From positions 736,001 through 800,000 of the forward strand of contig OY776215.1 in the NCBI GenBank assembly GCA_963675495.1: a DNA stretch of 64,000 bases, read 5' to 3'. The notes beneath the pieces are model-generated. The model was given only the letters and a program-made list of their open reading frames with translations, ran no database searches and was not told the DNA's origin. A program made the translations under genes and the position numbers. Positions within the stretch are counted from its first letter, which is position 1. Every line of letters begins with the position of its first letter. This stretch comes from an uncultured Methanolobus sp. (GTDB lineage Archaea > Halobacteriota > Methanosarcinia > Methanosarcinales > Methanosarcinaceae). Below are positions 1 to 64,000 of the stretch, in pieces.

Positions 1-119
1 ATGCGCATTTAAGTGCACAAATATAATGAGATTTAGGTTTTGAACATTAATTAATATATATTGTAATTTTAACATTCAAACACTTTTGTATAATTACAAA
101 AGAATACAGAACTATAGGG

Positions 120-2735
120 ATGATAAATATGAAGAATCGAACTAAATTGGGTTTATCTGTAATATCAATAATAGTATTGATCATGCTCTCAAGCGCAGCC
201 ATGGCCGCAAACAACAGCACTGGCAATCGCATATGGGATGCAGATGAAAATGTTTCTCTTGAATATACCTGGACAGCAATGAGCTATTCAGGATTCTATT
301 TCGATCTTGATTCAGGGGAAGGCTCTGAAACACTTACGATCAGATTGGATAGTGACAGTGACAGAAGTGTAGGTGATGGAGACCTTGAATACATAACAAC
401 TCCCATAGACACTGATTTTGAGCAGGGTGACTGGGGCTCCTATCAGGTAATCGGATTTATGGCAGAGAGATATTTCGCTGGCTATACTGATGACACCGAA
501 TTTACTAAAGATAGTGTAAGTCTGATATCTGACGGTAAACTCACAAAGGTCCTGCTTGATAATGATGATGAAATTTCACTTTATTCAGGCTCTTCCCTGA
601 TACTTGAAGAAGGATACGAATTGAATATAGTAGAAGTTGATATGAATGGGAACAGTGTCCTTGTAACCCTGGAAAAAGATGGGGAGGAACTGGACACGGA
701 TATTGTGTCTTCAGATGATGATTATGTATATGAGACTGACCTTGGAACTGACGACGATGTACCAATAATAGCAGTCCATTTCAACAATATCTTCCAGGGA
801 ACCGAAACAAATGCCATATTTGTTGAAGGAACATTCCAGATATCTGAGGACTATGTGGATGTTGAATCCGGTGATGAGTTCGGAAAGATGGAGATACAGG
901 CTCTTGGCTCAGATATGATCACAATGGAAAATTCAGATTCCATCAGTCTTGGAAGAGGCGATACGATCAGCATTATGGGTAAATTGAAGTTTCTGGTTGC
1001 AGATGACGACACACTGAGGTTCGGACCGATGCTGGACATGTCAGAACCAGGCACATATGAACTCAGAGGTACAGTTGCAGAAAATGAAGAGCTCGAATGG
1101 ACACCACTGAACTTCGAGGGTTTTTATTACAATATTGACGAAGGTGTGGGAACCGAATCCCTTGAGATAAAGGATCTTGGTGGCAGAACCATCGATGATG
1201 GAGACCTTGTTTACAGAAGTGTACCACTGGATGTCAGTTTTGAATATAATGACTGGGGAGAGTTCCAGGTTGTCGGTTTCCTTGCAGAGAAATACTTTGC
1301 CGGATATCCTGACAATGAATTTACAGATGATGTAAGCCTGCTTTCCGATGGTAAACTTTCAAAGGTGCTTATTGACGATGACAGTAAGACGTCCCTTTAC
1401 TCAGGTTCATCACTAATACTGGAAGACGGGTATGAGCTATACATAGTTGAAGTCGATCTTGACGGCAGCAGTGTGATGGTAAATCTTGCACAAAATGGAG
1501 ATGATGTTGACACAGGAATTGTTTCCTCAGATGACGATTACGTCTACGAGAAAGATATTGGCACAACCGATGATGTACCAATTATAGTTGTTCACTTTGA
1601 TGAGATATTCAGAGGAACCGAAACAAATGCTATATTTGTTGAAGGTATTTTCCAGATATCAGAAGACATGGTTGAAATAGCAGACAATGAAAAGTTCGGA
1701 GAGATGGAAGTCACCAGCTTCTCATCAGACCAGATAGTCTTGGAAAATGAAGACTCTATATCACTTACAAGAGGGAATGATATCGATATCATGGGAAATA
1801 TTGCATTTAAGGTTGCAGATTCCGGCGATGTCCGTTACTATCCATTTGTAGAAGTATCCACACTACCCTCCGAGTCACTTTCCATAGAATTGCCTGCTGT
1901 AATAGAACAGGATACAGAAATTGAAATCGAAGTTACTTCAAGGGGTGCATCCGTCAATAACGCCGTTGTAATGTTCGGTAATGAGGAAATCGGACAGACA
2001 TCAACTAGCGGAATGATATCCTACACCCCGGAAAATGCAGGCTTTTTCACTGTTACTGCTGAAAAAGAAGATTATGTTTCTGCAAGCAAAAAAGTTGAAG
2101 TGATCTCACCTGAGGATGCAAGCAGGAAACTGGTCATAGAAGTAACTCCGGAAACAGTCGTTGAGCAAAATACAATAACTATCTCTGTGATCACGGCTAT
2201 CGGCGGAGACCCTGTTGAAGATGTGCAGCTTTATTATGACAATAAGCTCATAGGCAGCACAGATTCTGATGGCATGCTTACATACACTGTAAAGGAAACA
2301 GGGATGCATAAACTGACCTCTGCATCAGATGAGTATCTTGAGGCTGAGCTCAACCTTGAAGTTCTTGAATTGACAGCAAAGTTCTCATACTCCAATTTGC
2401 AGGTCACACCCCTTCTTGTAAAGACCGGAGAAGAGGCCACTGTTACAGTTGATGTTATGAACACAGGCACCGCAGCAGGTGATACTGATGTGAAGCTGCT
2501 CATTAATGGAACCGTTGCAGATTCAAAGAGTGTATCACTGGATGAAGGAGAAGAAACCAGCGTTACTTTTAGTGCTTCACAGGAAGAAGCAGGTACCTAT
2601 GAAATACAGGTTGGCAGCTCTACAACGATCTTAGAAGTTGAAAAGAGCTCCATTCCTGCACCAGGTATCATTGCATCAGTAATGGCAGTGCTGGCTGTTG
2701 CCCTGTTGATACGCAGGAATGAAAGAAAAGACTGA
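120..2735 (+). CDS. Methanosarcinales S-layer domain protein (two DUF1608 repeats, Ig-like/CARDB-like C-terminal domains, PGF-CTERM-like anchor)
   Basis: Signal peptide; two homologous repeats (YSGFYFDLD/FEGFYYNID, VIGFMAERYFAGY/VVGFLAEKYFAGY); C-terminal IPAPG + hydrophobic helix + RR. Confidence 0.9.
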   Translation: MINMKNRTKLGLSVISIIVLIMLSSAAMAANNSTGNRIWDADENVSLEYTWTAMSYSGFYFDLDSGEGSETLTIRLDSDSDRSVGDGDLEYITTPIDTDFEQGDWGSYQVIGFMAERYFAGYTDDTEFTKDSVSLISDGKLTKVLLDNDDEISLYSGSSLILEEGYELNIVEVDMNGNSVLVTLEKDGEELDTDIVSSDDDYVYETDLGTDDDVPIIAVHFNNIFQGTETNAIFVEGTFQISEDYVDVESGDEFGKMEIQALGSDMITMENSDSISLGRGDTISIMGKLKFLVADDDTLRFGPMLDMSEPGTYELRGTVAENEELEWTPLNFEGFYYNIDEGVGTESLEIKDLGGRTIDDGDLVYRSVPLDVSFEYNDWGEFQVVGFLAEKYFAGYPDNEFTDDVSLLSDGKLSKVLIDDDSKTSLYSGSSLILEDGYELYIVEVDLDGSSVMVNLAQNGDDVDTGIVSSDDDYVYEKDIGTTDDVPIIVVHFDEIFRGTETNAIFVEGIFQISEDMVEIADNEKFGEMEVTSFSSDQIVLENEDSISLTRGNDIDIMGNIAFKVADSGDVRYYPFVEVSTLPSESLSIELPAVIEQDTEIEIEVTSRGASVNNAVVMFGNEEIGQTSTSGMISYTPENAGFFTVTAEKEDYVSASKKVEVISPEDASRKLVIEVTPETVVEQNTITISVITAIGGDPVEDVQLYYDNKLIGSTDSDGMLTYTVKETGMHKLTSASDEYLEAELNLEVLELTAKFSYSNLQVTPLLVKTGEEATVTVDVMNTGTAAGDTDVKLLINGTVADSKSVSLDEGEETSVTFSASQEEAGTYEIQVGSSTTILEVEKSSIPAPGIIASVMAVLAVALLIRRNERKD

Positions 2736-2756
2736 AATAAGCAATTTACTTAAAAA

Positions 2757-2792
2757 GTACCTGCACAAAAAGCAGGTACACATTCTTTTTTA
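2757..2792 (+). terminator. Hairpin plus T-tract after S-layer gene
   Basis: GTACCTGC-acaaaaa-GCAGGTAC followed by cattctttttt. Confidence 0.6.
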
Positions 2793-2963
2793 TCGATTAC
2801 TGATTTAATTTCCTTTTTCAGGAAAGACTATTGTAAAGCTGTCAGAATACTTCGTGCAACCACCCTCATTTTTATTTTGATACAGAGAAACTTAAGTACT
2901 GGATTATTAATATACTATTCAGCCGAAGATATTGTAGTATCTGACACACGAGAGGAAATAAAA

Positions 2964-3587
2964 ATGGAAGTAAGTTCTTATATATTTGACGTACTCTACA
3001 CATTCTCAGCGTCACTATTATACCCGGTAGTTATCACATTGATAATTCTGGCAATTTACTCCCTGATGCTTATTGGAGAGTTTGTCTCTGAATTTGCAAG
3101 GAGACACCGTGATATAGAAAATCTTGAACTTTGTTGTAACAGTACCCGTGAACATCTTAAAAATAATGATATAAAAAAGGCTTCCATTTCACTGCGTCTT
3201 GTCAAACAAAATTTCCTTGTGAAGGCCTTTGCAATTGATTCTGCAAACCATATTGAAAATAATAATCTTTCCTCAATAGAAAGACTTGCACAGGATTATG
3301 AAATAAAAATGGCTAAAAGACTTGAGCAAACAAGAATAGTAGCCACAATTTCTCCAATGGTTGGTCTTATGGGAACCCTGATCCCATTAGGACCTGCTCT
3401 TATTGGTTTGTCGCAGGGAGATATAGAACAGCTTGCAAATAACTTGATGATAGCCTTTGCCACAACGGTAATAGGATTGTTCGCTGGCAGTATCAGTTAC
3501 GTACTCACACAGGTGAGAAAAAGATGGTATTGGCAGGATATGGCTGATATAGATTACATTCTCAACACACTGGAGATCGGAGAATGA
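2964..3587 (+). CDS. MotA/TolQ/ExbB proton-channel family protein
   Basis: ISPMVGLMGTLIPLGPAL...AFATTVIGL motif; ATG at 2964 after GAGAGG. Confidence 0.88.
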   Translation: MEVSSYIFDVLYTFSASLLYPVVITLIILAIYSLMLIGEFVSEFARRHRDIENLELCCNSTREHLKNNDIKKASISLRLVKQNFLVKAFAIDSANHIENNNLSSIERLAQDYEIKMAKRLEQTRIVATISPMVGLMGTLIPLGPALIGLSQGDIEQLANNLMIAFATTVIGLFAGSISYVLTQVRKRWYWQDMADIDYILNTLEIGE

Positions 3588-3946
3588 AAAGAAGAAGAAG
3601 AAATCGAAGAGGGATTCTGAACAATGATGAGGAACAAAACCCTCTTACAGGAGTTGCCAACCTGTTTGACATTGCCATGGTATTCTCTGTAGCACTGCTG
3701 GTAGCTCTTGTAATGTCTTACCAGCTTCCTGAACTTCTCAGCCCCACAGATGATATCACCATTGTGAAAAATCCCGGAGAAAAAGACATGAAGATAATCA
3801 TCAAGGAAGAAGGAAAACCCATTGAAGTCCTTAACATGACAGATGAGATTGGTGGCGGAACCGGAGAGGCTTTGGGCACAGCTTACAGACTTGCTGATGG
3901 CAGGATAGTGTATGTGCCAGATGATGGAAATTCAACAGATGCCTGA
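3584..3946 (+). CDS. DUF2149 family membrane protein (ExbD-like partner)
   Basis: NPLTGVANLFDIAMVFSVALL and GTAYRLADGRIVYVP motifs; ATGA overlap with motA-like gene. Confidence 0.85.
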   Translation: MKRRRRNRRGILNNDEEQNPLTGVANLFDIAMVFSVALLVALVMSYQLPELLSPTDDITIVKNPGEKDMKIIIKEEGKPIEVLNMTDEIGGGTGEALGTAYRLADGRIVYVPDDGNSTDA

Positions 3947-3978
3947 AAACGAAGCAAAAGAAATGAACAGAAATATTA

Positions 3979-5712
3979 TCATTCCTTTTTTAGAATAGAT
4001 ATTCCATGGGCATCAAGCGGAACCTTTACGATCTTTTTTGAACCTGAATGTTCTACAAAGAACTCTTTTTCCATATCAAGAAGATCGACCATTCTGTCAC
4101 CAACGTTGTTGAGGTTTCCATCCACAACAATGTAATCGTCCCGTGGTTCAGAGTCCAGATTTAGAGTTATGAGTATCTCAGTAGTATCAAGTATCCGTGA
4201 ATATGCAAGTGTACATTTGCCACCACATGGAAAAGAAAAAACATTTCCATCAATTGACGTTTCCCTGAAATACTGTCTGCCGTAGCGCAGTGCAGACTCT
4301 GCTTTTCTGATCTTGGCAACTTCCGAGATACCGGCATAGATAGGATGCCATGTATCAAAGAAATGATATCCTGTTGTGCCAAATGCTCCCCATTTACCTC
4401 CAAACATGCACTCCCTTACACAAGCATCGTCATCACCACCACCATTGAAACCCTGTTCAGTTCCATAGTAGATACATGGAATGCCCTGGCTGGTGAGGAG
4501 ATAAGACATTGCAAGAACTGCCTGTTGATGGTAATTATTTGCATGCATAAAGCGTCTGTAAGGTCTTATCATCTGATAATGATTATCTACAAATATCACA
4601 AAATATCTGCCTGCTTCACCGTGGTCCGTATAAAGGTTTTTGAAAGCTTCATACCTGTTTCTAAGAACTGTTGGATCACTAAAGCCTTTAATAACCTCTT
4701 CAAGAACGAAATAAAGAGGAAAATCCAGTGCTGCATCCAGAGAAGGAAAACGCTCGTTGGTTCCGGGTATGCGACTGTTTCTTCCTATGTAGTTCTGTAT
4801 TGTAGAGTCATCCCCAACGATCTCACCGAAGATGAAGAAATTATGTTTGCCAATGGATTTAGCATATTCTTTTATTGAATTGCAGAAAATAGCTGTTGAA
4901 CTGGATTCAAGATGTTTCACCGTATCAATTCTGAATCCGTCAACATCTGTCTTCTTTATCCAGTATTTATAGACTTTTATAAGAGTATCAAGAACCTCAG
5001 GCTTACGCACATCAAGTTCTTTCAGCGTGAAGAAATCACCATTTACAGCCTGATCATGGTTGTTCCAATCCTGTATCTGACCCCTTCTTTTATAGCTTTC
5101 CGGGTCCTGTAATTCCCGCGGCCATACAGCATCATTGTCACCCAGAACAGATTTTGGATCTGCTTTTTGCCTGGAAGTTCTCCAGTACCCGAACTTGAAG
5201 GGACCTGGAGCATCCTGCCAGTAATAATACGGATGATCTTCAGGGTACGCCCAGTTGTCACCTGTGTGGTTGATTATAATATCAAGTATAACATACATGT
5301 CGCGACAATGAGCCTCTTTTACAAGATTCTGAAAATCGGCTGTGGTTCCAAATCTCTCATCAACTCTTAGGAAATCCTGTATGCCATAACCATGGTAACT
5401 ATCATCCATTTCCTGCCGGTTTCGGAATACAGGACTTAGCCATATGGCATTGGCACCCAGACGTTTGATGTAATCCAATCGTCTGGTAATACCTTTTATG
5501 TTACCTCCCTGGAATACCTTACCTTGAGAAGCATCAAGTTCCTGAGGCTTTATAGATGAATCATATACCTCATTGCCATCCTCATTATTATCAAATCGGT
5601 CCACAAGTAAAAAATAAATGAAAACGTCCCTCCAGTCAACAGGTGATGGAAAAACATTATCATCTGGTGTAAACTCTATATCGTCAACTGATCTAATTGC
5701 ATTATTCCCCAT
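3979..5712 (-). CDS. GH13 alpha-amylase family protein (region IV Asp replaced by Tyr)
   Basis: YHGY, DIIINH, DGFRIDTVKH, FGE, FVDNH(Y), GIPCIYYGTEQG motifs. Confidence 0.9.
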   Translation of the reverse strand: MGNNAIRSVDDIEFTPDDNVFPSPVDWRDVFIYFLLVDRFDNNEDGNEVYDSSIKPQELDASQGKVFQGGNIKGITRRLDYIKRLGANAIWLSPVFRNRQEMDDSYHGYGIQDFLRVDERFGTTADFQNLVKEAHCRDMYVILDIIINHTGDNWAYPEDHPYYYWQDAPGPFKFGYWRTSRQKADPKSVLGDNDAVWPRELQDPESYKRRGQIQDWNNHDQAVNGDFFTLKELDVRKPEVLDTLIKVYKYWIKKTDVDGFRIDTVKHLESSSTAIFCNSIKEYAKSIGKHNFFIFGEIVGDDSTIQNYIGRNSRIPGTNERFPSLDAALDFPLYFVLEEVIKGFSDPTVLRNRYEAFKNLYTDHGEAGRYFVIFVDNHYQMIRPYRRFMHANNYHQQAVLAMSYLLTSQGIPCIYYGTEQGFNGGGDDDACVRECMFGGKWGAFGTTGYHFFDTWHPIYAGISEVAKIRKAESALRYGRQYFRETSIDGNVFSFPCGGKCTLAYSRILDTTEILITLNLDSEPRDDYIVVDGNLNNVGDRMVDLLDMEKEFFVEHSGSKKIVKVPLDAHGISILKKE

Positions 5713-5798
5713 ATATATCCCGATGGACTATTCGCTTGTGAGTCATATAAAAGTTTTCACCCCGAATTTAATTTTGAATACTTGGCTATTTCCTTATT

Positions 5799-7214
5799 CT
5801 ATTTACGGCCAAAGTAAAAGACCCCTATACCTGCCCAGAATAACATGATAAACGATGTCAGAATAAGCATCGGCATTGGACCAAAATAGAATATTAAGGG
5901 TACAGAGGCAGCTGTGAATATCCCACCGCCCACGATGGGTTCAAAAAGCAGCTGTTTATAACCAAATCCTTCAAGGGCAGGAGACCTTGAAGCAGGATCG
6001 GCTATTCTCATTAACAACAGACCACTGGCTGTCATTCCCATGGACTGACCGAAATTACCTATGCTCCTTTCGAACCAGTATGAAGGCATCATTTTTGGTC
6101 CAAGATATAAGAACGCTATCAGGTTCCATCCAATTCCAACCGTTGCAAGTATGAGGAAAGGCATCAGATTGTTTCCGATAACTGTCAAGGACAATGTAGC
6201 TATTGCACTGGTTATCAGAATGTCAAGAGATAATCCCTGTATCCTCATCATAAGATCCCTGTCCAGGGTATGGTACGAGTCAAACTTATCAAGGAAGATC
6301 TGCAGTATGATGCCTCCAATCATCGCGAGAGGAAAAAGAGGAACATGAGCAAGCAAATATATTCCCGTTACCTTGCCCCATGTAATGGCCTCTATCCAAA
6401 TCACTGCCTGAAGGATCAAATACCCGATCCCTATGGCAACTCCCACATATGCAAAATGTAATGAAAGCGGCTCGATGGATTCTGGTCTTGTGGTGATCTT
6501 TCCGGCAGATTCTCTTGAATCGAAATCAATTATACCTTTCTGATAGGTTTCATTAAGGGATATCTGGGATTGGTCTTTCAGCACACCTGTTTTTCCGGAC
6601 CTTACACCATAGTTCAAAAGTACGATCCCAAGAATGACACCAAAGAGGATGCCCACTGTTGCAAGACCAAGTGCAAGGTCTGTTGCATCTGAAAATCCAA
6701 GTTCTTCAAAAGTCCCGGTCATCCCGGCTGCAGTACCATGTCCACCTTCAAATGATATTTCTATAAGTGCACCTGCCATCGGGTCCATTCCAAAAAAAGG
6801 ACTCAGTATCAGAATCGTGGCCAATATGCCGAACACATACTGACCCCATGCTATGGTCTGTCCGTGGGCAATTTGGGGTCCTGCCAGGAGCCATATGTCT
6901 TTTATAGATGGTAATTTTTTCCCAAGAAAAAGTGTTGCAAATATGATATTTATGAAAATCCCTGGCAGAGTGGTCCACGCATCAAGCATCTCTTCTGGAA
7001 ATATCCCTCCTGAAAGGAACGTACCGGTATCTCCTATCCATGAGATCAAATAACCCAGGACCTCAGGTCCAAGAAATAAAGCCAAAAATCCCCCGATAAG
7101 AGAACTGGGTATGAAAAGCTTTTGGATGGGAGGTGACATAACCCTTATCCATTTTCCAAGAAGCAGGATGACACCAAGTACGAGAAAGCTCATTCCAATC
7201 ATTGCAGCCGACAT
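5799..7214 (-). CDS. gltS: Sodium/glutamate symporter (GltS/ESS family)
   Basis: Polytopic membrane protein with EISFEGGHGTAAG motif. Confidence 0.8.
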   Translation of the reverse strand: MSAAMIGMSFLVLGVILLLGKWIRVMSPPIQKLFIPSSLIGGFLALFLGPEVLGYLISWIGDTGTFLSGGIFPEEMLDAWTTLPGIFINIIFATLFLGKKLPSIKDIWLLAGPQIAHGQTIAWGQYVFGILATILILSPFFGMDPMAGALIEISFEGGHGTAAGMTGTFEELGFSDATDLALGLATVGILFGVILGIVLLNYGVRSGKTGVLKDQSQISLNETYQKGIIDFDSRESAGKITTRPESIEPLSLHFAYVGVAIGIGYLILQAVIWIEAITWGKVTGIYLLAHVPLFPLAMIGGIILQIFLDKFDSYHTLDRDLMMRIQGLSLDILITSAIATLSLTVIGNNLMPFLILATVGIGWNLIAFLYLGPKMMPSYWFERSIGNFGQSMGMTASGLLLMRIADPASRSPALEGFGYKQLLFEPIVGGGIFTAASVPLIFYFGPMPMLILTSFIMLFWAGIGVFYFGRK

Positions 7215-7307
7215 TAGATTAACTCCACTTACCTTTTCAAAATCAGAATAAAAGGCAACGACTCATTTTTGTCTGGAACGATATATACACTTTTGCTTTG
7301 ATGTTAA

Positions 7308-7532
7308 TCATTTCTTAGCAGTGCTGAAACCTATAAGAGAATATGGCGTGCAGTGACGAGTAATAGAAGTATACAGCCCTACAAAAGCAATAATAGCAAG
7401 TATCCAGTTCCAGATGCCCGGACCCACAAGATCCATTGCCAGGACAGTTATTGCTATCGAACCGAAAAGTGCTCTGAACATAAGGTCGAAGCCTCCCACG
7501 TTCTCCTGAAGGAATAGTTCTTTTATATCCAT
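7308..7532 (-). CDS. DUF2892 (YgaP-like) small membrane protein
   Basis: NVGGFDLMFR start, two TM helices, C-terminal HCTPY; ATG at 7532 after GGGAGTG. Confidence 0.8.
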   Translation of the reverse strand: MDIKELFLQENVGGFDLMFRALFGSIAITVLAMDLVGPGIWNWILAIIAFVGLYTSITRHCTPYSLIGFSTAKK

Positions 7533-7722
7533 ATTTTCACTCCCGTTATTGATGATCTGGACAGAAACAATTGTAGGTTTGTGTTTAGTAAACACTGAAA
7601 AATATGAAAGAACTTACAGATAAAGGAATCTGATGAATGATATGGTTCCTTTATTTCCAAAACCTTTATCCTTATAAACTAGTACAATCTAATTATTAGT
7701 ATTAATTATAGGGTGGGAGTTT

Positions 7723-8220
7723 ATGAAAACATTAGTAACATATATGACAAAGACAGGAAACACAAAAAGAATCGCAGAAGCTATTTATGGGGAAATTGCT
7801 GGTGAAAAGGATATTAAAGACATCAAAGACGTAAGCAACCTTGAGGGCTATGACCTGGTATTTGTGGGATTCCCAGTAATGCAGTTCAATGTTCCTGAGA
7901 ATGTTACAAAATTCGTCTCAGAGAACGTGGCTGGTAAGAACATAGCATTCTTCATGACCCATGCTGTTCCTGAAGGAACTCCTGCCATTCATTCATGGAC
8001 TTGTTCCTGCACTGATCTTGCAGCCAGTGGTAATTATCTTGGTATATTTGAATGCCAGGGTGAACTTGCACAACCAATTATTGATATGCTGTCAAAGTCT
8101 GATGACCCTCAGATGAAAGCATTTGCTGAAATGGGGCCTTCTACAAAAGGTCAGCCTGATGAATCCCGTGTTCAGAAAGCAAGGGAATTCGCAAAGGAAA
8201 TTCAGGCAAAAATCCAGTGA
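7723..8220 (+). CDS. Flavodoxin family protein
   Basis: TKTGNTKRIAEAI FMN-binding loop; YDLVFVGFP. Confidence 0.85.
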   Translation: MKTLVTYMTKTGNTKRIAEAIYGEIAGEKDIKDIKDVSNLEGYDLVFVGFPVMQFNVPENVTKFVSENVAGKNIAFFMTHAVPEGTPAIHSWTCSCTDLAASGNYLGIFECQGELAQPIIDMLSKSDDPQMKAFAEMGPSTKGQPDESRVQKAREFAKEIQAKIQ

Positions 8221-8266
8221 CCGGATATCTCTGAAAGTGTTTACAAGCTGACTTTTAAAATGGAGA

Positions 8267-8932
8267 GTGGTAATTATGAAAATATTAGGAGTATCAGGTT
8301 CACCTATCAAAAACAGCAATACTGATCGTGCCCTAATGGTAGCGCTTGAAGCAACAGGTATGGATTATGAATATATTAAACTGATCGATTATACCGTTGC
8401 TCCCTGCAAGGCCTGTCTGGGATGCGTAAAGACAAATGTCTGTGTGATAAAAGATGATGGTATTGCTTTGGCAGAAAAAGCCAAGGAAGCAGATGCTCTT
8501 ATTATTGCAGGTTTTACACCATATTCCACCCTTGATTCACGTACAAAGGCATTCATTGAAAGGCTCTACCCACTCCGCCACATACACGGATTCATGAAGG
8601 GAAAGCCAGGCGGGGCCATAGTCACATGTGCAGTCCCGAAGGACTCTTTTATGTTGCCACCTGCATGTGATAACGGCCTCAATGCTATCTCATATTACAT
8701 GATGGAAGAAGGGATGGAGTCAATAGGTTCTGTTAGGGTCCTTGGAAATAACCCCTGCGTGAGATGCAAATTTGGAGACGAATGTGACATGAGCGGCATC
8801 AAGATGATGTTCGGTCCGGATGCGACTAAAGCGTCCGCAGGAATAAATAGCTTTGAAGAACAGCCTGAAGCTGTCGCTGCCGCAAAAGAACTGGGCCAAA
8901 AGATTGCAGAATACCTGAAGTCAAAAGAATAA
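8267..8932 (+). CDS. Iron-sulfur flavoprotein / NADPH-dependent FMN reductase family
   Basis: GSPIKNSNT, CKACLGCVKTNVC cluster motif, extra CVRCKFGDEC. Confidence 0.85.
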   Translation: MVIMKILGVSGSPIKNSNTDRALMVALEATGMDYEYIKLIDYTVAPCKACLGCVKTNVCVIKDDGIALAEKAKEADALIIAGFTPYSTLDSRTKAFIERLYPLRHIHGFMKGKPGGAIVTCAVPKDSFMLPPACDNGLNAISYYMMEEGMESIGSVRVLGNNPCVRCKFGDECDMSGIKMMFGPDATKASAGINSFEEQPEAVAAAKELGQKIAEYLKSKE

Positions 8933-9012
8933 ATTTGAAATTGACTTCAACATATATTTTTTATAGAAAGTAAGTGACAAAAGAAATAGTATTTGAATGT
9001 TCATGAGGGATT

Positions 9013-9357
9013 ATGAATATGGGTTTAGATGAACACGCCATAAAAAAACAGAAACTCATCAAACAGATGGAAGAAGCGGGTAAAAAAAGAAACCCTTCGG
9101 AAGATCATGCAGTTGCTTTAAAAACACTTCAAAACCCAACACGCAGGAAAATACTCGAATTTATGAAGGATGGCCCAAAAAGTCTTGACCAAATAAAAGA
9201 AGCATATAATCTAAACAACATGCAGGCAAGACTTAATCTCGATATGCTGGAAGATTCATTCTATATTGTCAAGACCGATTCACCTTACAAGATCATCTAT
9301 GAACTAACGATCAGAGGGGATGCATTCTTAGAGAATGTTAAAACAGGTGGGAAATGA
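9013..9357 (+). CDS. ArsR-type winged-helix protein
   Basis: ALKTLQNPTRRKILEFM...GPKS; C-terminal YELTIRG wing. Confidence 0.75.
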   Translation: MNMGLDEHAIKKQKLIKQMEEAGKKRNPSEDHAVALKTLQNPTRRKILEFMKDGPKSLDQIKEAYNLNNMQARLNLDMLEDSFYIVKTDSPYKIIYELTIRGDAFLENVKTGGK

Positions 9358-9520
9358 ATTGGCAAAAAAATGCAGACCTGAATACTGGATGTTCGGTCAT
9401 CATATGGGCGAAATAAATTACTGCAGATCAATTTCCCAACCATAACTGCCCATTTTTCAAACATTCTTTTTTTTATCGTTATACATTATAATAGTATACA
9501 ACACTTACTTTTAAATTAGC

Positions 9521-10273
9521 TCAATTCTCATCAGGAATAAGGACCGAATACATCTCACTGACACTTTCCATTACTTTGAAGCCTTTACTTGTGATCATAT
9601 AGTCACCCCTCTCATGTTGCTGGATTATCATTCCGGTATCTGAGAGTTTCTGCAGGTGGAACAAAAGGTTTCCTCCACGAAGACCTGTAAGCTTGGAAAG
9701 GAAAGAAAAGCTCATTGACTGAGCAGAGACTGCCTTTAATATTTCAAAGCGCTTGGGATGACAGAGAGGGTCAAGCACATCATGGATCACTGATTGTGAT
9801 GGGATATGGGATATGTCCTGTTTGCTGTCCTTCTTTGTTTCATATATCCTCAAAGACTGCATTAGATTGACCTGTTTTTCGAAAAGGTCTGTAACTTCAG
9901 AGAAGCAGATGTCACATTTATCATAGGGCATGCCTTTCCTTAAAGTTTTGATCTCAGTACGTTTGTTATCAAGGAGTTCACTATCTACTGAAGGCTGCTT
10001 GATAAGTGATGCGTTCTTCTTTAGCATATCTGTGAAAACAGGCCTACACTTATCAAGGCGGTCACATTTTTTGACCATGTTCTTTGAAAGCCCTATCTCT
10101 GTATCGGCAATAAGGTGCTTTTCCAGAACATTTGAATAGTCACTTCTGACAAAAGCCAGAATTGATTCAAGGTGCTGCCTATTGGAATCTTCAATAAATG
10201 TCCTGATATCCCTGTGAATTTCATCGAGCTTTAATTTGACATCGTCAATCTCAGAATCAGATTTTTCATTCAT
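9521..10273 (-). CDS. Cys-containing ArsR-type winged-helix regulator
   Basis: C-terminal DPLCHPKRFEILK...GGNLLFHLQKL...GDYMITSKG; N-terminal CDRLDKC and CDIC. Confidence 0.8.
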   Translation of the reverse strand: MNEKSDSEIDDVKLKLDEIHRDIRTFIEDSNRQHLESILAFVRSDYSNVLEKHLIADTEIGLSKNMVKKCDRLDKCRPVFTDMLKKNASLIKQPSVDSELLDNKRTEIKTLRKGMPYDKCDICFSEVTDLFEKQVNLMQSLRIYETKKDSKQDISHIPSQSVIHDVLDPLCHPKRFEILKAVSAQSMSFSFLSKLTGLRGGNLLFHLQKLSDTGMIIQQHERGDYMITSKGFKVMESVSEMYSVLIPDEN

Positions 10274-10464
10274 ACCATGGAATTTATGTGCATACTTTAT
10301 AAAGGTACCTACTGAGACTTTAAGGGTCATTAGAGTTACCCGTGTGTAGTAAGTATAGTGCAGTGCCGATTAAGTATATATGAATAACCGTCTATTTACT
10401 ATTGTGGTTCAATGTCTTCGATGGACATTCAACCACAAAAAACGGCATAAAGGAGTTAAAAAAT

Positions 10465-10704
10465 ATGAGCGTAAAGGAAGATATTCATTCACAGATCGTT
10501 GGCGGACTTGCAGATGCAACATTCCCTATTAACACACCTGAAGATTTACTTGCAGCATTCCCTGCAGGTGCAGACACAAAATGTAAATCAGGAGATGTTG
10601 AAGTAACTGCAGGTGAGGCAGGTACACTTCTTACGGCAGAGGACTTCCCAATCGAAAGTGCAAAGCAGATTGCGGACATCCTCGTTGAAAGGGCAGGGCT
10701 ATAA
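10465..10704 (+). CDS. MTH865 family protein
   Basis: FPINTPEDLLAAFPAGADTKC...EDFP; AAGGAG RBS before ATG 10465. Confidence 0.85.
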   Translation: MSVKEDIHSQIVGGLADATFPINTPEDLLAAFPAGADTKCKSGDVEVTAGEAGTLLTAEDFPIESAKQIADILVERAGL

Positions 10705-10749
10705 CTTCCCTTTCTTTTTCTAAAAACAATCTAATTTTGAAATAGATAG

Positions 10750-10839
10750 AAAGTAATTGCCTTTGAAGACCAGCCTGCAGTTGCCAAGGGCGCAAAAGAA
10801 ATAGTCAGGAAGAGTGCACAGAAACTCGGAAAAGGGTGA
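10750..10839 (+). pseudogene. Relic of the 3' end of an iron-sulfur flavoprotein paralogue
   Basis: Translates KVIAFEDQPAVAKGAKEIVRKSAQKLGKG*, matching SFEEQPEAVAAAKELGQKIAEYLK at the end of 8267..8932; no start codon. Confidence 0.65.
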
Positions 10840-10874
10840 CTTTGTAAGCGAGTTAATGTAATATAAAATATTTT

Positions 10875-11168
10875 ATGGATCAAAATTCACACAATACCGA
10901 ATGGGAAACATGGTTCGAAGCGTTCCAATTATTTTTGTCTGGCGAGACTTTGCGTTCCTGCATTCCAGTGGCACTTATTGTCGGATTACTTTTGTCAATC
11001 ATCAATCAAAGTGATGTCATTGTAAATGGAGCCGAAACCACCTTTACATGGCTAAGGGTCGGAATGAACTTTATTATACCATTTTGTGTTTCAAGCTATG
11101 GATTCCTTAAAGGATGCCGGTCAGAAACCTCAATTGTCGCCGACAGTAATAATTTTGATTTTACCTAA
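10875..11168 (+). CDS. NrtS-like small membrane protein
   Basis: ALIVGLLLSIINQ...NFIIPFCVSSYG pattern. Confidence 0.7.
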   Translation: MDQNSHNTEWETWFEAFQLFLSGETLRSCIPVALIVGLLLSIINQSDVIVNGAETTFTWLRVGMNFIIPFCVSSYGFLKGCRSETSIVADSNNFDFT

Positions 11169-11371
11169 AACCGCTTGAGTCAAAAGGAGAATAGAATGGT
11201 AGAAATAACCAAGGAAACTATTGAAACCTTTTATAAGTCCAGAAGAGTAGGCATGCTTGGTACTACAGATGAACTGGGACAACATAATATCATTTATTTT
11301 GGAAACCCACAACTCAGTAAGGATCAATAAAATCAAAAACTCTGTGAACCTTGTTAAAAAAGTCTCCCAAC

Positions 11372-11434
11372 GGAATACTTCCCAAGGCAGATGACTTCCC
11401 TTTTGAGAGTGGAAAACTGGTAGTAGACATTATG
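11372..11434 (+). pseudogene. Relic of the 3' part of an MTH865 paralogue
   Basis: Translates GILPKADDFPFESGKLVVDIM versus GTLLTAEDFPIESAKQIADIL in 10465..10704. Confidence 0.55.
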
Positions 11435-11686
11435 GAGGATATCTGTGAAAACCGGCCTGCACTGCTCAATTAAATCACCTTTTTAGATCATGTTTTTTGA
11501 AAGCCCAATCTTTGAGTTGGACTCTTGTTTTTTTAGTATGTCAGAATGAATCAAGAGCTTCAGATAGATTACTTAGAACATTAAATCAAACACTCTAATA
11601 GAATACTTTCATTCCGGCTAAAATGATAAAACAATAGCTAGATAATCATATAACATTTGTTAAAAATGTACTTAGAAAAAGATAAG

Positions 11687-11758
11687 TACACCAGCCGGGA
11701 TTCGAACCCGGGTTCGAGCGTTGGCAACGCCCGGTGATAACCGCTACACTACTGGTGT
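11687..11758 (-). tRNA. tRNA-Gly(GCC)
   Basis: ACACCAG/CTGGTGT acceptor stem, GGGCG-TTGCCAA-CGCTC anticodon arm, GGTTCGAATCC T-arm. Confidence 0.95.
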
Positions 11759-11770
11759 GCTTCGCTTAGA

Positions 11771-11844
11771 TGCCCAGACCCGGACTCGAACCGGGGACAA
11801 CTGCCTCTTCAGGGCAGCGCTCTCCCAAACTGAGCTACCTGGGC
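11771..11844 (-). tRNA. tRNA-Phe(GAA)
   Basis: GCCCAGG/TCTGGGC acceptor, CTGCC-CTGAAGA-GGCAG anticodon arm. Confidence 0.95.
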
Positions 11845-11897
11845 ATAATGACCCGAAGCATCTAAATGCTGCTTTTAGATTTAAACTTAACTGTTTG

Positions 11898-11974
11898 TGG
11901 TGGGCCCGCGGAGAGTCGAACTCCGGACCTCCGCCATGTCAAGGCGACGTCATAACCAGCTAGACCACGAGCCC
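11898..11974 (-). tRNA. tRNA-Val(GAC), CCA encoded
   Basis: GGGCTCG/CGGGCCC acceptor, TCGCC-TTGACAT-GGCGG anticodon arm. Confidence 0.95.
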
Positions 11975-12074
11975 ATTGAACAGTTAGCGAATATCTGTAA
12001 ACACCTGCAGCTTAACAACACTTAGTGCCATTATCGCATGCCTTGGCGCTTATCAGCACCCCTCATAATGCATA

Positions 12075-12093
12075 ATAGATAATAAACCTTTTG
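12075..12093 (-). promoter_or_regulatory. BRE/TATA promoter of the tRNA Val-Phe-Gly operon
   Basis: Minus strand CAAAAGGTTTATTATCTA about 100 nt upstream of tRNA-Val. Confidence 0.5.
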
Positions 12094-12458
12094 GGTAAAC
12101 AGACACAACATGGTCATTTCCATATAAAGAACAGAAATCCCAATAATTATCAGAGACTATTAACCCCCTAATTGCAGACTCATCTGTAAAGAAAGGACAA
12201 AATGGATAACTTGCATTTTACTATTATATAATGCCACAAGCCACACATCAAAATACAACACGCATCTGCCCGATGTAGCCTCTACCAACAAGTAATTGGT
12301 TACTGGACTAACGATCCAGAATACTGACGGCAATAAGTTCCATGCGGCAAGTCCTTGTAAGAGTACGCAAAATGACCATTTAAGCTAAGAGAAATAATCT
12401 GAAAGACCTACAGCAATCCATGATTCACAATAAATCATGATATCGGCATACGAACAGG

Positions 12459-12905
12459 TCACTCGTTATAAAAAGTATCAGGCGTAGCACTGGCATCAGA
12501 AATAGTTCGTGTTGAACCATCAGGATAAATAATTGTTAGTAGATCTACAATTCTACCCAATTCATGCGAATCATGCAGGTAGAATTCATCATTTTTTCTG
12601 GATACGTTCGTCGCTAAGATGACAGCTTTGTCCTTACCGATCTCAAGCACTTCCATGTCCTCAAAATCAAAGAAAAGATTATCAATCGCAGGCTCAAGGT
12701 TGTGTGCTCCCAGCAGGAAAATATACGTGCTGGAAAACATATCAAGGCTATAAGAGACAGAAATAACCGTATCAGTACCCTGAAATGCCATGGAAACCTG
12801 ATTGAACTTTATGTACTCCTCACCATTTGAAATTATATTATTGCTGGCTGAGAATGACAAAAAAGAAATGATCAGCGCAAAGACCAGAAAGACAGTCAGC
12901 TTCAT
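12459..12905 (-). CDS. Hypothetical exported protein
   Basis: 148-aa ORF with N-terminal signal/TM segment, divergent from lonB. Confidence 0.7.
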   Translation of the reverse strand: MKLTVFLVFALIISFLSFSASNNIISNGEEYIKFNQVSMAFQGTDTVISVSYSLDMFSSTYIFLLGAHNLEPAIDNLFFDFEDMEVLEIGKDKAVILATNVSRKNDEFYLHDSHELGRIVDLLTIIYPDGSTRTISDASATPDTFYNE

Positions 12906-13082
12906 TTTACCATATCCACGATAAAGAAATGCATAGTTTCTTATATTCTGATGTCACTTTAATCATATTAACTTTACTCACAAGTTAAATATAATAAATT
13001 TGAGTTACATGATTATAAAAACCGTCAAGTATATATTTTGTACGTACAACTGTGAACAAACCACAAACCTTGTGAGAAGACT

Positions 13083-14984
13083 ATGGAAAAAGAGATTAGC
13101 ACTTCTAGCGAAGAGATTGAATTATACGAGGACAATTTCGAAACCACAGACTCCATAGATGTTCCCGAGCTTTTGATAGATCAGATTATCGGACAGGAAC
13201 ATGCTGTGGAGGTAGTGAAAAAAGCGGCAAGCCAGAGGCGCCATGTCATGATGATAGGCAGCCCAGGCACAGGAAAATCCTTACTTGCAAAAGCAATGGC
13301 TGAACTTCTTCCAAAGGAAGAATTACAGGATATAATGGCATATCCTAACCCGGAGGATAATAATAATCCAAAGATACGTTCAGTTCCTGCCGGCAAGGGC
13401 AGGGAAATTGTTATGGCCCATAAACTGGAAGCCCAGAAAAAGGCCCAGTCACGCAATATGCTAATGATGATACTGGTTTTTGGTATCATAATATATTCAT
13501 TTTATGTAGGCCAGCTCTTGTGGGGTATCATAGCTGCAATTATGATATTGCTCCTGACACGTCAGTTCATGCCGAAAGAGGAAATGATGATTCCAAAACT
13601 GATAGTTTCGAACTACCAGAAGGAGCACGCACCTTTCCTTGATGCAACAGGCACCCACGCAGGTGCACTTCTTGGTGATGTCAGGCATGATCCTTTTCAG
13701 TCAGGCGGACTTGAGACCCCGGCACACGACAGAGTAGAGAGCGGCGACATTCATAAATCGCACAAAGGTGTGCTCTTCTTAGATGAGATCAACACCTTGA
13801 GCCTTGAATCTCAACAGAGCATGCTGACAGCACTTCAGGAAAAAGAGTACCCTATCACCGGACAGTCAGAAAGGAGTTCCGGTGCGCTGGTAAAGACAGA
13901 GCCCGTTCCTTGCGACTTCATCATGGTAGCAGCAGGTAACCTTGATGCGATGGAAAAAATGCACCCCGCACTCAGGTCCCGTATAAAGGGTTACGGATAC
14001 GAGCTGTTCATGCGAGAGTCCATGGAAGACACTCCAGAGAATCGTAAGACCCTTGTTAGATTTGTAGCACAGGAAATTTTACGAGATGGCCACCTTCCAC
14101 CATTTGACAAAGAAGCTGTTGATGAGGTTATACGTGAAGCTCAGAGAAGAGCAGGAAGAAAAGGGCATCTCACACTAAAACTTCGTGACCTTGGAGGGCT
14201 TGTAAGAGTTGCAGGAGATATTGCACATTCCGAAGATGCAGCAATTACCACCGCAAAACATGTGCTTGCAGCAAAGAAAATGGCACGGTCCATAGAACAG
14301 CAACTTGCTGATAACTACCTTGAACGCAAGAATGATTACCAGTTATTCAAGAAACTGGGTAGTGCTGTTGGAAGAGTTAACGGTCTTGCGGTGATGGGAG
14401 GCGATTCAGGAATCGTTTTGCCAATAATAGCAGGAGTAGCGCCGTCACTTTCAAACTCAGAAGGCAAAGTAATTGCCACGGGAATGCTAAAGGATATAGC
14501 AAAGGAAGCAGTTCAGAATGTATCAGCTGTAATCAAGAACGTTACAGGGAAGGATATACCGAACCATGACATCCATATCCAGTTCATTGGAACATATGAA
14601 GGCGTGGAAGGAGACAGTGCATCCATATCCATAGCAACTGCTGTCATATCAGCCCTCGAAGATATCCCGATCGATCAATCTGTAGCTATGACAGGTTCGC
14701 TGTCCGTAAGAGGCGATGTACTCCCTATTGGCGGAGCTACCTATAAGATCGAAGCTGCAGCCAGAGCGGGCATCAAAAAAGTCATTATTCCCAAGTCCAA
14801 TGAGGATGATGTACTGATCGAGGAAGCATACAAAGATAAAATAGAGATTGTTCCGGTAACCAATATTATAGAAGTTATCGAACACAGCCTGGTTGGTCCT
14901 GAGAAGAATAGAATAGTTGAGAAGCTCAAGAACCTGAGTAGCCTCAAGGCCAGCACAGAAATGCCAGACATAGTCCCTGTATGA
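13083..14984 (+). CDS. lonB: ATP-dependent protease LonB
   Basis: Walker A GSPGTGKS, membrane insert, Ser-Lys dyad (EGDSAS, TYKIEAA). Confidence 0.96.
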   Translation: MEKEISTSSEEIELYEDNFETTDSIDVPELLIDQIIGQEHAVEVVKKAASQRRHVMMIGSPGTGKSLLAKAMAELLPKEELQDIMAYPNPEDNNNPKIRSVPAGKGREIVMAHKLEAQKKAQSRNMLMMILVFGIIIYSFYVGQLLWGIIAAIMILLLTRQFMPKEEMMIPKLIVSNYQKEHAPFLDATGTHAGALLGDVRHDPFQSGGLETPAHDRVESGDIHKSHKGVLFLDEINTLSLESQQSMLTALQEKEYPITGQSERSSGALVKTEPVPCDFIMVAAGNLDAMEKMHPALRSRIKGYGYELFMRESMEDTPENRKTLVRFVAQEILRDGHLPPFDKEAVDEVIREAQRRAGRKGHLTLKLRDLGGLVRVAGDIAHSEDAAITTAKHVLAAKKMARSIEQQLADNYLERKNDYQLFKKLGSAVGRVNGLAVMGGDSGIVLPIIAGVAPSLSNSEGKVIATGMLKDIAKEAVQNVSAVIKNVTGKDIPNHDIHIQFIGTYEGVEGDSASISIATAVISALEDIPIDQSVAMTGSLSVRGDVLPIGGATYKIEAAARAGIKKVIIPKSNEDDVLIEEAYKDKIEIVPVTNIIEVIEHSLVGPEKNRIVEKLKNLSSLKASTEMPDIVPV

Positions 14985-15042
14985 ACAGGGACCTTTTATT
15001 TATTTAAACTTGTATTTCATTTATACAAGGAGGAGTAAAATT

Positions 15043-16374
15043 ATGCATAGCGTAGACTTTTTTGATACTAGGATCATAGAAGGGACGACCACTTCCATTG
15101 TGCTTGATAATGATAAGATAGAACAGATATCTGTCAATTTTACAAAAGGTGCGGCAGTACGCGCCCTGAAAGGAGGTTCCTGGGGATTCACATCCGCTGA
15201 TGGAGATTTCGATATTGAAAAAGCAATACGCTCAGCGTCCGAACTTGCAATTAGCATGGATGAGAAATCATCTAAAGAAAAAGTTCAGATAAAGGAAATA
15301 GCAAACCCCGTTGTTAGCAACCTCCCTAAAGTAAAAAAGAATCCACTTGACATTTCCCTTGAAGAAAAGGTACAGAACCTGAAGGAATTCGGGAAACATG
15401 CAAAAATGGATGGCATTAGCAGCACCAGTGCAGTGTACAGTGAATCATCCTACAAGGTCATGTACACGGACTCCACAGGAATAGAAGGAGAATATGATGT
15501 TGTGCGCACTGGTTTTGCCATAAGTGCCGTAGCATCAAGGAACGGACTATATCAGGCAGGAAGAGAGAGCCGTTTTGGTGTGACCGGCTATGAGATATTC
15601 GATAAATATAATGCATCTGAACTTGCAGAAGCAGCAGCAAAAAGTGCTTTACAGTTATTGGATGCAAAACCGGCCAAAGGTGGGAATATGCCAGTCATCC
15701 TTGACCCAGAACTTGCAGGTGTTTTTGCCCATGAGGCAGTAGGACATGCATCTGAAGCAGATCTTGTACTTGAAGGAAGTTCTGTTCTGGAAAACCGCAT
15801 CGGCGAGAATATTGCATCCCCACTTATTACAATTATTGATGATCCGACATTACATGAATACGGTTACTTCCCCTTTGACGACGAAGGCTCACAGTCTGAA
15901 AAAACAACTCTCATAGAGAACGGTACACTTAAGTCATACCTGCATTCAAGGGAAACTGCAGCCAAACTCGGAGGAACACCCGGACACTGTCGTGCACAGG
16001 GACATTCGAGACCAATTATCCGTATGAGCAATACCTATATCGATAATGGGAATTCAAAGTTTGAGGAAATGCTTGAGGAAATTGGCAACGGAATGTACCT
16101 CATAGGTTCAAGAGGAGGACAGGTTAACACCGGCGAAGGTGTTTTCCAGTTCAATGCTGAAAAGGGCTATCTTATTGAAGACGGGAAACTCACAACACTT
16201 ATAAGGGATGTTTCACTTTCCGGAAAGATCCTCGAAATACTGAACAATGTGAAAATGGTTGGTAATGACCTGAAAATGAATTCGGGAAGATGTGGAAAAG
16301 GTGGTCAGCTTGTGCCTGTTACCGATGGATCCCCACATCTGATGATATCCAAGGCTATGGTCGGAGGTGCATAA
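15043..16374 (+). CDS. tldD: TldD metalloprotease
   Basis: FAHEAVGHASEAD zinc motif, IRMSNTY, GRCGKGGQLVPV. Confidence 0.93.
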   Translation: MHSVDFFDTRIIEGTTTSIVLDNDKIEQISVNFTKGAAVRALKGGSWGFTSADGDFDIEKAIRSASELAISMDEKSSKEKVQIKEIANPVVSNLPKVKKNPLDISLEEKVQNLKEFGKHAKMDGISSTSAVYSESSYKVMYTDSTGIEGEYDVVRTGFAISAVASRNGLYQAGRESRFGVTGYEIFDKYNASELAEAAAKSALQLLDAKPAKGGNMPVILDPELAGVFAHEAVGHASEADLVLEGSSVLENRIGENIASPLITIIDDPTLHEYGYFPFDDEGSQSEKTTLIENGTLKSYLHSRETAAKLGGTPGHCRAQGHSRPIIRMSNTYIDNGNSKFEEMLEEIGNGMYLIGSRGGQVNTGEGVFQFNAEKGYLIEDGKLTTLIRDVSLSGKILEILNNVKMVGNDLKMNSGRCGKGGQLVPVTDGSPHLMISKAMVGGA

Positions 16375-17686
16375 TATGTACGAACTTGCTGAAAAGGCTC
16401 TCAAGGCAGCAATAAAATATGGTGCAAAAGAAGCTGAAGTATATATTATGGAAAGCCAGAAAACTTCTGTGAACATACAGAAGGATCAGATAGAAGGTGC
16501 AAAAGAAAGTATCACAACTGGAATTGGCATACGCGCAGTTATAGATGGTGCCATCGGATTTTCAAGCACCAACATAATGAGCCTTGTTGATAAAACGGCA
16601 AAGAATGCAGTCAGTTCTGCAAATATACAGGACAGTGACCCGGACTGGAAATCATTACCATCGAATCAGAAGTATCCAACCGTATCTGGAACAATGGACA
16701 AACAACTCCAGAAAATGGAGCTTGATGAATGCATTGGGCACACTATGGAAATGATAGAAGGTGCAAAGAACACACCTGGGATAATAGTTACTTCTGGCAG
16801 CTTTGGTCGCAGTCATGGAAAAAATCTAATACTGAACACAAACGGGGTAGAAGTGTCAGAGGAAGGAACCGGAGTTTCCGGATTCGTCGATGTTATTACA
16901 AATTCAGGAGAAACATCCACAGCCTATGATTTTGCTATATCACGAAAGAATGATATTGATTTTACTTCCATCGGAAAGAATGCTTCAGAACTTGCGAAGA
17001 TGTCACAGGGCACAATATCCATCGAACCTCACAGAACAGAGGTCGTGATCCATCCTTTTGCATTCTCAGACCTTATTGAAAATGCATTTATACCATCTAT
17101 TGATGCGGATAATGTCCAGAAAGGACGTTCAAACCTCATCGGAAAGAAAGGCGATATAATAGCAAATGAGAAACTTTCGATCTATGATGACGGTTTGCTG
17201 GAAGGCGGCATAGAGACTGGGATAGCAGATGATGAAGGAGTTGCATCACAGAAGAACACTGTTCTTGAAAACGGGACATTCATGTCATATCTTTATGACA
17301 CTTACACAGCAGGAAAAGATGACGTGGAAAGTACCGGAAATGCATCCAGAAATTCGTATCTTTCAACACCTTCCGTAGGAACCAGAAATTTTATAATTGA
17401 TTTCCCTAAATGCGATATTATAGCTGATACTGATACTGGTGTTTACGTAAATACAGTAATAGGAGCGCATACGGCAAACGGCATATCCGGGGATTTCTCC
17501 GTGGAAGCAAGGAATGCTTTTACAATTAAAGACGGAAAACTGGACAAGCCCATCAAATCACTAATGATATCAGGCAACATATTTGACATGCTTAAGAACA
17601 TCAATGGTGCTGGCACCGATGTAAGGAAAGTGGGTGGTACTATAACCCCTTCAATAAGGGTTTCGGATATGAGTGTCATTGGCTGA
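16367..17686 (+). CDS. pmbA: TldE/PmbA protein
   Basis: TldD paralogue lacking HExxH; DDEG, TGNASR, SGDFS motifs; overlaps tldD stop. Confidence 0.9.
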   Translation: MHNMYELAEKALKAAIKYGAKEAEVYIMESQKTSVNIQKDQIEGAKESITTGIGIRAVIDGAIGFSSTNIMSLVDKTAKNAVSSANIQDSDPDWKSLPSNQKYPTVSGTMDKQLQKMELDECIGHTMEMIEGAKNTPGIIVTSGSFGRSHGKNLILNTNGVEVSEEGTGVSGFVDVITNSGETSTAYDFAISRKNDIDFTSIGKNASELAKMSQGTISIEPHRTEVVIHPFAFSDLIENAFIPSIDADNVQKGRSNLIGKKGDIIANEKLSIYDDGLLEGGIETGIADDEGVASQKNTVLENGTFMSYLYDTYTAGKDDVESTGNASRNSYLSTPSVGTRNFIIDFPKCDIIADTDTGVYVNTVIGAHTANGISGDFSVEARNAFTIKDGKLDKPIKSLMISGNIFDMLKNINGAGTDVRKVGGTITPSIRVSDMSVIG

Positions 17687-17942
17687 TAATAAAATTTGTA
17701 CGAGGACAATATTGTTCTCATAAATTATTTTCTTTTTTATGTCACATTATACACATTGTATTTTGTAAAAGTGTGCACTCGCCTGAAGATTTTTCTTTTT
17801 TTAAGACCACTGTATCTGATTGAAAGTACACTGTTTCTCAAATGTGCACATCATTTAGAAACAAATATATGCATATAAATTATAAGGGAATCATAATAAA
17901 TTAAAATAATTATACATATCATATTTATCGTAAGGCGAATAA

Positions 17943-19985
17943 ATGGCAACATTGCACGAAAAGACATTAGGCATCATTGGTGCAACACTAATTGGGATGA
18001 TTTTGATCATATACCTTAGCTCATATTTTATAATCATAGATAGCTTTGATAAATTGGAAGAACAAGATGCCATAGAAAATGCCATTTATCTGAAAAACAC
18101 ATTATTATTTGAAAGTCTGGAGCTTGAAAATAAAGCTGCTTATTGGTCAGTGTGGAATGAGACTTACCAATTCGTTCAAGACAATAACAGTGAGTATATT
18201 GGAAACTACCTGATGGACGATACTTTTCTGAATCAGAGACTGGATTTTATGTTCTTCTATAATGATTCCGGGATTATGACCTATAAAAAAGTACTTTCAT
18301 TAAAAGAAAACAATTACCAGACAATAAGAAAGCTTGAAGAGCATCTTGAACAGAAAAGCTATCTTCTGGAACATGAGAATGAAAACATCAGGAAGACAGG
18401 ATACCTGGTCTTTGAAGGCAAGCCGGTAATAATAACTTCTCAGCCAATTATTAAAAGCGATAAAAGTGGTCCCATCTCAGGAACTGTGATCATGGGAACA
18501 GTCCTTGATAATGCTGAGATCAAAAGATTAAATGAAATAATGGATCTGGAACTGTATATCAAAAACATCCAGGATTCAACAGATAATAATAGTGACATAA
18601 ACTCTGTAAAAGGTACGAAGGATGAAAATACAAATATCAGCCTTTTCACTGATAATGGCTACATTTCTTCATATGCACCTTTCAATGACATCTACGGAAA
18701 CGATGCGTTTTCCCTGGAAATAAGGATTCCCCGGGACATACATAACCAAGGGGTCAATACTATGAACTACTCCCTCGCGGTTTTGCTCCTTACCGGCATC
18801 ATTTTTGGTGTTTCCGTAACAACCCTGCTTAAAAGATCACACATATCACGCCTCAAGAAGCTTCAGAATGAAGTGAGAGACATCAGCAATCTGGGAGATT
18901 TCTCTAAAAGAGTATGCCATGAAGGAACTGATGAGATCTCCGACCTTGGAAAATCAATAAACAGGATGCTTGAATCGCTTGAAAGCTCACAGAATTTAAT
19001 TATAAAAAGAGATACTACAATTAATGCTATTTTGCAGGCAATGCCTGACATGATGTTCCAGATCAAAAAAGACGGAACCATTTGCAATTACAAACTCTCC
19101 ACAGATAACTGTATTTACGAATCTCCTGAAACTGAGCTCAATATCAAAATTGATGATGTTTTTCCCGCCCACATTGCAGAAATGGAACTTAAGGTCATAG
19201 AACAAGCCCTTCTTACAAACAAGATTCAGACAATGCAATACGCAATGCCTGTTAAGGGCGATATGCGGGATTTCGAATTAAGAGTGGTAGCCAGTGGTGA
19301 AGACGAGGTTATGGCTGTTGTTAAGGACATAACTGAGATCAAGCAGGCAGAGGAGATGCGCAAAAAAGATCTGCTCTTAAAAGAGATACATCACCGGGTA
19401 AAGAACAACCTACAGATCATATCAAGTCTGCTAAGACTCCAGTCAAGGAAATTCACTGACAAAAATACCATAGAAGCTTTCAGAAAAAGCCAAATACGTG
19501 CCAAGTCAATGGCAATAGCCCACGAAAAATTGTACCAGTCGCATGACATTGAAAATATAGAATTCGAAACCTATGTAGATACCCTAACTAAATACTTGCT
19601 AAGTTCATATGGCTGTGATCCTGCAGATATCAAAATTGATATAAAGATTAAAAACATAACACAGGGAATTGATACAGCTATTCCGCTAGGTCTTATCATA
19701 AATGAGATTATTTCAAATGCCTTGAAACACGCATTTAAAGGTAAAAGGGGGAAAATTCTAATAGAAATGATCCCGGAGCAAAATGGCCTTTACGTGCTCG
19801 TTATCAGGGATGATGGAATCGGATTTCCGGAAGACATAGATTTCATGGAAACGGATTCATTAGGGATGCAACTTGTTGTTTCATTGGTTGAACAGATTGA
19901 AGGAACAATAGAACTCATAAGAGAACACGGTACGGAATTCAGAGTCACATTTAAAGAACTATCCTATAAAAGAAGGGACTACTAA
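17943..19985 (+). CDS. Membrane sensor histidine kinase (CHASE4-HAMP-PAS-HisKA_2-HATPase)
   Basis: [13 protein letters not shown]4 motif, [33 protein letters not shown]. Confidence 0.93.
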
Positions 19986-20791
19986 TGACTAATGAAAAGA
20001 TAATGATAGTCGAAGATGAGAAAATAGTAGCCCTTGATATCAAATGTAGTTTGGAACATTTTGGATATTCTGTTCCATGTATGGCAGCCAGTGGTGAGGA
20101 TGCCATTGAATTCGTTGACAGATTTAATCCTGACCTGATATTGATGGACATAGTCCTTAAAGGAAAAATAGATGGCATAGATGCTGCAAAGGCCATACGC
20201 AAGAATTCAGACGTACCGGTTATTTATCTCACCGCCTATTCAGACGAGAGAACACTGCAAAGAGCAAAACTCACAGAACCTTTCGGTCACATTTTAAAAC
20301 CCTTTGACGAAAGAGAGCTTCGAACAAATATTGAAATTGCATTGTACAAAAAAGAAAAGGAAAAGGAAAAACTTTTCGATCATGAAAAGTGGATAACTTC
20401 ACTGCACAATAATTTTGGTGATGCGCTTATATCCACTGATAACAATGGAATAATTAAATACATTAACCCACTGGCGCAAGCACTCACTGGATATAAACAA
20501 GAAAAAGCTCTGGGCCAGAAAATAAGTGAAATTTTCAAAGTCGTTTGCGAAAATAATAAGTATGCAGAGGACCCAACAAAAAAAGTCATTCGGGAAGGTG
20601 CTTTCTTTGGTCTTGATGATAACACAGTACTAATATCAAAAGACAACACCCACATACCACTTGACATAATAGGTTCCCCCATTACAAATAAGAGAAACGA
20701 GGTTATCGGTACTGTCATTATTTTTTACGACATAACTGACAGGAAAAAAATAGAAAGATCGTTCCGAAGTTTTGAAGTTGCTTATGTATGA
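19985..20791 (+). CDS. Response regulator receiver + PAS protein
   Basis: [21 protein letters not shown]; C-terminal PAS ([12 protein letters not shown]...DITDRK). Confidence 0.92.
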
Positions 20792-22014
20792 TCGAACATG
20801 TAATTCTTTTTTACGTATACTGGTTCTTTAACGCCCACAAGTACGAGCAGCAATGACAACAGCAACATAGCTGCACAGATATAAAAAGGCAGTTCAAATG
20901 AAATATAACCTGCAAGAAGTCCACCCATAATAGGGCCAAGTGCCATTCCAGCTGCCTGGGAAGCTGTTATAGAACTTACTTTGGAACTAACCGACACTCC
21001 TGCAAGATCAACTGCAAGAGCCATAACTGGTGTTTCCACTGCAGCCATGGATATACCCTGAACTGCACGCAGTACTATGAGCTGGGTGACGTTGTCAACA
21101 TAACCAAGACCAATTACGATTGGAATGTTGAGTAGCAGACCCAGTGCAATTATCCGTTTCCTCCCTATACGATCCGATATGAATCCCATAGGAGTCTGGA
21201 ATAACACCCTCACAATAACATAAGCAGAAACCGCAATACTGAGCGATATCGGACCAGTATTGAGCCGTGTTTCATATTCAGGCAGGAAAGCAAATATTAT
21301 CATTATCCCTGCCATCATCATGAACATGGCAATTGAAAGAATTGCAAACTGGAATCCTTGCTTAGACTCCGATGTATTTTCCTTGTAAGATGTACCATCA
21401 TGAGTCTCCGATACGAAAAATGAGATCAATATAAGGCTTGAAAGGCCCAGTAAAGCACACACATAGAATGCTGTGACAAAGCCGTAATAACTGGCAACTA
21501 TACCACCTATAATGGAGCCAGTGCCAAAAGCAAAACCCCTTACAGTGGAATATATACCTATTGCAACGCCTCTTGTACTACTTGTTGACATATGAGTGAC
21601 CATTGCAACAATAGCAGGCACAGTTGCACCTACAGTGATTCCCTGCACAATGCGAAGCAGCACCAGGTGATCGAAATTATTGGTGTTGGCATAAATGAAA
21701 GATATCAGAGTAAATCCTGCCATTCCAAGAACAACAAAAGGCTTTCTTCTGTTAAGAGAATCTGACAAGCGGCCAAGAAATGGCTGTGAAATGGCATTTG
21801 ATAGTCCAAAAACAGTAGCAATGATGCCTGCCCTGACAACTATTGGAGTGTCAGAAAAAATATTACTATCCAGGCCAACTATGTACAGAGGAAGCAGAAA
21901 TGCAAGCATCCCGGTACCCAGGTCCTTGAATAACTTGGAAAGAGAGAGCACATAAAGTGCGGGATCTAATTTCAGTTCATCTTTTTGAAGTGCCGGAGCA
22001 TCTGAATTCATCAT
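20782..22014 (-). CDS. MFS transporter (DHA1-like)
   Basis: About 12 TM; [10 protein letters not shown] and [10 protein letters not shown] motifs. Confidence 0.9.
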
Positions 22015-22188
22015 ACGACCTGTGTATGGTGATTATGTCTCAAACTATAAAAGCATAGAATCAGGGATCATACATATAGAATATTTTGCAAAGATCTTGA
22101 GATTGACAGAGAAATGACATCCTTGTACAGAAAAAAATCATCAGAATGATTAAATGCAGGGCTTAAAAAATCCCCTGCTTTGAAAAAA

Positions 22189-22554
22189 TTATTCAACGAC
22201 AATGAGTCCACCTTTTGTCCATGGGTGGGTAACAAGTTCATATTTATAAGTGCCCACATCTTCAAACGTGTAGGTGAAAGTATCATTTTTCCTGAGTGTC
22301 GGAGACTGGAAACTGTCCCCCCCTACAAGATTTCCCTTTATGATAAAGGCCACTGAATCGTTATTTATCCACCTGACAGTATCGCCTGGAGAGATCATGC
22401 TTGAGTATGGATGGAACTCATACTCATTGATATATATAATAGCATCCGCCTCAACGGGCTGTGACTCTGGAATTTGTTCATCCACACAACCTGAAAAGGA
22501 CAATGCTAATAAAGATATTAACATTATCAGGAATATTAGACTTCTTGCTCTCAT
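22189..22554 (-). CDS. Cupredoxin-fold lipoprotein with degenerate copper site
   Basis: Lipobox SGC; F-x-P...PGDTVRWIN-ND...FTYTFEDVGTYKY...HP. Confidence 0.75.
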   Translation of the reverse strand: MRARSLIFLIMLISLLALSFSGCVDEQIPESQPVEADAIIYINEYEFHPYSSMISPGDTVRWINNDSVAFIIKGNLVGGDSFQSPTLRKNDTFTYTFEDVGTYKYELVTHPWTKGGLIVVE

Positions 22555-22600
22555 ATTCTTAGAAGAATTGCTATTTCCTAATAACACTTTTGATGGTATA

Positions 22601-24292
22601 TCAATTCCTTTCACGCTGCATCAGGTACATTTCCTCAAGACGCCCGATAGTCTCAACATCTTCAACAGATTTGTCAGACCTTACATTCACCAGCCTTGGG
22701 AAACGAAGTGCATAACCGGATTCATAGTTGACACTTTTCTGGATCTCTTCAAATGCAACCTCAAAGATTATCTCAGGTTTTATTTCAACCTCAGTTCCTG
22801 ACTCCACAATAACAAGTTCTAAGAACAGTTCTGTGAGTTCTGCAAGTTGTTCATCTGAAAAACCAGTCGCAACACGCCCAACAGGCAGGAAACGTCCTGT
22901 ATCAGGGTCATGACATGCAAGTGCGTATGACCCAAGAAAACTGGTACGCCGACCGTATCCCCATTCGGCACCTATTACAACAAGGTCCAGAGTCTCCATG
23001 ACAGGTTTTTTCTTGAGCCAGTTCTTTCCACGTTTTCCCGGAGAATAGGGTGACTCAGGGTTCTTTATCATTACGCCTTCATGACCTGCCTTAAGAGCAG
23101 CATTGTATATTTCCACAATTTCTTCAGGATCATCAGTAAGATACTGAGTGTCGACGTTGATCTTATCCCCGTTTTTGACACAACCCTTAAGTTTCTCTCT
23201 CCTCTCTACGAGCGGAAGGTCAAGCAGACCCTCACCATTGAGATACATAATATCAAAAAGGTTGAGTATTAGAGGAATCTCACGTGCTGTGGCCTGGACA
23301 TCATATTTTCTTCTGAAACGTTTCAGTATATCCTGAAATGCCCTCGGTCTTCCATTTTCATCAATGGCCACGGCTTCACCGTCAAGTATTGCAGATTCAG
23401 CACTTACACTCTCCTTTACTGCTTCTACGATATCAGGAAGAGAAGCTGTTATATTCTCAAGGCGGCGGGAAAAAAGAGTGATATTGTCACCTTCTTTGTG
23501 TATCTGCACCCTTGCCCCGTCAAATTTCCACTCTACTGCAGCAGTTCCTATATCTGAAAGAGCTGCATCAAGACTTGGAGTTATCTGGGCAAGCATCATG
23601 CGTATGGGTCGATTGAGCTCAAGACCAAGAGACAATACTGCATCCCTTCCACCTTCTCTGGCGGTGCTTGCGACAAGCCCAAGGTCATTACTAAGCATAA
23701 AAGCCCTTTCAATTTCCTCAGAAGGAACATCGAAAGCTTTGGAAATAGCATCTCTTACTATGCCTTCACCAACTCCGATCCTTAGTTCTTCCACTGCAAG
23801 GCGTGCAATATAGCTCACCTCTTCCGGCAAAGATGAATTAAAAAGATACTGAAGATTCTTTATTTTAGATGTCTGGGAGCCTTTCCCTGAAGATCTAGAA
23901 ATAGCCTTGAATCTTTCAAATACATCAAGTATAGAGAGATCATTGGACTCCTCCATGAATGAAGAGAAAGTGGCCTGGCCACTGGACACCTTTTTTAAAG
24001 CTCTTGCAGCAGTTTCACCGATGTCGCCTGTTTCCCTCACAAGTCCCTTTATATCAGAAACAGCAAGCCCTGCTGATTTTGCAAGAGCATTGTAAAGAAT
24101 ACCGGCACCAACACCTATCTCTTCACTGCTCCATGCAGGAAATATCTCACCCATCACAAAATGAGTGACAACCGGAAGTTCCTCAGGAGTGACCTGTTCA
24201 AGCAATTCAGCAACCAGAGATGCCATGTCCAGAGACCCTGAAGTGTTCTCGATGACCTTGCAGGCCTCAGAGAATTCTCTAAAACTTGTCAT
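22601..24292 (-). CDS. lig: ATP-dependent DNA ligase
   Basis: [26 protein letters not shown] motifs. Confidence 0.96.
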
Positions 24293-24323
24293 AATATAAC
24301 CCTCGTCCCGGAAATATCGAATT

Positions 24324-25319
24324 TTAGTCCCTGTAAATGGATATCATATCACTCAGGATCGCACTCGCAGTTTCGATAGAACCTGCTCCACGCCCTGTTA
24401 CAGTGATGGGACCAGAAAGGTCAGTTTGCACGGATGCAACATTAAGGGAACCTCCAACTGCCAGTGGATGATCAATTGGCACCAGTTTTGGAGCCACATT
24501 TATCCTGCTGTCGTTGACCTCTCCTATCAGTTTGATAACATAACCATCATTATGAGCCAGCAACAGTGCTTCAGGTGTTATCTTCGTTATACCTGTGACT
24601 GTAACATCCTCATGAGTTGCATTCATTCCGAATACGCAATTTGCAAGTATGACCAATTTACAGACAGTATCAATACCCTCAACATCATATGTCGGATCAG
24701 TTTCAGCATATCCAAGCTCCTGCGCCTCTGCAAGCATCTGCTCATACGGAGCATGCTCCTCCATCATACGGGTGAGAATGTAGTTACAGGTACCGTTGAA
24801 TATACCTTCAACATTGGTGATCTTATTACCTGCCAGCACATCTCTTGCAAGATTCAATACAGGCATTGCGCCACCTACGGTCGCTTCGAACAGGAATTTG
24901 GAACCACCTGTATTGGCCGCTTCCATAAGCCCGCCGTATTGCATCGCAAGGGGACCTTTGTTTGAGGTAACCAGATTTCTTCCGTGTTTGAACGCCGTAA
25001 GCATGTTCTTAAGACCGACGCCACCAGTTACTATATTGGTGGGAGTTGTTTCCACAACAAGCTCGTGGTCAATACTCTCTATGATCTCAAGTCCGGTAAG
25101 CTTTTCAGTGCCAACAATACCTTCTGTGTTCTTTCTGGAAATAACCGCAGTAAGATCTAACCCATCTGCATCAATGGCAGCTGTTCTTGAGTCTGCGATC
25201 GCAACAACTTTAAAATCAATTCCAATACTTTCAAGATATTCTTGTTTATCCAAAATGACCTTTGCAACACCCTGACCAACTGCACCGAAGCCTATAATAG
25301 AAACACGAATTGTTTTCAT
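24324..25319 (-). CDS. hom: Homoserine dehydrogenase
   Basis: [41 protein letters not shown]. Confidence 0.95.
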
Positions 25320-25831
25320 TAAATTGCCCCCAATTCACTTTTAATCGGTTCAATGACCAGAAGATCTTTCTTTTTTGCAATATCCTTCAGAAGCTCAATA
25401 GCTGATGCAAGATGCTCTTTGCTTACTGCATCTATTTTTAATGATGCTGACGATGGCATTTTTATTTTTGGCATAGAAAGGTTAAGATCAACAACTTCTG
25501 CATAACCTGTGTTATCAATTGTATCTATGGTATCCTGAATATCAGTGTGCACTATATGCCCGATAAGAATTACCGCACCATGTTCAAAATACCTCTTTTC
25601 ATCAATGCGTGCAATACCGATATCGCTATCTTCAAGGCTGGTAATAATACTGTTAAGATTATCCGGTTTTGTCTCAAAAACGATATGAACCGGAATAGTG
25701 CCACGGGGAGTCCTTTTTTCATGATGGTGGACCACCGATATCAAATTGCCTTTGAACTCGGATACTGGTCGTAAAGCAAGAAGTAACTGCCCGGGGATAT
25801 CTTTTAACTCAATGTCCATGGAAACTCGCAT
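25319..25831 (-). CDS. ACT-domain allosteric regulator of homoserine dehydrogenase
   Basis: ELKDIPGQL...GNLISVVH, LIGHIVHTDIQDTID; coupled to hom. Confidence 0.88.
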   Translation of the reverse strand: MRVSMDIELKDIPGQLLLALRPVSEFKGNLISVVHHHEKRTPRGTIPVHIVFETKPDNLNSIITSLEDSDIGIARIDEKRYFEHGAVILIGHIVHTDIQDTIDTIDNTGYAEVVDLNLSMPKIKMPSSASLKIDAVSKEHLASAIELLKDIAKKKDLLVIEPIKSELGAI

Positions 25832-26085
25832 GTATACCCTCGTAAATATGTAAATAAAACTATTTCTGAATGCTTGACTTTATACACATTAAATGTAGAT
25901 ATATTCTACGTACAAACTTTTCGCTTGTTTGCTACAAATTTGTTCAGAGCCGTTAACCAACCCCTTTGTGTGTTCAAATATTTTGTTCTATCTATGTATT
26001 AACTGAATTTCTTGTAAAGTGAATATATTTTCAATATTTTTTCTGTGTCCTTTCTAGTTATTGTTCTCAACAATATATTATAGTT

Positions 26086-28134
26086 TTAGCGATTAAGGAA
26101 AATATTGTGATTAGTTTTATCATTTGATATTTCTTCATATGGTGGATACGTTATTATAAGATTGCCTTTGAACAATGTAATAATACGTTTTGGTAGTACC
26201 TTCAATATCGAATGCCATCCCGGAGTATCCCGGTGAGTACTTGCAATTATTATTAGATCATTTTGACTTTCGTCTCTTGAATTCAGAGAGTCTATAAGCA
26301 TATCCCATTCTTCTATACCTTCAAACACTATAGAAATATCAGAACCTGAACTATCGAAAAATTCCTTATATATTGTAGGATCATCAGCGACCACCATAGC
26401 TTTTACAGGTGCCGATGTATGTTGCGCTATCCTTTTTATGGAATCCACTACGGAACAAAAACCTGGATTGTGATCCATGCCTTGAGGGATTATAAGAGTG
26501 ATTCCCTGCGTATTGCACAAAGGATTCCTAATCATTGAAACGAGCACAAGTTTCTTAGTTCCCCTTAGTACCTGGTCAATGACCGAACCAATAATACTCT
26601 CCTTTGGGGAATGGATACCATCCCATCCCATTACGATGGTTGAGATTCTGTTCTCAAGAGATGCTCCCATTATACCTGAAGCTATGTTATATCCAAGACG
26701 TACATGAGTTTTTACAGGAACTTCAGCACATGCAGCATAATTAATAGTATCCATAAGAGATTGCTCAGCTTCTAGGACTTTTTTTTCTGAATTACTATCA
26801 TGTTTTACTACAGAAAGTACATGCAACGGTTCAATGGATTTTTTTTCTCGAATCATCAGGGCCAGATCCATTAAAAGTTGCTTGTACGTAGATTGCGTCG
26901 AAAAAGAAACCAGTACACGAGAGTCTGATTCCAGAGAATTGCATGTGACACTATCTGCAAGGGAAACTCTTTTACCATATATTTCAACAATCTGAGGACT
27001 TATTATCCCGACAATAAGTATCATCATTATTACGGCGTTTATCATGCTCTCATTGAAAAGGCCTGCTTCAAAACCAACGAGTACAATTGCAAGTGCTGCT
27101 GCAGCATGCCCTATAGACAAACCGAACATGGTCATTATTTGGTCCTTGCTATAATGGTACATTTTTCCTGCCAGCCATGCAGCTCCAAACTTGGCAGTGA
27201 TCATAACGCCTATCATCAAGAATCCCAAAGTGAGCTGATTTCCTCCTCCAAAGAAAGAATGAACATTTGTAAGCATTCCCACTGAAAGAAGGAAGAAAGG
27301 TATGAAAAGTACGTTTCCAGCAAACTCTATTCTGTTCATGAGGGGACTGGTATTTGGAATTAGACGGTTAAGCAAAAGGCCGGCAAGAAAAGATCCAATA
27401 ATAGGTTCGATTCCAGCAATTTCTGCAAGATATGCAAGTATAAATGCTATAGACAACACAAAAAGAAATTCAAAATAACTCTCATCTGTAAGTTTACTGA
27501 AAAACCATCGTGCAATACTTGGTACAATGAACAACGAACCTGCAAAGAAAACAAGCAAACCGAAAAGCAACTTGATCCAGAAGAACATATCAAGGCTCCC
27601 ATTCAGGGAGGAGACTACAACAGCCAGGATCATCAGGGTCAGTGTATCAGTAAGTAAAGTAGCCCCAATTGCAGCAGTAATGCCTTCATTGTTGACTATA
27701 CCAAGCTTCTTGATAACAGGATATGCAAGTAAGGTTTGTGAAGCAAACACAGAAGCAAAAAGGAAGGCTACAGTGAAAGACATATCCAATAGGTAATATC
27801 CTGCAGCAGTCCCTGCAACCTGTGGAATTAAAAATGATAATGTACCAAAGACCAGGCTTCGATCTATCTTCTCAATGAACTTGTTGATATTGATTTCCAG
27901 TCCTGCTATAAACATCAGGTAAACAAGACCAATTTCGCCAAGAAGCACAATGGTCTCATCCCTCTCCAGTATATGCAAAGCATTGGGCCCGATCAATGCA
28001 CCGGCAAGAATTACACCGATCATCCCCGGTAATCTTAATGATTTGAATAGCAGGGGTGCTATAAGGAAAATAAGCATCGACAACGCAAAGATCAGCACTG
28101 GTTCGTGTAAAGGGAGTGATGGGATCATGTTCAT
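26086..28134 (-). CDS. CPA2 cation:proton antiporter with C-terminal USP-like domains
   Basis: N-terminal multi-TM (LMFIAGLE, IIGSFLAGL, IPFFLLSVG); C-terminal STIVMGW...IIGSVIDQVL. Confidence 0.9.
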   Translation of the reverse strand: MNMIPSLPLHEPVLIFALSMLIFLIAPLLFKSLRLPGMIGVILAGALIGPNALHILERDETIVLLGEIGLVYLMFIAGLEININKFIEKIDRSLVFGTLSFLIPQVAGTAAGYYLLDMSFTVAFLFASVFASQTLLAYPVIKKLGIVNNEGITAAIGATLLTDTLTLMILAVVVSSLNGSLDMFFWIKLLFGLLVFFAGSLFIVPSIARWFFSKLTDESYFEFLFVLSIAFILAYLAEIAGIEPIIGSFLAGLLLNRLIPNTSPLMNRIEFAGNVLFIPFFLLSVGMLTNVHSFFGGGNQLTLGFLMIGVMITAKFGAAWLAGKMYHYSKDQIMTMFGLSIGHAAAALAIVLVGFEAGLFNESMINAVIMMILIVGIISPQIVEIYGKRVSLADSVTCNSLESDSRVLVSFSTQSTYKQLLMDLALMIREKKSIEPLHVLSVVKHDSNSEKKVLEAEQSLMDTINYAACAEVPVKTHVRLGYNIASGIMGASLENRISTIVMGWDGIHSPKESIIGSVIDQVLRGTKKLVLVSMIRNPLCNTQGITLIIPQGMDHNPGFCSVVDSIKRIAQHTSAPVKAMVVADDPTIYKEFFDSSGSDISIVFEGIEEWDMLIDSLNSRDESQNDLIIIASTHRDTPGWHSILKVLPKRIITLFKGNLIITYPPYEEISNDKTNHNIFLNR

Positions 28135-28138
28135 CCTC

Positions 28139-28159
28139 TATAATAATAATAATAATAAT
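28139..28159. repeat. (TAA)n trinucleotide microsatellite
   Basis: taataataataataataat immediately upstream of the antiporter RBS. Confidence 0.8.
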
Positions 28160-28503
28160 CAACGTATATTTGTGATTAAAAATATGTATCTCCCATTTTA
28201 TGCAATACATTCTCCCCGATATCAGTTAAAATATATATATATTCTCATGTTGACTTGTCGGGGGTTAAACACACAATTAAATTTTTATATTCCAGTTCTT
28301 TCAAAGCACGGATGATATTTTGAGTTGACCTGTTCGTTTAATGAGCAATATCCGAAGCTATGATGATGATATTCCATTGTGATACGTTTAAATGTGAGTT
28401 TCCAATATATAAATTTGTCTTTTGGATTTGGTTAAAAATTTCCCTATATGCAAAACTCAAATCACCAATATTCTTCATAACACATATTTGTCAAGGCTTT
28501 TTA

Positions 28504-28638
28504 TTACTCCCTTTTACAAAAGCGGCGTCTATCTGGAGTTCCCACTTCATCTTCAAGAATTATTTCACCACTAGAAGTCCGCCCATACTCCACTTTAAAG
28601 TCTGCTGGTATTATATTAGATAAGGAACGAATGTAACT
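28504..28638 (-). pseudogene. purC: Relic of SAICAR synthetase (purC)
   Basis: Minus strand translates SYIRSLSNIIPADFKVEYGRTSSGEIILEDEVGTPDRRRFCKRE*, matching the PurC signature (I/L)xDxKxEFG...I(I/L)L(A/I)DE..TPDSxRFW. Confidence 0.75.
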
Positions 28639-28769
28639 GGTATATTGGTGCAAGGAGTGAGTTTAGGATTCATAAAATGCTGACATGAATTTGGGTAGTA
28701 GAACATATGTCAGAAGGAAAGTTCCATATTATATTTTTGATGTACATTGTTATTTATTTTTAAATGCAA

Positions 28770-29609
28770 TTATACATTTTGGTTTGAATCTTCCGCATCA
28801 TTCCTTTCTTCAAGAATTATAACATTACCCCGACCTTTCTTGAATTTGCGGACAATACCCCGACTCTCAAGATCCGATATCATAAGGCTGACCTTGGCTT
28901 CAGAGTGTCTGACCTTTGTACGCAGGTCCTTCTGAGTAATGCGGCCATCATTTTTCGCAATGAGATCTATGACCTCCCTTAGATCATCAGGTAGCTCCTG
29001 CCATTTATCGTCGGGAATTATTGAACCAAAATCATCATGAGAAATATCATGACTGTCATCCTCAGATATAGAGGTCTCACTGCGTTTTTTTACAAAATGA
29101 TATCCTCCAACAGATAACGCAGCAATGAAAATAAGAATAAATATCATACTCTGGGAAAATGGATTTATTCCTCCATCATTAGCATTTGATAAATTAGCAA
29201 TTTCATCAAGCTCAGAAAACTCAGTCCCATTAAACGGTGCATCATAATATACAGGAAGTAGGAGCAGATCCATTACGTAGTCCCCATCACCGGTGATGGT
29301 TATTTCCTCTTCAGTATATGCTACCAGATTATTTCCATCATATAAACTGCCTGATATAAGAAAATCACCGGGTTCCAGGTTAAAGGAATATATCCCGTAT
29401 TTTGCAAGCATTGATTGAGGAGGAGTTGAGTTCACCTCGACAATAACATCTTCCAGAGGATCAAATGAATTCCACTCATATACTGCACCATGGATGGTTG
29501 CCATCTCTGCAGCAGTTGAAAACTGGACACATGTAAGTATCATGATTACGAGTAGACAAAGCAGAACCATTTTTTTGTAAATCACTGGATGTATATTTAG
29601 CAAGTACAC
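28770..29609 (-). CDS. Membrane-anchored winged-helix regulator (COG2512-type) with extracytoplasmic carboxypeptidase-regulatory-like domain
   Basis: Signal peptide, ATIHG-x-VY...G-x-YSFNLEPG beta-sandwich, TM helix, C-terminal GRITQKDLR...SEAKVSLMISDLE...KKGRGNVI. Confidence 0.85.
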   Translation of the reverse strand: MYLLNIHPVIYKKMVLLCLLVIMILTCVQFSTAAEMATIHGAVYEWNSFDPLEDVIVEVNSTPPQSMLAKYGIYSFNLEPGDFLISGSLYDGNNLVAYTEEEITITGDGDYVMDLLLLPVYYDAPFNGTEFSELDEIANLSNANDGGINPFSQSMIFILIFIAALSVGGYHFVKKRSETSISEDDSHDISHDDFGSIIPDDKWQELPDDLREVIDLIAKNDGRITQKDLRTKVRHSEAKVSLMISDLESRGIVRKFKKGRGNVIILEERNDAEDSNQNV

Positions 29610-29874
29610 ACATATAATAGTTACTTCGAACTAAAATATGAAGAAAGATAAAGTTTTATCAAGTAAAACAAACTGTTTTAAGGCTTTTTTACACAATGAA
29701 GCATGCTTAAAGTTCCCGTAAAGTAAAGTATGGTTATATCCGGCTCTGCGAATCTTAGAATTGCAAGTGTAAGTTAAAGCACACCAACAAATTATTGCTT
29801 CCTGGCGTATCAACCACCAAATTTGTGCTTGGTTTTCACTTACAAAATAAAAGAAAAATGGGAGAATATTGATT

Positions 29875-30195
29875 ATGAAAATAAAAACATTTACATTAAT
29901 TGCTGTGGCAATTATGCTGGTAAGTTTATTTACAGTAACTGCCATGGCAGCAGATCAGCAAAGAGACAGAGATCAAGACTGTACAGGTGTACCTGATGAT
30001 GTACTAAGAACAAACACAAGAGCAGGCTTCAATGCTGGTGACACCACAGTTGAAGATGCAGGTGTCAGTAACGGAGATTGCGATGGGAGCAACTGCATCG
30101 GCGATTGTGACGGTGAATTTGATGGTAACGGTTCCCAGGGTAATGGAGACTGTGACGGGAACGGACCAAAAAGAGATGGTTCATGCCAGAGCTAA
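29875..30195 (+). CDS. Small exported Cys/Asp/Gly-rich protein
   Basis: Signal peptide ending AMA; three GDCDG repeats, six Cys. Confidence 0.8.
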   Translation: MKIKTFTLIAVAIMLVSLFTVTAMAADQQRDRDQDCTGVPDDVLRTNTRAGFNAGDTTVEDAGVSNGDCDGSNCIGDCDGEFDGNGSQGNGDCDGNGPKRDGSCQS

Positions 30196-30220
30196 ACCAT
30201 AAATGAAGAAATAATGAAAC

Positions 30221-30249
30221 TCCGGCTAATACAGCCGGAACTTTTTATT
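30221..30249 (+). terminator. Hairpin plus T-tract
   Basis: TCCGGCT-aatac-AGCCGGA then actttttatt. Confidence 0.6.
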
Positions 30250-30317
30250 ATATAATACACTTAAAAGAACATAGAAAGATAAATGACAATTCAACAAGAG
30301 AACTGGAGGGTTATCTT

Positions 30318-31793
30318 ATGAAAAAACAAGGATTGAGAATATTTGCATACTTCGCTGTAGTGCTGATGCTGGTAAGCGTTCTTCCGGTAGGAGCACTTGC
30401 AGCATCTGATAATGGACAGAACAGCGATAATGGAATGTCAGAAACAAATGGTCAGGACAACGATAGTTCTGATGAACAATCTGATGAAGAAGATGATGAT
30501 GAACCTGCAGGTGTTCAGGACCATGACAGGGATCGTGATATGGTAAATGCCCCTGATGCAACAAGGCAAATGGTCGCAAATAAAGTAATAAACAGAGTTC
30601 AGGAAGTTAAGGACACAAGAGCTGGCTACCTTGAAGCAAAGAGCAGTTTTGCCAGTATAAAGTCTAAGAATCCAAACCTGAATTCTGAAGAAGCCATTGA
30701 AGCTACCAAGACATATTTGATCAGTTCTACCGACTATATGATTTCACTCCTTGCTAACGAAGAATATATCGAGGAACTGGAAGAGGAAAGGGAAAATGTA
30801 GAAGCTGCAACAACCAGAGCCGAACTGGCAGATTCTGCAAAGAACATTAAAAGTATATGGAATGATGCACGCAAGAACCGTATAGTTGCTTCAGGAAAAG
30901 TCATCGACGACAAGATAAGTAAAGTTGTCAAAACATCTGATGCCCTGATACTGCGTCTTGAGAATGAGATCGCTACCATGAAAGAAAATGGCGAGGATGT
31001 AGAAGAGCTTGAAGATATGCTTGCTGAATACAAGGCGCTCATGGACAATGCAAAAGAAAACCAGGAGCAGGCAAGAAACACATATATCAATGGAAACGGC
31101 GAGAATGTCCGTGAAGCTAACAGGTATCTTGTACAGGCAGGAAAAGACATCAAGGGCGCAAATGGCCTACTGAGGAACATGCTCAAAGAGCTTAAAGAGC
31201 AAAGAGAAGGAGTAGTGGTGCTCAGTGGAACCGGCGAACTCACTGCAAAAGGTGAAGGAACTGCAGTTCTGTCTGGCAATCTTTCTATAAATATCGCTTC
31301 AACCGATGCAAAGATTGTCATAAAAGATATGGAAGGAAATGCAACAATCAACATTGATGAAAATGAATATGAATCATCTAACATTGATTACGGCAACAGT
31401 ACAGACAATAACCGTGCATTCGTCTACCATAATGTCACAGGTGATGTGTATATTGAAGGAGAACGCCTTACAGTGATGGTTCGTGGATACGATATTGTGC
31501 TTACTGCCGAAGGAACAGGTACTGCAGTACTCGCAGGTGATGGCATCTACAATGTTGAAGAAGGAGAATCAGGGAACTGGGCAAGCCGCTATGTAGATGA
31601 TTCTTCAGACGATGAAGAGGATGACGATTCTTCTGATGATGAAAGTGATGACGAATCTTCTGACAACGACGAGGATGATGATTCTTCTGATGATGAAAGT
31701 GATGACGAATCTTCTGACAACGACGAGGATGATGATTCTTCTGATGATGAAGAAGATGACGAATCATCGGATGAGACTGAAACCACTGTCTGA
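30318..31793 (+). CDS. Exported coiled-coil protein with beta-rich domain and Asp/Glu/Ser-rich tail
   Basis: Signal peptide ending ALA; helical middle; repeated (L)TAxGxGTAVLxG; acidic tail; GGAGG RBS. Confidence 0.85.
   Translation: MKKQGLRIFAYFAVVLMLVSVLPVGALAASDNGQNSDNGMSETNGQDNDSSDEQSDEEDDDEPAGVQDHDRDRDMVNAPDATRQMVANKVINRVQEVKDTRAGYLEAKSSFASIKSKNPNLNSEEAIEATKTYLISSTDYMISLLANEEYIEELEEERENVEAATTRAELADSAKNIKSIWNDARKNRIVASGKVIDDKISKVVKTSDALILRLENEIATMKENGEDVEELEDMLAEYKALMDNAKENQEQARNTYINGNGENVREANRYLVQAGKDIKGANGLLRNMLKELKEQREGVVVLSGTGELTAKGEGTAVLSGNLSINIASTDAKIVIKDMEGNATINIDENEYESSNIDYGNSTDNNRAFVYHNVTGDVYIEGERLTVMVRGYDIVLTAEGTGTAVLAGDGIYNVEEGESGNWASRYVDDSSDDEEDDDSSDDESDDESSDNDEDDDSSDDESDDESSDNDEDDDSSDDEEDDESSDETETTV
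31596..31775 (+). repeat. In-frame tandem repeat (54-bp unit built from 27-bp subunits)
   Basis: DDDSSDDESDDESSDNDE occurs twice, with partial flanking copies. Confidence 0.9.
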
Positions 31794-31834
31794 GAGCAGG
31801 AAAGAATGAGAAACGATATAGGAGTTGGTACTAA

Positions 31835-32101
31835 ATGAACAAAATAAGAAATATCGTCATCATGGCTGCCCTCATCATTGGTGTAGTGGTTTCAGGATGT
31901 GCAGACACAAGCGTCACCGAAGAAGGAACAGTAATTAATGATACAGAGCCCGCAATAAGTGTTGCAGACGAACTACTCAGTGAAGAAATGGTTGGTATCA
32001 CAGACACAGAGATACAGGATCTTGAAGCTGAACTGGCAGAACTTGAAGCACTTATTGATGAAATGGATCTTGAAGAAGATATTGTTCTCGAGGAAATATG
32101 A
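31835..32101 (+). CDS. Small acidic lipoprotein
   Basis: Lipobox VSGC; acidic amphipathic helix EIQDLEAELAELEALIDEM. Confidence 0.8.
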   Translation: MNKIRNIVIMAALIIGVVVSGCADTSVTEEGTVINDTEPAISVADELLSEEMVGITDTEIQDLEAELAELEALIDEMDLEEDIVLEEI

Positions 32102-32130
32102 ATGCCTGGCATTCATGTTCCTTTTTGTTT
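32098..32130 (+). terminator. Inverted repeat plus T-tract
   Basis: ATGAATGC-ctg-GCATTCAT then gttcctttttgttt. Confidence 0.55.
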
Positions 32131-32265
32131 TGACGTTTTTACACTCTGTAGAACACCTAATTCTTATTTTTAGTGATGCATAAACATTGAATTAGTGTAT
32201 AACCCTGACAGATAATGTCAAGGTTATATTTATTGTTCAAATCAAAACTTCTGCAAAGCTTCTTC

Positions 32266-34302
32266 TTAAGACCTTTTTATACCCTGTTTAAGAGCCTTTT
32301 TACCCATATAATCAGGAATTATATTTTTTTCTACGACCAACTTGGATGTGCCGACTCCAACCACAATGATCTTAGACTCAACCGGTTTCTCACCTTCCCT
32401 GACTATGAGGTCTTTTTTAGTTACCTCTATATCTACTTCTCCTTCTAAGTAACCTGCAGCTCTCATGTAATCCATTATGATTTTTTCGCCGGTGTTCCTG
32501 GCAAACTCATACGCATCCATATACTGATAGAATATAGACCTGCCTTCTGGTGAAAACACGAAGTAATTGAGGATATCCTCTTTGGGGCCCTTCATTTCTA
32601 CATCTTCAACGTTTACCCCTACTACAGGATCAAAATCCCTTTTGATCAGTATTTCAACACGTTTGATACCTTTGCCTACAAGAGAACCAACAGCATTGCC
32701 TACATTAGCATGCTCCGGAACAACTATATCAGCATCTATCAGTTGTTCCATTTCCTCTTTATACGCAACAACAGGACCACCAAGCAGTACAACAGGAGTC
32801 TCTACCTTAAAACGAGTGAAATTCTCCCCGGAGAGTATATCGTTAACAACTGATTCCGGAATGCCTTTTATAAGGTAAGAAATAAGGTCCGATGCCATGT
32901 TCTTTGCAACTTGTCTTTTTACCATGCTGCAGAGTTCTTCCTTCTTAGTCCTTGTCAACTTGCCAATCTTCTCAGCACCTATTACGGATGCTTCAGTTTC
33001 CCATTCCCTGAAATCTCCAAGTACATGCAGGGCATCTGTTGGAGTGAAACCTATGGATTGGATCAAACGTTTCTTTATAAGGCCATCAATGGCACGTACA
33101 TTTGGCTGTTTCTTCAGGCGCTGGAAAATATCTACATAGGAAAGAGGAGTTCCCTGAATAACATCATACACCTCTTCTTCCATCTTTGTAAGTTCAAGAG
33201 AACGGACATCTGTGCGTACAAAGAATTTAGTTGGTTGAATATTTTCACAAAGAAGCGTTCTGGAAGGAGATTTAGCTTCCTTAAGTTTTTCAAGAAAACC
33301 AGGATACTCAACTGCAGCACGACAAAGGGGTATCACCCTTCTGGGCCCTACATAGAACTTTTGATTCTGGGCCCAGATATGACTGTCACCACCTGTGGCA
33401 GAGGTTTCCATTTTGATAGCCTTTACCATGGTCTTCCAACCGCCGACAATAGCTCCCTGATCACTTAGTTCCGGAACGCCATCTCTGACAAGAGCGACAT
33501 CCGTACTGGTACCCCCTACATCTACCATAGCGCAGGTAGGATATTTTGTGAGGAAGGCAGCACCTACAAGGCTTGCTGCAGGCCCGGAGAATATTGATTC
33601 AATTGGCCGTTCAAGTGCCTCTTCCATGCCTACTACAGAGCCATCACATTTGAGCATGAGCAGATTGGCATCAATTCCCCTTGACTTGATGTCCTGCATA
33701 ATGGACTGGATAAACTTGTGTGTAATGGGCAATAACTGGGCATTAAGATAAGCAGTAATAGCTCTGTCATAAGCGCCCACTTCCTGGGAGAGCTCATGTC
33801 CGCACACAACAGGCATCCCTGTGACCTCACGAATTATCTGTTTGACACGGAGTTCATGCTCTGAGTTACGGTTGCTAAAAAAAGAAGACACTGAAAATGC
33901 CGCAACATGGTCCTTTATTTCAAGGGCAAATTGTCTAACTCCCTCTTCATCAAGAGGAGCTGCTTCTTCACCATTACTGGTATGGCCACCGCTAAGTCTG
34001 ACATAGTATTGAGCAGGAAAACCTTCTTCAGGGATCGCATAATCACCAACAAGCATCACACCAACCGGAAAACCTGTATCTTCAAGTATAGTGTTGGTCG
34101 AAAGAGTTGTTGAAACAGAAACCAATTTGACTTTTTTTACATAATCCTGATTCAGACTATCAATTAGTTTTTTAATTCCATCTATAGGATTTGGATAGGT
34201 GGTAAGTACTTTAGCAGCATCCAGTATCACACCATCCGAATCACGGATAATAACCCCGTCTGTAAAGGTCCCTCCGGCATCAATGCCAAGACTGTATTGC
34301 AT
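32266..34302 (-). CDS. Hydantoinase A/oxoprolinase family ATPase, copy 1
   Basis: GIDAGGTFTD, STTLSTN, SGPAAS, DVGGTSTD, ANVGNAVG. Confidence 0.9.
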   Translation of the reverse strand: MQYSLGIDAGGTFTDGVIIRDSDGVILDAAKVLTTYPNPIDGIKKLIDSLNQDYVKKVKLVSVSTTLSTNTILEDTGFPVGVMLVGDYAIPEEGFPAQYYVRLSGGHTSNGEEAAPLDEEGVRQFALEIKDHVAAFSVSSFFSNRNSEHELRVKQIIREVTGMPVVCGHELSQEVGAYDRAITAYLNAQLLPITHKFIQSIMQDIKSRGIDANLLMLKCDGSVVGMEEALERPIESIFSGPAASLVGAAFLTKYPTCAMVDVGGTSTDVALVRDGVPELSDQGAIVGGWKTMVKAIKMETSATGGDSHIWAQNQKFYVGPRRVIPLCRAAVEYPGFLEKLKEAKSPSRTLLCENIQPTKFFVRTDVRSLELTKMEEEVYDVIQGTPLSYVDIFQRLKKQPNVRAIDGLIKKRLIQSIGFTPTDALHVLGDFREWETEASVIGAEKIGKLTRTKKEELCSMVKRQVAKNMASDLISYLIKGIPESVVNDILSGENFTRFKVETPVVLLGGPVVAYKEEMEQLIDADIVVPEHANVGNAVGSLVGKGIKRVEILIKRDFDPVVGVNVEDVEMKGPKEDILNYFVFSPEGRSIFYQYMDAYEFARNTGEKIIMDYMRAAGYLEGEVDIEVTKKDLIVREGEKPVESKIIVVGVGTSKLVVEKNIIPDYMGKKALKQGIKRS

Positions 34303-34388
34303 TTTTGATTAACTCCTTGGAAAAACGATCAATTTTAATATATATAGTGCGGATAAAAAAAACGGTTTTGCACTATTTAAACATTACC
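34303..34388 (-). promoter_or_regulatory. Promoter/leader conserved with the copy-2 upstream region
   Basis: GGTAAT..TTAAATA.TGCAAAACC.TT...GCACT...TGATC...CAAGGAGT.AATCAAAA shared with 39615..39697. Confidence 0.65.
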
Positions 34389-34638
34389 AATTTAATCTGA
34401 AAATCTTCGGCGTTACTTGCACGATCACCACTAAGCATAACGCAATAAACAACAGGAAAAATCTAATAACTACATATATAATGAAATAAATTATAATAAT
34501 GAAACGATGAACATAGATGTTATGTGTTACATGTTTTGTCGTTCATATAAATTAACAACTTGTCTACAGATAACTTTTTATAGAAGAACAAACAACCTGT
34601 TCAAACTTAGAAATGATACCATATCTAAGAGGAAAATC

Positions 34639-35496
34639 ATGGGAAATATGATAAAAACTACATTATTACTGGCCTCCCTTACCGGTTTACTGGTCATTGT
34701 CGGCCAGATGATAGGCGGGACGTCAGGAATGATCATTGCATTTATATTTGCGATAATCATGAACTTCGGAAGCTATTGGTATAGTGACAAGATCGTCTTG
34801 AAAATGTACCATGCACAGGAAGCCACTGCAGCTGAAGCTCCACAACTTCATGGAATTGTTCAGAAGCTGGCCATGCGTGCAGATCTGCCAATGCCAAAAG
34901 TCTATATTGTAAACACATCCATGCCAAATGCATTTGCAACAGGCAGGGATCCACAACATGCTGCAGTTGCTGCAACCACAGGAATACTGGACCTGCTGAC
35001 AGCTGAAGAGCTTGAAGGTGTACTGGCACATGAAATGGCACACGTAAAGAACCGTGACACCCTGATAAGTGCAGTAGCTGCAACCATTGCCGGTGTTATT
35101 ACTATGGTAGCCACATGGGTCAAATGGGCAGCCATATTCGGAGGAATTGGTGGAAGGGACAGTGAGGGTGGAAGCAATATAATCGGTTTTCTCGCACTTG
35201 CAATTGTTGCCCCATTGGCAGCAACAGTAATCCAGCTTGCAATTTCAAGGTCAAGAGAGTTTGCAGCCGATGAAGAAGGAGCACGCATCTCACAGAAACC
35301 ATGGGCTCTTGCAAGCGCACTTGAAAAACTCGAATACGGTAGCAAAAATTATCGCCAAAGAAGAGGCGATGTACAGCCATCCCAGACCACCGCACATATG
35401 TTCATCGTGAACCCATTGAAAGGAAGCGCACTTATGAACCTGTTCAGAACACACCCCGTTACAGAAGAGCGTATCAGACGCCTTCGTGCAATGTGA
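34639..35496 (+). CDS. htpX: Zinc metalloprotease HtpX
   Basis: [38 protein letters not shown]. Confidence 0.95.
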
Positions 35497-35505
35497 TTAT
35501 AAGAA

Positions 35506-35955
35506 TCAGAAATTAAAGAGGCTTGTCTGTCCCCTTTCAACGAGATGGACGACCTCCACACCGTTTTCTTCGAGCTTTATGGAAAGATATTGCCTGTGAC
35601 AGCTTTTTGGACTTTTTTCCGCACACATCAATACCAACCTGCCATTCTCTTCATCTACTTTCCTGATAAGCTCCATGAGCTTTTCAAAGCTGCCCTTAAA
35701 AGCATCTGTATCCATATATTCAGCATAAGTGGAATCACGCATTCCTCCTACGCCTTCAAAATGTGAGTACATGATCCCATTCTTAGGGAGAATCAACTCA
35801 AGTGACTCCTTGTCATAGTCCTTGAACGTAGACTGTGGATATCTCCTTATATCCACAAGATGGGTAACCTTATTCTCAATAAGCATATCAATAAACTCAT
35901 TGATCTGACGATTTCCATATCCTATCGTATAGCACTTCATTCTTTGCACCATCAT
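35506..35955 (-). CDS. DUF488 family protein
   Basis: YTIGYGNR, LVDIRRYP, LMCAE...CHR. Confidence 0.88.
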   Translation of the reverse strand: MMVQRMKCYTIGYGNRQINEFIDMLIENKVTHLVDIRRYPQSTFKDYDKESLELILPKNGIMYSHFEGVGGMRDSTYAEYMDTDAFKGSFEKLMELIRKVDEENGRLVLMCAEKSPKSCHRQYLSIKLEENGVEVVHLVERGQTSLFNF

Positions 35956-36030
35956 TTATGTAATAGATGAAGTGTTATTTTTTTATTTAAATGTTGATAC
36001 GGGATTTCTGACTTATGGTAAATATGAACC

Positions 36031-36114
36031 TTATGAACTTGCACACTCCATAAAACATGAGCATTGTTCCTGCTCATCGATAAGAATATCACTAAGAAAG
36101 GCTATTTTGTCCAT
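36031..36114 (-). CDS. Possible 27-aa small protein with Cys-rich C-terminus
   Basis: MDKIAFLSDILIDEQEQCSCFMECASS; BRE/TATA-like AAAACCAATATAAATA about 20-30 nt upstream. Confidence 0.3.
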   Translation of the reverse strand: MDKIAFLSDILIDEQEQCSCFMECASS

Positions 36115-36253
36115 GCATTCTAGTATAAGGAAAATATTTATATTGGTTTTGTTGAAACTAAAAAGTGATATTCCTTTTTGATGCATAATGGGAATGGCAT
36201 CTGAAAATATCAAACTATCATACTTATTCAAATTTATAGACTAAGAGGATAAA

Positions 36254-37531
36254 ATGAAAGTATCTGTCAACACTTCAAAGATCAATGGTGAAGTATTTGC
36301 ACCACCGTCTAAAAGTTATACACACCGGGCAATCACAATTGCCGCCCTGTCGGATGAATGTGTGATTCATCGGCCCCTTCTCTCAGCTGATACCCTTGCA
36401 ACTATACGTGCATGTGAAGCATTAGGAGCAACTATTGAAAAAACAGAAGAAAAACTCCATATAACAGGAGTTAATAGTAAGCCCTTTGTTCCCAATGATG
36501 TGATAGATGTCGCAAACTCAGGAACTACTTTGAGGTTCATGACAGCTGTATCAGCACTTACCAATGGAGTAACAGTGCTTACAGGTGACGGTTCGATCAG
36601 GAACAGACCAAATCAGCCACTCCTTGATGTACTGAACAAACTTGGTGTAGAAGCATATTCAACCCGTGGCAATGGATGCGCACCTCTTGTCGTGCGCGGG
36701 GGACTAAAGGGAGCTATAACAATGATAGATGGCTCAATAAGTTCACAATTCATTTCCGCACTTCTAATCGCATGTCCTTTAACAACACAAAGCACAACCC
36801 TTTCCATAAAAGGGGAAATGAAATCAAGACCTTATGTTGATGTAACCATCGAGCTGATCGAAAGGGCAGGTGCTGAGATCCTTATTGAGGAAAGTAACAA
36901 TATTAAGTTCATAATACCTGCCAACCAGAGATATAATCTCAAAGAATATACCGTTCCGGGAGACTTCTCGTCAGCTTCCTATCTGTTAGCTGCTGCAGCG
37001 ATCACAGGTTCTACCGTTACCGTGAAGAATCTCTTCCCCTCAAAACAGGGAGATGTTGATATAATCGACGTCCTTGGACGCATGGGAGCAGAAATCTCAT
37101 GGGACAAAGAGAACGGAGTAGTCAAAGTTACAGGAAACGGCCTCAAAGGAACTACCTTCGATGCAGGAGCAACACCTGATCTTGTGCCCACCATTGCTGT
37201 ACTTGCAGCATGCGCTGAAGGTATGACAGTGATAGAGAATGCAGAACACGTGCGTTATAAGGAAACAGACAGACTTCATGCAATGGCACTTGAACTGGCA
37301 AAAATGGGAATCTCCGTAAGGGAAGAACCTGATCAACTAATGATCACGGGCGGGACGCTGCGCAGTGCACAGCTACACGGATGGCATGACCACAGAATAG
37401 TCATGGCACTCACAATTGCCGGAATGGTTGCAGGAGATACTACAATAGATACTGCGGAATCCGTGGAGATATCTTTCCCCAACTTTTTTGAGGAAATGAT
37501 GGCCCTTGGAGCTCAAATAACTCCTTTCTGA
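36254..37531 (+). CDS. aroA: 3-phosphoshikimate 1-carboxyvinyltransferase
   Basis: PSKSYTHR, NSGTTLRF, SSQFISALL, RYKETDR, DHRIVM. Confidence 0.97.
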   Translation: MKVSVNTSKINGEVFAPPSKSYTHRAITIAALSDECVIHRPLLSADTLATIRACEALGATIEKTEEKLHITGVNSKPFVPNDVIDVANSGTTLRFMTAVSALTNGVTVLTGDGSIRNRPNQPLLDVLNKLGVEAYSTRGNGCAPLVVRGGLKGAITMIDGSISSQFISALLIACPLTTQSTTLSIKGEMKSRPYVDVTIELIERAGAEILIEESNNIKFIIPANQRYNLKEYTVPGDFSSASYLLAAAAITGSTVTVKNLFPSKQGDVDIIDVLGRMGAEISWDKENGVVKVTGNGLKGTTFDAGATPDLVPTIAVLAACAEGMTVIENAEHVRYKETDRLHAMALELAKMGISVREEPDQLMITGGTLRSAQLHGWHDHRIVMALTIAGMVAGDTTIDTAESVEISFPNFFEEMMALGAQITPF

Positions 37532-37565
37532 TAAAAATAGAAAAAATGGGAAGGAAACTTCCCTT

Positions 37566-39614
37566 TTACTTTCCTGAATAGGAACTTTCAGCTGATCTGC
37601 TGCTTATGGCTTTTTTACGCATATAATCAGGAATTACGTCTTTTTCCACAACCAACCTGGATGTTCCGATTCCAACTACAATGACCTTACTTTCAACCGG
37701 TTCTTCACCTTCTCTGGTCATGAGGTCCTTTTTAGTCACCTCAATTTTTACCTCATCTTTTGAATAACCTGCTGCCTTCATATAGTCCATTATTATTTTC
37801 TTGCCGCTGTTACGGGCAAATTCATAAGCATCCATATACTGCGGGAATATGGTCCTTCCCTCTGGTGAGAAGACGAAGTACTGTATAACCTCTTTGGCAT
37901 TTTTTAACTCCTCATCCGTAACATCAGCCCCCGTAATTGGAGCAAAATCCCTCTTGATGAGTATCTCGACACGCTTGATACCTTTGCCCACAAGAGAACC
38001 AACAGCATTCCCTACATCAGCGTGCTCCGGAACGACTATATTAGCATCAAGCAGCTTTTCCATCTCTTCTTTATAGGCAACTACAGGACCACCAAGCAGC
38101 ACCACGGGAGTTTCCACTTTAAAGCGGGTGAAATTATCCCCGGAAAGCATCTGGTTAATAACCGAATCCTGTATACCTGTGACCAGATATGAAACAAGGT
38201 CTTTTGCCATGTTCCTTGCAACCTGCTGTTTTACCATTGTTGAAAATTCTTCCTTGCTGGTCCTTAGCTGCTTGGCAAGTCGCTCAGCCCCGATCATGGA
38301 TGCTTCCACATTCCATAGACTGAACTCCCCAAGCACATGCAAGGCATCTGTTGGAGTGAAGCCGATAGACTGGACCAGACGTTTCTGTATGAGACTGTCA
38401 AGGACACGAACACTTGGCTGTTTCTTCAGGCGCTGGAATAGATCCACATACGACAAAGGATTTCCCTGAATAGTATCATATATCTCTTCCTCGGCCCTTG
38501 TGAGTTCAAGGGGTTTGAGACCCGTGCGTACAAAGAACTTCGTTGCCTGTATGTTTTCACAAAGAAGTTTTCTGGAAGGTGATTTAGATTCCTTAAGCCT
38601 CTCAAGGAAACCTGTGTACAGGACGGCAGCGCGACAAAGGGGTATCACCCTTCTGGGTCCTACGTAGAACTTTTGATTCTGGGCCCAGATATGGCTGTCA
38701 CCACCTGTGGCAGATGTTTCCATTCTTATGGCCTTTACCATGGTCTTCCAACCACCGACAATGGCACCTTGATCACTAATTTCAGGTACACCATCCCTGA
38801 TAAGAGCAACATCAGTACTGGTACCCCCCACATCTACCATGGCACATGTCGGGTATTTTGTGAGGAAGGCAGCACCTACGAGACTTGCTGCAGGTCCGGA
38901 GAATATTGATTCAATTGGCCGTTCAAGCGCCTCTTCCATACCTACTACAGACCCATCACATTTGAGCATAAGGAGATTGGCATCAATTCCCCTTGACTTG
39001 ATGTCCTGTATAATGGACTGGATAAACTTGTGTGTAATGGGTAATAACTGGGCATTAAGATAAGCAGTAATTGCCCTGTCATAGGCACCCACTTCCTGGG
39101 AAAGCTCATGTCCGCACACAACAGGCATTCCTGTGAGCTCACGGATTATCTGCTTGACACGGAGTTCATGATCTGAATTACGGTTACTGAAAAAAGAAGA
39201 CACTGAAAATGCTGCAACATGATCCTTCACTTCAAGAGCAAAATTTCTAACTCCCTCTTCATCAAGGGGAGCGGCTTCTTCACCATTACTGGTATGCCCA
39301 CCACTAAGCCTGACATAGTACTGGGCAGGAAAACCATCACTGGGAATCACGTAATCGCCAACCAGTATTACGCCTACTGGAAAACCCGTATCTTCAAGTA
39401 TAGTATTGGTCGAAAGAGTTGTTGAAACAGAAACCAGCTTTATATCTTTCACATAATCCGCATTCAGAGTATCAATTACTTTTTTAATTCCACCAATTGG
39501 ATCGGGATATGTGGTAAGCACTTTAGCAGCATCCAGTATCACACCATCCGAATCACGGATAATAACTCCATCTGTAAAGGTTCCTCCGGCATCAATGCCA
39601 AGACTGTATTGCAT
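37566..39614 (-). CDS. Hydantoinase A/oxoprolinase family ATPase, copy 2
   Basis: Close paralogue of 32266..34302 with the same motifs. Confidence 0.9.
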   Translation of the reverse strand: MQYSLGIDAGGTFTDGVIIRDSDGVILDAAKVLTTYPDPIGGIKKVIDTLNADYVKDIKLVSVSTTLSTNTILEDTGFPVGVILVGDYVIPSDGFPAQYYVRLSGGHTSNGEEAAPLDEEGVRNFALEVKDHVAAFSVSSFFSNRNSDHELRVKQIIRELTGMPVVCGHELSQEVGAYDRAITAYLNAQLLPITHKFIQSIIQDIKSRGIDANLLMLKCDGSVVGMEEALERPIESIFSGPAASLVGAAFLTKYPTCAMVDVGGTSTDVALIRDGVPEISDQGAIVGGWKTMVKAIRMETSATGGDSHIWAQNQKFYVGPRRVIPLCRAAVLYTGFLERLKESKSPSRKLLCENIQATKFFVRTGLKPLELTRAEEEIYDTIQGNPLSYVDLFQRLKKQPSVRVLDSLIQKRLVQSIGFTPTDALHVLGEFSLWNVEASMIGAERLAKQLRTSKEEFSTMVKQQVARNMAKDLVSYLVTGIQDSVINQMLSGDNFTRFKVETPVVLLGGPVVAYKEEMEKLLDANIVVPEHADVGNAVGSLVGKGIKRVEILIKRDFAPITGADVTDEELKNAKEVIQYFVFSPEGRTIFPQYMDAYEFARNSGKKIIMDYMKAAGYSKDEVKIEVTKKDLMTREGEEPVESKVIVVGIGTSRLVVEKDVIPDYMRKKAISSRSAESSYSGK

Positions 39615-39697
39615 TTTGATTCACTCCTTGAAACAAAGATCAAAGTTAATAATTAACAGTGCAAAAAAGAATGGTTTTGCAATATTTAAGAATTACC
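39615..39697 (-). promoter_or_regulatory. Promoter/leader conserved with the copy-1 upstream region
   Basis: Same motif blocks as 34303..34388. Confidence 0.65.
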
Positions 39698-39754
39698 CGC
39701 TAGGTCAGGAAAGAAATGGAGTAAAACAGAAATGAGAACGAAATTATGTACTGA

Positions 39755-39792
39755 ATAAAAAAAGAATAAGTAGTAGGCATAAAGCCTACACT
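39755..39792 (-). terminator. mcr operon terminator
   Basis: GTAGGC-tttat-GCCTAC hairpin followed by TTATTCTTTTTT on the minus strand. Confidence 0.65.
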
Positions 39793-39802
39793 TGTTTTGA
39801 AA

Positions 39803-41521
39803 TTATTTTGCTGGGATGATGAGTGATCTCTCACCAGCAGGCTCGAACTCTTTGAGTGCACCCTTTGCGAACTCTTTCCTTGGCTGTGTAAAGTCAAATG
39901 GAAGGAGTTTGTCTGCGAAACAGACTTTGACAAGTGGGTTGAGTGCGTATGCATCTCCACGTCCAGCATGTGCAGCTGAGGTGATAGCTGCGTATCCACC
40001 CTGGTGACCTACATTCATTGCGTAGTTTGGATAGTTTGGTCCACGCAGTTCAAGAGCCAGACCTTCGTCGGACTGGTATGAGAGAACGTTGGTTGCACCA
40101 CACTGGTCCTGCAGGTCGTATCCGAAGAAACCGAGTCTTCCGAGTGCTTCCTTGTGCAGGTACATACAGAGGTACCATCCAGAAAGACCAGCGTTTCCGT
40201 TTCCTGTTGCCAGGGATACAGCTGAACCAGCTGCTGCGGAAAGACTTGTTGCTCTCTGTGATCCACCGAAGTGGTCTTCGAGGGTTGTTGGGTACTTCTC
40301 GTAGTTTTCAAGACCGTAGATAGTAGACTCTGTTGCGATGTCCTTTACTACATCGAGACTTGCCTTTACCTTGTTGTCTGTACCCTTGTTTGCTGCACCA
40401 TCGTACTTGTCGTTGATGTAGTCAACGTTGTAGTAGAGGTTGTCATCAAGGATGTTGTTACAGTATGCAGCTGTTGCGTACTGGGTGAAACCTACACCAC
40501 CAGACATGTATGAACCGAGCCAGATCTGGTCGTAAAGCATACATCCTGCACCGACTACTTCAAGAGCTACGTGTGCTGGGTCGTCTGAATCTACACGGCT
40601 TGTCTGTACGATATCTGCGAGGTGACCGAATGGAATTCCACCAGGCTCATTTGGTGCACGTGCACGTCTTGCTGGGAGCATTTCACCCATCTGGATAACA
40701 CCTGCATGCTTTGCTGCGTATGAAAGGTCAGCTACTGCTGCTTCACCAGCACACATGCTGTATGCTGAAATGAATGACATACCGACCTGCATAGCCATCC
40801 ACCTGCTTGTCTGACCACCATCTGTGGTCCTGCTGACAATGGTTGGGATGTGTGCTGCCTGGAAGGAGTGCTTGCCAATAGCTGCTTTAAGCTGCTCTGC
40901 CTGATCTGCAGGGAATTCCTTGTTGATGTCTATAAGGAACTGGCTGTCGATCTCATCTGCAAGTTCATCGTCACCGGTGAAGATCTTTACGTAACAGTCA
41001 TCCACAAGTGCAGGGTGTGTCTCGACCATGTGTTCCTGAACAACTGCTCCACCAGGAAGTGCGTGGTTGAGTGTCTCAAGGTAGTGGTTGATCGTCTCTG
41101 GTGTGACTTCGATACCGAGCCTCTTCTCGAGTGTCTCGTGTGCCATGTCCAGACCGACAATTACGGTCCTTCTGATGTCATCCCACATCTGCTGCATTGC
41201 AGCATTGTTGACGTAGTGAAGATCATCCATCTCAACCATATCATCTGTTCCTGAAAGGAATGATGGGGTAAGTGCTCTCTGACCGAGTGGAATACCACCA
41301 CAGTGCATCATTGGATTGTAACCGACAAGTCCTCTCTTATCTGCGAGGGCTTCACCAGCTTTTCTCATTTCTAATTTTCTAGGGTTCTGATCGACACCAA
41401 GTCTAAAGTACTCTACGGTCTTGTCGGTGATCTGTCCACCTTCCATCTTGTTAGTACCGTGTTCTTTTGTGTACTTGATCTCCATGTGTTTTGCAAACTT
41501 TCTCTGTCTGTCATCTGCCAT
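39803..41521 (-). CDS. mcrA: Methyl-coenzyme M reductase alpha subunit
   Basis: [53 protein letters not shown]; true start MADD at 41521. Confidence 0.99.
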
Positions 41522-41531
41522 TATAATCACC

Positions 41532-42281
41532 TTAGTTCTCCGGCTTGAAGCCAAATTTGGTTCTCTGGTCGAATACTCTGTGTATCCATTCAATGACTTC
41601 TGAATCATCTCTGAATGCTACGTTGTCGACACGGTATATGGTTGTCCTCTTTGCTGCTTCGTCTGCAGACATTGGTTTTCCGAGGTTAACCTTCTTATCG
41701 ATTGGTCTTCCTACCTGGTCCTTGTGCATTGTGACTACATCGCCTTCTTTTCTGCACCTTTCAAGCATGTCGAACATTACACCGTCTTCTGGAAGTCTGA
41801 GTGAGTGACCGTGTACTGTTGCGCCTCTAAGACTTGCGAGTGCTGGGCAGGTCATTTCAGTTTCCATCTGGAACTTTGCGATCTCTTCCATGTCTCTTTC
41901 ACGAGCTTCAACGACCTGACGACCGGAAAGTGTACCTGGGTCAACGCCTCTGAAGTTGATTGCTGCTGCGTAGGACCTGAAGTATGGTGTTGATGGTGCG
42001 TTGTACATTGAGTCAACGAACTGCACATACCTTACTCTGTCACCAGCTTTTGCGCCTGGTGTTGGTTCTACCATTTCTCTGATTGAGCATTCTGGTTCGC
42101 CCATTTCTGCAAGTGGTGGGTGAGTGCTTGGGTAGTCACTACCTGGTGCGCGGTGTCCGAGAACAAGTGTCAGGTCATCGTCGGAGATATCTCTGAGTTT
42201 CTCCACTTTGCCGGACATGTGTTTTCTTCTATTTTCAGCAACTGATGTTGCTCCTGGATAATACTGTGGTTCATATGCCAT
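41532..42281 (-). CDS. mcrG: Methyl-coenzyme M reductase gamma subunit
   Basis: [35 protein letters not shown]. Confidence 0.99.
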
Positions 42282-42293
42282 AATTATTCACTC

Positions 42294-42896
42294 CTAATTC
42301 TCTAATGATCTCATTGTGGTTTTCACGGCTTTCACGAGTTCGTTCAGTTTTTCTCTCGAGCATGATTCGCCTCGTGTCACTCCTGTCACAATTTCCATTA
42401 CCCTTCCTTTTGTTAAAATATCACTATCTTTTGGTTTCACAAGTTTTGTCTTTACTCCTGCCTTTGCGAAATCTTCAAAATCAACGAGGGTCTGGCAAAC
42501 AACTACTGCAGGAACACTTGTTTCCTCAAGTATTTTCTTTACCTTCCTCACTACATGATCCCTTATGTTCCCTGTGTGGATAACAGCAACTTTATGCCTG
42601 TTTATCTGTGCGATCTCTTCAGAACTCATTCCAAAAGAGCCGGAACCCATATTGGTATCCGGAACACCTGAACCGGTGTTCAGCACAAGCACACTAACCT
42701 GGATTTCCTCTCGACGCATCCCGTATGTCAGTTCACAAACAGGTTTTGTGATATGTCTTCTACCGGGGCTCATTGCAACTGCGATCACATCTGGTCTGCC
42801 AGTTTCGGAAAGAGTGCCACGCTGTGCAAGGCCCCCACCTCTGCCAAGACCCATTCCGTGTCTGCAATCAACAACCTGCGTTTCCCGGTCAAACAT
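42294..42896 (-). CDS. mcrC: MCR operon protein C
   Basis: DCRHGMGLGRGGGLAQRGT, RRHITKPVC. Confidence 0.97.
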   Translation of the reverse strand: MFDRETQVVDCRHGMGLGRGGGLAQRGTLSETGRPDVIAVAMSPGRRHITKPVCELTYGMRREEIQVSVLVLNTGSGVPDTNMGSGSFGMSSEEIAQINRHKVAVIHTGNIRDHVVRKVKKILEETSVPAVVVCQTLVDFEDFAKAGVKTKLVKPKDSDILTKGRVMEIVTGVTRGESCSREKLNELVKAVKTTMRSLEN

Positions 42897-42900
42897 GCTA

Positions 42901-43398
42901 TCACTCGTCTTTGATTTCAGGTTTAAGTAAACATACGGGCTGATTCTTCAGTTTTCCTTTGGGATCTGTCATTCCGATCATCATAGGGTCAGCACCTGGT
43001 CCACGTTTAGCATAATCGCTTACAGTCTGCCTCCTTGGAATGAAATTACCTTCCCGGAATTCAAATGATACAGGAAGAACTCGCTCGCAAACGTCCCTTA
43101 CACGCCCTTTTGCATCAGCGTCAACAACTTCCATTCGAATGCTACCAACACTTACAGCAAGTTCTATCGCCTGACCTGCGACTTCGATAACAGTGTTCCC
43201 GGAATGATGCACGGGTAATCCAGTTGCAGGTCCGTATGGAACGGTCTGTGGAAGTCGGGGGCCATGAATGAATAGCCTTATGATGCCTTCAATTTCAGCC
43301 ATCTCACTGAGTAATGATTGGGCTGTTTCGGGATTCAACAGCCTTGAAGGAAATATTTCAAGCTGCACAATATTTGCGTCGGGGAAAGCTTCGGACAT
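42901..43398 (-). CDS. mcrD: MCR operon protein D
   Basis: IFPSRLL, HGPRLPQTVPYGPA, TVSDYAK. Confidence 0.96.
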   Translation of the reverse strand: MSEAFPDANIVQLEIFPSRLLNPETAQSLLSEMAEIEGIIRLFIHGPRLPQTVPYGPATGLPVHHSGNTVIEVAGQAIELAVSVGSIRMEVVDADAKGRVRDVCERVLPVSFEFREGNFIPRRQTVSDYAKRGPGADPMMIGMTDPKGKLKNQPVCLLKPEIKDE

Positions 43399-43448
43399 TT
43401 TTGCTACCTTTTTCATTTAATGTGATATTTAAGGAGGGAGATTTAGTC

Positions 43449-44753
43449 TTAGAGCGCACCTGCCACTGCTTTGATTGGTTCCTTGAACTCTGGAATGGAT
43501 CCAAATACGTTACCGACAAGTGATGATGTCTTCTCAACTGTTGACATCTGTGTGCCTGCATCAAGTGAGACTGCTGCACATACACAAGGAATTGCAAAAC
43601 CTCTTGAGTGTCTGGTTACAACGTGGTTACCGTTGAAGATACCCGGTCCACCGCCACCATAGATGGAGTGACTGAAGAATGAGAATCCTACTGCAGTACC
43701 CTGAGCTCTACCCATGTCACAGCCTGGAAGACCTGTTTCCTTCTCAATGATATCATTGAAGTAGAGGATGGTTGAGGATACGTTCTGAGCTGCCCTACCA
43801 GCACCAACGTTTACCATGGTTGCTGCAAGCTGACCTGCTGCTGCACATGCATTCCACATGGAAACATCGTTTGCCTTGTAGAAGTTGTATCCGGATGGTG
43901 CAGTCTTGTCTACGGAGATGATACCTGCTTCAAGTGCTCTGTCAACAGTTGACTGGATTACTGAGCCGATTGTACCGTCCTTACCGTTCTCTTTTACGAT
44001 GTCATAAACGTAGTTGCCTGCGTTAAGACCCTGATATGCAAGACCAAGTAACTGGTGTCTCTCGAAAGGACCTACCGCGTTACCCATCTCGTACATACCT
44101 ACCTGCTCGAATATGGCTGAGAGTGCTGCTGCATTCATTGCCTTCTTGCCGGTAATTGCTGCTACGTGGTTTGTTGTGATGTTCCTCAGTGAGTAACCAA
44201 GACCTTCGTTGTTCTGTGGGATACTGAGAATGGATGCGATGTTTGCGCCTTTCATGTCCATTGTCTGTGGGTAGCTTCCCCATACAGCGGACTTTACTAT
44301 TGGTGCATCGAACATGTCAGTGTTGAACATGTCAATGATTGTCTGAACTACTGCTGCACCGGTTACGGTACTTCCGGATACGTAGTCAGCACCGATCTGT
44401 GTCCTTACGCTTGGGATCTGGACTATCAGCTGCTTTCCGCCACCAAGTTCCTTTACATTGGTGTCGTCATCGTCGCTCACGCTTACGAGTTTCTTTACTG
44501 CGTCCATGATCGCACCGGAATTGCCTACAATATCGTAGTCAAGTTCCCTACCAAGGATCTGCTTTTTTGCTCCACCCATAGCACCGGTTTTCAGTGATTT
44601 CTCGATACCTGCGAGATTTACTGCAACAGTCCTCTTGGTGTCTTTAATGATATTTTGAATCGCTGCATTTCTGGTTGGCGCGATAGCTAAAAGATCAACG
44701 CCACTTTCCAACAGTTTACCTCTGTCGTCGTAAATGTCTATTGTGTCAGACAC
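43449..44753 (-). CDS. mcrB: Methyl-coenzyme M reductase beta subunit (GTG start)
   Basis: [26 protein letters not shown]; GGAGG RBS. Confidence 0.99.
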
Positions 44754-44778
44754 GAATATTTTCCTCCTATGTTTCTAT

Positions 44779-44883
44779 TCAGAAATCGCCCATTTGGAAA
44801 CGTACAGATTAACGAATAAAATTTAATTACTCTGTACCACACAGTAATTTCTGTACGGAAATCTTCCATTGGGAATTCTCGGA
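44779..44883 (-). promoter_or_regulatory. Structured 5' leader of the mcr operon
   Basis: Nested inverted repeats CCCA.TGGAA/TTCCA..TGGG and CGTACAGA/TCTGTACG. Confidence 0.6.
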
Positions 44884-44900
44884 TTTATTAAGCAACAATG

Positions 44901-44917
44901 ACGTTTAAACCTTTTGC
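44901..44917 (-). promoter_or_regulatory. BRE/TATA box of the mcr promoter
   Basis: Minus strand GCAAAAGGTTTAAACG. Confidence 0.6.
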
Positions 44918-45120
44918 ATCATTTTGGAACAATTTCGCAATCATCAAACGCAAGTAAAAAGGGTCAATGAAAATAATTGAGTATGTGTCCAATAAAAATG
45001 TAAGGAGATTATATTTAGGATAAGATAATTTCAGACCAAATACCAAAATGATATCTGGAAGAAGTTATACAATGATCATCCACAAACCTTTAAGTACCTA
45101 TATAGTAAGTAATTCGTTCT

Positions 45121-46356
45121 ATGGAGATCACCGCTGACGTAGGAGGCAATCCGGGAATTGATTGCAAAGGATTCTGTACCTATTGTTATTTTAAAAAAGT
45201 GAAAGAAAATCCCCCTTTCGGATGTAAATATTGCCTTCCCTTCAAAAAAGGATGTGACTACTGCACCAGAGGAATAAGGGAAGCCTATTCAGGTTTCAAA
45301 CCTGGACAATATGTGTTTCAGGAAGTTTACCAGAAACTTATGATGAACTCCGAGGATGTCGATAAGATAACCATAAGTGGTGGCGGGGATGTGAGTTGTT
45401 ATCCCGATCTCATGGAACTTGTCGCCAACCTGGCACAATTCGAATTACCCATTCACCTGGGCTATACAAGCGGGAAAGGATTCAGCAAAGGAGATGAAGC
45501 TGAATTTTTTATAGAATACGGAGTGACAGAAGTTTCATTCACCGTATTTGCAACTGACCCGGAACTTAGAAGGGAATATATGCGAGACCCTGAGCCTGAA
45601 GCCGCGCTTAAGGTACTGCGTCAGTTCTGCCAGCATTGTGACGTATATGCTGCAATTGTCCTTATCTCCGGAGTCAATGATGGAGAAATACTCGAAAAAA
45701 CATTGACCGACCTTGAAGAAATGGGAGCAAAGGGAGTGATACTCATGCGCTTTGCCAACAAGACTGAAGAAGGGCTCATACTTAACAATGCACCGGTCAT
45801 GGAAGGTATTGAAACACACAGCATAGATGAGTTCACACAAATTGTTCGTGATGCTGCTTCAAAACACGATCTGCGCATCACAGGAACACCACTCGAAGAC
45901 CCACTCATCGGCTCGCCATACGCCATACGCAATGAAAAGGAAGCTCTTGCCAAACTTCCTGAGCTAAGAAAAGATGCTACGGTACTTTCCAGCAGGGCTT
46001 CTGAGCAAAGACTTCAGGAAATTTTCACAAAACTTGGAAGCGATGTCAATGTCGTTGCAGTTGACAAAGACATTGGTTGCCTCATCACTATTGAAGATCT
46101 GGAAAAGCTAGACCTGAAAAATGTAAAGGAAACTGTCGTAATACCAGGAAGAGCATTCGTACATGACCCGGAAGCAACAACAGCGCTTTCCAGGGACGGA
46201 ATCTCACGATTTGTCCGTAGGGGACCTGAAATGCTTACATATGACGGTGAAATGTCAATAAGCCATTCAAAAGAAGAGGTTCTTGAATTTGAAATAGAAC
46301 AACTAACAGAGCTCATACATGGAATTAATGCCATTGGAATGCCTTTGAAAGAGTGA
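45121..46356 (+). CDS. mmp10: Methanogenesis marker protein 10, radical-SAM MCR arginine methyltransferase
   Basis: CKGFCTYC radical SAM motif plus CKYC..GCDYC; divergent from mcrB. Confidence 0.95.
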
Positions 46357-46399
46357 ACATTGGAAATGAGCAAAAAGATAATAGAAAACTGTAGACGGG

Positions 46400-49300
46400 C
46401 TACATGAACTCCATTAGCCCTGTCTGCTTCGAGCGATCATTCTCAAAAAGGGATTTCATATCCAAACCGATTATCTCAATTCTTTGTTTCGTATAACTCG
46501 AAACATTGTAATCATGGGCTACTTTCTTTGAGACTTCAAGGTATTTCTTCACTGAGCCTTCATGAACTGTTAATATTACACTCCCGCCACATTTCGGACA
46601 AACGCCTGTGAGTGGCGGCCTGCGGAATTTTGCAGCACATTTAAGGCACCTTGTACTCTGACGGGAGAATGCCCTGAGATTGCCGAACATGTCCGGCAGG
46701 AAATGGGATATAAGCACCCTCTCAGCCACATTGGAAGCATCCACCGCACGTATCTTATCTGCCAGTGCAAGCTGGGCATCCATCTTCTCCACCATGCTCC
46801 CAAGGGTCTTGTAGGCACTGTGAAGAGGACCTGATGCGATATCGTTGGTATGGTGAGTGAACATAAAATGATCATATTGCTCAGGAGTACCAAGCCTGCG
46901 GCTTATAAGGTCAATTTTCCCCTCTAATTCTTTGGGATTTGTATATTCGAGGGTCGCTTCGTAGAACTCAAGAGGATAATGATCACATACATCAATATTA
47001 TGAGCTTCCTTGTCAACCTCACTTGGATCTATGCGTGTTGTAAGAACAAGTGGTGCATCCATTTTTCCACCTCTTTTTTCAGGCAGGTAATCCCTTGAGA
47101 AATTGATAAGGCCATCCATCAACAGCATAACACAATCCTCATCACCATCACAGTTTCTTCTTTTTGCCGCATGGAAGAACGGATGTGCATAACCCACTGA
47201 TGCTTTGGTAAAACCTACAAGTCTCCCAAGAACACCAGCTGATGTATGCGGCGCAAGACCCATGAGCATTACACCTACAAGATCATCAATTGTCTTTGCT
47301 TTGTAGTAAGGTTCCTCATGATAGTATTTCACAAGCAGGTCATCGATGTACTGGGTAGTACGTAGAAGATATTCACCACAATCGTATGAAACTACGAGAT
47401 CCTGCACTTTAAGGCAGACTACCTGATCATCTGTTTCCAGAGGTTTTCCGTATATATCCTCGGTGTATCCCAGTTTCTTAAGTTTCTCAACTGTGATACT
47501 AAGTTCATCGGCACGGATATGTGTAAGCGGAATGTCGGACATATCATATCTGACAGTCCCATCCTTGAAAGTGAAAAGATCATGTTTCGCCCGCAAGATT
47601 CCTTTTTCGAGAGGTTCGGGAGTCATTGTCCCTGACATCATGCGCTTGACACCTTTTACTTCGATATTAGTATCCCTTTCACCAATGTTTTCAAAAGCAT
47701 TCTGGTAGACCTCTTTGAAATCGATATTCTGCATCTTCACGCATGTGGTCTTTGAACCACATTTTGGGCATTTCTCCTTTTGCACCGATATACCACAACG
47801 CGGACATGATAATTTAGGAACTGTGAACTCGCCACAGTCACACCGATACCAGAACGTATCCTTCCCACATGCCGGGCACGCGCGATTACCAATTTCAACC
47901 CGGATCTGCCCGACCTTCCCATTCATAGAAGACATGTAACCTGCAGCAGCTTCCATTTTCCGGGTATTTCCGGCAGAATCCCCTATCGGGAACAATACAT
48001 GAGGAGCAGGAGACATCTTTCTCTTATTTGATTTTTCCGGACGCCCCATCCTTGCACCTATCCTCACAGGTGCACGTGCACGCACGATCAGACCACTCAC
48101 TTCATTGACAGCTCCCAGAGTATCTGTGGATTCAACAGTAGTCCACTTCTTATTCAGGTCTCTGTCAAGACCCAGACATCTGACAAAAGGCAGAGGCATA
48201 TCAATAATGATCTTTCCTTCATAAACCCTATGCAGAACAAGCAAATGCTCAAGAAGGACTTTAATCCCATTGTCAGTACTTTTATCCAATGGAAGTTCAA
48301 GACTTGTCCCATCACCGGAAAGGGCACCATTCTCTGATACGAATAAGACAAGTGTAGTAAATTCATCAATTGTGATATCATGCCAGAGATATGTATATGC
48401 AGGATGCAGAGGAACACTATATTTGCCACATAGTTCCAGTACAAGTTCCTGAGAAGGTAATTCAAGCTCACTTTGGGAATATGACGCATTAGGAACTTGT
48501 TTCTCAAACTCCTGGATCCACCATTCAAAACAGTATGAAGATGGTACAAGAGGATGATTGTTCTCAAGGAAATCCCCATAATTTATCAATATCTCACCGA
48601 TATCCAGTATGCACTCAACCTCAGGATGTATCTGAATCGCATGCTCCTCGTCGTCCACCCGGATGACATCACCAGACATGAGTCTTACAGTGGGACCTTC
48701 TATACTATCTACCGGCGCCATTCCGGCAGCTTTCCCGGGACGCTCGACCTTAAGCTGCGTGCCGGAAACGATAAAACTATCCATTATATACATACTGGCA
48801 GGGCTTATACCGGCGGCTGCGAAGGATGTGTTTCTTGACCGCCCATACCTTAACCTGAACCCACCTGGCCGCATTGGATGGGAGAATACCGGCCTGCCTG
48901 CTATCAGGTCACGCAAGTATTTGTCTTTTGGTTTTACACCGACAAAACCACCATCATCGTCATCATCACCACTCTTTGCTCCGGCTATGAGTGTATTCAG
49001 CCAGTCCCACCCATCCATCTCGAGCTTGTTTACGTGTTTCAAAACCTTCGGAGCTTTCAGGGCCAGACCTTCTGCAAGCACAAGACACATACCACCACGT
49101 ACTCTGTTGGTCTCTATCCTGTCAAGGTTCCTGTAACCTTCAACCTCTTCAGCTTCCGTGGGTTCCCCGTCGATACATATGGGACAATTGTCCACTATAA
49201 GCCGTATCTCATCTTCCGAAGGAGTGTACTGCAAGGTTGCAACTCGTCTGTAAAGCAGGATCTCCTCGACATATCTTTCAACTTCCTCCTTGCGAGGCTT

Positions 49301-49825
49301 GAACCTGTCAATACCAACTGCACGGCGCACGTAGTCACCTACAAGTACGGAAAGTGCCTGGGCCGTACCGCCTGCACTACGTATGGGACCAGAGTAAAAT
49401 ATCCTGATGAACTCGCTGCCATCATCATTTTTGCCAAGGGTTACCTTGTCTATCCCCTCTATCGGTGCAGCGACCACACCTTCTGTGAGCATTGCAACGG
49501 ACACACGTATAGCAGCCTCTATTGCAGCCTCTTTTGATTCAAATTCCCCTACTGCACCCTCAGCAACGGCTTTGCCTATTGCAAGGGCACCTTCCTCACG
49601 AGACATGGTCTCTTCGTACTTGCGTATCTCCTCTGCAACACCTTTCACACCAATGAGATTTTCCACCCTGTCTGCAAGGTCTTTTGCAAGAGGGATCTCA
49701 ACATTCGGTTTTGGATCTCTCCCTTTTGAGCGTGCGCTGTTCGCAATCTCTATCTCACTATGAAGCTTGGATTCAAGCTCCTCAAAATAATCCCTCATAG
49801 AATCGCTAACTACTATTTCACCCAT
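46400..49825 (-). CDS. polC: DNA polymerase D large subunit DP2
   Basis: [20 protein letters not shown] catalytic motif, Zn fingers, C-terminal PIP box QTGLMEFM; no intein. Confidence 0.98.
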
Positions 49826-49971
49826 TCAGAACAGACCTCGATAAATTTGCACTTATGCGCTTGTCATTAAAAGTTGTTTTCCTGCATTTAGTGTGCGCGT
49901 CATAACTTAATATATTAAAGTACAAATTACTTATTAATTAAACTAGATTATAAACCTTAGGAGGGATGTAG

Positions 49972-50433
49972 ATGAAAAAGCAAATGGTCATGTTGATGCT
50001 AGTGCTTACTGTGCTTCTACCGGTGGCCAGTGCAGACGTAGTCAGTGACATTAATCTCAAAGTCAATGAATACAATCAAAATGCAGACAAGGTACCGTTT
50101 TTTCTAAAAAGTCTTTTGGGCGATGAAGTTATCAAACTTGTAATAGTGACAAACGACGGTGAAGAGGTATACGTCAAAGCAGTCACTGAAGACGCATACA
50201 TCACCATCTTTGGAGAAATTGACAAGGACGAGGAAATTGGTGAAACGATAGTCGTAGGAACCAGCGAAGACACTGTCCAAAACATACTTAATTCAGATGA
50301 TCCACTTGGAACTTTCCTTGACGCAAAAGAAAATGATGAGATCGTAATTGAACCCATAGGCTTTGTGAACAATGTCACATTTGCCGTGGCAAATGTGCTA
50401 CTGAAATTGTCACAGGTTCTTGGATTGACATAA
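49972..50433 (+). CDS. Hypothetical exported protein
   Basis: Signal peptide ending ASA; GGAGG RBS. Confidence 0.75.
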   Translation: MKKQMVMLMLVLTVLLPVASADVVSDINLKVNEYNQNADKVPFFLKSLLGDEVIKLVIVTNDGEEVYVKAVTEDAYITIFGEIDKDEEIGETIVVGTSEDTVQNILNSDDPLGTFLDAKENDEIVIEPIGFVNNVTFAVANVLLKLSQVLGLT

Positions 50434-50486
50434 TGTCAAAATAACTAAAATATATATACAAATATATAGATATTCAGTAACTAAGG

Positions 50487-50714
50487 TCAGCGAATATCCA
50501 GTTCACTGGCCATTTCTTTATACGATCGACCTTTATCGGTCGTAATGAACATATTTCCTTTTTGTTCAATAAGCTGCTTTTCCGCCAATCTCGAAAGATA
50601 TTTGTTCGCAATCGTGGAATTCAAATTCGCACCATATACGATCTGTGTCTTTTTTGCTCCATCCATAGCTATTTTCAATATGGCTATTGTAATATCCAAC
50701 CGACTTCTTCTGAT
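50487..50714 (-). CDS. Small winged-helix protein (HTH_45-like), probable ATC start
   Basis: (M)RRSRLDI..AIL....GAKKTQIVYGANLN...YL..L...TTDKG. Confidence 0.8.
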   Translation of the reverse strand: MRRSRLDITIAILKIAMDGAKKTQIVYGANLNSTIANKYLSRLAEKQLIEQKGNMFITTDKGRSYKEMASELDIR

Positions 50715-50960
50715 AGTAATGCCCCCACATTCTATTCATATAGTACCACTAAAACCAGTGATACATCTGTAAATAATAATATACCATTAACCTGTTAATT
50801 ATATCATCAACCACATATTTAAATTAATCGATATGTAATAATACTACGTAAATATGTTACTAAATAAATAACTAGAAGTATGCCAATAGATAATTAGACC
50901 ATTTGCAACAGTTAGATTTATAATAAATACGGCACTAGATGTATCGTTAAGCTCTCAAAT

Positions 50961-51007
50961 GCGGGAGCAAATAAGCAGTCAACGATAGTAGACTCAAGAT
51001 ATCCCGC
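50961..51007 (+). pseudogene. Degenerate 5' half of a tRNA-Leu(CAA)
   Basis: 29/40 identity to the first 40 nt of tRNA 51040..51125, including GACTCAAGAT; begins GCGGGAG. Confidence 0.75.
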
Positions 51008-51039
51008 TAAAACTGAGCTAAACACACAAAATACACTGG

Positions 51040-51125
51040 GCGAGAGTAGCCAAGCGGTCAACGGCGATGGACTCAAGATCCATTTTCGCAGGAATTCGTG
51101 GGTTCGATTCCCCCCTCTCGCACCA
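51040..51125 (+). tRNA. tRNA-Leu(CAA), CCA encoded
   Basis: GCGAGAG/CTCTCGC acceptor, ATGGA-CTCAAGA-TCCAT anticodon arm, long variable arm; one T:C mismatch in the T-stem. Confidence 0.93.
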
Positions 51126-51134
51126 TATTTTTTT

Positions 51135-51163
51135 GGGATATAGTTAACAACAAAAAACCGAAC
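51135..51163 (+). repeat. Putative casposon left terminal inverted repeat (unpaired)
   Basis: GGGATATAGTTAACAACAAAAAACCGAAC, resembling Methanosarcina casposon TIRs as recalled. Confidence 0.6.
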
Positions 51164-51234
51164 TTTTACTAAAATTTATAAGTAGGGTTTTTTGAAGAGT
51201 AACTTATTTAGCACTTGTAAATATATTTAAGAAT

Positions 51235-51708
51235 ATGTCTTGGGAACTTACATGTGATATTTGTGGTGACAATTTTAATGGGCTTGATCCAAATTTGCAA
51301 GCATGTCGCTCTTGCCAACATATTCTAAACAAATATAAGAAAAATAAAAGATATGATTATGTATCTGTAAGATTTGCATTACAAGAAGCGTTTTCTCACA
51401 AAGACTCTGACAATGTATATTTTATGTGTCAATACACAGGAATTATTAGTACATTTGATAAACAAAATAGCGCAATAGGTCATTTTAATGACCCTTTTGT
51501 ACTAACATTAGATCATTTATATTCTAAACAAGATTCGGTAGTTGTCTGTTTAAACCTCGTTAATAAAATGAAAGGTGATATTCCACCATCAGAATTTAAG
51601 TACATTGTAATAGCTTTGGGAGAACTCTTCAAAAGCGAGGATAAAGCAATCGCTTCTAAAGAGCTTGAGGATAAATTGAAGATAATATGTGCCATTTCTC
51701 AAGAGTAA
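51235..51708 (+). CDS. HNH-like endonuclease with N-terminal Zn ribbon
   Basis: CDIC...CRSC; CQYTG...LTLDH...VVCLNLVNKMKGD. Confidence 0.65.
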   Translation: MSWELTCDICGDNFNGLDPNLQACRSCQHILNKYKKNKRYDYVSVRFALQEAFSHKDSDNVYFMCQYTGIISTFDKQNSAIGHFNDPFVLTLDHLYSKQDSVVVCLNLVNKMKGDIPPSEFKYIVIALGELFKSEDKAIASKELEDKLKIICAISQE

Positions 51709-51894
51709 CAACAAAAAAAGAAACTTCAACAAATAGTATATGAAGTGTTTTAATTCAAAAGAACAAAACTATTATTTTGTTCACTATATTTGTTCTTAAT
51801 AAATAATTTAAACTGATTAATTGAAGAAACATTAAATTGTAAAAAAGACGATAATCTGTAAAATAATATATAAAAGTTGAAACTATTTCTACTT

Positions 51895-53154
51895 ATGAGC
51901 GATTTTTCAGAATTCCTGCTGGATTATGGGGCACATGAAAAAGAAAATGTGGATAAATTTATTAAAAGACTAGATGAAGGGAAAGTTACACAAAATGAAA
52001 AATACCCTCCTAAAAATCGTTTCATTAAATTAAACGAACCAATTGCAGACCCATATGTAAATATTTGGAGTATGATTCCCTTTTACGGCTCAACATTAGT
52101 CAAATTAATGCCAAAGGACAATAGAAAATCTTTCGATGACAGTCATGAATGGTTGGGATTCAATTCTCGAAAAATTGACGAAATGATTGACTTTCAAAAA
52201 GATACTGGCAGAATACAATTTGTACTTACAGCACATCCTACTCTCTATGAAAACCTAGATTTCCTTGAACCTTTATTTACCGAAGTCAAACCTCCAGTTC
52301 TTCCATATGACACAGTGTCTATTGTTGGACAAGAATTGGATAAAAAGCATAAAATTGAGTTTGAAACATTAGCTGATTTCGGGTTTAATCAATTTGTAGA
52401 AGTTTCAACTAGACTTATGGGGAGTAGTAATCCAATATATATTTCTGCAAAATTAGATGATTACGCCAGTCGTTACAGTATCCTTAAAGCTAGTGGTTAT
52501 GAAGAATTAGCTGACGAAATAGGTACGTTAATGATTATTGACCCTGCAAAAGCACATATGTTTCTGATTTTGTTTGGTTTTTTGATAGCAAATCCTCAAA
52601 AATCGCTTCTAAAACCAATTTGCGCTTATGATAAAAGTTTCATTGATTCAGTTAATGATTATGGGAGCGAATACAATGTAATGGTCAATAATGAAGTGCC
52701 TTACGAAATTGGCAAATTCCTTTTGAACAAAATAGTACATTATCCTGAAACAATGGAAGGATGCAAGTCAATTATTCAGGAGTACGACGATCAGGAGCTA
52801 TACAAAATAATGGGTTCACTGAATGAAGGTGTAAAAAGAGAAGATATAGATAAAATCGAACAAAAAGAAAAAGACATATCTGATATTTTGGATAATGTTT
52901 GGAACGACGCTAATGTAATTAAAAAGAGGGCTGATGAAATTAAGTTTGGAATATCACTTAGTCTTGGCTTAATAGGTGGTGTTGCTGGCGGAATAGAAGG
53001 TTCAGGAATAATGTCATTTTTAGGTTATAATTTTTCAAATACAGTATGGGGGATGAAGGATGAGTCAATTTGCGAAAAAATGGCAAAATTTGCTACTCCA
53101 AACCACTTAGTATCAATATATGACTTTAAAAAGAAATATCCTTTAAATGATTGA
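51895..53154 (+). CDS. Hypothetical protein (AT-rich mobile-element cargo)
   Basis: Intact ORF of about 419 aa; Gly-rich hydrophobic segment near the C-terminus; no recognised motif. Confidence 0.75.
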   Translation: MSDFSEFLLDYGAHEKENVDKFIKRLDEGKVTQNEKYPPKNRFIKLNEPIADPYVNIWSMIPFYGSTLVKLMPKDNRKSFDDSHEWLGFNSRKIDEMIDFQKDTGRIQFVLTAHPTLYENLDFLEPLFTEVKPPVLPYDTVSIVGQELDKKHKIEFETLADFGFNQFVEVSTRLMGSSNPIYISAKLDDYASRYSILKASGYEELADEIGTLMIIDPAKAHMFLILFGFLIANPQKSLLKPICAYDKSFIDSVNDYGSEYNVMVNNEVPYEIGKFLLNKIVHYPETMEGCKSIIQEYDDQELYKIMGSLNEGVKREDIDKIEQKEKDISDILDNVWNDANVIKKRADEIKFGISLSLGLIGGVAGGIEGSGIMSFLGYNFSNTVWGMKDESICEKMAKFATPNHLVSIYDFKKKYPLND

Positions 53155-53162
53155 GCGTTCTT

Positions 53163-53516
53163 TCATTTTAAACTAGCAAATAATTTCTTCACCGCCGGAG
53201 TATTCAAATTGAGATTTCCGTTCCTAATCCTTTGTTTGATTCCCTGAAACCTGCTCCTTGAAACTCCAAGAGCTTCCGCTTCAGATTGTGACATGCTAAG
53301 GATATTATCCATAATCTCTTGTTTGTTGATAAACTCCTGAGTTTTCTTCACATCAATAGCCTGTTCATCAATGTTATTGGCTTCCTTGCCTATGTAAACA
53401 GCAGAATCAGCCAGAACATGCTTTCTTTCCAAGATTCCAATATCTCCATCAAACTTAGATTCAAGATGACTGGCATATTCAATTATTGTCCTGCTAAGTT
53501 GCTTAAAATAATTCAT
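53163..53516 (-). pseudogene. C-terminal fragment of casposon-type family B DNA polymerase
   Basis: H(L)ESKFDGDIGILERKH...YIGKEANN followed by an HTH-like tail, recognised from memory; no polymerase core upstream. Confidence 0.65.
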
Positions 53517-53632
53517 TCTTTCCTCACAAAATCCAAATGCTTATTTCCCCCAATCTCATTCATATTAACAACCGGAATAAAATAAATAATAAAAGAGTCT
53601 ATTATCGCGAAATTGTAGAATACTTTAATCAT

Positions 53633-53665
53633 ACTCATGCAGGAGTTAGAATCCCTTCTCCCGCA
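53633..53665 (+). pseudogene. Degenerate 3' half of a tRNA-Leu
   Basis: CTCATGCAGGAGTT-AGAATCCCTTCTCCCGCA: variable arm, partial T-arm and acceptor strand. Confidence 0.65.
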
Positions 53666-53687
53666 CACACATCAAAGGTGATCTTTT

Positions 53688-54527
53688 TTGTCAAATCCAA
53701 TAGAACGTGATACCGTTGTATCAGCCATTGTTGATATTTTAAGAGAGGCAGAGACCGTGCTGCCACAGGACGTTGTAGATTCGCTTCAGAAGGCTGCATC
53801 GGAAGAAACATCCCCTGTTGCAAAGGAGCAACTTGAAGCTATCCTTAAGAATATAGAGATAGCGAGAACCAGAGGAGTTCCCATGTGTCAGGACACAGGC
53901 ATACTCATCTTTTTTGTAGAACTTGGACGCAAAGCCTTGTTTGATTTCAGTCTGGAAGACGCCATACTCGAAGGTGCGAAGAAAGCAACCGAATCAATTC
54001 CACTGCGCCCGAATGCTGTAGACCCGATAACTCGTGGAAATAGCGGAGATAACAGCGGAATGGGTATCCCTGATATAAAATACGAACTGGTTGAAGGAGA
54101 CAGCATCAAAATCACTGTTGCCCCAAAGGGGGCAGGTTCTGAGAATATGAGTGCTATCAAAATGCTCAATCCAACTGAAAAGGACAGGATACGCAATTTT
54201 GTCCTTGAGACTGTGCTAAACGCAGGTGGCAAACCATGTCCCCCAATAATCGTTGGCGTAGGTATTGGCGGCTCCTTTGACAAATCTGCAAGGCTTGCAA
54301 AATCCGCCCTGCTTAGAAATGTTGACGACATGGATGAAGAAGAGCGAAGTTTGCTTGAGGACATCAACTCCCTTGGGATCGGACCCATGGGACTTGGTGG
54401 AAAGACAACAGCCCTCGCAGTACACATGAAAAAAGCTCATTGTCATACAGCATCCCTGCCTGTGGCTGTGAATATCCAATGCTGGGCCAATCGCCATGCT
54501 TCAGTCACCCTGGGCGGTGATGAGTAA
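53688..54527 (+). CDS. Fe-S hydro-lyase, fumarate hydratase alpha subunit
   Basis: PMCQDTG, LRPNAV, KGAGSEN, GKPCPP, CWANR. Confidence 0.93.
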
Positions 54528-55102
54528 TGGAATACAAACTTACCACACCATTGAAAAAAGAAGATATCAGCCAGCTCAATGCCGGTGATGTTGTTTACCT
54601 GAGCGGGACCATATTTACAGCCAGGGATGAAGCTCATGCCAGAGTCCTGGAAATGGCAGAAGAAAAAAAAGCGCTGCCTTTTGACCTTGAAGGTGCTGTG
54701 ATCTATCACTGCGGACCCCTCATGAAAGAAAATGAAGATAACTGGGAAGTCGTTGCTGCTGGGCCCACCACAAGTGCCCGCATGTCAAAGATGACACCAA
54801 AACTCCTCGATATACATGAAGTTCGTGCCTTTGTGGGAAAAGGCGGAATGGACAACGTAAAAGAAGCCATGGAGAACAAGGCTGTCTATCTTGCTTTCAC
54901 AGGCGGATGTGCGGCATTGGCCGCCATTAGCATCGAAAAAGTAATCAAGGTCCATTGGCTGGACTTAGGGATGCCGGAAGCTGTATGGGAACTACATGTA
55001 GAGGATTTCGGACCTCTGGTTGTTGGGATAGACTCACACAACAATGACATGTTCCTGGAAATTAGTAAAAAAGCAAAGGCGGCTTATTCTAAAATTGAAT
55101 AA
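54527..55102 (+). CDS. Fe-S hydro-lyase, fumarate hydratase beta subunit
   Basis: [31 protein letters not shown]. Confidence 0.93.
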
Positions 55103-55120
55103 GCCATACTATTTTTATTT

Positions 55121-56110
55121 TCAGATCAGGAAAGTGAACACGAACCATGCTATCAGTGTCAATATGATAGAGTGTTTTAAACCAAGTGACACTGAACCTT
55201 CTCCCATCTGTCCTGCCACCAGTCCGCTCATGAAGCCCTGAATGACAGATGCATGTAACATCAGACGGGTGTACGCTGCCGGATCAAAAGCTCCAACGAA
55301 AGTGCTTCCTGCACCGGCTGCGGATGCAGCTTTGCCCGCTTCTGCCATAGTTGGTACGAATGTAGCAGTAAGCATGGCTATTACAAAAATGAAAACGAAG
55401 AATGACATGTAAGTGATGACCACGTACACCATCATGTTACCGCGTCTTTCACGCTCAAGCATTTTAACTTCCTTTGCATCACGGGCAGCAGCTTCAAGAA
55501 CTGAAGACACACGACCTCCAGCCGTGCTTGCCTGAGTGATAAGGGAGACTGACCTTACAATGATAGGAGTTGATATCCTTACTGCGAAACTTCTTAGTGA
55601 ATCTTCGAAAGATACACCCCAGGACATTGCAGAATCCATGCCCTGAACCTCCTTGGTCAGAGCACCATATTCACCCTTGGCAATTGTATTGACAGCATTT
55701 GGAAGAGTTAATCCTGCCCTGCTCATTTCAGATACATCCCTCAGAAATGTGGGAAGGTACTCCTCAATTGTGCTGGTCCTTTTGTATTTTTTATGAAAGG
55801 CAATGGAAGGAGGTGTTATTGCTATGAGAACTGTGAAAATGATAACGTCATCTATTATTGGCGTCCCCCAGGTAGCGGCCATTCCAATTGCAAAAAATAC
55901 CACAGCGATGGGGATACTCATGACAAATGTATATTCAGGATTAATGCTAAGTGTTTTGAGAGGATCCTTGAAGAAGTCTTTTACAAGCACATTTCTTGTT
56001 GCTTCTTCCATCTTTTCATCTATAAGACCATCTTCAAGTATGGATAGTTCTTCCTCTGTAAGCAATTCTTTAGAACCCAATTTCCGTTGGAAACTATCAA
56101 GTATTTTCAT
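55121..56110 (-). CDS. Type II secretion F-family membrane platform protein (TadC/ArlJ-like)
   Basis: IEEYLPTFLRD...AGLTL...YGAL, GG.V..VL, terminal TMs with GLKH. Confidence 0.88.
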   Translation of the reverse strand: MKILDSFQRKLGSKELLTEEELSILEDGLIDEKMEEATRNVLVKDFFKDPLKTLSINPEYTFVMSIPIAVVFFAIGMAATWGTPIIDDVIIFTVLIAITPPSIAFHKKYKRTSTIEEYLPTFLRDVSEMSRAGLTLPNAVNTIAKGEYGALTKEVQGMDSAMSWGVSFEDSLRSFAVRISTPIIVRSVSLITQASTAGGRVSSVLEAAARDAKEVKMLERERRGNMMVYVVITYMSFFVFIFVIAMLTATFVPTMAEAGKAASAAGAGSTFVGAFDPAAYTRLMLHASVIQGFMSGLVAGQMGEGSVSLGLKHSIILTLIAWFVFTFLI

Positions 56111-56111
56111 T

Positions 56112-57035
56112 TTATGCCTCCGGAGTAAGCATACTGATAACCACAACGTACATTATGCTGCCAATTGGTATCAATGCGTAAATTATGAGATAAAGGTAGA
56201 TCATCTGTGCATTTCCCATAATAGACATGATGGATATGACCACCACAAGGAAAAGCGGACCTGCAACAAAAGCCGTTACATAGGTCTCACCCATAAGACC
56301 CAATGTCTCAAGGAATTCTTTCTGACTCTGGCGGTTTTCCATGATATACTGATCTGTCTTTATACGGAAATATGACTCCAATTGACCTCCTGAAGTCACA
56401 ACCGTAATTGCACCCTGCAGGAAGTCCTGCAACGCATTGGATGGAGTTGTGACTGCAAGATTCTTCATCGCACTAACCAGGTCATGACCAAGGATCTCAA
56501 GATCACGTACCAGATAGCGGCATTCAACAGACATCTCGCCATAGATATCATTAGTTGCAAGTGATCTGAAAAGATCAACGGGAAGTACACCTGCACCCGA
56601 CATTGCTGACATATAGTTCACAGCATACGGAAGCATGCTGTCAATCCTTCTTTTACGGTCGCCTGCCATTAAGGAAGGATATATCTGGAACAATTTGTAA
56701 ACAATTATAAACACTGTAGCAGTGAAAATTGCCCCAAATACCAGTCCAAGTACAACAGACTTATATTGCAGAAATGGTGCAACCCATCCGGGAAACATAA
56801 TTCGTGTAGCCTTTATTTCGGGAACTCCAAATACCAGCAAAAGTAAAGAAACACCAATAAGAGAGAGAAATGCACTAATTATAGAACTCAATAGTGCACA
56901 GGACATGTAGACATCATAAGCCATATCCATCCTGTTTCGCAGAAGGCTATGACGAAGGCCAAAGAAATCAAGTCTTTTCTTTTCGTAGTATTTGCCGAAA
57001 AGATTGTAAGCCAAAACCGAATATAAATTAACCAT
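56112..57035 (-). CDS. Type II secretion F-family membrane platform protein (TadB/C-like)
   Basis: IDSMLPYAVNYMSAMSGAG, TTPS..LQDFL, ETYVTAFVAGPLF. Confidence 0.88.
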   Translation of the reverse strand: MVNLYSVLAYNLFGKYYEKKRLDFFGLRHSLLRNRMDMAYDVYMSCALLSSIISAFLSLIGVSLLLLVFGVPEIKATRIMFPGWVAPFLQYKSVVLGLVFGAIFTATVFIIVYKLFQIYPSLMAGDRKRRIDSMLPYAVNYMSAMSGAGVLPVDLFRSLATNDIYGEMSVECRYLVRDLEILGHDLVSAMKNLAVTTPSNALQDFLQGAITVVTSGGQLESYFRIKTDQYIMENRQSQKEFLETLGLMGETYVTAFVAGPLFLVVVISIMSIMGNAQMIYLYLIIYALIPIGSIMYVVVISMLTPEA

Positions 57036-59139
57036 CCAATTCCTGCCTTACGATTTTCATTATCATTTCCGGCTCACGGTTATAAGCTACCACTATCTTG
57101 GCAAAATCCTTGAAGTTTGAGATCTTTTTATTGCGTGCCCATTCCAGGATGTTTTGCCGTTGTTTTAACTCATCACGAACCTTTTCTTCAGTCCAACCCC
57201 GGCTTTCCATTACACCTTCGACAACATACGATCTGCCAGAATATTGGAACATATCTCTTGCAGCATCCCAGACAAAAACATCATTTGTGAGAAGTTCACC
57301 TGTTCGGGGGTCCACACCTACGATCTCTGTAAGTGATTTACAACGCCTTACACGTTCACCGCCAACCTTGACCTGTACCTGAATTGCCACAAGATCAAGA
57401 GCCTGTATCATAATCCTTGGCACGTTGATAGGAGGATTCTCCAGCCTGTGTACCACAGATTGTACAGAGTCAGCATGCATTGTTGAGAATGTAGTGTGAC
57501 CTGTGGACATTGCCTGGAAAAGTACATATGCTTCAGCACCTCGAACCTCACCCACAATAATATATTCAGGTCTCTGTCTCAAAGACGCCCTTAGAAGCTC
57601 ATACATCTCAATGGAACCTTTGTCCTCACCGGAAAATGCCTGTCTGGTAACTCCGGGAATCCAGTTCGGATGTGAGAGATTCAACTCCCTTGTATCCTCA
57701 ATGGAAACTATTTTCATTTCCGGCTGGATGAAAAGTGAAACTGCATTCATTGCAGTGGTCTTACCGGATGCCGTTCCTCCGGCAAATATCAGACTTTTAT
57801 TTGACTCTACAGACAACCACAGGTAAGCCATCATTGCAGTTGAAAATGTGTGGAAATCAACAAGATTTGTAGGACTTATCGGATTGTCTTTGAATCGCCT
57901 TATGGTGAAAGTACTACCACGGGTAGTGATCTCCCTGCCCAGCGTCATCTGGATACGTGAACCATCAGGCATAGTAGCATCAAGTATTGGTCTTGCGATC
58001 GATATATGCCTGCCACATATCTGAGCGATCCTGATAGCAAAAGAATCCAGCACCACATCTGAAGGGAACTCTATGTTTGATGGTATTGAATTGTACTCCT
58101 TGTGATAAATGTAGATAGGAGTATTCGGACCATCACAGGAAATATCTTCCAGGTACTCATCCCTCATCAGTACATCGATCTCACCATAACCTACGAAGTC
58201 ACGAATAATATGATAGATTATCCTCTCTCTTTTTCGTGGTGAGATATTTATACGATATTCCTGCAGATATTTTACAACGTTTTCTTTAAGAAATCCCTCT
58301 GCATTCTTTCGGGATATCTCTTTTAGATTTACATCAAGGGTTTCAACGAACTTCAGTTTGATAGCTTCCAGGAGTTCCTGCTCTTTTTCAGTCAGAACCG
58401 CCTCGATAGCCTGGTATTGATACTCATGAGATTCAGGGTCATATGCAATCCTTACATACCCATACAGAGGATTTACCTCGTATAGCTCTACTTCCTTGAA
58501 AGGACTGTCAGCAGGAATCGTGAGATCTACTATGGGCCCATGTTCTACGATATTATAAGGCTCCATTAAAAGAGTGTTACGAGAAAATAGTTTAGTGGCA
58601 CGATCCAGCAGTGAACCGGTTTCTTCATCGTCTAAAAATAATTCTTCATCTATGGGCTCTTCTTTGTAGATCTCTGAAATGATATTTTTCCAGAATGAAT
58701 CCTTGTCATAAGGAACATCATCTTCATAAGAAGGAATATAAAAATCTTCAAGCTTGCTTTTCAGACTATCTATACTCACAGGCTCTGAATCCGGCAAGAT
58801 CAGTTCTGCAAGTTCATCGATAACATCATCCTCATCCGCAGACATCAAAGCCACTAAAAGATCTTCTTCATCATCTGTGTCTTCAATATCCTGATGTTCT
58901 ATTTCGTCCTCTGCAATAGGCACATCATTTTCTTCAATGAGATGCTTCGCAGGAAATACTTGATCCATGTCTTCAAATGCGGCTTCAGCTGAGACTTTAG
59001 AGTTTAATAAAGAGTCTTCTTTTCTTTCAGAAGCAGATTCAGAATATTCAACCCTCATCGCCTCAATTGGAAGACCGCTTGTATCGTCCTTGTCTTCAGT
59101 TTGGTCACCTGAAATATTACTCAATATTACCAACCCCAA
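57028..59139 (-). CDS. Type II/IV secretion (TadA/ArlI-like) ATPase with acidic N-terminal extension
   Basis: GGTASGKTT, SIEDTREL, LRQRPEYIIVGEVRG, TGH..STMHA. Confidence 0.93.
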   Translation of the reverse strand: MGLVILSNISGDQTEDKDDTSGLPIEAMRVEYSESASERKEDSLLNSKVSAEAAFEDMDQVFPAKHLIEENDVPIAEDEIEHQDIEDTDDEEDLLVALMSADEDDVIDELAELILPDSEPVSIDSLKSKLEDFYIPSYEDDVPYDKDSFWKNIISEIYKEEPIDEELFLDDEETGSLLDRATKLFSRNTLLMEPYNIVEHGPIVDLTIPADSPFKEVELYEVNPLYGYVRIAYDPESHEYQYQAIEAVLTEKEQELLEAIKLKFVETLDVNLKEISRKNAEGFLKENVVKYLQEYRINISPRKRERIIYHIIRDFVGYGEIDVLMRDEYLEDISCDGPNTPIYIYHKEYNSIPSNIEFPSDVVLDSFAIRIAQICGRHISIARPILDATMPDGSRIQMTLGREITTRGSTFTIRRFKDNPISPTNLVDFHTFSTAMMAYLWLSVESNKSLIFAGGTASGKTTAMNAVSLFIQPEMKIVSIEDTRELNLSHPNWIPGVTRQAFSGEDKGSIEMYELLRASLRQRPEYIIVGEVRGAEAYVLFQAMSTGHTTFSTMHADSVQSVVHRLENPPINVPRIMIQALDLVAIQVQVKVGGERVRRCKSLTEIVGVDPRTGELLTNDVFVWDAARDMFQYSGRSYVVEGVMESRGWTEEKVRDELKQRQNILEWARNKKISNFKDFAKIVVAYNREPEMIMKIVRQELDG

Positions 59140-59209
59140 TACTACTGGCCATTTTATTATCTTCCAAATTGATTTTTTAAGGCATTTTTGTCTTCAATTA
59201 ATCGAAAAC

Positions 59210-60004
59210 TCATTTCTTATTTTTTGACAATGAGAATCTCTTGCCCTTCTTTTTCTTTTCCTTAACTTCTTTTGAAATATCCTCGACCGAAGATTTTATG
59301 CCTGCGATCTCTGCTGCCTGCCGGTTGAAACCAACAGCTGCTGGTGAACCAGGGTATTTCATAACAACTGGTGCTTTAAAAGCCAGAGAATTCTTCACGC
59401 TATTCTCTTCAACTATTGTTTCCAGTATCCTGAGGCCGAGGCTAGTTTCTATCCTTTCATTGCTCAATTCATTTTGAGTGACGCCCGACCTGTTAATGAT
59501 GACTCCACGGAACTGTTTTCCCATGTTGTCAGAAATTGTTTTTATTTTCATTGCACCTGCAAGAGAGATGATATCAGGGTTTACGACCTGAATGATCTCA
59601 TCTGCAAGTGATATGGACAAAATTGAATTTTTGTTGATACCAGTTGGAGAATCAATGATAATGTAATCATACTTTTCTTTCACATCATTTACGATCTCAC
59701 TGATAACATCAGTATTTGAATTTAGAAAACTATGAAGAGAAATGCTCCCTGGTAAGACCCGCAGATTATTAGGCCCGTCATATATTGCGTCTTTTAACTC
59801 CGCAGTCCCAGCAAGAACATCATGAAGACTTGCTTTTGAAGCTTCGATTCCCAACATCAGCCCAATCGTGGGCATTCCAATGTCAGTATCTATTAATAGA
59901 GTATTTTTTGCGAATCCTGCAAGTGCAGCACTGAGATTTATAGCAGCTGTAGTTGTGCCAACACCACCCTTCCCTGAAACAATAGTAAAAATTGTTGCTG
60001 TCAT
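59210..60004 (-). CDS. MinD/ParA-family protein with deviant P-loop
   Basis: SGKGGVGTTT, LIDTD, YDYIIIDSPTG, INR; Lys-rich tail. Confidence 0.88.
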   Translation of the reverse strand: MTATIFTIVSGKGGVGTTTAAINLSAALAGFAKNTLLIDTDIGMPTIGLMLGIEASKASLHDVLAGTAELKDAIYDGPNNLRVLPGSISLHSFLNSNTDVISEIVNDVKEKYDYIIIDSPTGINKNSILSISLADEIIQVVNPDIISLAGAMKIKTISDNMGKQFRGVIINRSGVTQNELSNERIETSLGLRILETIVEENSVKNSLAFKAPVVMKYPGSPAAVGFNRQAAEIAGIKSSVEDISKEVKEKKKKGKRFSLSKNKK

Positions 60005-60190
60005 AAAATGCCTCGATTGATGATTACAATATGAAGTGTTCCCTTTTCATTTGATGATCCGGTAATTAGTCTCACATAAGTATATTCAAGACTTAATACA
60101 ACTTATAAATATAAATACATATCTATATTATTTGGTGTTTGATATAGATAAACGAATTATTGATATACGATCAGACAGCATCATACACAT

Positions 60191-60712
60191 ATGGCACCTG
60201 ATGACGAAAAAGACATTAAGCTTTTTTTATATCATGCAAAACAATGTGACCCAAAAAAATGCACCGGTAAGAAAATGGCAAAATTCGGACTTGTGAACCT
60301 TTCTGAGAAAATAGAAAGGATACCTTCAAGGTCCATATTGCTTGACCCCATGGCTGAAAAAGCTCTTTCCCCCGGGGACAGTACTAAAAAAGGTATAACT
60401 GTTCTTGATTGTTCATGGGAAGAGGTTGAAAGGGTATTCCCACAACTATTAAGAATGAGACTAGAACACCGTGCACTCCCATACCTTGTGGCCGCAAATC
60501 CTGTGAATTTTGGCCGGCCTTTCAAACTCACATCCGTAGAAGCATTTGCTGCTGCACTATACATACTTGGAAATAAACAGCAGGCAGAGAAAGTCATGTC
60601 CAAGTTCAACTGGGGCCACACTTTTCTCGAACTCAACCACGAACCTCTGGAAGAATACTCAGAAGCCAAAGATAGCAAGGATATTTTAAGGATACAAAGT
60701 GAATATATGTAA
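60191..60712 (+). CDS. tsr3: 16S rRNA aminocarboxypropyltransferase Tsr3 (DUF367)
   Basis: [41 protein letters not shown]. Confidence 0.93.
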
Positions 60713-60748
60713 ATTCACGAGTGTATTAATAAAAGGATGTAACAAAAA

Positions 60749-61198
60749 ATGATACAAATAGGAGTCATTGGTGCCGGCTCATGTGATGATGCCCTGAGAA
60801 CAACAGCCGAAGAAGTCGGAATTGAAATTGCAAGAAACAATGCAATACTACTTTGTGGCGGACATGGCGGAGTAATGGAAGCATCAGCATCTGGTGCTAA
60901 AAGAGAAGGTGGGACTACTATTGGCATTCTCCCCGGAGACAGTCGCGTAACTGCGAATGCTTACATTGACATCGCAATCGTGACTGGTATGGGACATGCA
61001 AGAAATGTAGTAATAGCACGATCTGCCGATGTATTGATAGCCGTTGGAGGAGAGTATGGTACACTCTCCGAGATAGCGCATTCGCTTAAAATGGGGAAAA
61101 CTGTGATCACGCTTGAATCTAAATGGGAAATAGAAGGTACTGTTAAAGCAAAAGATGCTAAAGATGCCGTCAGGATGGCAATTGACAGCATCAAATAA
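60749..61198 (+). CDS. TIGR00725 / LOG-like Rossmann protein
   Basis: CGGHGGVMEA, GMGHARN, GGEYGTLSEI. Confidence 0.9.
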   Translation: MIQIGVIGAGSCDDALRTTAEEVGIEIARNNAILLCGGHGGVMEASASGAKREGGTTIGILPGDSRVTANAYIDIAIVTGMGHARNVVIARSADVLIAVGGEYGTLSEIAHSLKMGKTVITLESKWEIEGTVKAKDAKDAVRMAIDSIK

Positions 61199-61244
61199 GG
61201 GATTTTCTTATTAGATCCGGAATAAATCAAATTATAGTCTTATG

Positions 61245-62018
61245 TTATAACTCGAGGTCAACACCTATAGGACAATGATCAGAACCCATAACATCAGGCA
61301 AAATGAATGCGTCTTTTATCTGATCTTTGATGTTTTCACTTGCAAAGAAGTAATCAATTCTCCAACCAACGTTTCTTTCTCTTGCCCTTGTCCGCATGCT
61401 CCACCAGGTATAATTATCTGGCTCAGTATTATACATCCTCAGAGTGTCCACATAACCCTTCTCCAGGAGTTTATCGATCCAGGCACGCTCTGACGGCAAG
61501 AAACCTGAGACCTTCTCGTTGTCTTTTGGACGGGCCAGGTCAATCTCCTTGTGGGCAGTATTAACATCGCCACATATTATGAGTTTCTTACCTCTGGATT
61601 TGAGCATATTGGCATATTCAAGAAAAGCATCATAGAACTCCATTTTATAGGCAAGTCTTTCAGCAGATGCTTTGCCATTAGGGAAATATATGTTGAAGAG
61701 AACGAACTCACCGTAATCAGCGATCTGGACGCGACCCTCACTATCAAATTTCTCTATACCAAATCCACATTTGATGTCAATTGGTTCTTTTTTAGTGTAG
61801 AGTGCCACTCCACTGTAACCTTTTTTCTCGGCAGAAGCAAAATAATTATAGTAGCCATCGATTTCAAGCATCTCGGAGGGAAGTTGTTCCCGGCGGGCTT
61901 TTGTTTCCTGAATACAGAGTATATCAGGTTTTTCTTCATTGAACCAGTCAAGAAAACCTTTTTTGTGAACTGCCCTGATGCCATTAACATTCCATGAAAT
62001 TATCCTGGTATTGGTCAT
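61245..62018 (-). CDS. xth: Exodeoxyribonuclease III (AP endonuclease)
   Basis: [33 protein letters not shown]. Confidence 0.96.
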
Positions 62019-62164
62019 TTTGTGTCTCCGGAATTCTTGTTGACTATTTGATAACTTATCTATTAAGTATCTTGCTTAATAGATTGCTTTTTTCTTGTCC
62101 CAGTGATTTTTCATTTTAACATCTGAACAAAACAATATATAGTTCTAAATAGGTCTCAATACTA

Positions 62165-62200
62165 AACAAGAATAATGTTTAAATAATAATAATTCTTATT
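62165..62200 (+). promoter_or_regulatory. Putative Fur/PerR operator overlapping TATA box
   Basis: AACAAGAAT...ATTCTTATT inverted repeat around TTTAAATA; TAATAATAATTCTTA resembles a Per box. Confidence 0.45.
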
Positions 62201-62259
62201 TAGGATGTGTTCTTACATGGATTGTGTTAGAGCAGGAAAAACAAAAAAGTGGGACCAAA

Positions 62260-62655
62260 ATGAAAAAAGCAGACATCAAGTACACAAACCAGCGAATCGA
62301 GATATTGGATTTTCTCAAAGAATTTGATGGTCATCCTACTGTCGATGATGTCTATGAGGGAGTAAGACAAAAACTAACGCGGATCAGCAAAGCTACAGTT
62401 TACAATAATCTAAAATTCTTGGCTGAAAAGGGCCTGATCAAGGAGGTGAACATTAAGGGGGTTTCGAGGTTTGAATCCAATCTGGTACCTCACCACCACA
62501 AAATATGCATAGAGTGCGGAGAAATAACAGACTACGAATCGGAAGAACTTAGCGATTACGCTATGATCATAGCAAAAAAAATAGATGACTTTAAAGTAGA
62601 ATCAGCAGAAACTAACTTTTACGGAATATGCAAGAAATGTATGGAGATGGAGTAA
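62260..62655 (+). CDS. Fur/PerR family regulator
   Basis: TNQR..IL, HPTVDDVY, ISKATVYNNL, HHHKICIECG, GICKKC. Confidence 0.92.
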   Translation: MKKADIKYTNQRIEILDFLKEFDGHPTVDDVYEGVRQKLTRISKATVYNNLKFLAEKGLIKEVNIKGVSRFESNLVPHHHKICIECGEITDYESEELSDYAMIIAKKIDDFKVESAETNFYGICKKCMEME

Positions 62656-62656
62656 T

Positions 62657-63331
62657 ATGGAAGAAGAAATAGTGACAATGCCACTTATAGGCGATGATGC
62701 ACCGTCATTTAAAGCAAAAACAACAATGGGAGAAATCAATTTTCCAAAAGACTACAAGGGAAAATGGGTAATCCTTTTCAGTCATCCTGCTGATTTTACC
62801 CCAGTGTGTACAACTGAGTTCATGACCTTTGCAACGATGCAGGAAGAATTCAGAGAATTAAATACAGAACTTATCGGACTTTCTATTGACAGTATATATG
62901 CACACATTGCATGGCTGCGGACCATCAAAGAAAAGATCGTGTACAAGGGAATGAAAGATATTGAAGTTAATTTCCCTGTCATTGAAGATCTTAAGATGGA
63001 TGTTGCAAAGAAGTTTGGAATGGTGCAGCCAAATGCATCAGACACCCAGGCAGTAAGAGCAGTGTTCATGATGGATCCAAAAGCAAAGGTAAGGGCAATA
63101 CTGTACTACCCACTTTCTAATGGTAGGAATATGGATGAGATCAAAAGGATCATTCTTGCAATGCAGAAATCCGATGCAGAAAATATCGCAACCCCTGCAA
63201 ACTGGCAGCCAGGCGATGATGTGATCATTCCACCACCAGGATCATGCGGAACTGCAAAGGAAAGAGTCGAGACCGAAGAAGAAGGTAAGTACTGCCTTGA
63301 CTGGTTCATGTGCCTAAGGAAACAGTCTTAA
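62657..63331 (+). CDS. Peroxiredoxin (Prx6/archaeal type)
   Basis: HPADFTPVCTTE, TPANW, C-terminal CLDWFMC. Confidence 0.95.
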   Translation: MEEEIVTMPLIGDDAPSFKAKTTMGEINFPKDYKGKWVILFSHPADFTPVCTTEFMTFATMQEEFRELNTELIGLSIDSIYAHIAWLRTIKEKIVYKGMKDIEVNFPVIEDLKMDVAKKFGMVQPNASDTQAVRAVFMMDPKAKVRAILYYPLSNGRNMDEIKRIILAMQKSDAENIATPANWQPGDDVIIPPPGSCGTAKERVETEEEGKYCLDWFMCLRKQS

Positions 63332-63366
63332 ATAGATTAGCAAACTAATACATAGAGGTGACCATT

Positions 63367-63870
63367 ATGGGAACAAAAGGCGTGGAAATTTTAGAGAATT
63401 TAGGACTGGACATAGCAGACCTGATAGAATCATTAAACAAAGCACTGGCCGATGAATGGCTTGCATACTACCAGTATTGGGTAGGATCAAAGATCGTCAA
63501 AGGCCCTATGAGAGAAGCTGCTGCTGCAGAACTCATAGAACATGCAACTGATGAGCTCAGGCACGCAGATATGCTTTCCAGCAGAATCTTGCAACTTGGA
63601 GGAACACCTGTACTCGCTCCGGAAGAATGGATGAAAATAGGTAACTGCGGATACGAATCACCTGAAGATCCATTTGTAAAAAGAATCCTGGAACAGAACA
63701 TAAAAGGAGAACAATGTGCAATTCAGGTCTATAATTCAATACTTGCTAAAGTAAAAGATAAAGACCCTGTCACATACGAAATAGTTCTTCAGATCCTCAC
63801 CGACGAGATCGAGCATGAGGACGACCTTCAGGCCGTTCTTGAGGATATTGAACTTATCCAGAAAGAATAA
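63367..63870 (+). CDS. DPS-like (DPSL) ferritin-superfamily protein
   Basis: ALADEWLAYYQYW, DELRH, EQCAI, DEIEHE di-iron ligands plus Cys pair. Confidence 0.88.
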   Translation: MGTKGVEILENLGLDIADLIESLNKALADEWLAYYQYWVGSKIVKGPMREAAAAELIEHATDELRHADMLSSRILQLGGTPVLAPEEWMKIGNCGYESPEDPFVKRILEQNIKGEQCAIQVYNSILAKVKDKDPVTYEIVLQILTDEIEHEDDLQAVLEDIELIQKE

Positions 63871-63888
63871 ACTTTCAAAGTAAACAGT

Positions 63889-63939
63889 TTGCATCCTCCT
63901 GACATGTACCAGATGCCAAGAAGGATGCAACTATTTTTT
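63889..63939 (+). terminator. Long hairpin plus T-tract after the oxidative-stress operon
   Basis: TTGCATCCT...AGGATGCAA then ctatttttt. Confidence 0.6.
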
Positions 63940-64000
63940 GCTTCATTCTATATTCAAATTGTAGCGTGATTTTTTGAATAAAACTCATACTGGCAAGACT

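Follow-up and report, generated by a model that had tools for sequence, protein, structure and literature searches.

A fossil casposon beside tRNA-Leu(CAA) of an uncultured Methanolobus: a broken left end with two cargo genes and the tail of polB

Casposons are self-copying transposons that are related to the origin of CRISPR. The closest described relatives of the element discussed here are the family 2 casposons of Methanosarcina mazei, e.g. MetMaz1FA1A3-C2. [quoted passage not shown] 2016, PMC4779613; Hickman et al. 2020, PMC6977970). Decayed elements are on record as well: the same portions of PMC4779613 list three solo terminal inverted repeats (TIRs) and no full-length casposon for M. 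mazei SarPi, and inactive casposons that lack TIRs and TSDs but keep fragmented core genes for Methanococcoides burtonii. A literature search on casposons and Methanolobus, based on partial texts and with the 2014 casposon survey outside its scope, returned no description of the elements reported below.

The stretch of DNA analysed here, referred to as the window, comprises 64,000 nt from the genome of an uncultured Methanolobus sp.; all positions are those of the window unless genome coordinates are indicated. Directly 3′ of a tRNA-Leu(CAA) gene lies an AT-rich insert of 2.4 kb (51135-53512), with a GC content of 27-35% over ~51200-53600 as opposed to 42-51% in the flanking genes, which encode the DNA polymerase II large subunit and fumarate hydratase. 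The insert is a casposon's broken left end, real and well delimited; casposon remnants at tRNA-Leu genes were known before, and among them this one is clear-cut but rather ordinary. The succession of tRNA 3′ end, repeat, AT-rich genes and 117-aa fragment named in the original prediction was recovered from the sequence, ARAGORN, the open reading frames (ORFs) and the GC profile, and gives the following layout:

51040-51125, plus strand: tRNA-Leu(CAA), the integration target (ARAGORN)
51119-51134, plus strand: target-site copy CGCACCATATTTTTTT, a CGCA motif and then an AT-rich stretch, directly before the TIR
51135-51167, plus strand: left TIR GGGATATAGTTAACAACAAAAAACCGAACTTTT, which aligns with casposon ends of six relatives
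51235-51708, plus strand: intact cargo gene of 157 aa, candidate His-Me/HNH-like nuclease
51895 (ATG) to 53154, plus strand: intact cargo gene of 419 aa, family uncharacterised, glycine-zipper-like stretch at the C terminus
53163-53513, minus strand: casposon polB 3′ remnant, codons ~774-888 of an 888-codon gene (BLASTP, tblastn)
53163-53516, minus strand: 117-aa ORF containing HLESKFDGDIGILERKH...YIGKEAN
53511-53516, no strand: deletion junction at which polB codon 774 is joined to host spacer
53517-53687, no strand: older, non-casposon host spacer with a tRNA-Leu 3′-end remnant at ~53645-53672

Compared with the M. mazei family 2 casposons, as far as these are covered by the available text of PMC4779613 and PMC6977970, the fossil uses the same target, a tRNA-Leu 3′ end with CGCA followed by AT-rich sequence. 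Its end GGGATATA equals their published end 5′-TATATCCC, the two being reverse complements (figure-5 legend of PMC6977970), so that the TIR start of the original prediction proved right; this direct comparison with published M. mazei TIRs covers the 8-nt end. In common with the M. mazei elements, the intact relatives of the fossil have genes for a ~400-aa casposase and for PolB, and a small gene of HNH-like type. Unlike them, the fossil consists of the left 2.4 kb only, has a spacing of 16 instead of 14 nt and resides in another genus, Methanolobus, in keeping with the source names of the closest homologues of its 419-aa protein. With the SarPi remnants, in the account available to us, it shares a single TIR beside a CGCA target in a genome that holds remnants only, yet it differs from those solo-TIRs in keeping two intact cargo genes, a 111-codon polB tail and a junction mapped to the base. 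With M. burtonii, again by that partial account, it has in common that decayed family-2 elements lie in a Methanosarcinaceae genome, but there the core genes persist in fragments without TIRs, whereas the fossil has kept its TIR and lost the core.

At the boundary, the tRNA gene ends in ...CTCTCGCACCA, which is followed by TATTTTTTT and, from 51135, by GGGATATAGTTAACAACAAAAAACCGAAC, with ...CTCTCGCACCATATTTTTTT as the bases immediately preceding it. The last bases of the tRNA gene, CGCA(CCA), form the start of the target motif, and the repeat downstream of this CGCA is a casposon TIR of the type GGGATATAGTTAAC...AAAAAACCGAACT. Within the window, its first 17 nt are matched exactly once; one further match at three mismatches is at chance level (expected 0.18; at least two matches in 2/100 shuffles). 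What lifts the motif above chance is its base-for-base alignment at 51135-51167 with the left ends of casposons in six relatives (G003, G006, G021, G023, G018 and G051), 30/33 bases being identical to the end of the intact G003 casposon. In each of these six intact elements, a tRNA-Leu of the TAA or TAG isoacceptor is directly succeeded by CGCA, 10 further nt and GGGATATAG(G/T)TAAC..AAAAAAC(C/G)GAACT (in short form GGGATATAG..AAAAAACCGAAC). Their far ends bear the repeat in inverted form, and behind it these 14 nt recur, identically in five of six (G003, G021, G023, G018 and G051) and at 12/14 positions in G006. Several intact casposons of the genus stand in tandem. The TIR proposed earlier for the window therefore has its counterparts in six elements that are bounded by both TIRs and TSDs.

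CGCA and the TIR are 16 nt apart in the window versus 14 nt in all intact relatives, for which two extra T residues in a T-run would be the simplest reading. A search with the reverse complement of the TIR, as had been suggested, found no inverted partner in the window or near the site in the organism's own genome; because the right end is gone, no target-site duplication is demonstrable.

We searched 40 relatives with window positions 50400-54100 and read the hits. In six genomes of the same genus (G004, G008, G009, G010, G016 and G023), the winged-helix gene is followed by tRNA-Leu(CAA) and then by fumarase, the latter two lying only 13-20 nt apart (7/9 loci examined), and in four others (G003, G020, G006 and G001) this interval is filled by 0.2-1.2 kb of different sequence. 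The tRNA-Leu(CAA) gene itself is identical at the same locus in the casposon-free G020 (100% over 90 nt). It had been considered that the motif might also be present at empty tRNA-Leu sites; at up to two mismatches, a GGGATATAGGTAAC-like motif is absent from 12 loci of 10 genomes, that is, from 10 of the 11 relatives examined. The sole exception is G024, where a casposon-type repeat follows the same tRNA and leads into a different remnant of 4.9 kb. From this comparison it follows that 51135-53512 is an insertion and that the repeat is no feature of unoccupied sites. No intact casposon was seen at tRNA-Leu(CAA) among the relatives examined: the intact ones occupy TAA or TAG genes, and the G024 fossil lies at CAA.

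The surroundings carry traces of a separate history. An ancestral tRNA-Leu 3′ end has left a copy of ~27 nt at ~53645-53672, and there is a degenerate 5′ half at 50961-51000. The spacer at 53517-53687, including this scar, is common to G001, G003, G020 and G024. Since G020 and G003 are free of casposon sequence there, the tRNA 3′ piece before the fumarase gene is an older scar of non-casposon origin and does not represent the casposon's right end. The tRNA allele of the window (acceptor stem GCGAGAG/CTCTCGC) is unlike that of most relatives, and because this unusual allele sits between stumps of an older tRNA, tRNA and fossil could have arrived or been reshuffled together by recombination rather than by casposition in situ.

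The identity of the right-hand part rests on PolB. Residues 2-112 of the 117-aa ORF align with residues 774-884 of the G003 PolB with 98/111 identities (BLASTP), so the proposed match of 53163-53516 to casposon PolB was found. The G003 protein comprises 888 aa, scores above the Pfam cut-off for DNA_pol_B (PF00136), as does the PolB ORF of G006, and adjoins a 404-aa Cas1; a third PolB ORF, in the second G006 copy, also scores for DNA_pol_B_2 (PF03175). DNA matching the 117-aa ORF is multi-copy in the genus and lies ~4.5 kb from genes for ~400-aa Cas1 proteins, and in the loci fetched it corresponds to the C-terminal ~111 residues of ORFs of 880-898 aa. Each of the three PolB ORFs with Pfam matches (~886-898 aa) adjoins genes of 113 aa, ~212 aa and ~300 aa and a 399-404-aa Cas1 (PF01867, E 2e-70 and 3e-68). 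The G003 Cas1 matches 6opm_A over its whole length (residues 1-402, E 7.9e-196), and 6OPM is the M. mazei casposase-DNA complex according to the data availability section of PMC6977970. The Cas1 and PolB matches make the elements of this genus close kin of the M. mazei family 2 casposons.

A full-length family-B polymerase is absent from the fossil, in which residues ~774-888 remain. PolB homology ends at 53512-53513, and from 53511 onward the window agrees with the fumarase-proximal spacer of G001 at 96% identity. Read in the direction of the ORF, the flank ...TTTTGTGAGGAAAGAATGAAT gives way to polB codon 774 (TATTTTAAGCAA...), and G001 has an ATG at the same place. This three-way comparison of flank, polB and G001 places 2-3 nt of microhomology at the join and assigns the start codon of the ORF to host DNA. 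The 117-aa fragment is therefore a PolB tail, as predicted, but the ORF as a whole is chimeric, its ATG being contributed by the host flank at the microhomology junction. In a second sample of the same organism, a contig covering 53212-53679 spans the junction with 0 differences. Over its 111 codons the tail is free of stops, and it shows a dN/dS of 0.07 relative to G003 at a dS of 0.76, values which indicate that most of its divergence arose inside a working polymerase; its undecayed state would be compatible with a recent truncation. A GAGG stands 5-6 nt before the flank-derived ATG, and the ORF converges on the 419-aa gene with a gap of 8 nt.

Both cargo genes are intact, as had been proposed, in that they are full length relative to their homologues; each is preceded by an AT-rich TATA-like stretch, and both are presumably still expressed. 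Among the genomes searched, they occur together in the window only. The 157-aa protein has nine database homologues, with matches in 11/200 other genomes of the order searched, and homologues lie directly inside a casposon TIR also in G022 and G176 (3/10 loci examined). All 10 sequences share an invariant CxxC...CxxC zinc ribbon followed by FxCxYTG...LTLDH...LN..NKxKGD, in which D93-H94, N107 and N110 are invariant. PHROG matches are weak (endonuclease, E 5.9e-4; endonuclease VII, E 2.1e-3), no Pfam HNH family is matched at E<=1 by any of the 10 members, and a profile search against the PDB returned nothing relevant; the AF2 model (pLDDT 52.8) is too low in confidence for a fold search or for judging a beta-beta-alpha-metal core with catalytic His and downstream Asn residues. 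The protein is weakly HNH-like and may be regarded as a candidate His-Me/HNH-like nuclease. The core HNH protein of the casposons is most likely encoded by the 113-aa gene, in which CCICG...ENHHV...CKNCH can be made out by eye and which gives sub-threshold HNH matches in the G006 copy; this gene would be among those deleted in the window. The 'HNH gene' of the original prediction thus holds as an intact cargo gene, but it is only weakly HNH-like and distinct from the deleted core gene.

The 419-aa protein (425 aa from an alternative start at 51877, plus strand, ending likewise at 53154) has 124 homologues at full-length coverage, all of them named hypothetical. Its AF2 model is confident (pLDDT 83.9, pTM 0.80) except for a low-confidence glycine-rich stretch near residues 356-389. 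Nothing was matched in Pfam, PHROGs, NCBIfam or PADLOC, and structure searches with the model gave a best Foldseek E of 0.16 (PDB) and 0.14 (BFVD) and a best VIA-align wide Z of 6.1, the latter for a four-helix bundle only. Matches in the ESM Atlas were confined to bacterial clusters labelled 'hypothetical', in one of which 16% of the members have DUF6236. C19orf12-like is matched by 3/62 of its homologues and Gly-zipper by 1/62. Within the genus, homologues adjoin casposon sequence in G002, G051, G001 and G012, and that of G051 is enclosed in a casposon whose borders are TIRs and a perfect 14-nt duplication. Between the G000 and G001 fossils, the 419-aa protein is 91% identical and the neighbouring polB tail only 61%. 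At nine loci from public collections, seven from other archaeal groups and two from closer kin (65% and 52% identical), the homologue stands alone in an island-like setting, with no casposon genes within 4 kb.

Elsewhere in the organism's own genome, the casposon machinery survives in pieces. No match to Cas1 (PF01867) above threshold was obtained anywhere in this genome, whereas the same profile matches 7/14 known control genomes and Cas1 is present in 27/35 other genomes of the genus; a solo cas1, which had been suggested as something to look for, was accordingly not detected with this profile. The PF03175 profile had no match in this genome and none in the control either, and PolB was searched by tblastn instead, which returned fragments only of the casposon core proteins. 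Casposon fragments occur at no fewer than seven other places. Among the tblastn hits (genome coordinates), C-terminal pieces of Cas1 are found at ~132.6, 317.4 and 1141.7 kb, and pieces of PolB at ~318.4-318.9, 402.8-405.1, 408.7-408.9 and 2647.1 kb. Among the repeat-like sequences, an inverted pair at 402050/407172 has a 12/14 duplication, two truncated copies follow tRNA-Leu(TAG), and right-type repeats follow tRNA-Leu(TAA) and lie 166 nt from one tRNA-Leu(GAG). In all, four of the six tRNA-Leu genes bear casposon scars. Devoid of Cas1, full-length PolB, a second TIR and a demonstrable TSD, the fossil is not a functional autonomous family-2 casposon.

Intact relatives, which span 7.5-14.6 kb, suggest what was lost. 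They read TIR, variable cargo (+), PolB (-), 113 aa (-), ~212 aa (-), ~300 aa (+), Cas1 (+), cargo, TIR. We consider it very probable that a casposon integrated at tRNA-Leu(CAA) and then lost its core by a microhomology deletion, and the original idea of a casposon that shed cas1, most of polB and its right end while keeping two cargo genes is borne out by the TIR, the PolB tail and the Cas1 search. The order of events would have been as follows. A self-synthesising casposon of family-2 type, encoding a Cas1 casposase and PolB, would have inserted into the 3′ end of tRNA-Leu(CAA) at CGCA. Later, an illegitimate deletion at 2-3 nt of microhomology would have joined polB codon 774 to host spacer. 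It would have removed ~773 polB codons, the 113-aa HNH gene, two other core genes and cas1, together with whatever cargo lay on the right, the TIR and target-site copy of that end and part of the host spacer. The window lacks the spacer found after the tRNA in G001, G003 and G020, and the deletion is therefore taken to have extended from within polB past the right TIR and its target copy as far as host DNA. The stretch left behind, 51135-53512, is immobile and comprises one TIR, the two left-arm cargo genes and a 111-codon polB tail, which an in-frame ATG from the flank has turned into a 117-aa ORF.

Integrase elements with att sites overlapping the casposon target are described for tRNA-Leu of M. 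mazei in the available portion of PMC4779613. The ~27-nt tRNA-Leu 3′-end copy and the degenerate 5′ half could accordingly be read as traces of a tyrosine-integrase element or provirus, with the piece before the fumarase gene as its attR. We hold this to be highly improbable, as G020 and G003, both without casposon sequence there, share the scar and the ~130 nt preceding it, which makes the scar older and separate; moreover, 51135-53512 is fully explained by TIR, casposon-linked cargo and polB tail, and no integrase is present. An integrase element was rejected for this interval on these grounds. The likeness of TIR-cargo-polB-tail blocks in G002, G051, G001 and G022 might in turn point to a non-autonomous mini-casposon still open to mobilisation in trans. 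This is scarcely credible: there is no second TIR in the window or nearby and no casposase in the genome, and the truncation points of polB vary among the blocks (residues 680, 774, 778, ~801 and 841), which speaks for independent deletions instead of copies of one element and contradicts a fixed mini-casposon.

More weight, though still on the doubtful side, can be given to the view that selection maintains the cargo genes as an accessory or defence island which the casposon brought to its host, perhaps along with the chimeric 117-aa ORF and its HTH-like SQSEAEALGVSRSRFQGIKQRI stretch. Both genes are full length, and among the solitary relatives of the 419-aa gene outside the genus, phage-type integrases are found in 3/9 loci; other loci contain AbiEii-like AAA_15/AAA_21, Mrr, and PIN together with AAA_14/DUF4143. 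Defence-type genes are found as cargo in intact casposons of relatives (type I R-M in G003, HEPN_Apea in G021 and Imm26 in G023), and the stop-free polB tail with its low dN/dS and its GAGG counts in the same direction. However, PADLOC matched none of the three proteins (157, 419 and 117 aa), the 419-aa protein is without known fold or family, and the HNH-like assignment of the 157-aa protein is weak. Other fossils have polB tails of differing length, one of them frameshifted, as random core deletions predict, and the dS of 0.76 makes most of the tail's divergence older than the truncation. By extension, and just as tentatively, the casposons of the genus might act as shuttles that place accessory or defence genes at tRNA-Leu genes, with repeated loss of the costly Cas1/PolB core leaving fixed cargo-only islands and the 419-aa and 157-aa proteins as domesticated single-gene modules; the flank-started C-terminal ORF of PolB could survive as a small DNA-binding protein.

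With casposon integration followed by core deletion as the preferred reading, existing knowledge of casposons is unchanged by the fossil. It provides a base-resolved case of casposon death, in which the core was lost via microhomology while the left arm and its cargo were kept, and it flags two uncharacterised cargo families for functional study. Beyond the single locus, the many scars without a casposase in this genome and the intact, tandem and cargo-rich casposons of sister genomes constitute a natural series for the genus, useful for following casposon turnover, target choice among tRNA-Leu isoacceptors and the exchange of cargo.

The genome that carries the fossil is a casposon graveyard, in which C-terminal fragments of the casposase Cas1 and of the casposon family-B polymerase PolB occur together with solo or paired terminal inverted repeats (TIRs).

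Casposon remnants in this genome (contig C1, approximate genome coordinates)
132.6 kb
134.5 kb
158.9 kb
317.4-320.7 kb
402.0-408.9 kb
895.7 kb
1141.7-1143.3 kb
2023.9 kb
2340.0 kb
2647.1 kb

No intact casposase was found among these remnants, and four of the genome's six tRNA-Leu genes bear casposon scars. Most of the fragments left behind are polB and cas1 3' tails, from genes whose transcription is directed outward from the casposon centre. Since it is mainly these tails that survive, internal deletions removing the core are suggested as the usual route by which these elements decay. At the fossil under study, an 18-nt inverted repeat (window 51151-51194; 83% complementary, 8-nt loop) covers the TIR's inner portion together with adjoining sequence just past it.

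The live tRNA-Leu(CAA) next to this fossil is itself placed between two stumps of an older tRNA-Leu(CAA).

Stumps of the older tRNA-Leu(CAA) (window coordinates)
50961-51007, 5' stump, a degenerate half, GCGGGAG...GACTCAAGAT, 73% like the live tRNA
53645-53672, 3' stump of about 27 nt, ending ..GAATCCCTTCTCCCGCAC

The 5' stump runs unbroken into the upstream flank and the 3' stump into the fumarase side; the latter was also found in four relatives (G001, G003, G020 and G024). The live tRNA has the acceptor stem GCGAGAG/CTCTCGC, unlike that of the older one, and is identical in sequence to the tRNA of G001 and G020 and, over the part compared, to that of G024. The stumps look like a scar from an earlier integration or tRNA replacement, the agent of which was possibly a tyrosine-integrase element. 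In G001, the closest relative, a different insert of 1,060 bp (locus L022, 2727-3788) has the same tRNA on one side and the same fumarase-proximal spacer on the other; it holds an uncharacterised 157-aa ORF, and the casposon repeat was not found in it.

Intact casposons of same-genus genomes form tandem arrays at tRNA-Leu(TAA/TAG) and share target-site copies (L058 in G006, L059 in G003, L060 in G021, L061 in G009, L062 in G023 and L089 in G051). Their cargo is of defence type: a type I R-M system lies inside the element of G003, HEPN_Apea inside that of G021 and Imm26 among the cargo in G023. Neighbouring tandem elements hold a caspase-domain gene and a serpin.

Compared with window 51133-53504, a 2.5-kb contig from metagenome run X5 has a near-identical TIR and, after 1,479 other bases, the polB tail, and it extends beyond 53504, so the environment holds a related casposon with different left cargo; the 157-aa gene occurs on separate X5 contigs at ~97-98% identity. 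Between the fossils of our genome and G001 (window 52862-53516 versus L021, 14572-15247), the 419-aa genes share 91% identity in their C-terminal part, whereas the adjacent polB tails share just 61%, a disparity that may reflect swapping of cargo among casposon backbones. Finally, in G051 (L089, 11162-13487), another fossil, made up of a TIR followed by the 419-aa gene and a 47-residue PolB tail, is nested immediately within the right end of a casposon in which PolB and Cas1 are intact and whose 14-nt duplication (CGCATCGCTTCTAA) is perfect, so that a fossil arm may have been turned into cargo of a potentially mobile casposon.
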